Below, in pieces: positions 1 to 64,000 of a DNA stretch of 64,000 nt; the stretch's first letter is position 1, and each line of letters starts with the position of its first letter. Source of the DNA: Octopus vulgaris (taxonomy: Eukaryota); assembly GCA_951406725.2 (NCBI GenBank), contig OX597823.1, positions 114,328,001 through 114,392,000 on the forward strand, written 5' to 3'. The notes beneath the pieces are model-generated. The model was not told where the DNA came from, did not search any database, and saw nothing but the letters and a program-made list of their open reading frames with translations. The translations under genes and the position numbers were made by a program.

Positions 1-231
1 ACCTGCCATACACGGACCAACAATTTGACCTCTTTGAAGGTTCGATAGATCTGTCATTTTAATGAATTTTAATTACCTTTTTCTTATGATATATGAAATA
101 AACAGCAATTTTAGCAACATATATTAAGCAACACTGATAATAAATAAAAAAGCAAGCTTTTGACGGTTTTATAGATATTTCAAAATTACGATGCCATGAT
201 GTTAGGTATTTCCATTATTTTGTCCACTCCC

Positions 232-233
<2 letters not shown>
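1..233. mobile_element. Probable right end (TIR) of a Tc1-like DNA transposon, cut by the window edge
   Basis: Ends GGTATTTCCATTATTTTGTCCACTCCCTA|TA. The reverse complement TAGGGAGTGGACAAAATAATGGAAATACC resembles Tc1 termini and abuts TA. The partner end is not in the window. Confidence 0.4.
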
Positions 234-313
<80 letters not shown>

Positions 314-334
314 TTCACATATACACACACATAC

Positions 335-407
<73 letters not shown>

Positions 408-412
408 TATAT

Positions 413-452
<40 letters not shown>

Positions 453-741
453 GTAGAGAGAGAGAGAGAGAGAGAGAATATGGTGTGGGTAAGATCACTT
501 GTAAGCTAAACGAAGAGGTACGCTGCATAAGTTCTATAGTTAGTTGAACATTGGGTCCAAGATCACAGCTAAGGCTGGATCTAGGGATCCGCGTTAGGGT
601 TCCGTTATAGGATGTGTATATTGTGTTAGAGGAGAAATCGAACCCATGGCAGAAAGCGTATCTCAAGTCATTTAGAATAATTTTTTTCGGTGAATTTGAA
701 GTCTTACAGCTGCTTCTTGGATAACCCAAGTGGTTGGTTAA

Positions 742-1081
742 CATGTCCGTGCACTGGATATTCCGTCGTCAGACTCAAGGTATGAATAATTTAGACGGGG
801 AAAATTTATAGTTTACAAGAAATAAAATTCACATATTATAAGGAATAAAACAGAAGAACTTCGTAATAAAATAGAAGAATAACGAGTAAAAGTACAAGAA
901 TATAGTCAGATCTTCTAACTACTTTTACTCTATATTCTTCTATGTTACTTCTTTATTCATCTATTTTATTCCTTATAAACTGTGAATTTTATTCCTTGTA
1001 AACTGTAACTTTTCCCCGTCTAAAATATTTATATCTTTGGTTGATAATCTCAACAAAAACTCTCCAACGAACAGGAACATG
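742..1081. mobile_element. Fold-back/MITE-like imperfect long inverted repeat
   Basis: TTTAGACGGGGAAAATTTATAGTTTACAAGAAATAAAATTCACA (~790-833) pairs with TGTGAATTTTATTCCTTGTAAACTGTAACTTTTCCCCGTCTAAA (~981-1024). Symmetry continues to a centre near 905, with internal ~20-bp subrepeats. Confidence 0.55.
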
Positions 1082-2031
1082 AAACTCTAACAGTCTTTGT
1101 GGTGCTTTTGCAGATTTATGAATAAAGTGTATATATATATAAATATAATATATATATATAATTTACTTGGAAGAGGTGGCGTGGCGTTCGATCATATAAT
1201 AACAATATAATAAATATAACATATGCATACATACATACATATATGTACATACCTACATCTATATGTATATATACATGCATATATGGGTACAGGACACCAC
1301 AAAAAAGAACGTAGAACACAACGAGAAACGAAAATATAAAAACAAAACATGGAAACGGACTTTCTTTAAACAACGAAAGAACAGATTACAAGACATACAG
1401 CATAAGGAACATCCCCCTTCTTCAGCTGCCCCTGCTTCGACTTATTGCGTGTTTGTTATTATATTTATATATATCTTACATACCCTATCTTGTCTTAAAT
1501 TACTTTATATTGTGCCTGTAAAGGTCTGAAATTGCTAGCCGCCTTATTATTACCGTAAATAACGGTAATAATACGACTTTACTTAAATTTATCTTATTTA
1601 CGATAGTTTCTTTTAAACGGAGCCAGATGATTAAAGTAAGGAATGCACAAGAGCTAACGTAGTGTATATTTTAGTAATAGATGTTAAATGCCGTCTTCAA
1701 CTGAAGATAGCAAAGCATGTTGTTATGCAAAGCGTGATATCAATTGGTATTGAAATATGTACTACTAATCTATGTATTCAAATCAAAAGTAATCCTGTTT
1801 CGGAAATGTTCATTGCGATGCTCGTCTCTATCTTTATCGTAATTTTTATGGTGGTTTTTTGGTGCAACAGATTTCATTTTAGTAACTGGTATTATATACC
1901 CTACCTTATCCTAAATTACTTAAGGGTACGCGTGTCTGTGAATTGCTCGGCCACTTGCAGGTAAATTTTATGAGTAGGCTGTTCTCTTGATCAGGTCACC
2001 TTGAACCCTCGTCGCCTTAACAGAGTGCTAG

Positions 2032-2123
<92 letters not shown>

Positions 2124-2127
2124 CATG

Positions 2128-2175
<48 letters not shown>

Positions 2176-2228
2176 AATAGATGAAAAAATGGAGTTGAAC
2201 GACGAATTAACAAAGTTCCTTTATTTTA

Positions 2229-2311
2229 TTTTCGACATATGTTTCGAACGCTACATATTCCTAATTTCAAAGGAATAAGGGGTGAATTATGCCGCCTTCT
2301 CATCAGGAAAA
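2229..2311 (-). ncRNA. Type I hammerhead ribozyme (inverted copy)
   Basis: Reverse-complement copy of 2489-2571 with the core intact and one mismatch in stem II (GAAGGC/GCGTTC). Confidence 0.7.
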
Positions 2312-2488
2312 ACAAGGAACTTATGTCAGCATCAAGATGCACAAAAAAACTTTTAGATGACTGCCCACACGGAGCCCATAGCGATAATGGATTATCGATA
2401 ATGGATAATAGATTATCGCTATGGGCTCCGTGTGGGCAGTCATCTAAAAGCTTTTTTGTGCATCTTGATGCTGACATAAGTTCCTTGT

Positions 2489-2571
2489 TTTTCCTGATGA
2501 GAAGGCGGCATAATGCACCCCTTATTCCTTCGAAATTACGAATATGCAGCCTTCGAAACATATGTCGAAAA
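2489..2571 (+). ncRNA. Type I hammerhead ribozyme with extended stem II
   Basis: TTTTC-CTGATGA-GAAGGC..(GCATA/TATGC)..GCCTTC-GAAA-CATATG-TC-GAAAA. Canonical core, 5-bp stem I, 6-bp stem II plus extension, palindromic stem III ACATATGT, GUC triplet. Confidence 0.8.
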
Positions 2572-2965
2572 TAAAAGAAAGGAATTTTGTTAATTCGTCG
2601 TTCAACTCCATTCTTTCATTTATTTGTATTTAAAAAAAACACACAAATTTCCACACGATAGCACGTGATCTCTGCCCTAGGCATGTAGCTTCAACCGTGT
2701 TTTTCTGACGTGAATTTGCTACCCAGGTATCGGTTAACCGAATTATCCATAATAGGATAATTCATTCAACTACTCAATTATATATATATATATATATTTC
2801 GGAATGGTCATATTGCCAGTTTAGCCAATAAAAACACACGCACTATATATTTGGTGTTATTTTGCTTCAGTGATATTTATTTTTTACATTAATCTTAATC
2901 TTATTTCGGCCAAAGTTCTTTAAACGTATATATATATATACATATATATACATATAGATGTTGGA

Positions 2966-3290
2966 CAATATACTGTGATAGCCTGGGCTTCAGAGGCCCA
3001 CAGCTCTTCAATATCCTCCCGAAGAACGTGAGAGACCTGCATGGGGTGGATGCAGATGTCTTTAAAATGAAACTGGATCTCTTCCTGTCAGGTGTCCCAG
3101 ATGAACCAACGTCACGACAGGAGGTGCAGATGAGGGCAGCTGCATCGAACTCTCTCGTGCACCAAATGGCAATTGCTAAAAAGCACTCGTGAAATAACAT
3201 CATGTAGCAATACCAAATGGCGGTGCTCCAGCATGGCCACAGCTCGTGAGCCGAAACTAGATAAAATAAAAATAATAAAAATAAATTTTA
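2966..3290 (+). mobile_element. LINE 3' fragment (CR1-group-like ORF2 C-terminus plus tail)
   Basis: Reads YCDSLGFRGPQLFNILPKNVRDLHGVDADVFKMKLDLFLSGVPDEPT...HQM, then the tail GGCGGTGCTCCAGCATGGCCACAG...GAAAC and an A-rich end. Related copy at 36013-36305. Confidence 0.7.
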
Positions 3291-3299
3291 TATATATAC

Positions 3300-3333
<34 letters not shown>

Positions 3334-3423
3334 CCCTATGTATACAGCTGTTTGTTTTTGTTTGTTTTGTTTTGTTTTTCCAGTTTCAGCTCTTGAGCTG
3401 TGGCCATGCTGGGGCACCGCCAT

Positions 3424-3582
3424 TGTGGTGAAAGAGTACAGCAGGGATCACCACCCCCTGCCGGAGCCTCGTAGAGCTTTTAGGTGTTTTCGCTCAATAA
3501 ACACACACAACGCCCGGTCTGAGAATCGAAACCGCGATCCTGCGACCGCGAGTCCGCTGCCCTAACCACTAGGCCATTGCCT
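3424..3582 (-). mobile_element. tRNA-derived SINE family A, 5' part
   Basis: Reverse complement of the head seen at 12977 and 16351 (CAATGGCCTAGTGGTTAGGGCAGCGGACTCGCGGTCG...GGTTTCGATTC), with A/B-box-like motifs. Confidence 0.85.
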
Positions 3583-4164
3583 CTAGCTGTGCTTCGGTTA
3601 ATGAAATTTATTTCGCAGTTTTATTTCGTTCCTTTATCACGTGGAGCTGACATGTTTTTTCTTGCTTGTTTTCAGATAACATCTTTTAGTAAATTGGAAG
3701 AAAGAAATGCTTCTTTAAAATACAATATGTTTACATTGCTCTTTAGTGCTCCAGCATGGCCGCAGTCAAATGACTGAAACAAATAAAAGAATGAAAGAAT
3801 ACAACATTTCCTTTGAACACAATTATATTTAATTCAATCTCAAAAGATATCGACATTATATAGAAAAATACTCCTTTAAACAAAATTATATGTAATTCAA
3901 TCAATCCATAAAAACTTTCTGAAGTTTATGCAAGGAGTTAAAAGTATAAAACAAACCAACAAACTAACAAAAAAAACAAAAAACAAATGGCATCAATGAT
4001 TTCATTGTATAATAGAAACTCATAAAAGTTAGCTGCTTTTCTGTTTTTCTTATGAACCTCTAATTTGTTCCTATAAGAACTCGGTACTTTTAGACAGATC
4101 TCTACTTCTATAAATTCTAGGTTTTTGTTCCAGATATATGTAGTTCTCTGTTTATCGTTATGAA

Positions 4165-4567
4165 CTCTTTTACCCTTTTACTCTTTTACTTGTTTCAGTC
4201 CTTTGACTGCAGCCATGCTGGAGCACCGCCTTTAGTCGAGCAAATCGACCCCGGGACTTATTCTTTGTAAGCCCAGTACTTATTCTATCGGTCACTTTTG
4301 CCGAACCGCTAAGTGACGGCGACGTAAACACACCAGCATCGGTTGTCAAGCAATGCTAGGGGGACAGACACAGACACACAAACATGCACACACACATATA
4401 TATGTATATATTTATATACATATATACGACGGGCTTCTTTCAGTTTCCGTCTACCAAATTCACTCACAAGGCTTTGGTCGGCCCGAGGCTATAGTAGAAG
4501 ACACTTGCCCAAGATGCCACGTAGTGGGACTGAACCCGGAACCATGTGGTTGGTAAGCAAGCTACTT
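4165..4567 (-). mobile_element. SINE family B body, head displaced to 6755-6793
   Basis: Reverse complement of the full copy at 7724-8119, lacking the first ~23 nt. Confidence 0.85.
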
Positions 4568-6754
4568 TATTTCAAAACATTTGCCATAAAGGCAGTACAC
4601 AGATTAAGTTAGCTTTGCGGGCTGGACGAGGACATTAATGAAGTGAATGATAATGAAAGAAAGATGATAAGGATGGGAGAAGACAGAAAGCGCCCGCCGA
4701 CTTTTGCTTCTCTAAAACATTGTTCTTTTTAAAAAGATAAACACAAAACGAGGTATAAAACCTCTTACAATTTTTCCCAATTTTTGGGCTTAGCAGTCCA
4801 TTATTAATACAAAACGAGGTATTAATCCTCTTACAATTTTTCAATTTTTGGACTTAAGTCCATTACTAATAATACATATCGTCCTCGAAATAGCTTGTGC
4901 CCGCGCCCTCCACCATCAACCACGCCTCCCTCAGAACGTAGTCAAGTTCCGAGTTCGCGTCGCCCGGGACCAAGTTATAATCTTCGTTGAGCTCCTTTAG
5001 CCCTAGCGTCACGTCGAACGCCACGGCCTCCACAGCTACCTGCGGAGGCCATTCGGGGTCCTGTGTGAAGGCTAAATGTGCTCCCTTGTAGTGCTCTTCC
5101 ATCACTTTTTCAATTTCTCCTCCTCTATAGAAGAGGACCAACACATTTCGTTGGCGGCACAGTTTCCGCCAACGGTATTCCTTCTCTTGTCGGTGGCACA
5201 ACCCCAACCGACGTAGTTCCGCGACATTCCGGTGCTACACTGACAGCCGGTAATGTCCCGTTTTTCTTCCTCTTTTTCTTTTTTTTCCTTTTTCAACTGA
5301 GGGAGGGTGCGTCTCCTCCGTGGCTGGAAGATTCGCCTTCCTCTCCTCATCCCTATTATCCTTTGGTGAGCACCCATTGTTGCTCACCTTCCTCTTTCGG
5401 CCTCTGTTTGAGGAGTCCTCTGCTTTCTCGGCCGTTATCGTTCCCTCTTCTAGAGGGGTTTTACTTAACTGTTCCGGGATCCTATTTTGTTCCCGAGGAC
5501 AGTTCTTCTTTATGTGGCCGGACTCCAAGCACCGATGACACTTAGTGGGGCGACCCTCAAGCATCACCGGGTACCTGCACCCGGCCATTTTAAAAAATCT
5601 GGAAGAACCAGATTGGCTGATTGTGTCCACAGAGTCAAAATTGCTTTCGACCCAACCCAAGCAGCCGCAGGAAGAACTTTTACATTGAGGAGCTTAGTTT
5701 CGCTGTCACCCAGACCCCGGCGGATAGTCTCCTCTATCCACTCGGGTTCTATGTCGGGTGGCAGTCCGCAGATCCAAGCTTTCATCAATTTCTTTTTTTT
5801 GTACGTGGGCAGGAATAAGATTTCCTTACCCTCCAACGGTTTGCTAGCAAATATGCAAGTCTTCAGGGGTGTCAAATAGCAACCACACCGTTGCATATTT
5901 GACACCCCTGAAATGAATTTAATTGTTGGCAAATACTCTTCCAACTCCTCCTCAATTGCCGTCTTTTCGAATAGGGCGATGGTGTCAAGTGCCTTGGAGT
6001 AGGTTCTCAACACCACCGTCCTATCTTCACGGTCTTTTAACCACTTTTTGGGTGGTATGATTTCCCACTCCAAAATTTTGTTATTTTTCATTGCCATGTT
6101 TTTTTAAAAATATATTCAAATTAAACTCAAAAGCAGGAAGAAAAAAGTTCAAAAGTCTAAATAAAATTTGATAGATTTTTGAAAAAACAAAAAGGAGAAA
6201 GCACAACAGAAGGGAAGAAATTAACGGAAAGTCGCAATAAAGAAAAAAAAACAAAAGGGGGGGGGTTAAATGAAGTTCAAAAGAAAGTTAATAAACAGAA
6301 AAAACACAGCAAAAATATTCTGGCCTTGCGGTACTCCCGGCCTGGGTTGAACCTGGAACGCGGCAACTGCAACACAACCTCCACAAAAATGGGTCCGAAA
6401 GGTAATCCAATAGTGGCTTATTTTTATAATTTTCTTGCGAAGTAGTAAAACACAAGCAAACAAATTAATTTTTGCGGAGGGGCTACGCCTCCTCAAAAAG
6501 CACAATTCTCACTAAAGAGTGAGACCTTAGACACGACAACAGGCAGAGAAATATATCTGAAGTAAAGTGAAGTCTATTACCCGCAAAAAAATATTAATGC
6601 TAGATAACGTTAACTGCTAAATAACATTAAGCAAGCAATAAACTTCACTATGCTTCTAAAAATACAGAACGTCTTACCTGTCACCGAGTCAAAAGTTCAA
6701 CATTTCACGTTCAAACACGTGACATTTGCAGGAGCAAAAAACAACACGTCTGTC
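4568..6754 (-). mobile_element. ORF1-only non-LTR retroelement (L1/Tx1/HAL1-like) inserted in a SINE head
   Basis: Flanked by a TSD: TGGTAAGCAAGCTACTT (4551-4567) and TGGTAAG-AAGCTACTT (6755-6770). Contains a frameshifted ORF with a CCHC knuckle. AATAAA spans the 3' junction on the minus strand. No RT or endonuclease recognised. Confidence 0.75.
4866..6097 (-). pseudogene. Frameshifted ORF1/gag-like nucleic-acid-binding protein (~400 aa) with CX2CX4HX4C zinc knuckle
   Basis: Overlapping track ORFs 5564-6097, 5235-5660 and 4866-5207. ICGLPPDIEPEWI (RRM-like ORF1 motif), then EGRPTKCHRCLESGHIKKNCP, then a basic low-complexity linker. Confidence 0.75.
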
Positions 6755-6793
6755 TGGTAAGAAGCTACTTACCACACAGCCACTCCTGCGCCT
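6755..6793 (-). mobile_element. Displaced tRNA-like head of the SINE B copy at 4165-4567
   Basis: GCTACTTACCACACAGCCACTCCTGCGCCT is the reverse complement of the SINE B 5' end at 7723-7752, with one mismatch. Confidence 0.8.
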
Positions 6794-7723
6794 GTAAGTT
6801 ATTTCACAAAAGCGAGTAAGCAAAGCCAGATATGATGTATTCTCTTCATCACTATTTTTTGTTAACTCCTTAATGTGTTTCATATTCAGTCTCTCGTTAT
6901 TAACATACAAAATGTCCTGAGTATTCATACTATCGGGTTCTTCGTAGACTTCTATCATTTGTAAAAGCTATTTCTGATCAGTACTGGTCAATCGTTGTCT
7001 CACGTTTTTTCTTATCTGCATTTGTAAACGCGATTTTTCAGCACATGCGAATGAAGTATACATCTTTAATATTTTCTCATTGATCTCCAATATATTTTAT
7101 TGCTTTTTACAACATTTCTTTGAGAAACTATTCAGTGTCATCGTCATAGTCCTTGATCAAGTGAAAATAAAAATATCAAATAAAAAAAAGATCAAAAGTA
7201 AAATAAAAAGAACTACTTGTCGATAGGCAGTATTAGTGAAATGTTTTCATGGAATGAAACGGATAATTAAGAGGTGCACCCATTGAGAGACAGCCAAGTC
7301 TTGAAGATTGGTCAGGAGCGATGACACAAACCGTAATTGGATTATATACGAAATCATTTTTGGGAAAGTAAGTTTGTCAGCGAAGCAGGAATGCTCAATA
7401 AATTATTGAGTAAAACATCTGGTGTAGCTTATACTTTTCTGTGTGATTTCCGATCGTCAGACTGGTGTGTAGACTGTCAGAATGATGTAGACGCCTCTGA
7501 TGAGAATCCAATAAGCTTTGAAAAATCGATTAAGGTTGTTCATCATTTTTTCAGTCTGTAGGGAAATAGTTAAAATTGAATACCCTGAAAAATTTCATAT
7601 TATGCCATATGTTACATAAATGTATATACACATAATGTTGTGTGTGTGTCTGTGTGTGTGTGTATTCACACACATCTAATTAAATACATGACTTGAAGTT
7701 CATACTGTTAAGTCAAACTTTTA

Positions 7724-8119
7724 GGCGTAGGAGTGGCTGTGTGGTAAGTAGCTTGCTCACCATCCACATGGTTCCGGGTTCAGTCCCACTGCGTGGCACC
7801 TTGGGTAAATGTCTTATCCTATAGCCTCGAGCCGACCAAAGCCTTGTGAGTGGATTTGGTAGACGGAAACGGAAAGAAGCCCGTCGTATATATGTATGTA
7901 TGTGTGTATATGTTTGTGAGTCTGTGTTTGTCCCCCAACATCGTTAGACAACCGATGCTGGTGTTTTTACGTCCCCGTAACTTAGCGGTTCGGCAAACGA
8001 GAACGATAGAATAAGTACCAGGCTTACAAATAATAAATCCTGGGGTTGATTTGCTCGACTAAAGGCGGTGCTCCAGCATAGCGACAGTCACATGACTGAA
8101 GCAAGTAAAAGAGTAAAAG
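7724..8119 (+). mobile_element. Full-length tRNA-derived SINE family B
   Basis: Head GGCGTAGGAGTGGCTGTGTGGTAAG (A box) ... GGTTCAGTCCC (B box), internal TG/TA tract, LINE-like tail GGCGGTGCTCCAGCAT...GTAAAAGAGTAAAAG. Confidence 0.9.
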
Positions 8120-8478
8120 GGAGTGAATAGATTTTGTAACATCTTTCTCTCGGAGTTTTAGTGACATCTGCTCTTAATAACAAACTCAGCGATTTATTGC
8201 TAATTTGTAGTCATATAGTTTCTCGACTTCTGAAATAAAAGTTTTAGATAATTGTTTCTAAAGAAACCGACATTCATAGATATCGTGCATATTCTTTTAA
8301 ATTTATATGATTCTCTTCAGTTGTACCAGATTTTCCAATGAAGACATCGGCATACCTATAATTCGAAAGCTATGGATATCGGATTATTTATTAACCTTTT
8401 CAAAACCACGTAAGAGAAGCAACAAAGAGTTCAGTGACTTCCTCAACATATTTTTTCCAAGTGATTGAATAAATTCAA

Positions 8479-8925
8479 GGATCTTTTCGGTTTGAACGGC
8501 AGTTTTTTTCTAGCGGGGCCATATGGAATTTTCACCCATAATTATGACGCTAGTATCGATATATTGCATTTCAATCTGTTTTAGGGTTAGGGTAAGGGTT
8601 AGGGTTAGGGTAAGGGTTAGGGTTAGGGGTGGAGGGAAGGGTAACTTTTTTCTTCAGAAATGTAAATAAACCTAATCTGTTTCTTAAACGAAACACATAT
8701 TCATACGGCACAGAATGTTTTCACCTCAATAGACGTCATTGATTGGCTGAAATTGCAGAAATTGAACAAAAACAACAACAAATATCTTACAAACTATAGA
8801 ATTTTCTCAATAAAGCCAAGAGTAAAAGATGTTTTATAAACACATTGTACCAGTATACGAAGTTTAAAAGTGTTTAGTTACGTGGAAATTATTTTTAAAA
8901 ACTGCCGGTCAAACCGAAAAGATCT
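8479..8925. mobile_element. MITE with ~28-bp TIRs, 7-bp TSD and internal (TTAGGG)n
   Basis: GATCTTTTCGGTTTGAACGGCAGTTTTT / AAAAACTGCCGGTCAAACCGAAAAGATC, flanked by AATTCAA at 8472-8478 and 8926-8932. TTAGGG/TAAGGG x8 at 8581-8628. Confidence 0.85.
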
Positions 8926-9599
8926 AATTCAACATGATTTGCTTGGAAGAGCAGCAAGTAACACCCGGATTTATCAAACTTTTAACTTTTCCTCATATTC
9001 TTTTTTGCACTACATTACTAGACTTACGGTAATATTAGTGTGCATGGCAACATTTACCTTCTCATATTGATTCATTTTTAATTTTTAAAGTTGACACTTG
9101 CAAGTCATAATAATTCCGCAAGAACAATTTTCTTTTCTTTATATTCTTTTAATAATATTTAATTTACTGTCTAATAATATTTCTTGTAATTTACGTGTCT
9201 TGTTCGCATACTAAAAGTACTGATGAAATATTAAAATAAGCTGTCAAATTAAGAAACTGCTACAGAAGTCATTTCGTTTGGTATGGTCAAGAACTCCAGG
9301 AGGCAAACATATAAACCAGCTGTAGTTGACTGATTGCTTTCTTTTGTGTGCGATGACACCACGAGATCGCTTCATATAAGGAGGCACTCATTTGTGTGGG
9401 AAACTATGCGAACGGCCAATCAACAAACAAGGAGATTTTCGTGATTTTAGATGTTAGTCTATTACAATATCAATCTTTTCTGTATCGTGCAATCATACCA
9501 GAGGTCATAAGCATGTATGTGTGTCTGCGTGTATGTGTTTGTGTGTTTGTATGTCAGAGTGTTTGAGTATGTATGTATGTGGGTGTGTATATATATGTC

Positions 9600-9633
<34 letters not shown>

Positions 9634-9954
9634 AGTATCTGTAAATATAATATGTGTCAATTATTCGGTAGCCATAGTAAAACTAAGAGTGTCAGATGTT
9701 GGAGCGAAATTCTTTCGATGGCCGGATAACTGAAGAGATAGCGTGGGTTTCCAACCCGAAATCCGAAACTCGGAGTTTTGTCATGGCTGCCGAATAATTG
9801 TCACATATCATATTTCCAGATAAATTCCTGTATTTACATAATATCGAGTTCTGTTTCATTCTTTTGTTGTCTTACCATTTCTATCATTATATATATCAAG
9901 GCGGTGTTCCAGCATGGCCGCAGTCAAATTACTAAAACAAGTAAAAGAATAAAA

Positions 9955-10012
<58 letters not shown>

Positions 10013-10015
<3 letters not shown>

Positions 10016-10545
10016 GGTCCCGGGTTGAGTCGGGGTTAACCACAGTAAATAAGGTACTCAATACATAGCAGAGTAAATTAATTTATTTTATAGAAGGACT
10101 AGAACTGTTTCATTCAAATGAAATCATCAGGAAGCTTGGTGTCAAGAATAGTTTTGGCATTTATACATTTAGGCAGATTTAAAGGGGTGGTGGTGGGGGA
10201 CTTTTTTGGGGTAGGCATGGCGCAAACTGTCGTTCTTAGGGGAGTGGTCAAAAGAATCAGTGATAAAGTAGATAAATGAATAAATAGAATAATAGAATAG
10301 AGTTTTAGGTAAATAAGAAGACTATCGCTTATATATATTCATTTATCTACTTTATCACTGATTCTTTTGATCACTCCCCTAAGAAAGACAGTTTGCGCCA
10401 TGCCTACCCCCCAAAAAGTCCCCCCCCCTTTAAATCTGCCTAAATGTATAAATGCCAAAACTATTCTTGACACCAAGCTTCCTGATAATTTCATTTGAAT
10501 GAAACAGTTCTAGTCCTGTAGAAGCTCCTTCTATAAAATAAATAA
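10013..10545 (-). mobile_element. Penelope-like fragment with inverted duplication, in (TA)n
   Basis: Arms ~10081-10282 and ~10336-10543. Same terminus (GTAGGTCCCGGGTTGAGTCGGGGTTA) as 32508-32705. HHR remnants in both arms. Confidence 0.8.
10476..10526 (+). ncRNA. Type I hammerhead ribozyme with core mutation (G8>A)
   Basis: AGCTTC-CTGATAA-TTTCATTTGAAT-GAAA-CAG..CTG-TA-GAAGCT. The other arm retains CTGATGA but has a deletion removing the cleavage site. Confidence 0.6.
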
Positions 10546-10553
10546 ATAAAAAA

Positions 10554-10603
<50 letters not shown>

Positions 10604-10916
10604 GTATATATATATTTATATGTATATGTATATATATATATATATGTATATATATGTATATACATGCAAGCATTATAAAATTTGAAACAGATATGAACGA
10701 AATATTAATTTTCATGCGTTACAAAAATATGTACACCCTTAAGGAAATTTCCTATATTCAATATTTTATCCAAATTTTTTTTAAAAATTCAGATATTGCT
10801 GATAACTTCAATTCTAATAAATTATTTCTCCTGGCATTTTTGCACCGGTCATTCTTATTGCATCTGCAGGAATTCTGATTTGTGTACCTTGGTGAAAATC
10901 GTCTTCATTTTGATTA

Positions 10917-12178
10917 AAAAGTCACCAAAAGGAAAACAATTGTCTGAGGATTTGAAATTTATTTTTAATTTGCAGAAGAATGGTTTAGGATGCAAGATAA
11001 TTAGCAAACGAATACATATTAGCGTAAACACAGTTGCCAAAGTAATTCAGAAGTACAAAGCTACAGGACGGAAAAGTAATAACCATCGTCCAGATCGTAT
11101 CTTCTCTTTTAAATGCGCGATATTCACCACTTTTAACGTTGCGTGATGGACGACAAGCGACGTACCACTTCATCTCCGGCCCAAGAAGTGCCTTCTTATT
11201 TCTTTATTGCCCACAAGGGGCTAAACATAGAGGGGACAAACAAGGACAGACAAAGGGATTAAGTCGATTACATGGACCCCAGTGCGTAAGTGGTACTTAA
11301 TTTATCGACCCCGAAATCGATAAAAGGCAAATCCGACCTCGGCGGAATTTGAACTCAGAACGTAACGGCAGACGAAATACTGCTGAGCATTTCGCCCGGC
11401 GTGCTAACGTTTCTGCCACCTCGCCACCTTTATCTGCTAGCTCGCTGCTTTCGGCCCAAGAAGTGCCTCCTGTTTGTGGAAAGAGTGTATCCCGCTAAAC
11501 AGTTCACCGAAGTTTGAACCGGTGTGGTTTTCATGGACGCATTCCTCGTAGGAAGCCTTTCATCACTACCAGGCATGAATTAAATCGTCTTTCTTTTGCC
11601 GAAACTTATGTGACTAAGGGAAAGGGGTTTTCGAATAAGATTCCTTTTTCTAATGAGACTAAAATCAACTTGTTTAGAACAGATGGTATTAAACGATTAT
11701 TGCGAAGATACTAGCGACAAATGCACTGTGCCTACCGGGAAACACGGTGGTAGAAGTTTTATGCTTTGGCAATACATGAGTACAGCTGGTGTGGGAGGAC
11801 TCACATTTATTGAGAGGACAAAGGATTCTAGGCTTTATTGTGAGATATTTCAGAAAACAATGCTGAAAAGAGCAAGGAACTACGAAGACATTCCATGTTC
11901 CAACAAAATAATGCCCCTAAACACACTTCAAAGATGACGATTAAGATTTTATCAGATAAAAAGGTAAATGTACTGCCTTGGCATACCATGTCTCCTGATT
12001 TAAACCCAATAGAACATCTGTAGGGTATTTTGAAAAGGAAGATTGAGGAGAAAAAAAGACATCATTCAGGATGAATGGAGGTCGACTTAATCGGTTATAT
12101 GCGGAAATTTAGACGACTCTATACCCAGAAGACTTAATGCATTCATTGGAAGCAAGGGCGGTCACACCAAATATTGAA
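10917..12178 (+). pseudogene. Tc1 DD34E transposase pseudogene, interrupted by a SINE
   Basis: HTH region KIISKRIHISVNTVAKVIQKYKATG, then GRIPRRKPF, FSNETKINLF, KHGGRSFMLW, FQQNNAPKH, SPDLNPIEHL and GGHTKY, spread over frameshifts and stops. Confidence 0.9.
11194..11451 (-). mobile_element. SINE family C nested in the Tc1 transposase, 17-bp TSD
   Basis: TSD CGGCCCAAGAAGTGCCT at 11177-11193 and 11452-11468. Reverse complement of 35258-35482. Confidence 0.9.
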
Positions 12179-12411
12179 TATAGCAAATAATCCTTTAGGG
12201 CATATATATTTTTGTAACCTTTCAAAATTAATATTCCATTTATATCTCTGAAAATATATATTCATATCTTTGAAAATGTTCCAAATTTGTATAATAGTGG
12301 CATGTATAATAGATTTTCGTTTGATTTCTTTCGATGTTATCAGAGTAAGGACAATTTTACTGAAATTTTTTAGAGGTGTCCATACATTTTTAGAGGTGAG
12401 ATACTGTATAG

Positions 12412-12557
<146 letters not shown>

Positions 12558-12976
12558 AAGGATCTGGTGAACTAGAAAGATAGGGTGTTTCCAATGCAGT
12601 ACTCGACCCAAGCTCTGGCCTATAAACACTACTGAAGACAAAGTTATAACGAAATACTTCAGGTTTAGAAAATCCTGCTTTCACGACGGTAAACCGCCTT
12701 GTGAGTTTACCGAAGTGAAAAATATAATCCGAATAAGAAAAAGAAAGGTTCTAACACATCTTTAACATCAGTTTGCCCCAAAGTACAAAGTGAAAATTTA
12801 TGTACTATTTGCCGTTTTAGACATTAGAGTTGTACTTCCTCAGACCTGCAACAAAGGTGTATATTTACATTGTGCGCCTGCTAAAGTCTAACATGCATAA
12901 TTGTAACTGATCATTAAAGATGTGTAAAGACATTCTTTGTATTCTTATTAATATTTTATGTATATATATATATGGG

Positions 12977-13267
12977 GGAGGGCGCAATGGTGCAGCGGAC
13001 TTGCGGTCGTAGGATCGCGGTTTCGTTTCTCAGACCGGGCGTTGTGAGTGTTTATTGAGCGAAAACACCTAAATCCTCCTCGAGCCTCCGGTAGGGGGTG
13101 GTGATCCCTGCTGTACTCTTTCACCACTCTTTCTCCCACTCTTTCTTCTGTCGGCCTGCTCGCTTAGCCAGCGGGGTGGCGTCATTTGAAGGCTAAAACA
13201 ATGCGAAGCGCATTGTGACAAGCGATTTGTCGCAACATATGATAGCCTGGTCGGTCACGGTGACGTG
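12977..13267 (+). mobile_element. SINE family A
   Basis: Colinear with 16351-16660, with a small deletion in the A box. Flanked by TA tracts. Confidence 0.85.
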
Positions 13268-13285
13268 ATATATATATATATTTAT

Positions 13286-13333
<48 letters not shown>

Positions 13334-13697
13334 ATATGACGTGTATATATATATATATATATATATATATGTCACAGTGACGTGATATATATATATATGG
13401 GGGTGTATGTGTGCGTATGTGCATGTGTATGTGTGTTCGTGAGTCTACATATTTGTGTCTATCTGTGTGTGCGTGTGTGCATCTGCATGGACATACACAC
13501 ACATACTTGTATCCGCATGAGTAAATCGGCATTCGATTATAATTTTGCTCAATTGTAAATAATTCCCCAATACTATCCCAAACATACAATCGCTGAATGC
13601 TGTGAGACAGGTGATATCAAAACAGTATTCAATGATAAAGCTTGTATTGTAATAGAATCCGTTCTTTGTGGTGATTTCTCAATGCAACTTACTACAC

Positions 13698-14495
13698 GAG
13701 GGGATACACAAAAGAAACCGGAATTTTGCAATTATTATTTCATTCACTTAGTTTTACATGCTTACATGTCTTTTAACACCTACGTCGTTTTAAATTCACC
13801 TCTTCTATATCTGAAAATTCCGTAGCACCAGCTTTCGTCACCAGGCTCGACATTCGAAAAAAACTTCCAGCTGTTCTTTCACTTCAAGACACGCATTCAG
13901 TCGTAACTGCTTTTGATCGTCCGTAAGCAAGGAAGACACCAATTATACTGTAACACTTTTCATTCGCAATTCCACGTTCAAAATTCGTTAGATTGAGCTC
14001 CAGAACACATCAGTCATATTAACAAGTTCTTCAATTATTCGGCGAACGTCTTCCAAGATCAGTTCAGGAATTTTTGTGATGTCTTCATTTGTTCGGGAGG
14101 TCGACGGTCGTCCTGAACGAGGTTGGTCTTCAAGCGACAATTGGTCATACCTAAAGCGTGAAAATCACTCGTCAACTTGTGTTTTGCTTATGGCAGTGAC
14201 CCTGTATGCTGTTTGATGCATAACAACTAATTCGGCCGCCGTTTTACCCAGCAGAAAACAGAATTTCACGGAGGCACATTGTCTCTTCGTTCAGCCATCC
14301 GCAAAAATCGACGTAGAGGGGAAAAAAAACAAAGTAAAGATACACCATGTGGCAGTACGACCTTAGACGTCGACGGCGGTGGTCGGCATGCTGATTGCCT
14401 GTGCGTTGCATCAAGTGACTACTAGCAGCGGAAGCCTGAACTTCAACGGGCTTGCGCATCAGTAAACGTTTCCGGTTATTTTGAACACCTCCTCA
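13698..14495 (-). mobile_element. Internally deleted mariner element
   Basis: Imperfect TIRs CGAGGGATACACAAAAGAAACCGGAA / TTCCGGTTATTTTGAACACCTCCTC. The minus strand encodes VKFCFLLGKTAAE...LEDQPRSGRPSTSRT...LRMKSV (mariner N-terminal HTH region). Confidence 0.8.
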
Positions 14496-14570
<75 letters not shown>

Positions 14571-14871
14571 CTATATATATATAGCTATATATATATATAT
14601 ATATATATAATTAAGGACAACTACTTAATAAGGAAAACTTAACAAGAAATTGTCAGGTAGATAGCGTAAAAACCTCATAAGAGAAAAAATTTCGAAAATA
14701 ATTATTTCTTATTGAACATATTAATTTATATATAGAGGGCATTATAAATACATGCCAGAAGGCATTATACATACATGCCAAACGCTAAGAGGGACAATTA
14801 GTCATTTCTACCAAAAAATATTACTAATCCCACCGAATGCAATTTTTCAAAGTAAGACATTTAAAAAATAT

Positions 14872-14919
14872 AGACCTGTATCACAGTGATTTCATACTTA
14901 CGTACTCATCAGCAGGCCT
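14872..14919 (-). ncRNA. Minimal type I hammerhead ribozyme
   Basis: Exact reverse complement of 15418-15465. Confidence 0.85.
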
Positions 14920-15417
14920 GAATGCATTATAAATAAACAACGACCCTGCCCCGCTTAAGTCGATCAGCTAACTGTTCAACTTCAACGAAGCACATGGGTG
15001 AGTTTACATATATTACATCCGGTCAAATGGCGAACTTTTACGAATTGCATTTCGGGAGAGGAAAAGTTTTTTCGGAATAAAAATTTAGCAATTAAGGACA
15101 ACTACTTAATAAGGAAAACTTAACAAGAAATTGTTATTTCGAAATTTTTCGAAATTATTTTCGAAATTTTTTCTCTTATGAGGTTTTTACGCTATCTACC
15201 TGACAATTTCTTGTTAAGTTTTCCTTATTAAGTAGTTGTCCTTAATTGCTAAATTTTTATTCCGAAAAAACTTTTCCTCTCCCGAAATGCAATTCGTAAA
15301 AGTTCCCCATTTGACCGGATGTAATATATGTAAACTCACCCATGTGCTTCGTTGATGTTGAACAGTTAGCTGATCGACTTAAGCGGGGCAGGGTCGTTGT
15401 TTATTTATAATGCATTC

Positions 15418-15465
15418 AGGCCTGCTGATGAGTACGTAAGTATGAAATCACTGTGATACAGGTCT
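15418..15465 (+). ncRNA. Minimal type I hammerhead ribozyme
   Basis: AGGCCTG-CTGATGA-GTAC[GTAA]GTAT-GAAA-TCAC[T]GTGA-TA-CAGGTCT. 7-bp stem I, GNRA-capped stem II, near-palindromic stem III, AUA triplet. Confidence 0.88.
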
Positions 15466-15566
15466 ATATTTTTTAAATGTCTTACTTTGAAAAATTGCAT
15501 TCGGTGGGATTAGTAATATTTTTAATGGTAGAAATGACTAATTGTATATCTTAGCGTATATATGTA

Positions 15567-16239
15567 TATAATTTCAACAATTGAGGGTATGTATTATTAA
15601 TCAATTTCACCAAGTATTCAGTATGTAATTTAATGCCTTCTATTACATTTTATAAAGGGCTTAGTAAAATAAATTACTTTGCCACATACTGAACTCATTA
15701 GAAATAGCATAGCCAAAAAAAATTTTTTAGCCATTTCTAATACTTAAACTTAAAATTTCTCTCAGATAGTGTTTACTCAAAATAACCCACGAAGGTATGG
15801 GGGTAAAAACATTAAAAAATCACAAGTGCAAAGATTATTTGAGAACGTACGTTTCTAGATCAGCCAAATACAATTCGACATTTCTTTCGTCAGCTCAAAA
15901 TTTCTTAAATCGGATTTGTAAACACTGAAAGTAGGAGCATACCCTTTTGGCGACTTTTCACCTCCGAAGATCCGTTCAAACTAACAGTGCCAACAAATTC
16001 AAAATATGCAAGCGAAGAATTTCTGCCCTCCCCTTCCATCCACGTGGGCTAAACTAGCAAACACCATGTTTTATCGGTGAAAACCGAAGCATTAAACAGA
16101 GAGAAATGAATTATAATTTCAACAATTGAGGGTAAAATTAATTAATTATTAATCAATTTCACCAAGTATTCAGTATGTAAAGGGACCATTTAAGGCGAAT
16201 TCAAAATATTACATTTTATAAAGGGTTTAGTAAAATAAA
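15567..16239 (-). mobile_element. HHR-bearing element with terminal direct repeat (~545-bp period)
   Basis: 15567-15673 recurs with indels at 16112-16239. TA-flanked. Related to the reverse complement of 16709-17440. Confidence 0.8.
15838..15899 (-). ncRNA. Type I hammerhead ribozyme
   Basis: Minus strand reads TTTGAG-CTGACGA-aAGA..GTCGAAT/ATTTGGC..TCTa-GAAA-CGTACG-TT-CTCAAA. 6-bp stem I, palindromic stem III ACGTACGT, GUU triplet. Confidence 0.75.
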
Positions 16240-16246
16240 ATAAAAT

Positions 16247-16701
<455 letters not shown>

Positions 16702-16708
16702 TATATAT

Positions 16709-17558
<850 letters not shown>

Positions 17559-20119
17559 ATATATATATAATGCATATAGATTCACGAACATACACATTTA
17601 TTCATAGACATGCACACATGTGTATATAAAATTTTAAAATTATTTTTCAAATGTCTCATTTATCAGTTTTAATAATCTAGAGATTACTTTATTGACGATC
17701 TGCAGTTGCATAGTTATTTACAGATCGTAATTTAAGTGGATTCTTTTTAGTTGTACTTAAAGATATGTGTACTTCACTTTGCAGACCAAATACAGCCGCT
17801 TTTAGCACTGTAGGTAATTAATACAATTTATCTGAACGTAGAAGGTGAGAGCAGCATTGTGTGAAGAAGCGTCTAGCAATATTTGTCGTCACATTAATGT
17901 TACACAAGTTCACTTAGACAAAATTTTTCTACGTCTACAGTAGTTGGTTTTAATTGGGGTGAGTGCAAATCTTCCCAGAACTATAGAGGGTTACCCATAT
18001 CTTAGAGAAAATCAAAAGCATTTTCAAAGTAACGTTGTTAACTAAACGAACGTTTCACATTCGATTGACTTCCTGATGACACGACATTTCGCTTATTTTT
18101 CATTCTCCATTATTTTAATGGAAGCCGACCAGTCACGCAGTGATCTTCATTGATAGGAGAGAGGATGCTGAGAATTGTATTGCATTTCAAATTTCCCACT
18201 TCTGCGTTTTTGCTTTAGTAATGAACGCGCTGTATTTTTTACAAGTATTTCAAGTGTAACCCATCGACCGTTTGGTAAGTATTACCGCGAACGTTTCACT
18301 TGCATACGGCTAAGATGGCGGCACAGATGCTTTGGTAGACCACCAACATGGTTTGGCATCTGACGAGCTTCATCTCTGGTATGTTCTTCTGAAGACTAAC
18401 GGTATCAACGTTAGTTCAATCAGTTCTTCATTGACAATGTGTATCATTTTCCGGAGAGCGTGGCTAATATGCCACAATACATTAGAATATGAATCGTGAA
18501 CAGAATTTCAAATACTGTATATTCTTTGTGATTTTTTTCTTCACTTTTAACCTATTTACAAAGAAACCTACAGCTATATCTTTCGATTCTATGAAAGAGT
18601 TAAAATAAGACAATATAAATTTGATGTCTGTATTTAAATTTGATCTATGAATAATACTATATAGGTCAATAAATTTTGTGAGATTGATTTGCATGGTCAG
18701 CAATGTAGTTTTGGCACTTTTGTAATAGACACTCGATTTGGAAGTTTGACAACATCTAAGTTTAGTTTCAATGATTGAGCGCCAATCAGGTCACTAATGA
18801 CCAACTTTCCCAGAGAACATTGATTTCGGAAAAGTATTTATATGTAATGTATTTCATTGCTATAGAAACACATCTACTCGAAATACAATAATAATGTGTA
18901 CGTTCTGATATTGTATTATAATTATGTGGTTTTGTGCGGTTTTACATGTACCTCGGCGCCCAGCTTAGCATCACTACATGGCAGTTTATTGCCAGGTTAA
19001 AACACCCACATGGCACTAGTTACTAGTTTTCACATTTCAATAATATTACCAATTAACAGGGAAATTTCTGAATATCACAGCCTCAATAAATTATCAATTA
19101 ACGATCTGCGAAGCTGGTGGAAGGAAGAGGGTCATTATACGATGATCGAAAATCTTGATTAAATACCTGCCATAGATGGTCTCCGTAAAAGGCAACAGGA
19201 GGCTATAGACTGTTGCTCAATCTATTGGGGCCTCGAATATTTTGAAACGTTAATGGATTAATGGTCTTAGTGAAAATATTTAATAAAAACTATTAAATAA
19301 AAGAGTTTTATATTATACTGTATTATATACGCACATAAATGCATACATACATAAAAAACACATACATGCATACATACGTACATAAATACAAACATACGCA
19401 CATACATACATAAACAGTCACTCAGCCATATTATTTTCATGAATGCTTTCCTTAACTTATTTTCTTAATTTAATTAGTTTACTCACACGAATTTGTGAAC
19501 GTGATGTGTGGGTATTAAAGACAGAGAGAAAGGGACGAGAGAGAGTGAAAGAGGAAGAAAGAAAGGGAGAGTAAGAGAGAAAGAGAGAGAGAGAAGGGGG
19601 AGAAATAAGAGACTACATCATTCAAAATATATATATGAAAAATAATGAATTTTCAGAATTGGTGATATTGGTTAATATATATATATTTTATATAATAAAA
19701 TCATGAAAACAGAGAAAGACAAATGTGATAAAATAAGAATGATTAAAAATAACCAAGAAAACGAGAAGTAAACGGTAAACAGTAAACATTCTGTTAAAAG
19801 ACAACGTAATGGCGGTCTAAAAGTGATAAATTTACTGTAGTGCCTCTAGCAGAATTTACCGAGAAATATTAGTTTATTCAGATATTTTAGGCCTAAGTCA
19901 CCAGTTTTACTCACCCTCCATATTGTTTGTGTATATGTAGAGTGTATATGGGTGCCTGAGTATATTTTGTATGTATATGTCTGTATGCCTTCCAGTGTGT
20001 TTCTGTTTGCTAGTTATTTTTTTTCTCAACTTGCCAGTGTGTGTACGTTCATATGAGTGTAGCCAAAAGTATATATGAGACGCTATATATCTGTGTAACT
20101 TTTTGTGCGGATGCATGTG

Positions 20120-20227
20120 TTTCCTACACACATACATACACACACATACACACATATATAATTATATATATATATGTAAGTATGTATAAACATACACTCA
20201 CACACATACATGCACTTATATATATGA

Positions 20228-20266
<39 letters not shown>

Positions 20267-20285
20267 CATACATACATATATATAC

Positions 20286-20361
<76 letters not shown>

Positions 20362-20404
20362 CATACATACACACATATATATATATACATATGTATATAT
20401 AGAC

Positions 20405-20476
<72 letters not shown>

Positions 20477-20488
20477 ATACATATATAC

Positions 20489-20543
<55 letters not shown>

Positions 20544-20575
20544 CATATACATATACATATATATATATGCATGTA
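20120..20575. repeat. Compound (TA)n/(CA)n microsatellite, representative of dozens in the window
   Basis: Direct reading. Source of the IYIYIY pseudo-ORFs. Confidence 0.95.
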
Positions 20576-20884
20576 TACGTCTTTGTGTTGGTATGTGTGC
20601 GAGTCTATCTAGATGTGCGTGTGCGTTATATTACTCTACGGTCATACATCTATGTGTGTGCCTATGTTGTTTCCGCTTTCTTCTAACAATCTCTGTTTCA
20701 TATTCTAATTAAATCTAAATTTATACACTTTGGTCGATACAAAACATTTCCTGGTGATTCTAATTCTTATATATTTCGTGTTCTTTTGGGTAACGGCCTG
20801 ATGAAACGTATTTGTAATAGGTGCGTATGTGGAACTCGCTCACCATCACTCTCTTTCTCTCTCTCTCGCTCTCCCTCTCTCCAA

Positions 20885-20921
<37 letters not shown>

Positions 20922-21070
20922 ATGTGGTGCAAGTCAGTGTGTGTGCGCGTGTATGACTGTGTGTCGCTTGTTCGTTTGATGAATCTAAGAGGTACTTCAG
21001 AGGGTAGAGTCTTGTTTTATTTTTAAAGATATTATACATATATACATACAGCATACAATCAAATATGTTC

Positions 21071-21120
<50 letters not shown>

Positions 21121-21122
<2 letters not shown>

Positions 21123-21281
21123 GGAGTAAACACATAAATGTGGAACAAGGTGGAAGAAAAGAGTACTCAAATACCAGTGGTAGAGTAATATGCATTTAAA
21201 AGCAGAAAATTCTACAAAACCTGTTTAGTTTCGCTAAACTCAGAGTAACATTTTGTAGAATTTTCTGCTGCTTTAAATAAA
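21121..21281 (-). mobile_element. Short PLE-like end with inversion inside an HHR remnant, in (TA)n
   Basis: GCAGAAAATTCTACAAAA / TTTTGTAGAATTTTCTGC inverted. The centre holds AAA-CTC[A]GAG-TA (21236-21247), resembling HHR stem III plus the cleavage site. Confidence 0.55.
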
Positions 21282-21294
21282 GTATATATATATA

Positions 21295-21354
<60 letters not shown>

Positions 21355-21362
21355 TTTGAGAG

Positions 21363-21421
<59 letters not shown>

Positions 21422-21852
21422 GAGAAAGAGAGGGCGAGTGATAAATATATATGCAAATATATACAGATGCATACATAGTCGCACACAAACACACAAACAC
21501 ACACATGTACATAATGAATGTTGACTCACAATTGTATATGGCTAAATTCTTCCCACCGACCTTATGATTTTTTAAGACGTGGTAGCTCTCTGCTATGCAT
21601 TATTATAATGCTAGTAAGACGAAAACTTCACCTCCCACAGTACATTTCATGAGGACGCAACAAAGCGGCTAATCTGCAAATCATGACTACTCCTCTGCAT
21701 TCAAGTTCTGTTTCCCTATATAGGGTATAAAACTATACAAGCGATGATATTTCATGGCCTCACAGGCTCCGATCTGGCAGAAATGTTTGCACGTCGGAGA
21801 AAATGCTTAGCGGCATTTCGCCCGTATGTACGTTCAAATCCATCGAGTTTTA

Positions 21853-22416
21853 TTGGGTTGTCCGGAAAGTTCGTGCCGATTTTTAAAAGAAAGAAAAAGG
21901 TCAATAAATACTTGCCATTACATTTTTAATCAACCAAATATGAACCATTTTGTTGCACAACGTGTCTCCATCTTTCCTTTAACTTGAAAATACCCTCTTT
22001 CCAGAATTGAGGTGGTTTCATGGCAAAGAATTCATCAAGGTATCTTTTTACCTCATCCAAGGAATTGAAATTTTTACCATTAAGACTATTCTACAGAGAA
22101 CTGAATAAGCGGAAATCCGAAGTAGCAATATCTGGTGAATATGGAGGGTGGAGTAACACATCCCAGCTGAACTGCAGCAATTTTTGTCTGGTTCTCAAAA
22201 CATCAAGTGCCAAAAATGAACTTTCTCATCTTCCATTGTAAAGGGTTACAGAATTAACACAGGTTATAGGAACATAAACCTTCTTGCACGAAAGGATAGC
22301 TTAAACTGTGCTCTAAATAGAGGTGTAGTCAAATCCTATTTTATGGACTCAAACATGTTCTAAAATAAGTCGAAATGTAAGCTACTGTATCGGCATGAAC
22401 TTTCCGGACAACCCAA
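21853..22416 (-). mobile_element. Mariner-derived MITE nested in a SINE C copy
   Basis: TIRs TTGGGTTGTCCGGAAAGTTCGTGCCGAT / ATCGGCATGAACTTTCCGGACAACCCAA with TA TSD. The minus strand retains LGCVTPPSIF (frame-shifted) / HPPYSPDIATSDF and the C-terminus. SINE halves at ~21770-21850 and ~22419-22520. Confidence 0.9.
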
Positions 22417-23379
22417 TATCTTGCCTTTAATCTATTCGGGTTCGATAAAATACCTACTAATCGAGCACTCGGGTCGATTTAATCTACTTAAGCCCTCCCC
22501 CGAACTTGCTGGCCTTGCTGAACCGATAGTTCATTGTATCCAACGCGCGCGTTATCCCGACCGATGCAACAAAATTATATCCGACAGTAACTCCAAGAAA
22601 TTTGAGTTCTACTTCAGCAAAATGTACGAACACAACAAATATAGTAACAAATACCTGTGCAACGCAACTGTCACACTGTCCCTGTTTGAAACCCTTAATC
22701 TAGCAGCAAATAAAAGAAAAGCGACAGGTTACTACGAATGATTTAGGGTCATTTGAAGCAGCCTTATTAGTGTCACCGTATCGGCTCGAACTAAATTTGG
22801 TATTGGATGCTTTATTACCAAGAGAACTTGCTTTACGTTCAATCTATACAGCTACATTCTACAATTAAAGTCACCATTTCACATGGAATCGGTTTAACTG
22901 GCTCGTGTCTTTCTCCTCTTTTCAAACAAATAGGAACATTTATTTTGGCTTAAATCTGTCCTTAAATACCCTGAAAATGCCTTAACTGTATTAAGACACT
23001 TCGTTATATCATTTGTCCCCTTAGCAAGAAACTTTAGGTTGTGAACAAAGAAGCTCTACGCTAAAATAGTACCCCTGGTTTCCTTAATGTCAGTTACTTA
23101 AGAATAAATACAAAAAGTTCACTCCGATTATAAGTACCATTGCGGAGAGCAACTCTCACTCAGAATATACGCCAGCAATACTTTATAAATTTAGTGGCGC
23201 TACAATTATTTGCTGTATTTAATGCCAGGAGTATGGCTCTGTTAAACACCAAGCTGTACGGAATCGAGGTACCAGTTAAATGGTCTTCGTTGCACGCCAG
23301 ATTCAAGAGAACTGTCGAGAACTGCACTGTAAATCACAAGCTTCCATGCAGACTTCTACAGGCATTTAGGTGTCCACTG

Positions 23380-23980
23380 TGACTCATTCTACAGTTTCAT
23401 GGGGGCACGAAAGCAGGTGTGGTCATCGGCGATCGGGAACCAGACTCTTTTTATGTCGGCATCGACGGGAAACAGGGCTGCGTATTTGTTCTGGATTTTT
23501 TAATCGCCTTGTCGGGGCCGTTACACTTTTCACACAGGCCGAACTCGAGTCTAACGATGAATTCACCATCAACTACCTTCGGGATAACAGTGATTTTAAT
23601 CTCCGACGACGCAAATCGGAAACGACGACTCAGACTACCATGATGTTTGACCTCCAGTACGGTGAATATTCGATCTTCCAACTCACGATCAAAAATCCGA
23701 AGGGCATGTCATGAACGTTGCTGTGAACGTTTATCAAAGACTCGGTCTGGAGATTAACACAAAGTAAACATAATTAACGGATCAATAGTGTCTCCATCTA
23801 CCGCGTCTTGTTCACTGTCTTAGCGGCGACACTCTTAACATTGTGATGTGGATCACCTACATCGAGTCATTCCTGTCTCACAACTGCTTTATTGATGAAA
23901 AGGTCCAATGTCAAATACAGAAGTTTTCAGCCGTTTTCGGGCCATTGTTCTCCAAGGTTCTTACCATTCCCACGAAACTT
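23380..23980 (+). pseudogene. RTE-clade LINE reverse-transcriptase fragment
   Basis: DSFYVGIDGKQGCVF (cf. GVKQGCVL) and FNLRRRKSETT...DLQYGE (cf. FNLRRL...LLYADD), frameshifted. Confidence 0.7.
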
Positions 23981-24033
23981 GATACACGTGCGCGCGCATA
24001 CACACACACAAAAGACACACACACACATATATA

Positions 24034-24556
24034 CTGTGTGGTATGATTTTCAAGAAGTAGTATAAAACACGATCAGTTAAGAGAGTAAAGATATTATAGT
24101 AATTATTATAAAACCTTGTGAAATGCAGCTACCAACGGTTTCCCGGTCGAAATATTAATTTATTTCGCCATTTATGAAGCTGGTAAAAACAAGATGGTTT
24201 TATCTGTTATATTATATAGTGTAGAAACCAAGGTGGTATACTGCAAGCACCTGAAAATTCGTTAATCTTTTCACATCAGGTGTCCTCAAGTACATTGGCA
24301 CCTCAAGAGAAAACTAGATTCCACATCGAACGATTTTCTAACCCAATAACTCCTATAGCCTTAAATAAATTTCTATACCAATGATTGCGAAACCATCTTG
24401 TTTTTACCAGCTTCATAAATGGCGAAATAAATTAATATTTCAACCGAGAAACCCTTGGTAGCTGCATTTCACAAGGTTTTATAATAATTACTATAATATC
24501 TTTACTCTCTTAACTGATCGAGTGTTATACTACATCTTGAAAATCATGCCACACAG
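24034..24556. mobile_element. Inverted-repeat element (167-bp arms) in TA/CA tracts, with an HHR-like motif in each arm
   Basis: 24034-24200 and 24390-24556 are reverse complements. CAGC-TTCATAA-stem-GAAA-CC[3]GG-TA-GCTG at 24408-24464 (+) and 24126-24182 (-). Confidence 0.7.
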
Positions 24557-24566
24557 AAAATATATG

Positions 24567-24617
<51 letters not shown>

Positions 24618-24619
24618 GC

Positions 24620-24679
<60 letters not shown>

Positions 24680-24895
24680 GAACATATATATTTATATGTA
24701 TAATATATATATATATTTATATATATATATCATATGCGTGCGTGCGTGTGAGCGTATGTGTCTGTGTGCGTATGTGCACACATATTCATACGTCCACATA
24801 GGCATATGCTTGCATATGTATATATAAATATATATACATGCATGCATAAATATATTAATACATATGCATGTATATATATATATACATATATATAT

Positions 24896-24966
<71 letters not shown>

Positions 24967-25687
24967 GTGTGTGTGTGTGTGTGTGTGTTGCGTGTTTACG
25001 TGCGTGTACAAGCACGCAACATGCACTCATACGGAAGCAAAACCATTTTATTTTCAGCTGAGAGAGAATGCTTTTTTCTCATTGCTTCGAAATTCAATTG
25101 AATTCAATTTCCTTACAGAAGTGGATCGAGGCATTTGGGACAATTCGTAGGTTGTACCAGCAGCAATTGCTCAATATTTAATTCTAGGATCACTGTTGAA
25201 CATTGGCAAGTCATCCCTACTATTGCGTTCTGCGAACCATAAAAGATATTTATATTCCACTTCATTCAAAGTTCCATCACTGCAGAAAAGATCTATAACG
25301 CTTGTCTGAATTTCGCTCAAATACTTTATCGCTCCGATGACGCCTTGCCAATAAATTGGTCACGTGGCAAACAAAGCAAACACATTAAACTTTAATGATT
25401 CTCTTTTGTGGGAGACAATAATTCAGTAATGTTCATTAATTCATTCGTGTATGTATTTATGAGTGTGTGTGTGTGTGTCTATATATGTGTGTGAGTTTGC
25501 GTGTGTGTGTATGTGCATGTGTGCGTGTATATGTTTGAAATATTGATGGTGAATATAAGTGTGTGTATGTGTGTGTGTGTAATTCTATATATATATGTGC
25601 GTGCTTGTGTTCACTTTTCTTCTGATACAGGATATACACATGCATACACATTCACACTCATGCACACACACGCATACACACACACAG

Positions 25688-25719
<32 letters not shown>

Positions 25720-25953
25720 GATGCATAAACACATGAATATATATGTATGCATATGTATTTCTATATATATGCATACACATATATTTACACACCCACACGC
25801 CGAAATACACGCACGCACACATACATACATGTGTGTGTGTGTGTGTGTGTATGCGTATGTGTGACTATAAGAGAGCGAGTGCCTACGTACTCATTCCATA
25901 GTGATAATGCTATTTACATGTGCTTCTCTTAATATACAATTCTATAAGTACAT

Positions 25954-25985
<32 letters not shown>

Positions 25986-26138
25986 TTCTTGATGAGTGTG
26001 TGTATGTGTGTGTGTGTATGTGTGTGTATCTTTGAGCTTCTGTCTATGTCTGTATGTGTGCAAGATAAATCTAAATCTGCACATATAGCAATGATATTTC
26101 ACAAATGGTCGTATATGTATATGGACATATGTGTGCAA

Positions 26139-26205
<67 letters not shown>

Positions 26206-26846
26206 AAGATAGATAGATAGATAGATAGATACATATATACGCGTATATACATATATATATACACCAGTATATATATGTGTGCGTGTGTATGTGTACTCAT
26301 ACAAATATGTGTGTCTGTAGTTAAATATATGGATATTATACATATATATATATATATGTGTGTGCGTGTGTGTGTGTGTATGATATATATGTGTGTATGT
26401 ATGTATGTATGTATGGATATGGTATATATGCATGTATGTAGGTTGCTAGGTTGGTATACGTGTGTGTGTGTGTATATATATATTTATATATATATATATA
26501 TGTATATGTATGTATATGTATATGTATTAATATCATTATGAAACACACATACACAAAGTCGCTCGCACGCACTCGAACATACCCACCTATTTACATAGTG
26601 ATGGGAAGAACCTCCGTGTTATCAACATCGAAACCAAAAAGAGAAACTTCAGGCCCTGAATATTTCATTGTCCATCATATATATCATAAAATCAATGATG
26701 CGTGTGGTTATTCTCTCTTTCAACCTGTCTATATTCGTTTGTGTGCTGTGTTGTGTACGTGTTTGTGTGATGTGTATCTGTTCTTGGCCTGTGAATGTGT
26801 GGTGCCTATGTCTTTATTTCTCTCTCTCTCTCTCTTTCTCTCTCTG

Positions 26847-26908
<62 letters not shown>

Positions 26909-27504
26909 TATTATCTATATATATATATATTTTATATATATATTTATATCTATATATATATATATATGTATACATACACTCATATATATTTGCACATATA
27001 TATACACCTATATATATAAGTTTGTATGTATTGTAAGTTATGTAAGTGCTTGAATATGTGTATTTTTATATGTAATTATATGAATATATGTATATGTGCT
27101 GGCGTGTGTTGTTATGTGTGTGTTGAAGCTTGCGAGTTTGTACATGTATGTAAGTGTGTACGTGTTTGTGTGTTTGTAAGTTGTGTATATGCCCAAGCCT
27201 GTGTCTTTCTACACATGTGTATGTGAGTATATTTATATATCAGTTTGTGTATTCTGTGTTGTTCATATGTTTCTGTACATCCGTATGTGTTTATGTACGA
27301 ACGTGCTTTTGCGCGCTCGCCTGTAGGTAGTGAAATAGCTATAGGAGAATGGCAAGGATGTGTGGGAGGCGGAATTGGTAAGAAAGAATTTTGATGAAAG
27401 ATATTGATAAGGAACCTTAGAACGTATTTATGAGAGAAAGACGCGAAATGAAAACGCAAGTACATGAAGACAGAGAGAGAGAGATGCCGATGATATGCTT
27501 ATAA

Positions 27505-28203
27505 TAATGGCTTCAAATTTTAGCACAAGGCGTGCATTTTCGAGGAGCGGGTATGTCGATCACATCATTCCCAGTGCTCAACTGGTTCGTATGTGTTCGA
27601 TCCCGAAATGTATAAAAGGCAGAGTCGACACTGGCGGAATTTGAACTCAGAATGTAAATACGGACGAAATGCTGCTAAGCATTATGCCCGACATCGTAAC
27701 GATACTGCTAACTGGCCGCCTTTACTTTGAAGGATATTTATAATAATCCTTTCTACAAAGGCACAAGGCCCGAGATTTTGTGGGAGGAAGCCAGTCGATT
27801 ATATCGACCACTGTACTCAACTGGTACTTATTTCATCCAGCCCGAAAGGATGAGAGACAAAGTAAACCTGTGCAGAATTTGAACTCAGGACGTAACGATT
27901 GATGAAATTCTGCTAAGCATTCTGCTCGGTGTGCTAACGATTCTGCCAGCTCCCCGCTTTAGATGATATTTATAATAAGGATAATTATTGCTTCAACTTT
28001 AGTCACAAGACTTAAAATTTGGAGGGAGGGGTCTAGTTCATTATATCAACGCCAGTGTTCGACTGGGATTTATTTTTTCGTCCGCCAAATGTAAAAATGC
28101 AAAAATCGACCTCGGTAGCATGGAAACTCAGAATGTAAAATTCGGAAAAAACGCCGCTAAGCATTTTCTTCGGTGTGCTAACAATTCAGGCAGATCGCAC
28201 CTC
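27505..28203 (-). mobile_element. Three tandem diverged SINE C-related copies
   Basis: Three ~220-bp units, each with GAACTCAG/AAACTCAG...GCTAAGCATT..., separated by TAATAA spacers. Confidence 0.8.
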
Positions 28204-28419
28204 AATAATAATAACCTCAAGATCAATACAAAAAAAGAAGACATACCTGGATTCTTTGATTTAAACAGTAAGAGTATTGAATAATGACAGAAATGCAGGC
28301 TGGAGTAATTAAGTGTGCAGTATGAAGATATACTCCGATGGCATAAAATTACCACAACACAACATTATTAAATTGCTGTGGAATAATGAGTGATTAAAGG
28401 ATACCTTCAGTGCTCTAAC

Positions 28420-29340
28420 ACCTGTTTCTGTCAGAAATTCAAAGTCCCTGAGGATGTTTGCCTTGCCCTTTTCGACCATTAACTTTTCAGGTGTATGGTT
28501 GTACCAAGCACCCGTTACGTTGTATCCATACTTCTGGTATAGTAGTGGCCAGTGAAGGTCTTGTCTGCGCTTGTACTCTTCTTGCACAAGCCTTTCACAA
28601 GCATTCACAATGTGAGTCACGCTTTCGACCTTCTCCTCACATATTCTGCAGAGGTTCATTGCATTTGTCTGATATATATTCCTTTTCACTGGTCAGCGAT
28701 GATTAGACTTTCAGTCTTCTTATTTAGGTCAGCCTTGCTAAGCCACTTCCATGATGCTCTCTGGTCCTTAAAGTTGTTAGTTTCACGACGGAAGTGACCA
28801 TGTAATTCCATGAGGAGTAGAGTTTCTTCTCCCTCTTTAGCCATTCGTGTTCAAAATCCATTAGCCCTTTCACTTCCATTTTTTGATAAATCCTTCTGCA
28901 TTAGCGGCCTGTAGCAGGTCTAGTTTGCAGTTAACCAAATATTGTCATATCTCACATTTGATGCACTCCCGTACGCTAATCAGCCCACGTCCAACTTTGT
29001 ACCACTTCATGTAGAGCCTGTGTAAATTCGCCTTAGACTGGAGGGCACTAAGCTTTGTCATTGTTTCCCAGATAGTGCGATCGAGCTGGTTAATTTGCGC
29101 TCGTGTCCATTTCAGGATGGGTGCACTATAGTGGACTACAGCAACAGCCCATATCTTGATGGCAGTCACAAGGTTCTTTGAGTTGAGTTTTGATCTCAAG
29201 AGAAGTTTGAGGTGCTTCAAATGTGATGACCTTGTCTTTCATTTCTCTGTGCAAGATATTGTCCAGCTGCAGAATTTCGAGGTACTTGTACCCATCATCA
29301 TCCGGGTCTTCCATTCTCTCTCCGTTTGACAATTCTGTTC
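28420..29340 (-). pseudogene. RLE-type LINE (R4/Dong-like) fragment: RT thumb to CCHC region
   Basis: GYKYLEI; KLNSKNLVTAIKIWAV; RLYMKWYKVGRGLISV; CRICEEKVESVTHIVNAC..EYKRR..WYNHTPEK..ILRDF. Confidence 0.8.
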
Positions 29341-29614
29341 CCTTATTATTATTCTTGTTGTTGCTGTTGTTGTCGATGTTGTTATTTTCATTATCATCTT
29401 CTTTCAGTTCTGTTTCCATTTCTTGCTGAGTGTCTTCCTGACACCTAGGGCAATGCAATATATACATTGGTAGGTCATTAAAATAAACACACCAAATTGG
29501 CCATTTACAGACATGTGATAGAGAAAAGGGGAAAGAAAGACAAAGACAAAAACATAAACATAAAAATTATTGTTAATTCCAGTTGCAATAGTCCATGGCC
29601 ACCTTCTTTTCGTG

Positions 29615-30115
29615 TCTATGGAAGTCGTTCTATAACTGCCTTAGGGTGGTGCATTCTATTTATTGTCAATAACTCTCGTATTTTTCTGTCAAGATTACAG
29701 ATTTCAGTAATTGACCAGTTAATAATATTGAAACTGTAAGTCACAACCGGTATGGCTAAAGTATTGATCGCTTCGATCCTGTTTCTTGCGTTCTGCTCTG
29801 TCTTCAGTATTCACCATTCTTTTCTGATCTTTGCCCTCATCATTGAATGTTTGATTCCATCACCTTCAAATAGCCCTAGGTATTTGTAGCTCTCAGCTGG
29901 TGTTAACTCCTTTATAACATTCCTATGTCAAGATTAACGTTGGATGTTTCTGACATCTTACCTCTGATAAAGGTAACCTTTGCACATTTATTTAGTCCAA
30001 ATTCCATCCTGATGTCATCACGTAACTGTTTAACAATTGCTAGTAAACCCCAGAGTTGTTGGTAATTTTTTGCAAAGACCTTTAAATCACCCATGTAAAA
30101 GAGATGTTTTATTTT
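29615..30115 (-). pseudogene. Second R4/Dong-like LINE RT fragment
   Basis: LFYMGDLKVFAK (YMDD motif decayed), IRMEFGLNKCAK, ESYKYLG, AINTLAIPVVTYSF, MHHPKA. Confidence 0.8.
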
Positions 30116-32246
30116 TTGTAAATTTTTTTTATAGCAATAGTGTACATAGTTTATTTTCTGATATTGGACACATGTCCTTTTCCATCCAAAATTTCAAGGT
30201 ACGTCGTCCTACTCCACGACTTCTTTCCAGCTTTGCTCTTTCATGACATACAATAAGTGTATTTATGTCCATTTATGTATTTATTGCGCACCGTGTATGT
30301 GACCTTTTGTGACATAGCGACCATCCGAGGCCAGATCACTGCTCCTGATGCGAGAGGTTTCGGACGTGCCGGGCGGGAAACCTTCACCATGATCGGCTAT
30401 AACTTAAATTTCGCCATTAATTCATTCCTTGTTGTGTTGCATCATGATTTCTTGAGTCGTTCGTAGGGTTCCCATGAGAGTTGTTATTGAGATTCCATCT
30501 CTCTCTTCCTCTCTTTATTTGTATATACGCGTGCACATGCATGTACATACACATATATATAAATAACGTACTTGCATTGTGTCGCCCCCGTAACCACAGC
30601 GATTATCATTACCATCATCGTTCTGTGTTGGCTATAATTTCTGTATAAATAACATTAAGAAAATAATTTCTTTCACACTCCACTTCTTGTAACACTCTAG
30701 TGGAAATTTTGTGTGTGCTGTACCTATTCGGGCCCTTGTGGCTTTTAAAGAAAACATTATTATTAATATCTCAAGCAGTACACGAGAGGTTTCCACGGTC
30801 ATATAGAAAATTGTAAGATTAAACAGAAACACGAACTATATAGATATACGCATGCACACAGTGGAATACATAAGTATATACGCACATATATATCCATAAG
30901 CCGAGTATATTGTCTTCGGTCGGCTTTTTGCAATAAATGCATCGTCATCAAGTCTAACAAGGGTCGCATAATAGTTGCCCATGATGAAGATACCTAAGGT
31001 TTCCTTTCAATATAGTCGAAGTAGCTCTACATTTTAAACTGCCATGTATTTTCCCACTTTTATTTTCTTAACCAATAAGATTAGGTTTAAGTAGATGTTA
31101 CTATGTAACTTTGATTGATTACAGACTTTAATTACAAACTTGAAACTCCGAGTAAGAAAGTAGCAGAATAGCTACTCTTGTACTATATACAAGTAAATAA
31201 ATTAATATATAAATGCATATCAATGAGCATACCTGCATATATATATATATATATATACATACACATACATATATATATATGTGCATAAATAAATGGATAA
31301 ATATTGTAATATATATATAATATTGTGGGTGCTTCAACAAACATGAACGCACTCAAATCCAATTATGAAGACAAGAAAACACGTGCCTACACATTCATGC
31401 AACCATGCGTCAACGCACAATGCCATACACAAATACTGAAAAAGAAAAATAATGGAAAGGAAAAGAAAGAGAAATAAAGACGTACTTAGAAAGATATTGA
31501 CAAATAGAGAAGAGACAGATCAAGAGACAGAATGAGACAGACAGACAGACAGACAGGCACCGAAATACATAATAAGAGAAGTTATGCGGGGTGAGAGAAA
31601 AGACAGGAAATGTTTCGAATTTGTCATGATCTTATTTAAAATTATTCTTTTACCTTATTCAAAGAGAATCGCCTGAACGTATTCTCTTCTCTTTTATCTC
31701 CATCATGTGAAACGAATATCTTTTATTTTCTATTTTTTTCAAAAAGTCTACATTGTATTCACAGTTCTATAATATCTTATTTTATGACATCTTCAGCCCC
31801 TGAAAAGATTTTTGTGAATAAAGATGTACAAAACGACACACAATGAACTGGTGAAATTTTAACGAAACGACTTACAATAAATATTCATAGGTTCCGTTTG
31901 AAAAAAGTACATGCATATATCACTGTTTCGAACTACACATAAATATATCTTTCAGTCTCTATCTATATGTATGTAAGAATATACAAGGAAGTAGGCATAC
32001 ACAGACACACATGTATGTGTCTCTAGGTAAGTATATCTATAGAAATAGTTAGTGTCTACAAGGTAAAACCCGAAGATATAAATCATTAAGAATTATATAT
32101 AATTTATACAATATAAATTTATATATCTATATATATAACAAAAGCATATGCTCAAAGATGAAGATGTGTGAGTGTGTGTGTGCACATGCGCACATGCGCA
32201 TATATCATATATACATATATTTATACATATACATGTATGTGTAAAC

Positions 32247-32298
<52 letters not shown>

Positions 32299-32507
32299 CA
32301 TATATATATCATGCATATTGTTGAAATTTTAATTGTGTTCAACATCTAATTCATTTGCATAAACACCATTAAATGTCTACTTTCGTGACATAACTAATTG
32401 ATTAATTTGAACTAAATTTCATGAGTTTAAAAGCTGTGTTTACCCAAATCCTACTGGCCTCATATATATATATATAAATATGTATATATATATATATATA
32501 TATATAT

Positions 32508-32699
32508 GTAGGTCCCGGGTTGAGTCGGGGTTAGCCACAGTAAATAAGGTACTCAATACATAGCAGAGTAAATTAATTTATTTTATAGAAGGAGCTTCTA
32601 CAGGACTAGAACTGTTTCATTCAAAAGAAATCATCAGGGCTTCCTGATGATTTCTTTTGAATGAAATAGTTCTAGTCCTGTAGAGGCTCCTTCTATAAA

Positions 32700-32705
<6 letters not shown>
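32508..32705 (-). mobile_element. Short PLE-like end folded back at the HHR, same family as 10013-10545
   Basis: Near-identical terminus. Palindrome centred at ~32640 (TCATCAGGGCTTCCTGATGA). In (TA)n. Confidence 0.85.
32638..32688 (+). ncRNA. Type I hammerhead ribozyme
   Basis: GGCTTC-CTGATGA-tTTC[TTTT]GAAt-GAAA-TAG..CTG-TA-GAGGCT. Canonical core, GUA triplet, stems kept by G-U pairs. Confidence 0.75.
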
Positions 32706-32778
<73 letters not shown>

Positions 32779-33037
32779 AACTGTTAGTAGATTTCTGATT
32801 AACATAACCCACGTTTCATGAGGATTTGGGAACAGAGATTTTCGAGTCATAAATTTTAATTAATTAATCATATATCAGAATTAAGAAATCATACATTTAA
32901 TGCCGTACGTTTATCTTAACGAAACAGTTGTTGAGCACAATTAAATTATAGAACGTGTGCTTTAATGCCATATATATGTATTTATGTATGTGTACGTGTC
33001 TGTGCATATGTAAATGCATGCGATCATGTATGTGTCT

Positions 33038-33076
<39 letters not shown>

Positions 33077-33297
33077 TGTGTTTGTGTGTCTGTGACTCTC
33101 TATGTGTGTACGGGCGTGTATTATATATTTGAATGTAAATTCACAAGCACATGTCTATTGTAAGGATTCTGATGGTAGATTCAGATTTATTATAAATATG
33201 TTTAGTTTATCCAGAGACTTTTTGAATAGTTAAATAGATAGACAAACAGACAGGAAGATAGATGATAGGTAGATAGATAGATAGATATATAGATAGG

Positions 33298-33348
<51 letters not shown>

Positions 33349-33402
33349 ATAAATACATAGATAAATAGATAGATAAATAGATAGATAGATAAATAGACAG
33401 AC

Positions 33403-33438
<36 letters not shown>

Positions 33439-33466
33439 GGACGGATGGATAGACAGACAGACGTTC

Positions 33467-33558
<92 letters not shown>

Positions 33559-35185
33559 TTGTTTCTGTGAAACCAATATTTCAATGCCTAAAAGCGAAAA
33601 ATTGATCCGCACTCAATTGTATGTTAAAGTACATAACACTGCTAATGTTCAAAATGAAGATTTAACCATCTTTTCTTCTTATTCCTCATCATTTTCTAAG
33701 ATATCGAACACTTTTATCATCCTAAACACAGAACAAAATTTAATGGAAAATATATAGATTTTTATACTCACTTTTAATTACGCACATACCTTTACTACAG
33801 GACTAAGATATGAAGCAAATTTGAATACTGATTTCTTGTAATGGCAATATATTCATTTTTCCATTTTTCCATTAATCTTTCCCTAATTGCCCTTGGGAAT
33901 GAAACGGATCTTGCGCAAAGCCTGTCCCTCTTCTACAATTATCGATTCGATGCCTGGTCTGTAGGCCAGAAAAATCAATATCTCAATTGCACCAATGATC
34001 ATTCGCACCTGTTTTCTAAGTTCAATCTGTGTTTACGAAAATTATTATCGCAAAAAATTATATTAAAAAATAAATCAAAAACGAAAAGTTGATTGAAAAT
34101 AAATAAATATAGAAATAACCATATAATTAAATAAAATTAATTAATTTATCTATTAGCTTCATCATTTAAAATATAATTTCTCAAAGCGTTTAGAGAATCC
34201 CAAATTAATTTAAATCGATTAAACATTAAGACATGGCCAAGATAAATGCAAGTTGAAAAATCTTGAAATGATTTAAGTATGATTATTCTACTTAACGAAA
34301 ATAAATTATAGAAATTTCGTTATGAAATGTATTTGAAGCAAGAAGAAAGATTGCAAAAAAACTCAATCTATGTTACGATTTAGAAATTAAATTGATTTTT
34401 GATGTGTGTATTAGATACTGTTGTTCTGTTATTTTCGTTGAGTTAAACAACAACATTTGCGATGTATTTGGCGATCTTTTGTCTCTCTAAACAAGCAAAT
34501 GGTTATTAGTGTCAGGGAACAATACTGACTAGAAATAAAAGAATATTATTTCAAAACAAAATATGAGGTGAAAACAATTATTAGTTCTAACATTGAATTA
34601 ATGTGTGTAGTCTAAAAATATTATTTCTTTGTCTGCTAGCCTTAAGGAAAATATTGTATCGTCCACTAAATTGAAAGGGTTGAAGACAGGCTATTTCGTC
34701 TTTGGCCAAACCATCAACAACTTTTACAAGTTACACTCGGAAAGGAATTTGAGGAAAGAAAAGGAAGTGCTGCTTCCCAGCAATTTTGCTGAGAGGTGGT
34801 CGAAGGTGGCACGAATAATCCGAGTGAACGAGCCTACTCGAGGCATGCACCTGTAAATTGTAAGATAATGATGTGGCGAGGGTACTTACCCTAGTGGTCA
34901 CGGCGATCAGGATTTTGTGGGGTTTTCGCAGGCAAACTTAGGCAGTACCCTTCTTTGGGAGATTTTGGATATTTATATAACACCACATTTTATTTTTCAG
35001 TACCATCCCTAGCGTTTCTTTCTTACTTTATTTATTTATTTATTTATTTTGCTCTTCCAAACCCTTAGTGGTAATTAAAGAAATCATTACTTATGATGTA
35101 TGCATGTACATCCACCAACCTATATACTACCCCGCCAAAATACATATATATATATATATACGTATATATATACATGTGCGTGTGT

Positions 35186-35257
<72 letters not shown>

Positions 35258-35258
<1 letters not shown>

Positions 35259-35482
35259 CGGCGAGCTGGCAGAAACGTTAACGCGCCGGGCGAAATGTTT
35301 AGCGGTATATCGTCTGTCGTTACGTTCTGAGTTCAAATTCCGCCGAGGTCGACTTTGCCTCTCATCCTGTCTGGGTCGATAAATAAAAGTTTCGCACTGG
35401 GGTCCATGTAATCGACTTATTCCTTTTATCTGTCCTTGTTTGTCCCCTCTATGTTTAGTCCTTTGTGGGCAGTAAAGAAATA
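35258..35482 (+). mobile_element. SINE family C
   Basis: GCGGCGAGCTGGCAGAAACGTTA...GAGTTCAAATTCC (B box)...TAAAGAAATA. Many copies in the window. Confidence 0.9.
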
Positions 35483-36012
35483 TATATATAAATACATATA
35501 TATATATGTATATATATATATGCATGTATATATGTATGTTTGTATGTATATATATAAACGCACGCGCACATATAAAACTTTTAGTTCATCCAAGCAGTTC
35601 ATTTAATCAGTGACGTACTCATCGAATCAAATAAAATGTGTGTTGTGATTTTATCTTTATAGCAATTACACACATGGGAAGAATGTTCTATTCTTGTATC
35701 ACGAATACAATTATACCACCGAGCATATCTCATCTTCTTCATACCTGAGCATAATGGCATCTTGTGTGTCTGTCTTCACCCGCGTTCAGTCTTTGTTGAA
35801 ATGCAAAGATTGTAGCTAGCATACAATAAGAATGTCTTTATACCGCTCTATCATTTGGCTTTATTATATGCGTGTGACATCGTGTAATATGATTTAAAAA
35901 GCCAGGAAATTGAAAAGAAAGCGTTACCGCTTTTTGTAATATACCGTATATGCGTGGGATGAAAGCTAACCCTTTGAATATTTAATGAAAAAATGATGTT
36001 TATCCTTTTTTT

Positions 36013-36305
36013 GTTAGTTTCAGCTCAGAACTGCGGCCATGCTGATGCACCGCCGTTTTGTGCTACACTGTTATTACTAAGAGCCTCCTCTAATATGTGG
36101 CACTTGGTGAAGAATGGAGTTTGATATAGCTACCCTCATTTGCACCACTTGCCGTGAGATAGGTTTATCTGGGACTCCCGACAGGAAGAGGTCCAGCTTT
36201 GATTTAAAAACCGCTACATCTACTTTGGGCAAGTTCCTCAGACTCTTTGGGAGAATATTAAAAAGCTGTGGGACATTGAAACCCAGGCTGTTGCAGTCCT
36301 GAATC
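36013..36305 (-). mobile_element. LINE 3' fragment, same group as 2966-3290
   Basis: CNSLGFNVPQLFNILPKSLRNLPKVDVAVFKSKLDLFLSGVPDKP...HQ plus tail GGCGGTGCATCAGCATGGCCGCAG. Confidence 0.7.
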
Positions 36306-36673
36306 ATGATATAATAACTTAAACTGTGGTCGTACACATAATGTCACTTTATCGATTTTGTAGAGCTGTAGAGTCATTGCTTATTGTTGAATGTTGGGTT
36401 ATAGTGTTTGGATTTTGATCTAAACGTATCTAACTTAATCTTTCACCAGGTCTGCTTATTGATCCTTAAAGTTTTGTTTTATTTTCTACTTTTATTAATC
36501 AAATTGCCGAACATTTCATCTGCAAACCTTTGCTCCCACACCTCTTAATTGTCTTTCAGCTTCTTGATGCTGCTCAACTACATAAGTTGATTACATCGAA
36601 GCCTAGTACTTAACAGGTTCTTAGAACATAAAGAGGAACGAAATACTAAGCATTTCGACCGGCGTGCTGACTA

Positions 36674-37144
36674 TTGGGTTGTCCGGAAAGTTTGTGCCGA
36701 TTTTTAAAGGAAAGAAAAAGGTCAATAAACACTTGCCATTACAGTTTTAATCAACCAAATATGAACCATTTTGTTGCACAATGCGTCTCCCTCTTTCCTT
36801 TAACTTGAAAATACCCTCTTCCCAGAATCGAGGTGGTTTCATAGCAAAGAATTAATCAAGGTATCTTTTTACGTCATCCAAGGAATTGAAAATTTTACTG
36901 TTAAAACTATTCTGCAGTGACCAGAATAAGTGGAAATCCGAAGGAGCAATATCTGGTGAATATGGAGGGTGGGGTAACAAATCTCAGCCGAGCTGCAGCA
37001 ATTTTTGTCTGGTTCCCAAAGATAGCTTAAACTGTGCTCTAAATGGAGGTGTAGTCAAATCCTATTTTATGGACTCAACTATGTTCTAATATAAGTCGAA
37101 ATGTAAGCTACTATAAATCGGCACGAACTTTCCGGACAGCCCAA
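36674..37144 (-). mobile_element. Mariner-derived MITE (second copy, internal deletion)
   Basis: Same TIRs and TA flanks as 21853-22416. Confidence 0.9.
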
Positions 37145-37478
37145 TATTTTACCAAAATAAATATCACAATGTAAAAGTGCTGGAATTTTAATTCAAAGAC
37201 ATAATGTTTACATATTTAATGTAGAAGCACTATTTACCTAACTAGAGTTAGATATATTCTGACAAAGACTAAATACATGTAAAGAAATGTCTAATATGAT
37301 ACACTGAAGTTTCTTATTAACATTTTAAAAGTAAAATATAATGAAGCCGTCACTATGTTTCATTTAAGGTATTAATAATGCAAACAATACTGGGTACTTC
37401 TTTAACACAAAGTCTTTGTCAATGTATATACAAGGTATATATAAAATCTTTCCTTGGTATAAACAAAAGGATTTACGC

Positions 37479-38708
37479 AGAAACACACAGAAAACAGATA
37501 ACACACACACATACACAAACTGAAACACACAGAAAACAGATAACACACACACACAAACTGAAACACACAGAAAACAGATAACATACACACATACACAAAC
37601 TGAAACACAGAGAAAACAGATAACATACACACATACACAAACTGAAACACACAGAAAACAGATAACACACACACATGCACAAACTGAAACACACAGAAAA
37701 CAGATAACACACACACATACACAAACTGAAACACACAGAAAACAGATAACATACAGACATACACAAACTGAAACACACAGAAAACAGATAACATGCACAC
37801 ATACACAAACTGAAACACACAGAAAACAGATAACACACACACATACACAGACTGAAACACACAGAAAACAGATAACACACACACATATACAAACTGAAAC
37901 ACACAGAAAACAGATAACACACACACATACACAAACTGAAACACACAGAAAACAGATAACACACACACACATACACAAACTGAAACACACAGAAAACAGA
38001 TCACACACACACACACACACACAAACTGAAACACACAGAAAACAGATAACACACACACATATACAAACTGAAACACACAGAAAACAGATAACACACACAC
38101 ATACACAAACTGAAACACAGAGAAAACAGATAACACACACACACACATACACAAACTGAAACACACAGAAAACAGATAACACACACACATACAAACTGAA
38201 ACACACAGAAAACAGATAACACACACACATACACAAACTGAAACTCACAGAAAACAGATCACACACACACATACACAAACTGAAACACACAGAAAACAGA
38301 TAACTTACACACATACACAAACTGAAACACACAGAAAACAGATAACACACACACACATACACAAACTGAAACACACAGAAAACAGATAACATACACACAT
38401 ACACAAACTGAAACACACAGAAAACAGATAACACACACACATACACAAACTGAAACACACAGAAAACAGATAACATACACACATACACAAACTGAAATAC
38501 ACAGAAAACAGATAACATACACACATACACAAACTGAAACACACAGAAAACAGATAACACTCACATACACAAACTGAAACACACAGAAAACAGATAACAC
38601 ACACACATACACAAACTGAAACACACAGAAAACAGCTAATATACACACATACACAACCTGAAACACACAGAAAACAGATAACACACACACATACACAAAC
38701 TGAAACAC
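37479..38708. repeat. ~41-bp minisatellite, about 30 units
   Basis: Unit AAACACACAGAAAACAGATAACACACACACATACACAAACTG, with length variation in the (CA)n segment. Confidence 0.95.
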
Positions 38709-39419
38709 GTGGGTATTTTCATATATAAAAGTGAATGTATTATTAGCGTTCATGCTCCAAGAGGTATTTCTCAATTTTGCATCTCGGTAAAATACTCTAT
38801 AGGGTGCTAAGTTTCCAAAACGGAAGCGAGATGCTGTGAAAATATTTCTGCAACTCCCTAATGATCCTTCTTTTTACACAAGGATCCTGGGTAAATCAGT
38901 GCTTTCTGCTGCTCTTTCTGCTGCTTTTAATGTTAGCATTAATTAATAGTCACGGAATTCACATCGAAACATTAAACCTGAATATAATTTAGCATGTTAA
39001 CATTCGTGTCATTAAAGCTGCGAAAGTATTAGAATCACTATATATGTCAATATTACTGTAGATTCCATTCAATCAGTGCTCAGCTAATTAATATTACCTT
39101 TCAAGTAAGTAGTAAACTCATGCACAATGACGAATATTAATTGGAGTTGGTGAAGGCAAAAGAATCACATCTGATAAGATATGTCTGATCAGTGCTATTC
39201 AGCAAGACATAGTCTTTTCCGTTGTTTCATGGAATACGTGTTGCCTATTTTGCTTACGTTTCTTTATCTTGTGACTTTAAATCGAATTCATCATAGAACT
39301 GTAATTTCGAGTGACTTAAAAAAACAACAACATAAGTTTCCTGGATATTACTGACTCAAAAAGCCAGTTATCTAGTTTCCTTGGTATATAAGACACTGAT
39401 ATCACTGCATTATTCTGGT

Positions 39420-39857
39420 TGGGCTGCCAACCCGATATAGCAGCCCAATCCGACGTAGCAGCACAACCCGACGTAGCAGCACAACCCGACGTAGCAGCAC
39501 AATCCTACGTAGCAGCCCGACCCGACGTAGTAGCCCAACCCGACGTAGCAGCCCAACACTACGTAGTAGCCCGACCCGACGTAGTAGCCCAACCCGACGT
39601 AGCAGCACAACCCGACGTAGCAGCACAACCCGACGTAGCAGCCTAGCCCGACGTAACAGCCCAATCCGACGTAACAGCCCAATCCGACGTAGCAACCCAA
39701 TCCGACGTAACAGCCCAATCCGACGTAACAGCCCAACCCGATGTAGCAGCACAACCCTACGTAACAGCCCAATCCGACGTAGCAGCCCAATCCGACGTAG
39801 CAGCCCAACACGACATAACAGTCGAACCCGACGTAGAAGCCCAATACGACGTAGCAG
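39420..39857. repeat. 18-bp GC/CpG-rich minisatellite, about 24 units
   Basis: Unit CCCGACGTAGCAGCCCAA and variants. Confidence 0.95.
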
Positions 39858-40485
39858 TTCATTCAATTAGGGCAGAATGAACCAGAATGAACCAAGAACA
39901 CTGCTTGGACAGGGATTCGAAACTACGACCTTTCGAGCATCAGTGCAACACCATAACCACTTTGGCCTCGTACATTCATTTATCTGAATAAATACACATT
40001 TACGAATACACACACACAAATACACACACACACGTATATTCACTCATATGTATATATATTATATGTAAAAGATAAAAGTCTGTATATATATATCATTGTT
40101 TCTATATACTGCTTTATGCATAAAGATCATATGTATTTTTTCTAAAAAGTTAAAATATGTGATAGCAGCTCATTGCAGCTTATTCACTATCGCAAGTCCA
40201 AAAGATGAGTCATCTTTAGAATTAATGTGGTTTGAAAACGGTGAACTATTATGTTCAAGAGAAATAACGCATAAAAACACCTTCGCGCTTTTCGAAACGC
40301 TATCGTACTTACCTTAATTTTCTGATTTACCTTATTTGTCTTATTATATTCATCACTATCCTTTATGTGTTATTTGATCGCAGTGATGATTTTTGAAACG
40401 GTTCAGTGAATTTGAGATGAAAGATCAATATCTGAGTACATGTGAGAGATAAATGCATGTTACAAAACCACACACATCCACGGAC

Positions 40486-40579
<94 letters not shown>

Positions 40580-40631
40580 ATATATATATAAATATATATA
40601 TATAAATATAAATATATACATATATAAATAT

Positions 40632-40685
<54 letters not shown>

Positions 40686-40706
40686 TATATATATGTATGT
40701 ATGTAT

Positions 40707-41010
40707 GTATATAAAATATGGATGAGAGATAAAACTACTATCAGGCAACTCAAACAGTGATTATATTTATCATTCTTTTTATACTTTTGGGAAAAAAATT
40801 ATATTTTTATATATATATATATATATTGTATATTATATTAATTATATTTATATTATTTGTTATTTATGTATTGGTTTATGTCTATCACTGTATGAGTTGC
40901 CTAATAGTGGTTTTATCCCTAATTCATATTTTATATATTTATACTGTGAAATTTGATTTAATACTAAATTTAATTTTCCCTGTAAGTTTGGAGCCATACT
41001 CCCTAATATT
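40707..41010 (+). mobile_element. Short TA-embedded element with inverted end (probable PLE terminus)
   Basis: GATAAAACTACTATCAGGCAACTCAAACAGTGAT / ATCACTGTATGAGTTGCCTAATAGTGGTTTTATC inverted, plus a unique 3' extension. No HHR seen. Confidence 0.5.
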
Positions 41011-41109
41011 ATGATTATTATTATCATTATTATTATTATTATTATAATATATATATATATATATATACATATGTAAATATGCACATATACACATATATCA
41101 CACACATAA

Positions 41110-41178
<69 letters not shown>

Positions 41179-42008
41179 CACGTATGTATGTATAAACGTA
41201 CAAATACATATATCACTCACACTTATGGCTTAATAAAGATGGAATGAAAAAAAGAAAGGAAGCAACGAAGAAAAATGAAGGAAGAAAGAATGAATGACTC
41301 AATCAATGAAATTAAAACGATATAAATATGGGCAGAGATAAATGATGAGCAACTATGATCTCAGAACACGTGGAAAATATGGCAGAGATGCTGCAGTAAT
41401 TCAATATTACAGAGCAATTAGCGAGAAGGACATCTGACGATGAATAACATCACTTATGCGGCTACAAGTTTGCTATAGAACTTTCGAAGCAAAACGATAT
41501 GTATCTCTTGAACTGTCATGGCTTCATGAAGATGAAGATAGATTTTCTGTAAAACAGCAAAAAAGATATGGCAAAGTAAAAACTGAGTAAGAGAAAGCAG
41601 CAGTAAGTTATGTATAGACTTAATGGAATCAACACAATAAGTCGTTGAGACTAGAGATCAAAGATTACGTATGAAGTTATATAAATTAGATACTGCATTA
41701 AACTTCATTGTGTCTATAGGAAGAGGGAAAGAGTTTGTTTGGCTGGGAGAAGGAAAGCAGGAGAGATGAAAAAAAATAAACGAGTGAGGCTTTGGATGAT
41801 ATTTTTGACGAAGGAACCCGTCTAAAGATGTATTCAAAACTTGTGGTAATTTCTTGATTGAAGTATTGAAAAACTACAACGATATTCTTTCGTATAAACT
41901 GCATTTTAGGCTAATGTACACGATCACACACTCATAGAGAATGGAACCAAATACAGGGACACACGGACAGAAACGTCCTGGTACCTATATACTTGCATAC
42001 ATACAAAC

Positions 42009-42090
<82 letters not shown>

Positions 42091-42452
42091 GCAGATATGT
42101 ATGCACATAATTACACATGTATACGTCCGCATGTGTTTGCGTGATTGTAAGATATTCCAATTCAGAAACGTTGTAAGGCATTACATATGTTAAATGCGTA
42201 ACTTCGTATTTAGATGCAAATATGTGTGTAAGAGTGACTTCGTATACATGTATAAACAAATATTCCTATATATGTGTGTGTGTTTGTATACGTATATATA
42301 CATATATATTTCTTTATTGCCTACAAGGGGCTAAACATAGAGGGGACAAACAAGGACAGACAAAGGGATTAAGTCGATTACATGGCCCCCAGTGCGTAAC
42401 TGGTACTTGCCATGCAGTATTTACATAAACATTTAAGTATATGTACATCGAA

Positions 42453-42487
<35 letters not shown>

Positions 42488-42529
42488 TGTATGTATGTAT
42501 GTATGTATGTATGTATGTATGCATGTGTG

Positions 42530-42573
<44 letters not shown>

Positions 42574-43778
42574 TATATATATCCATACATATTTGTGTGT
42601 GTGTATAAACTACGCGTTTATTTCGAGTTCCGACTATGAATTCTATTCAGAAGGCTTTGGTCGGCCTGGTGTTCAAGGTGCCGCTCAATGGGATAGAACG
42701 CAAGACCAAATGGTTTGGAAGCAAGCTTCTTACCACAGAGGCACGCCTTTGTGCGTACAATCAAATGCTACTGTTGAGTTCAGAGCTTAACAGATTATCA
42801 CCATCCAGTTTGCTTCCAATGTAGTGGCTTGGATATTATTGTACTTCAAAACTATAAATAGATAGTCTTTTCTACTCTGGACACAAGGCCCGAAATTTTG
42901 GGAGAGGGGCCAGTCGATTAGATCGACATCCGTACGCAACTGGTACTTAATTTATAGACCCTGAAAGGATGCAAGGCAAAGTCGAACTCGGCGGAATTTG
43001 AGAGCTATGACTAGATATTGTCTCCAAAGCAAGTGTAGTACATATTACAATAAACATTAGAGAAGCTCATTTGTTCCTCGGTACTTTTCAGAATTTTGGT
43101 GGTAGGGAACTGGAACTCTGCATTGGCTCTTTCAAGTGCAACTGGTTGCTTAAAAACAACGGATCATTAGACTACTACAGTACTGCATTACGTTACAATA
43201 AAATTCAATCTGAAGTTGGATAGATGGCGTGACACTTCATAAACATTTCCAAAGGGAAGTAGAAAGAAAAACAAAAGGCGGTGAAAGATTTAAAGTGTGG
43301 CAAAGAAATAGGGGAAAGGGAGGGAGAAAGGGCAAAACAAAAAAAAAAAGCAGCAAGAGTAGAAGACAGAAACGTGATAGTAAAAGAAAGAAAAAAATGG
43401 AAGGTACAAAGAAATAAAAAGAGACAACGTAAAGTTTAAACTACACAATCATAAAAATGATAAAATATAAAAATATAAATAAAAGTTTGATAAATTTTTT
43501 TTTTAATATTTTAAGAAAATAAGTGACACATTAAAATATACACGCTCTAGAGATAGAGAAGGATATATACAAACAGATGCAGATAGCAAGAAAAAGGCAG
43601 AAGGAAGAGAAAGCATGGGGAAAAAAGTTAGCGTTAGGAAGGGGGGGATGGGAGTCTGTAGAGAACTATGATTTGTAATGGAGAGTTTTGAAAATAAATA
43701 TAAACACAAATATTCGAAAGTAAATTGTATGGGTACGCCTGACCTTATAGAGAGTAGGTGCACTACCCTATATACATA

Positions 43779-43840
<62 letters not shown>

Positions 43841-43844
43841 TATG

Positions 43845-43879
<35 letters not shown>

Positions 43880-43957
43880 ATATATATATATGCATATATA
43901 CATATATATATACACACACACACACACACATACACACACACACATATATATATATAT

Positions 43958-44121
43958 ACGAAGGGCTTATTACAGTTTCCGTCTACCAAATCCATTCAGA
44001 AGGGTTTGGTCGACCGGTAGCTATAGTAGAAGACAGCTACCCAAGGCGGCATGCAGTAGGAGTGGAACCTGAACATGTGGTTAGGAAGTACGCTTCTTGC
44101 CACACAGTCATTCCTGCGCCT
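43958..44121 (-). mobile_element. SINE family B 5' half, diverged
   Basis: CAGTTTCCGTCTACCAAATCCA...CACACAGTCATTCCTGCGCCT. Confidence 0.75.
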
Positions 44122-44209
44122 ATGTACAAACACACACATATATATATATATATCAGAAAAATAAAAACGGAAAATACGCACACTTACATGGTTATTGTAT
44201 AATTTTTAA

Positions 44210-44246
44210 TGTATCGACCGGTTTCGCAATCGCTATTCATGATACA
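44210..44246 (-). ncRNA. Minimal type I hammerhead ribozyme, A3-U8 core variant
   Basis: Minus strand reads TGTATC-ATGAATA-GC[GATT]GC-GAAA-CCGG-TC-GATACA. Confidence 0.75.
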
Positions 44247-44280
44247 ATGTTTAATTTATATGAAAATATATTTTCTCTTA

Positions 44281-44460
44281 AGAAAATACAGACAAACCCC
44301 TCTTAGTGATCACATAGAAAAATGTGCAGCTAACATCAAACCAGATTTTACAGTCTTCCCTTTCTACCAGTATAAAGACACAATCTCTCAACTAGAACAC
44401 TTAAATAAAGGAACTTTTTTCATTGAAAAATACAAAACGCCTCTGAATAAGCACGCATAA
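44281..44460 (+). pseudogene. C-terminal fragment of a PLE GIY-YIG endonuclease
   Basis: RQTPLSDHIEKCA..PDFTVFPFYQ...EHLNKGTFFIEKYKTPLN fits the remembered PLE pattern (SxH, FxxxP, RxxxExxFIxxxxPxLN). The catalytic Glu position reads Gly. Confidence 0.7.
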
Positions 44461-44728
44461 CCAATTTTTATATTTTTACATATTACATCACTGTACATAA
44501 ATCCCCCACTAAACAAGGCCCCCTTTTTTTTAAACCTGTCTCTTTTCTGTACACATATTTTTCCCCACCCAAAACCTAAAGAGTAATCTCCCTTACAGAC
44601 AACAATAACAATAATAACAACCAATTACCTCCCTTTACTTGTCAACTTGTAAAATCATTCACTCGTGAATCTCATTATAAACAACATGGACCCTTAAGAG
44701 AAAATATATTTTCATATAAATTAAACAT

Positions 44729-44765
44729 TGTACCATGAATAGCGATTGCGAAACCGGTCGATACA
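44729..44765 (+). ncRNA. Minimal type I hammerhead ribozyme, A3-U8 core variant (second copy)
   Basis: TGTACC-ATGAATA-GCGATTGC-GAAA-CCGG-TC-GATACA, with one stem I mismatch. Confidence 0.7.
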
Positions 44766-45041
44766 TTAAAAATTATACTATAACCATGTAAGTGTGCGTA
44801 TTTTCCGTTTTTATTTTTCTTATATACATTACAATCCACCACGTGGGGACAACCGAAATTCCTCTTTTCTGTTACTACTACTACTATATATATATATATT
44901 GGTCCAATACTGTAATAACGAATTTTTTAGAAATTTCTATCGATTTATTTCGAGACACATAAATTATAATGGTTAATTGACAATTTTTGTCTTTTTTTCG
45001 GCATATTTGGCATTAGAATTTTTCTTTTGCCCTTATATTGT

Positions 45042-45100
<59 letters not shown>

Positions 45101-45156
45101 GTACGTACGTAAGCATGTACATATCTATGTATTCATGTATGTTGTATGTATGCATA

Positions 45157-45576
45157 CAACCAGAATTGAGGTGGTTTCATGGCAAAGAATCCATCAAGGT
45201 ATCTTTTTCATCATCCAAAGAATTGACATTTTTAACTTTAAGACTATTCTGCAGATACCTGAATAAATGGAAAACCGGAGGAGCATTATCAGGTGAATAT
45301 GGAGGGTGTGTCAACACATCCCAAATGAGCTGCATCAATTTTTGTCTGGTTCCCAAAGCATCAAGTGCCAAGAATGAACTTTCTTATCTTCCATTTTAAA
45401 GGTTTACAGAATTAACACAGGTTATAGGAACATAAATCTTCTTCCACGAAAAGATAGCTTAAACTGTGCTCTAAATGGAAGTGTAGTCAAATCCTATTTT
45501 ATGGACTCAAACATGTTCTAAAATAAGTCGAAAGTTAAGCTACTATAAATCGTCACGAACTTTCCGGATAAGCTGA
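45157..45576 (-). mobile_element. Mariner-derived MITE, partial third copy
   Basis: WDVLTHPPYSPDNAPPVFHLF in track ORF 45177-45371. One decayed TIR. Confidence 0.85.
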
Positions 45577-45711
45577 TATATACTTTAATATGGTACAAAA
45601 TTCATTGTTCTTATACAAGAATATTTTTTTACAGTGACTTGTTTCAGCTACCTAAACCATCTTCGCACTGCAGTTTTTGTATAATGATAATAATAATAAT
45701 AATAATAATCA

Positions 45712-45837
<126 letters not shown>

Positions 45838-45889
45838 AGATAATAACAATAAGAATAATAATAATAATGATAATGATAATAATAATAAA

Positions 45890-46443
45890 TGCCCTGATGC
45901 AGTACTAGGCAGTGGCTCTCATGGCTTCTGATCTTAACTGATTGGAAGTGTCATCATGTACATTGTTTTGTCTTGGTATAAAAGATGGGCTACAGCAAAT
46001 ATTCTGCTCAATACCACAGATTTGCTTGTCAGTTGTTTGACCATAACCAGTTGAGCATGTCCCTTAGTGGCTGACGATATGTGCATCACTGAATACGAGC
46101 AGAAGTAGTGGGGGAGCATCATAGCCCTGTGTTGAGAGGGATTTTGGGGGTTTGAATAATTCACTTCTGGAAACTTGGTTGTTTCGTTCAACCTCTTTAA
46201 ACAAGCCTTATTCAGGGACCTTTTGAGCGGGATGGGCTACTCAAACGGAAGGAAATTATAACTGGGCCGCACCTGCAAGATCTTGTGCTGTTTATCTTGA
46301 TATGAGATCAACACGTCGCGCACATATGGTTGTGATGCATGTGCCTAGTATACCCTTATCAGACGGGTAGTCATGATGGGTATACTAGGCTTTGTATATT
46401 CTTTCCCAATGTCACTTTGATGGCATGCACTGCTCTCTCGCTC

Positions 46444-46496
<53 letters not shown>

Positions 46497-46549
46497 TAAT
46501 AATAATAATAGTAATAATAGTAATAATAATAGTAATAATAGTAATAATG

Positions 46550-46587
<38 letters not shown>

Positions 46588-47093
46588 TGATTGGAAGTGT
46601 CATCATGTACATTGTTTTGTCTTGGTATAAAAGATGGGCTACAGCAAATATTCTGCTCAATACCACAGATTTGCTTGTCAGTTGTTTGACCATAACCAGT
46701 TGAGCATGTCCCTTAGTGGCTGACGATATGTGCATCACTGAATACGAGCAGAAGTAGTGGGGGAGCATCATAGCCATGTGTTGTGAGGGATTCTTTGGGG
46801 TTTGAATAATTCACCTCTGGAAACATGGGTGGTTCTTTCAACATCCTTAAACAACCCTTATTCAGGGACCTTTTGAGCGGGATGGGCTACTCAACCTGAA
46901 GAAAATTCTAACTGGGCCCCACCCGCAAGGTCATGTGCTGTTTATCTTGATATGAGATCACTATGTCGCGCACATATGGTTGTGATGCATGTGCCTGGTG
47001 TACCCTTATCAGACGGGTAGTCATGATGGGTATATTGGGCTTCGTATATTTTACCCCAGTGTCACTTTGATGGCATGAACTGCTCTCTCACTC

Positions 47094-47140
<47 letters not shown>

Positions 47141-47199
47141 TAATAATAATAATAATAATAGTAATAATAGTAATAATAATAGTAATAATAGTAATAATG

Positions 47200-47237
<38 letters not shown>

Positions 47238-47743
47238 TGATTGGAAGTGTCATCATGTACATTGTTTTGTCTTGGTATAAAAGATGGGCTACAGCAAATA
47301 TTCTGCTCAATACCACAGATTTGCTTGTCAGTTGTTTGACCATAACCAGTTGAGCATGTCCCTTAGTGGCTGACGATATGTGCATCACTGAATACGAGCA
47401 GAAGTAGTGGGGGAGCATCATAGCCATGTGTTGTGAGGGATTCTTTGGGGTTTGAATAATTCACCTCTGGAAACATGGGTGGTTCTTTCAACATCCTTAA
47501 ACAACCCTTATTCAGGGACCTTTTGAGCGGGATGGGCTACTCAACCTGAAGAAAATTCTAACTGGGCCCCACCCGCAAGGTCATGTGCTGTTTATCTTGA
47601 TATGAGATCACTATGTCGCGCACATATGGTTGTGATGCATGTGCCTGGTGTACCCTTATCAGACGGGTAGTCATGATGGGTATATTGGGCTTCGTATATT
47701 TTACCCCAGTGTCACTTTGATGGCATGAACTGCTCTCTCACTC
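45890..47743. repeat. Three ~510-550-bp copies of an interspersed repeat separated by (TAA)n arrays
   Basis: Units ~45890-46443, 46587-47093 and 47237-47743. Units 2 and 3 look identical (650-bp period). Unit 1 diverges in its distal part. Confidence 0.9.
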
Positions 47744-48548
47744 AATAATAATAATAATAATAATAATAATACCTCATAATCACTGTAATGTATACTCTTT
47801 TACTCGAAAGAAACAAATCAATATTTAGTGTAAATACAGCAACATCATTCTATATAAGATTCATTTACATTTCTTCTTATGCCAGAGACTCTATAAAATT
47901 GTAAAATGCTGAAGACTTGTACAGAGAGGAAACAAGGAAATTTAACAGACTTCTATATTTACATTGATTTACAAACAACTTCAGGGCTGCCTATTTATAA
48001 AGTGAACTCTGTTATTCTCTAAAATTGTGTAAAATAATAAATAAAATGTTGTGTATTGATTTTTCTCCCTAAAAATGTATTTTGTAAATAATATTTACTC
48101 TATAATAGGATTTTCAAAATTTCTTTGGTGAAAATTCATTTATTAATGGAATTTGAATATTTCTTCATAACAACGTTACTTTCTGTTTAATTGCCGGTCC
48201 TTATATTGACATAGGGTCCATAAAGTTTGTTTAAAAGAGACACAGGTGATAGAATTATCATGTCAGAAATATTTTACTACTGCTGTGAAACTAAGTAGAT
48301 TTTGCACAAGAATGATATTAGTTGTCATATGTAAATATCGTAGGACGTTTTATGTCTAACGTTCTACACACACTGCTCTTAACGTCTCTTTTGATAATAC
48401 TAGCAATTACAGTAACAATCTTAATGTGGATGATGATGAGAAAGAGGAGGAGGAGGAGGAGGACGGGGAATTAATGAAAATCCAGCAAATATCACCCCTA
48501 AACTCAAAGAAGCCACGCGTGCAAAACAGATCTGTACAATTTTCCTTT

Positions 48549-48908
<360 letters not shown>

Positions 48909-48978
48909 TATATACATATATAGGCACATATACATACATATGGATATAGATATATACATATACATATATATATATATA

Positions 48979-49340
48979 TAATATTATTAGTGAATTGAAG
49001 AAATGGAGTTGAACGAAGATTGAACAGAAATCGTTTTATTGCATTCTACACGTGTTTCGAAAGCCACAATTTACCAAATTCCGATTGAATTTTGGTAAAT
49101 TGTGGCTTTCGAAACACGTGTAGAATGCAATAAAACGATTTCTGTTCAATCTTCGTTCAACTCCATTTCTTCAATTCACTAATAATATTAAAATTCAATT
49201 ATCCGCACCAACGCATGGTTGCAACACCATATGGTTGTACCTCCAACCGTGCTGTCTTCTGCTGTGATTTTTGCTACCAAGGTATCGGTTAAACTTTTGA
49301 TTAATCTGCAACAAGATTATTCATCTTTCTACTTCACAAA
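48979..49340 (+). mobile_element. PLE-like end with ~100-bp palindrome centred in HHR stem II
   Basis: 48979-49080 and ~49088-49190 inverted. GGCTTTC-GAAA-CACGTG-TA (49104-49122) is the 3' half of an HHR. Related to 2175-2780. Confidence 0.8.
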
Positions 49341-49345
49341 ATATA

Positions 49346-49385
<40 letters not shown>

Positions 49386-50046
49386 TTTATAGGGAACAGC
49401 GATGACGAAACCTGTGTGGCTTTCTATATTAAGTCATAATAATGATTTTTTATATTTCTTAATTCTACGTCAAATAATTTATTTGTATGTATATATCTTT
49501 GTTTTTATAAAAAAATGGCATTACTTTGATACCTAATGCACATTATCATTGTTTCTTTATACTTTTAGCCCCACACACAGACACACGAATACTACGTATA
49601 TATGTGTGTGTGTGTGTAAGTGTATACTCACACACACACACACACACACACAATGTCATTGATGAGTGCCTCCCCATCATTACTAATATTCATGGCACTA
49701 TTGAGCTATACATCTATTATAAGCAAACTTTTGTTCCACAGGATTACTCTTACCTTGGTAAGGATGCTGGATTTTAAGAATCTGGACTATCCCGAGAAAT
49801 AATCCCCTCTTCATCTAATATACCCGTATTACGCCTTGTTACACACTGGATATGCATGCATATACATGCACACCGGTAGTCAGACAGACAGACTGACAGA
49901 CAGACAGGAAGACAGGTAGACAGGAAGATAGAGAGGCAGATAAATAGATCGATCGATAGCAATAGATAGACAGGTAGACAGAAAAACAGACAGATAGACA
50001 TGTATACAGACAAACAGACAGACAGACATGTGAATGGATATATATT

Positions 50047-50091
<45 letters not shown>

Positions 50092-50127
50092 GAAAGATAG
50101 ATAGATAGATTGATAGATAGATAGATG

Positions 50128-50189
<62 letters not shown>

Positions 50190-50423
50190 CAGACAGATAG
50201 ATTAGCTGATAGATAAATAAAAGTGTATAACATTTGTACTCGTCTCGAGTCTTGCACATCTCGAAAATTTTCCGCACACACTTTTTTTTCTGGATTGTAT
50301 TTAGAAGTTATTCTTGACAATAAACAAGTCTGGCTGTCTGTCTATCTATCTCTATTTATCTATCTTTCTATCTATGTATTATATATACGTAATTACCTAT
50401 ATCTCTCGCTCTATCTCTATACA

Positions 50424-50554
<131 letters not shown>

Positions 50555-50743
50555 TGCTGTATCAGTATTTGATGTGGTTTTAGAGTCATGTTTTGACTGC
50601 TATATCTAGCATCATGGTATCTTTTAGATACCCTTAATTATCGTTTTAATAAAAAATTATTACCTATGAGGTTCTTTATTTCCATGCTAGCCACTTTCAT
50701 ATTATCGGTAATTTAAATACCGATCTTTTCCTTATATATATAA

Positions 50744-50819
<76 letters not shown>

Positions 50820-50959
50820 GTATATATATATATATATATATCCGTCTATCAATCCCTATATTATATATATATATATGTATGTATAAATATTATCTGTCTA
50901 TTTTTTCTTTCTTTCTCTCTGTCTATCAATCTATATACCTATCTTTCTAATTTCATTTA

Positions 50960-51012
<53 letters not shown>

Positions 51013-51612
51013 CTTGTGTGTCAATTTCTCTGCTGCTTGTATGTCTGTTCTCTTGTCACTCTCACACACATTCTCTATGGTTTACTGTCGCATTCTGTCC
51101 GTTTCTGATCTCTTTCCCCCCTCTCTCTCTCTCTCTCTCTCTCTCGTTCTCCCTCTTTCTCTCTCTTTCTCTCTGTCCCTCTATCTATCTTTCTCATATG
51201 CGTATGTCGACCGTCTCCAAACAGATCCGTGTGTTATTCTCCTCCTTTTCAGCCATGAGTGTGTGTGTGTATATGTGTGAGTATGTTTGTGTATATTTGT
51301 GTATGTTTATTTCATGGTAACGCAAATGCTTAGGACTAATATAGCATAAACAGATACATATATACGCATATATTCGTACATATACTTACACACATAATGT
51401 TCGTGCATTTAAATGTATGACTATGCATCTATTTTGCAATGTATGCATGTATGATACATGTATGCATGCATTCATGCATGTGTGCATGTATGTATGCATA
51501 TATGTGTGTATGAATGAATGTATGAGTGTATATATGTATGCGTGTACTTTTGTATGTATGCATGTATGTATGTAAGACTGAATGAATAAATGCGTGTGTA
51601 TGAATCTATGTG

Positions 51613-51671
<59 letters not shown>

Positions 51672-51677
51672 ATACAT

Positions 51678-51744
<67 letters not shown>

Positions 51745-51835
51745 ATTATGTATGTATAATTTTTGTATGTATGCATGCATGTATGTATATAAGACTGAAT
51801 GAATAAATGTGTGTATGAATCTATGTGGGTATATA

Positions 51836-51927
<92 letters not shown>

Positions 51928-52793
51928 CACACACATATATATATATATACGTGACTATGTATCTATATATATGTGGGTATGCATATATGTCCATGTGCAT
52001 GTATGTGTCTACATATGCATGGATGTATGTATACGTTTATATATCAGTACTGTCTCTGTGTATAATCCTGTGTTTGCATTGTACTATGGAAATCTGTCAA
52101 CAAATGCCTTCACCAAGCTTCCAACCTCGAGCGACATCTCACGTTTCGTAGCATTGGTCACGTTTCCAGAAGATTCCATACAATCTTTTACAAGCCAACT
52201 GTGTAGCTTTATCAGAATGAACCCCCTCGGATTGTCCAACCATCTCGGGCTGAATGTTATATCCTATTTAATCCCTTACTCTATACACAGTGAAATACTG
52301 CCTCTAATGCCTTATAGCACTGCCATAGTAAAGAATTATTGTCCGACCACCAGCAACACTACACTACCACTGCTACCATCATCATCTTCCTCCTCTCACT
52401 CCCCTCACTCATTCAACTTTTTCTTCTCCGTTTTCCTGTTGTTTTTTTAGTCATTCATCATCTTATTTTTGTTCTTACTTTTTTTAAAATGAACGCCATA
52501 GTAGTCATCATCAAGATTATCGTCATCTTCATCAACATCATCATCGTCATCATAATTATCATCAGCAGCAGCAGTGACTGCAGCCGCGGCAACAGCAGTA
52601 GCACCACCACCACCAACTCCAACACCACCACCACCTCTACCACCGAGAATGTTCTTTTTAACTTCATCATGCATATTAATTCTCTTTCCAAACGATTCAA
52701 CATATGCTTGTATCTATCGATTTAGCTATCCATTTATTTATCCATCCATCTATCTCTCTCTTTATCTACCTATCTGTCTGTCTATCTATCTAC

Positions 52794-52865
<72 letters not shown>

Positions 52866-53024
52866 ATATCTATCTATCTGGGTGTCTGTCTGTCTATGCA
52901 TCTATCGATATGTCTCCCTCTCTATATATCTATATATCTACCTATCGAAATATGTTTGTGTGTGTGTGTAAACATACATTTATATTCCTTTGCTTGTATA
53001 ACTATATATACATATATATATACT

Positions 53025-53132
53025 CTAAACGTAAAAGTCTTTTTCAATTCCCGAGCGTTATACTGATACATCTGTTTGTTGTCTACACCACCTGTCCACG
53101 TCTTTTGTTTGTTTTTTTCGTGAATTCTCCCT
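53025..53132 (+). mobile_element. Truncated copy of the 55075-55180 terminus, in (TA)n
   Basis: AAACGTAAAAG.CTTTTTCAATTCCC.AGCGTTATACT.ATACA.CTGTTTGTTGTCTACAC shared. Starts at the HHR-like (G)AAA. Confidence 0.7.
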
Positions 53133-53147
53133 ACATATATGTATATA

Positions 53148-53199
<52 letters not shown>

Positions 53200-53435
53200 C
53201 GCAGACGTGGCTGAGTAATAAGCACGTTGGTTCCCAACCACATTGTTCGTGGTTCATACCCTTTGCCTGGCACCTTGGGCCGATCAAAGCATACGCACAT
53301 ATATGTATTTCTTTTTGAATATATATTGTTGTCCTATGAAAACGTATTAGTGCAGTTTATGTCCACTGACCGCTAATTAGGTATTACTACATACTAACTG
53401 GTTGATAGTATCTTTTAATTAAGTGATTTCGAATA

Positions 53436-53670
53436 CTGGTAAATTCATTGCAGAGAAGATTCACTGCCATCAATTCACCGCAGAATAAATTCACCGGGAG
53501 GAATTGTACCGAGAAAATATATCCACAGAATCTCACCCTTAATAGTTACAAACTATTTTAACTAATAGAAAAAAAGAGGCTGAACTGATGACAGTTAACT
53601 TACCACGAGTTGAACTGATGACGGTTAACTTTCACTGAGGTGAATTGATGACGGTGAAGCAACCGGTGAT
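53436..53670. repeat. Fold-back-like element with inverted arrays of ~15-20-bp subrepeats
   Basis: AATTCACCG-type repeats on the left and (G)GTGAATT/TGAACTGATGAC repeats on the right. Confidence 0.45.
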
Positions 53671-54740
53671 GGTAATGTCCTATCTTAAATAAATATGATA
53701 AAACTCACGAGATCATGGTATTGTTTCATTATAAATACTTGATGTCGTACATGATCAGTGTACTGAAATTCATAAATTTTACTTCAACTTGTAGTAGTAG
53801 TAGTAGTAGCAACAGCAGCGGCATGAGCAGTAGCCGCAATACTATTTGTAGCTACTCTTGTGGTTGTGCTGATAATGTTTGCGTTTGTTGTGCAGCTCAG
53901 GTCAGCTCTTAAACTATGTTCAAACATATTCCAGTCATGACCATCCCGTCTTTATTCAACATTTAGGAAACTTATGACCACAATATTCTACTCATTGTTA
54001 TTTAAGACAGATTTGAGTTAGATTTACCTCCCATTCGTAGTGAGCTATGTTAACTTATAAAGGTCCCTCCTTTGTACATAGGGTGTGAGTAACAGGGGCG
54101 TTGTTGTTGGTGTTGTTGTTGTTGGTGGTGGTGGCGGTGGTGGTGGTGGTGGTGGCGGTGGCGGGTGGTGTTGGCGGCTACCGGTGGTGTTGGTGGGTGA
54201 TGGTTTTGGCGGGTGGTGGTGGCGGCTGCTGGTGGTGTTGGCGGGTGGTGGTGTTGGCGGGTGGTGGTGGTGGCGAGTGGTGTTGGTGGTGATCGTGGTG
54301 ATGATGCTGGCGGGTGGTGGTGGTGCATTATCGTCGTCTCGTAGTCATGTTGGTAGAGTGGTGACAGTCAACGAGGTGGTGATAAATATTTGGGTTTCGA
54401 TAATGGTGATTGTGACGGTTACGGTTATTGTCGTCTTCCTTGTCTTTCCAATTATGGTTTTATAAGGTGAGCACCGAGAAGCAGGAAATATTTCTTGAAA
54501 CAATGATGCCTCTCCAGCATCCACTTTCCAATCCTATCAAGTTAAAAGTCCAGAGCAATTTAGTCGTTGACAAAGACACAGAACTCACAATATTATATTT
54601 TATTGCTGAAATTGAGAATCTTTTCTTATCAATAAAATTCTGTCATTTTCCTATGATCTGAAGGTATATTTCCATTGTCTTTGATGTGGTCTATTCCTTT
54701 TATTACTTCTGTTGTCCTAATTAATTCTTTCTATCATATA

Positions 54741-55177
54741 TACCTTCTCCTTCTTCCCTTCATCGTCACCCCTCACTCGTAAGCCCACCCCACCCCTACA
54801 CATTTCAACCCCACGTTCCCTATCCTTCCCCATCTTACGCCACCCCACCCTCAGCCTACTCATACCCCACCTCTCCTCACACACTCACCCTAACCCACAC
54901 CCCACCCATGCTTTCCTCACTCCCGCCTCGCCCACCTCCCAACACCATCACCCCACACCACACACCACTACACCTTACACCACAGTGCCACGATAGATCG
55001 CTAACCACTACACATTCTTTATTTTCTCTCCTTGTTTCTTTCTGTGCTCCTTTCTGTGGAAGAACGTAGGCTCGAAACGTTAAAGACATTTTCAATTCCC
55101 AAGCGTTATACTAATACAGCTGTTTGTTGTCTACACGACCTGTCTTCGTCTTCTGGGTATTTTTGTGTGAATTTTCC

Positions 55178-55180
<3 letters not shown>
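54741..55180 (+). mobile_element. Probable PLE 3' UTR (C-rich) with HHR-like motif, ending in (TA)n
   Basis: C-rich strand-biased tract, then CTTT-CTGTGGA-A-GAAC[GTAG]GCTC-GAAA-CG-TT-AAAG (55050-55085). Second partial copy at 53025. Confidence 0.55.
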
Positions 55181-55226
<46 letters not shown>

Positions 55227-56861
55227 TATTAGGTATACGTATACATATATTAGGTATACGAGGGTTGAAATTTTTGTCGGGAGAGCTCATCATTTGCATC
55301 AACACCAGTGCTCATCTGATATCCGAAAGGCTGAAAGGCGAAGTCAAGCTCAGCGCAGTTTGAACTCAGGACGTAAAGATGGATGAAATGCCGCTTCCTG
55401 TTTTGACCGACGTGCTACCAATTCTGCCAGCTCAAAACCTTTCCTGAAGTTGTAATTACTGTGTTTATTCCGCTTAGGAAACTACAATGGATGTTTCAAT
55501 TTGTTATCCCGTAGGGAGCCTAAATATTAGAACTTAAGTTATCTTACTTTACAGCCATAGAACTTCTTTAACGCTGTTTTATATACGTGCTTTTACAATA
55601 ACAATCAAATGATATTGTCTTCTCTCCGAGTAAAATCATTTCTAATGTCTCGTCTCCCAATTATTTCGATGTAGGACATGTGGAAAATTAAACATAATGA
55701 CGTTCTTCTGATACCCCCTTCCAGCGAACGGGAAATGGACGAGTGTCAAATTTAGTGTAAAGTGCCAAAATTGAAACCTCACACACAAGAATGAACAATT
55801 TAAAATCTCTTAGAAATGTTTTAGGAGACTGTCATTTACTTTTGAAGAAACTGTTGCCAAGGTCAAAGGTCCATCTCAACTAAAGTAGTTGAAAGTATTT
55901 TTAAGAGATTATATAATACTTTTGAAAGCTTATTTTCTGAACTTCATGGAGGCGTCAAGGGATAGTAAAAGTCGATGATAATAATTACCAATCATTGAAG
56001 CATGTTTCAATGTTTCTGCGTTGAGTGCAAATGTTATAAATTCTTAAAACTCTGCGGCTCTTCCATTTACGCGACGAAAATCAAAATGACAATACTGATT
56101 CTTACATAATACATCAAACATTCAATTCATGCCAAAGATAACTTCAACGCAACTAAAGAAATATTGGTTGGAATATATAGTTTCTATGGTGTTCGCCCCA
56201 TTTCTTGACCCTTAGACAAATTGTCATATTGCTCGAGAACGAAATTTGAATTTTATTGCACTTAGTTTCCATATTTCCTTCGGTATTACCTTATTTCTTA
56301 GGTTTTTCTTTTCCTTCTTTTTGTCTTTTTTATGTCTTTTTCTTGGAACGTAAACATAAAATATAAGTCAACTGTTGACAGCGGACACAGTGTCATTCAT
56401 CATTTTTAAACTGGAATTAATCTATTTAGTGTTTAGCAACGGAAGCATTAAGTTGATTGAATGTACGACAGTTTTATTCCACCTGGAAATATCTAGAAAG
56501 TTTTGAATACATAATGCATATATTCACGTGCTAACATTAAATATTCATATGGTCAGGTATTGTGAAATATTATTTTCTTAGCAACTAAACAAGAGGTGTA
56601 AACTTGATTGACTTGACAGCAGTATATATAACTGGTACCATTCAGAGAGAACCCGGGGGAACATAAAACTAGACTTACTGAGGAAAAACAAACGTAGTAT
56701 CACAATAAAAATTCTATATTCATACATCAAATACGCAACGCAATGTTGCCAACCATTGTTTAATATTACAAGCGAGGTATGATAACTTATTCTGAGAACT
56801 TACATATTCTTTAAGATGTGTACGTAGCCAACTTCTAACTGATATGCTTATATTTTGGAAC

Positions 56862-57190
56862 TTCAAACTCTGCAACACATATTTACAAAGTAAGAAAACA
56901 GCACAGCTCCCATGACTTCAGGAAACATTTTTTCATGCTGAGAGTTGCTGAAGCGTGGAACAAACTGCCGGCATCGGTTGTTAGTTGTCGGAGCACTGCA
57001 TCCTTCAAAACTTCCATGCTTCCTGAGATTCGCCAACACTACACTTGATTTTCTCCCCTCCATACACACACAAGCATGTTCACTTTCCAGACATTTCTAC
57101 ATTACTGCATGTACTTTATATGCACTTTCTGACAAGTTGTGGTGCACCTGAGCACTGTATACAATAATTTCATTATTATTATTTTATTAT
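56862..57190 (+). mobile_element. CR1-like LINE 3' fragment
   Basis: RKHFFMLRVAEAWNKLPASVVSCRSTASFK (cf. CR1 FFSxRVVxxWNxLP..VV...S...FK), ending in (ATT)n. Confidence 0.75.
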
Positions 57191-57229
57191 TATAACATTA
57201 CACTAATATAATACAATCCTAAAAACATT

Positions 57230-57800
57230 TTCTCTTATATTAATTTAAGTACATCTAAAATGTAGATCACTACCACAACACCAAGATAGCAATACAAATG
57301 TCTCTCTCCCAATTAGAGATACATTTACAATCTCATTCGATATTACTATGAGCACTGTCTCACCCATTCTTTCTTGATACCTATACATTAAGCCTGATTA
57401 CTATTATAACACAAGCCCGTCAAAACTCTGTCTTATCTTTGAATCCATTTTAACATTTCCTCTACTACGTTTTGTACAGACACTTTATAGCGCACTATAA
57501 CACTACTAGAATACCATCCTAACAATACTATTCCCTCACTCACTCAAGATACATCTACATCATACCGGAATACTGCTTCAATATCATCCTAATAATAATA
57601 TCTATCCCCTCAGTCAATTCAGGTACATCTGGAAAACACTAGACCATTACTACATTACTACTAAAAAGCCTGTTCTCTTATACAGTACAGATACATCTGC
57701 AACATGCTAGGACGCTATAGCCACAACATTACATTTAATTATATCTCTACCTCACAGTTCAGACACATCTACGACACCAGAACCACTTGTGAAACATTCT
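57230..57800. repeat. Old degenerate tandem repeat (~70-80-bp period)
   Basis: Recurrent TCTC..CA...AGATACATCT.C.A.A..ACTAG motif, for example near 57318, 57547, 57620, 57689 and 57761. Confidence 0.5.
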
Positions 57801-57893
57801 CTGCCATTCAGCAACATGGTACATTTTTCCTTATTCAATTACGAAATGAATGCAACGCTAGTGTTGTAAACATTATCGACCGCACATACTCAG

Positions 57894-58224
57894 TGTATGC
57901 GTTTTGCTTATCCGCCAGTACGCAGCGAGTAGCGCGATTGGAATGACTCCCTCATAACTCTGGGTGTTAAAACACTGTTTGTATATAATCATAGTCTGAC
58001 GATGCGATTCGTTCCCGGTTCGTTCACGTACGAGGTGTTGATAAACCACAACAATGGCGCAATAGTAATATGCATCCAATCCCATCCATCACTCCTTGTT
58101 GGGACTGGAAGCTAATTGTCTCAAGTGTCTATGGCCTTCACGTGTATTGACACCAAGTGTTATGATGGAGTCAGCCCCATCGTGCTTTGCCGCAGCGAAC
58201 TGGCGAACAAGCAAAACTCATGCA
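57894..58224. mobile_element. MITE-like element with ~80-bp imperfect inverted ends
   Basis: TGCGTTTTGCTTATCCGCCAGTACGCAGCG versus CGCAGCGAACTGGCGAACAAGCAAAACTCA, and CATAACTCTGGGTGTTAAAACAC versus GTGTATTGACACCAAGTGTTATG. Confidence 0.6.
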
Positions 58225-58589
58225 ATGAGTTTTTCTATAGGTTTTTCTTATATTTTCTATTTCCAAATACACCATGAGATATCTTTGTACGCAAGCATAT
58301 ATTCTTATAAACCGTAATATATTTAGGTATAACATCCATCAGTAGAGTCTCTATGGAATAAGTATGAAATAGCAGATCACCGTACATGACGGTTTGAGGT
58401 ATTTATAGTATCTCTTTATATACACCGATTCAAGTTACCCGAAATCAGTATTTCCTTTCGTTCATCAAGTCCAATTTAGAGATGGCTATTCGACACAGAC
58501 ACCCAAATATCAAGGTAAAGATTTAGATAGTAGAATTCAATATTTCTCTATAAATTAAGTATTGTACCTTGTTAATTATTAATACTGAT

Positions 58590-59040
58590 ATCAAATTTTG
58601 GCCCAAGGCCAGGAATTTCAAGACAGTCGGTAAGTTGATTACATTGACTCCAATGATCAACAGGTAGTTAATTTATCGAGCCTGAACGGATGAAAGGTAA
58701 AGTTGGCCTCAGCAGTTTTTTTTAACTCGGAACGTGAAGACGGACGAAATGCTGTTAAGCATTTTGTCCGACGTGCAAACGATTCTTCTATTTCGCCGCC
58801 TTAAGTAAATTATTAATATTCATTGCATATTAAGGCAGCTAGCAGAATTATCAGCACACCGAGCAAAATGCTTAGCGGCATTTCGTCCGTCTTTACGTTC
58901 TGAGTTCAAATTCCACCGAGGTTGACTTTTTCTTTCATTCTTTTCTGGCCGATAGAATACGAGTCAGTCGAACATTGATGACAATGTAATCGACTTATCC
59001 CCTCTCCCAAAATTGCTGACCGTGTACCAAAATTTGGACC
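58590..59040. mobile_element. Head-to-head pair of SINE C-related copies
   Basis: Minus copy ~58590-58802 and plus copy ~58833-59040, about 30 bp apart. Confidence 0.75.
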
Positions 59041-60309
59041 AGTATTCACTGTATATTGTTCAGCGTTAACATAAATGCCAAATTATCGCATTTCTCTCAC
59101 ATAATATATTGTTGTTTCGATAAAAAAAACAAAAAATTGGGGTAAGCATTCGTTAACACAAGCCCATTGTTTGACGAATCCAAGTATTTTCAAAGGAAAA
59201 TTCGATCTAGGACTGGTTTGATCTCAGGAATTGAAGAGACGTAAGTAACTATTTCGTTAGCCTCTCTACCATTTCCACCACTCCACCACCCCATTATTCC
59301 TTCTGATTTTATTTAAAGGCGTGGACTTTGCAGTATTGCTGAATGTTGGGAAAAAAAAATTCATGCGGTATTTCTTCTGGTTCGTTACGTTCTGAGATCG
59401 AATCACACCGAGAATAAATTTTGTCCTTCATCCTTCCGGGGTCGAGAAAATATAGTACTAGTGAAGCACTGGTTTCATGGTATTACCTAATCCCCACCGG
59501 TCAAAATTATCGGCTTTGTGATTAGATCAGAAGCCATTATGGATACAAGCCAGCACCAAAGCCTCTACGCCGTCGCACGACATGATAGGCCGATCAACTG
59601 ATTTCCTCTCAACAACAAAGGTAGAATCTGCAAAAATTATATTTGTTAATGAAGTCCAGATTATATTCATTGATGAAAAAATAAGACGGAATAGTCTTCG
59701 CTTCAATGAATTTTGATAATAGGTCTGTTAGATTAGAACATGTATATAGAGACATACCTGAAATTGTTCAGGTAGAAATGAATCTCCTCTTATATACCGG
59801 CAGGCACACATGAAGGCAAATATACAAACATACATACATTCATACATATATGCCTATATACATCTCGACTCACTTAACTGTCTAACTGTCAAGCTAGACA
59901 GTTAAGTAAGTACCTACCTACATACATACATACATACATACATACATACATACATACATACATACATACATACATACATACAAACATACATACACACACA
60001 TACATACATGCATAGAAGGACTACAGATGGAATGTCCCTGTGAAAAATTGTAAATATAAAATACCTGACATAGTAGTTTGGGACAGAGAAGAGCAAGTGT
60101 AGAGAGCAGCAGAAATTAGCTGCTCTCCCAAAGTTACCATTAAGCTAAACATAAGCGAAAACAAAAACCTTCACAGATCTTTTGAGAAACCTACAGTTAC
60201 TCTACCCAGATTACAAGTTAGGGTTTATACTAGTAATTATTGGGGCACTGGTATATGTAACACACTGGTAAGTACCGACCCTAAGAAATTAGGCCTCCCT
60301 AAACATACG

Positions 60310-60562
60310 TGCATACATACATATATACAGACATGCATACATACATACAGACATACAGACATACATACATACATGCATACATACATACATACACACATAC
60401 ATGCATACATACATACATACATACATACATACATGCATACATACATACATGCATGCATACATACATACATACATACATACATACATACATACATACATAC
60501 ATACATACATACATACATACATACATACATACATACATACATACATACATACATACATACAT
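60310..60562. repeat. (CATA)n microsatellite
   Basis: Direct reading. Confidence 0.95.
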
Positions 60563-62768
60563 ACTGAGTCTGTCGAAAACAATATCAAAGAAGCAGAGTT
60601 TCAACATTGATTCAAACATGTTTCTAATGTAATATCATAAATTCTTTAGTACAAAGCATTGAAGTGCAATACTGGAGCAAGTCTGAAAAATACGCGGCAA
60701 ATAAATGGTTCGAAAGGAGCATCTCAAAAAGTATTCCCCGAGTGATGATGAAGGATACAGTCCAACAGAATTCGCACTACGCTAGAGCAGAAAAATGAGA
60801 GATTAAAGCATTTCTGCTTATCAGCAGACTGTTAAGCATGTCTATGTTGTTAGTAAATTTTGGTGAGAAACAGTAACGTAGGTAACTAAAGTAGTCACTA
60901 ATGGACTAACAACCGGTATATCAGTTCTCATATAGTAGGATCTCTTTATTTGCAATCCACAAATAAGTAATAATGAAATACCCTATATAATTGATTCACA
61001 GATTGGAAAGGGATCTAGTTGAAGCATTGAAGTATAACAATTAGTGTTATCGTCTCAGAAGAGTTAATACTGTAACGTGTGTAATACTGTAGAAAAGCAG
61101 CTGTCCGAAAATATCATTACATATAATTGCAGTGTAGCAGCCAAAGTACTTTACATTGCAAATGACTGATAAGAATGACTTTTAAAGATCAAACTATAAA
61201 GAATTTAGTAAGACAGACCTCATACTCGACAGTATTATAAAAGAATATTGGTGGAACGTTACTCTTATAACTAGCCAGGTATTTATGATCAGGGATGTGA
61301 AAGAGTGTGTCGTGGGCAGCGGTAAATTATATTAATCCATTCAAATGCGAAAATAAGCTTAAATATTAGTGAAAGAGGAGACACCTGTGTCTTACTGACT
61401 AAAACTTACAAATGTATACGTACGATTATTGGGGCTCCAAGTTCTATACCTTGCGGTCTCAGTGGCAGTTTTGAGAAGCAAGATTTCCAAAAGCAGAAAG
61501 AACTCGGCTATAAACTTACATTTACTATGCGCTTATATTTACAAAGACGTACTTGAATTATGATGATAAGTAAACAGTTTAGTTCTGACTAAATACATTG
61601 CAATATTTATAGGCATGCTACCAAGTGAATGCGCGTTATATATAAATCGCTGTCTATGTGTATGTGAGAGCATGTGTTTGCGTGTGGGTGTGTGCGTGTT
61701 TTTGCCTTCCTGCTTGCATGCTTATATCCATGCATGTGTGTGTGCGAGCATGTGTACGTGTGTGTGCTCATGTGTGTGTGTGTGTGTGTGCGTGTGTGTG
61801 TGTGTGTGTGTCTGTGTGTGTGTGTACGTACAAATATATGCATACATACACTCATATACAGACACACACACATATCCAAGTGCGTTTTTGCCTGTGTAAG
61901 TGTGTATATATGTGTGTGTGTTTGCGTGTGAGTATGTGTATGTGTAAGTGTGTGTATGTGTACGTGTGTGTATGTTTTTATCAAATTGATGAATTCTAAT
62001 AAAAGTGTCTGGTTTCTAAATTGAATACCTGCTATTTCTCTTGGTGAGAAATTTAAAAAGAAACATATGATAAAAAACATACATACATATTTATACATCC
62101 ACATACTTACACACGTGCGTGAATATAAAGTACGTACGCCCGCACGCACACACACACACACACACATACACACACACACATGTTCAAATACACACAGTGT
62201 TGTCTCATTTTAAATAAAATTGGGAGATGCACAAATATACGATTATATCAACAAAAAATCTTTTTTTCAAAAACCAAGAATATAGAAACGCACAAACATA
62301 TTGATAAATGTATATCTGCGTCCGTTTGTGAATTTTTGTATACACATTCATCAAAGCCGACATAATTTTATCAATTTCTGAATCTTCTACTTAAAAACAA
62401 ATCGAAGTAGATGCAAGAAAAATGTTGAGAGACAAGGAACACAGCAGGAGTGTTAACGATATTTATGTCTCTACTTCCATTTTGGATTTTTCTTGGCAAT
62501 TTTCTTTTCAGAAATCCTAGTGTTTTATTCAAACATATATTCCATAAGTTAGTATTTCACCTACTTCTGATATATTCTAAGAGAGAAAATGGAATTTTAT
62601 GATGTATTTAGACTGTGACAAAACGGTTGGTGGAGAAAGCTGAAGAAGGAAATGATAAAAAAAAAATCTACCAATTTTAAGTAGACTTCAGTGAAAGTGT
62701 GTGTCGTGTGTATACAGCTATACATATGATATATATGCGTGCGTACATATAATTGTGTGGGTGTGTAC

Positions 62769-62918
<150 letters not shown>

Positions 62919-63006
62919 TTGCATACACACACAAATATATATATATATATTTATTTGTCTGTGTATGCAAATGTATATATTCATATTAATATGTATGTAT
63001 ACGTGC

Positions 63007-63038
<32 letters not shown>

Positions 63039-63044
63039 GTATAC

Positions 63045-63084
<40 letters not shown>

Positions 63085-64000
63085 TATGAGAGAGAGAAAT
63101 AGGTGATATGGATACATCTGTATGCATGTACACATATATACATACGTGAGTATTATGTGTACATATATATGTATACATCCATATATATATGTATATACAT
63201 ATCCAAATATATTTATATATATATATATACATGTATATATGCATACACACACACATATATATATATATTCATATACCTATTTTATAATTTATATTGTTTC
63301 CGTGTGTGTGTGTGTGTGTGTGTGGATGTATCAGAGAGGAGAGATTAATAAAAGAGAGCTGCCCCCCCTCCCACAGTCAGTACACTTGCAAGTTCTGTTT
63401 ATCCATGTGTATATAATTGGAGGATTTACCTTCAAGAAATGTAAACTGAAATTCTCGGGCAAATAAATTTGTCACAGAACATAATACATTAAATAGAAAA
63501 CTGGAATTAATGGCATCACTTTGAATCCTTTAGTCGTAAGTTGCTTTTCCTGTAAAGTACTTTAGTTCGATATATTTTCATCCATATCTAGTAGCACTCG
63601 TTTTATAGAAGAGGAGAGTCAGTGAGGCCATTGACGAATTGCGGGGGCCTTTTTCCCCGTCCAATTGTTAATATAATCATTTCTTTTGGCGGAAGTCCTT
63701 GTCTCTATGAACGAAAAATATTGTAATTAATTCCAGCTCTTTTTCCGCGATGTAAATATGTACGGAGCGAATTTTAAATCGTCCACGAATTTATATTTGT
63801 ATGTATCAAATATTATCATTTACCAAATAGTACCTTCAGAAAGACGAACGTTTTAACACTGATAGCTTTTCCTCAATATTATTGAATTTCATTTGTTTTT
63901 TGGGTTTTTTTTTTCTGACAGTTACAATAAGTTAAATAAGGTGTACACAGCTCTCTACATTTTAAATATTTCTTCAACTTTATTATCTGATTTCTATTTC

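Follow-up and report, generated by a model that had tools for sequence, protein, structure and literature searches.

An inverted double insertion of a high-copy, non-coding hammerhead element with Penelope-type anatomy in the genome of Octopus vulgaris

Introduction

Penelope-like elements (PLEs) leave insertions of unusual shape. In Craig et al. 2021 (PMC8557442), they are described as partial tandems with an inverted 5'-truncated copy at the 5' end and a bias towards (TA)n, and non-autonomous PLEs with pLTRs (Chlamys, MRC1) are included; the supplement adds (TA)n-targeting Naiad and Hydra families in Octopus. Minimal hammerhead ribozymes (min-HHRs) of Schistosoma mansoni occur as dual motifs about 100-700 bp apart on opposite strands, and copying beyond one unit has been ascribed, as a proposal, to circular templates (Cervera and De la Pena 2014, PMC4209133). 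Circular RNAs have been proven for the non-LTR retrozymes of mussel, coral and axolotl (Cervera and de la Pena 2020, PMC7229834). According to a preprint by Li, Clavereau and Pollet 2026 (10.64898/2026.07.22.740005), retrozymes are derived from pLTRs, with no mollusc among the 35 species of the main text.

On the biochemical side, the purified PLE protein of Poseidon from Anolis carolinensis cuts and extends both strands of AT-rich targets in vitro (Frangieh et al. 2024, PMC11167929). It starts at fixed internal sites on the RNA, and hammerhead cleavage is dispensable, unprocessed RNA being the dominant substrate (PMC11167929). The way in which PLEs produce tandem and inverted insertions, and the role of their hammerheads, are stated to be open questions in PMC11167929 and in section 15 of PMC8557442. 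For Octopus vulgaris, the repeat annotation counts 190 Penelope-like families, making up 6.83% of the genome, and ribozymes go unmentioned in its main text (PMC13282606). We found no paper describing a hammerhead family of the present kind in octopus or other cephalopods, in a literature search that most subscription journals, Repbase and Dfam lay outside.

Here we analysed a 64,000-nt stretch of O. vulgaris DNA (the window; contig OX597823.1, positions 114,328,001 to 114,392,000) and compared one inverted double insertion within it, at window positions 14499-15568, with these systems.

Results

Structure of the insertion

The insertion consists of two arms of opposite orientation joined head to head, with the following parts.

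14499-14608, no strand: left (TA)n target tract, with two short TAGC interruptions near 14566 and 14580.
14609-15089, RNA sense on the minus strand: left arm, the full 481-nt unit; 14609 is the element 3' end and adjoins (TA)n.
15090-15134, minus strand: 45-nt terminal redundancy (second lap, unit 1-45), a pLTR-like partial tandem.
15135-15152, no strand: inversion junction with a templated stutter of 18 nt, an imperfect extra copy of the right-arm start.
15153-15557, RNA sense on the plus strand: right arm, an inverted copy running from unit 95 to 1 and then from 481 to 174; its 3' end is 15557.
15558-15568, no strand: short TA-rich target remainder between the right arm and the next element, like unit 158-168 at 10 of 11 positions.

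An earlier note, made from the letters of the window, had described a 481-nt unit that runs into its own first 45 nt, then a stutter at 15135-15152 and an inverted copy that crosses the same end-to-start junction and reaches 95 nt beyond it. Self-comparison of the window bore out each of these points: the 45 nt after 15089 (15090-15134) repeat the unit start exactly, without any upstream extension, and 15153-15247 matches unit 1-95 as its reverse complement at 100%, after which the right arm crosses the 481|1 junction and continues to unit 174. The arms measure 1.09 units (left) and 0.84 units (right). The right arm carries 50 nt past the 481|1 junction that are absent from the left arm, and its 3' end lies 173 nt short of the usual one. 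Over 403 aligned positions, the arms are separated by five substitutions (unit 183-185, 373 and 423, three of them adjacent) and one 2-nt insertion. The RNA 3' ends of both arms face outward into TA-rich DNA, and the 45-nt partial tandem and the inverted 5'-truncated copy adjoining the 5' end are traits of PLE-type insertions.

Short matches accompany the inner junction and the right end. Just before the stutter, the left-arm end shows microhomology to the reverse complement of unit ~96-105 (9 of 10 positions), and the best inverted match of the left-arm terminus in the whole unit is this switch site (the 10-mer tested there, at position 95, matches at 8/10, and the runner-up at 7). The 11 target bases beside the right arm, similar to unit 158-168 at 10/11, match position 395 equally well; the atypical right 3' end may reflect microhomology priming or a later deletion.

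As for the target tract, the TAGC within (TA)n at 14566-14590 is also the sequence of unit 478-481, where other copies end (15086, in the public runs X2 and X8 described below). These two interruptions of (TA)n are the only such sites in the window, and they are possibly traces of abortive initiation. AATT or AATTT precedes (TA)n at four 3' ends (14609, 15567, 17440 and 48584), and the right-arm end is without AATT.

The circularised unit has a GC content of 0.33, and its longest stop-to-stop frames are 54 and 43 aa, in keeping with the previous statement that neither arm holds an ORF. No ORF remnant was found in the unit, nor the combination of PLE RT and GIY-YIG ORF by which an autonomous PLE is recognised. 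The unit is non-coding, has a GC content below 45% and bears a type I hammerhead, as non-LTR retrozymes do. Its RNA is strongly self-paired, with MFE z-scores of -6.6 as a circle (60 shuffles) and -7.4 as a linear molecule (30 shuffles), against +0.7 for a flank control. Because both neighbouring elements and the unit in linear form fold equally well, we rejected RNA structure as a signal specific to a circle. The general description in the earlier note, a non-coding hammerhead element with PLE-type insertion anatomy, stands.

Hammerhead ribozymes of the arms

Each arm contains one ribozyme.

14872-14919, minus strand: left-arm minimal type I hammerhead, core 14912-14879, predicted cut 14879|14878.
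15418-15465, plus strand: right-arm minimal type I hammerhead, core 15425-15458, identical to the left one.

In the 64 kb, a strict descriptor for type I hammerheads matched exactly two sites, one per arm, which lie 513 nt apart on opposite strands. A relaxed descriptor matched four sites, compared with one match across 10 simulated 64-kb sequences. One relaxed hammerhead-like match, at 10482-10520, has an altered core and falls within the chance range. Rfam at the gathering threshold gave 0 matches over the whole 64 kb. At E up to 10 over 14400-17600 it gave 33 sub-threshold matches, none of them to a hammerhead family, and these were treated as low-complexity or hairpin noise.

The arm hammerheads have the core CUGANGA...GAAA...NUH with stems I-III present: stem I of 7 bp, stem II of 4 bp, and a palindromic stem III with a 1-nt loop. 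Stems I and II were predicted to pair with a probability of 0.89-0.99. Stem III was predicted to stay unpaired inside a single molecule (pair probability about 0.02); its energy is -0.2 kcal/mol intramolecularly versus -12.1 kcal/mol as a two-strand duplex, so that the palindrome is predicted to be stable only when two copies pair. The 10.1-11.1 pair is G.U at the locus in place of G10.1-C11.1. The "intact minimal HHR" that the earlier note had assigned to each arm is accordingly right for the core, which the strict descriptor finds twice, and has to be amended for the G.U at 10.1-11.1 and the dimer-type stem III. According to the folding models, the arm ribozyme is the intact core of a dimer-type hammerhead, whose activity would probably be confined to tandem donors, and be late or rare there.

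Measured from the left 3' end, the predicted cut falls 270 nt inside the unit, and the unit start at 14609 does not coincide with it. With only one ribozyme per strand, rather than an array of at least two complete head-to-tail ribozyme-bearing units, the locus is unable to make a circle itself.

The family in public contigs

A run search returned 24 runs, 20 of which contained the stretch; they came from 7 studies and two organisms, and all were contigs, none of them recorded as RNA. Four of the 20 (X1, X2, X8 and X10) were aligned, on 14654-15152 only, and contig depth in them stands neither for copy number nor for expression. Two DNA-type runs, from two organisms, held 1253 and 1198 matching contigs, and the element belongs to a high-copy family. 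Two exact-pattern scans of metagenome contigs gave 0 and 0 matches.

The 481|1 junction is crossed in X2 by record 17, which is near-identical to the unit, and by record 21, which has five other letters and three gaps; judged from these contigs, the junction is family-wide and older than this insertion. Among the 23 of 103 loose ends listed, X2 and X8 show (TA)n ends just before 15086 (unit -4). Four of the five (TA)n-abutting 3' ends among those listed, two of which are contig ends that may be one locus, fall within about 16 nt, the right arm being the exception. In this small sample of five ends, the family has a fixed 3' end, a variable 5' end and a (TA)n target, as PLE-type elements do. 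Furthermore, a loose end at 15052 in X8 continues as the exact reverse complement of 14855-14868 (0/20000 shuffles), and one at 14704 in X1 resembles the reverse complement of ~14915-14948. From their letters, these two appear to be further strand-inversion junctions of the family.

Position 15032 is A in the contigs (36393 of 36726 depth units in X1, 320092 of 320691 in X10, and all in X2 and X8), and both arms carry G, a rare family allele. This rare allele, common to both arms, points to one template or donor for both, and two independent adjacent insertions were rejected for the same reason. The right arm's own differences have no counterpart among the listed family variants. Across 14846-14904, no substitution at 1% or more is listed in the family contigs; a frequent change at 14905 turns the G.U into A-U at 10.1, and X10 has a variant with C at 11.1. 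On this pattern of variation, the ribozyme looks constrained in the family.

Within the stutter, 15147-15152 has zero contig cover in four of four runs and no strand-change joint, the stutter lying at the edge of the aligned stretch. We rejected the missing cover as evidence of misassembly, because absence from contigs proves nothing. Joints at which contigs go back by 481 nt (X10, X2 and X8) were likewise rejected as evidence of a circle: every circle 31-mer (481 of 481) is already present in the linear left arm by itself, which makes such joints uninformative.

Neighbouring elements

Two further elements of related type follow the insertion, giving three such insertions within 3 kb.

15567-16242: second element with a partial tandem, facing the right arm tail-to-tail; spacing of 545 nt and a terminal repeat of 110-131 nt.
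16709-17440: third partial-tandem element, 602-nt spacing, 130-nt repeat 99% identical, in the opposite orientation to 15567-16242.

Both neighbours are 1.2-mers in (TA)n. The element at 15567-16242 has a degenerate minus-strand hammerhead (15893-15844) with a palindromic stem III and U at position 17, and that at 16709-17440 has a hammerhead-like core near 17060-17138 on the plus strand, as judged by eye and by folding. The presumed cut site is 277 nt away from the 3' end at (TA)n in the former and 302 nt in the latter, versus 270 nt in the focal unit. Across some 100 nt at the 3' end the two are about 75% identical, and their fold z-scores are -5.7 and -5.6. A relative of the 3' part of the focal unit (76% identity) is found at 48584-48765 between (TA)n tracts; it begins, at a (TA)n tract, around position 12 of the unit, breaks off near position 207 and is without the 23-nt tandem duplication found at 14734-14779.

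A Pfam scan of 116 window frames (at least 75 aa, non-simple composition) found no GIY-YIG domain and no PLE protein remnant. Six frames gave weak matches, all below the curated cut-offs, and two of these were RT-related. Sub-threshold RVT_1 and zf-RVT matches lie on the minus strand at 28312-30193, which is probably a decayed LINE. A decayed Tc1/mariner transposase remnant with a weak Pfam HTH_SB match occupies 10709-11930, and 13500-14498, beside the focal (TA)n tract, is from its translation what we take to be another such remnant. SINE-like repeat copies are present at 12992-13287, 16354-16676 and near 3423-3580, with a head that we assume to be like that of the octopus OR2-type SINE. At 45787-47771 there is a tandem repeat with a period of about 650-660 nt, 89-94% identical, beside (ACT)n; the scans found no hammerhead in it.

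No autonomous partner was found among the 116 window frames or by motif matching to the PLE consensus file of PMC8557442, in which 10 short motifs of these elements gave one 10-nt chance match, to a nematode Naiad (line breaks in the file can hide matches). Hydra-1_Obim was rejected as the partner, since by eye its printed hammerhead and 3' end differ from those of the unit.

Template and mode of insertion

The right arm requires a template in which 1-95 comes directly after unit 174-481. As the left arm cannot supply this arrangement from its first lap, the 481|1 junction was in the template. A simple fold-back onto that first lap was rejected, as it would run into the TA tract and not into unit 481. 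The minimum template is 576 nt (1.2 units) if the RNA or its sister transcripts served twice, or 1057 nt (2.2 units) if one molecule was used once in non-overlapping parts. A linear, terminally redundant RNA of 576 nt used twice accounts for both arms, and a circle is not required; at 1.2 units, such a template has the same form as both neighbours. The earlier note had proposed a circle or concatemer as template. Of that proposal, the presence of the junction in the template holds, with at least two variants crossing it, and a circle or true concatemer is not established, since linear RNA of 576 nt fits as well.

We consider it reasonably probable (about 0.68) that the locus is a recent insertion of a high-copy non-autonomous hammerhead element that borrowed a PLE RT/GIY-YIG enzyme and used a linear, terminally redundant template. 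The observations behind this reading are the anatomy, the family-wide unit junction, the clustered 3' ends at (TA)n and the single template allele shared by the arms. A 1.2-mer or longer donor of the focal family was not seen directly in the window or in the contigs listed.

Insertion might have proceeded as follows. A terminally redundant RNA of at least 576 nt, in the simplest case transcribed from a donor of 1.2 units or more and left linear and uncleaved, would bind the PLE protein, which would cut both (TA)n strands and prime one cDNA at each end. The left cDNA would begin at the fixed start of the family; the right one would have an unusual start inside the unit, unless it was shortened later. 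Both would copy through the uncleaved ribozyme site and the unit junction. Their 3' ends would then anneal via the natural inverted microhomology of the unit and be joined with slippage, leaving the stutter. We presume that the stutter resembles polymerase theta joints. For the both-strand route, we extrapolate from in vitro work on a single Poseidon element of a lizard. As a source of new copies, the locus has probably reached a dead end, since its read-through RNA would fold into a hairpin of ~400 bp.

Alternative explanations

A closed template, as expected of a retrozyme, is a tentative alternative that we consider rather unlikely. Cleavage by two hammerheads would free a 481-nt monomer from tandem donors elsewhere, a ligase of the host would close it, and a PLE RT would copy more than one lap from both target strands. 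The locus would then be a fossil of rolling-circle reverse transcription, a doubtful reading in which both strands of one (TA)n break served the PLE enzyme as primers on a single, covalently closed 481-nt RNA and the ligated cut site was crossed twice. Both arms do cross the cut site and the unit junction, and stem I is predicted to hold the two ends of a cleaved monomer together; nevertheless, stem III is of the dimer type, and a same-strand donor of about 1.65 units with two ribozymes would be needed, of which none was seen. The strong self-pairing of the RNA as a circle is in line with this alternative, but the linear RNA is equally structured. In X2, records 17 and 19 close a full cycle, and the main variant runs unbranched through the junction, which hints faintly at a circle or a long array; all circle 31-mers are nevertheless supplied by the linear left arm, so that contig cycles are uninformative. 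Circles have been proven for the retrozymes of mussel, coral and axolotl (PMC7229834) and proposed for PLEs (PMC4209133), whereas a PLE in vitro dispenses with ribozyme cleavage and uses mainly unprocessed RNA (PMC11167929). The earlier note had expected circularly permuted ends. Permutation was not seen, with four of the five (TA)n-abutting 3' ends listed clustering as described above, but this test cannot discriminate, because PLE RT starts at fixed internal sites (PMC11167929); with internal initiation, fixed 3' ends are compatible with a circle too.

It is improbable that the unit belongs to a coding PLE, as its pLTR or 3' end, and that the family is a set of truncated copies of one master with a short partial tandem. 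Minimal hammerheads of this kind also occur in pLTRs, Hydra-1_Obim combines a preference for (TA)n with a palindromic stem III that has a 1-nt loop (PMC8557442), and Xenopus retrozyme units are homologous to pLTRs in the preprint (10.64898/2026.07.22.740005). On the other hand, diverged variants share the junction, no long well-supported foreign extension occurs RNA-upstream among the 23 of 103 loose ends listed, and the unit is without an ORF remnant. With 31 of 2514 contig pieces and these 23 loose ends listed, a connection to coding sequence may have escaped notice. Even under a linear terminally redundant template, the reading that we prefer, the unit likely descends from a pLTR.

Even less credible is an inversion at the DNA level after insertion, by fold-back replication or break repair of a longer left arm and subsequent asymmetric deletion at the palindrome centre. 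The shared rare allele and the microhomology with templated stutter would suit an arm copied from the other; in addition, the right end has clustered changes and is without the AATT of the other four 3' ends. Two extra events would nevertheless be required (unit 46-95 would have to be lost from the left arm, and copying would have to leave for the TA tract a second time), and inverted copies are a general trait of PLEs and recur in the focal family. Finally, an assembly or library artefact in the form of a fold-back chimera is very unlikely: PLE structures are known to trouble assemblies, and four of four contig sets lack cover and a strand-change joint at 15147-15152, but the arms differ by four separate events, the right arm has 50 post-junction nt missing from the left, contigs drop rare junctions, the stutter sits at the edge of the aligned stretch, and the insertion may be polymorphic.

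Discussion

The layout of the locus and the circle model have both been published already (PMC8557442 and PMC4209133, respectively); the family itself may be undescribed. The shape of the locus alone does not show a circular template and does not decide between a linear and a circular one. Nevertheless, a young, short, high-copy and non-coding family is a handy natural reporter, as both arms and the template junction are readable in less than 1 kb, and insertion lengths and ends collected genome-wide could separate linear terminally redundant templates from circular ones. If rolling-circle copying were true, the focal and two sister families would represent a high-copy circular-RNA parasite of PLEs in a cephalopod genome, spread as 1.1-1.2-mers and not as arrays, and circular PLE intermediates would be directly testable from insertion lengths and RNA.

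Twin-priming 5' inversions of L1 have outward RNA 3' directions and microhomology at the inversion junction, and their arms are non-overlapping parts of one RNA. In contrast, the arms at this locus overlap, and twin priming in one pass would need 1057 nt (2.2 units) or a circle. Our literature search found no PLE-specific treatment of twin-priming inversions.

The likeness to the PLEs of PMC8557442 extends to the pLTR partial tandem, the inverted 5'-truncated copy at the 5' end, the (TA)n target without a visible TSD and the hammerhead in the repeat. Unlike these PLEs, the locus has no RT or GIY-YIG ORF, the whole unit is 481 nt, and its alternative 3' ends are 173 nt apart, in place of the optional 30-40-nt tail of PLEs. 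The ribozyme resembles the minimal PLE hammerheads of PMC4209133 in being of type I, dimer-type and dual on opposite strands with a short palindromic helix III. It differs from them in having G.U for the usual G10.1-C11.1, a 4-bp stem II, and a stem I extended by a long irregular duplex.

Poseidon offers the direct route to two head-to-head cDNAs, with extension on both strands, AT-rich targets and RT starts downstream of the ribozyme. It is, however, autonomous and belongs to another clade and host, and the AC-rich stem-loop that contains its start sites lies about 90 nt from the cut, versus 270 nt here.

With non-LTR retrozymes, the element shares a non-coding unit, a low GC content (33%), self-paired RNA and a type I hammerhead, and presumably also dependence on PLEs. 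Monomeric copies of retrozymes have been described, and 481 nt is within the 51-972 bp range of the preprint (10.64898/2026.07.22.740005). In contrast to retrozymes, the locus is without a two-unit array, the unit exceeds the 170-400 nt of proven circles, and the ribozyme is minimal, not canonical. Because of the missing two-unit array, and because the element is known here from DNA and not from circles, we do not file it as a retrozyme, nor as an autonomous PLE; it works like a non-autonomous PLE or a retrozyme monomer.
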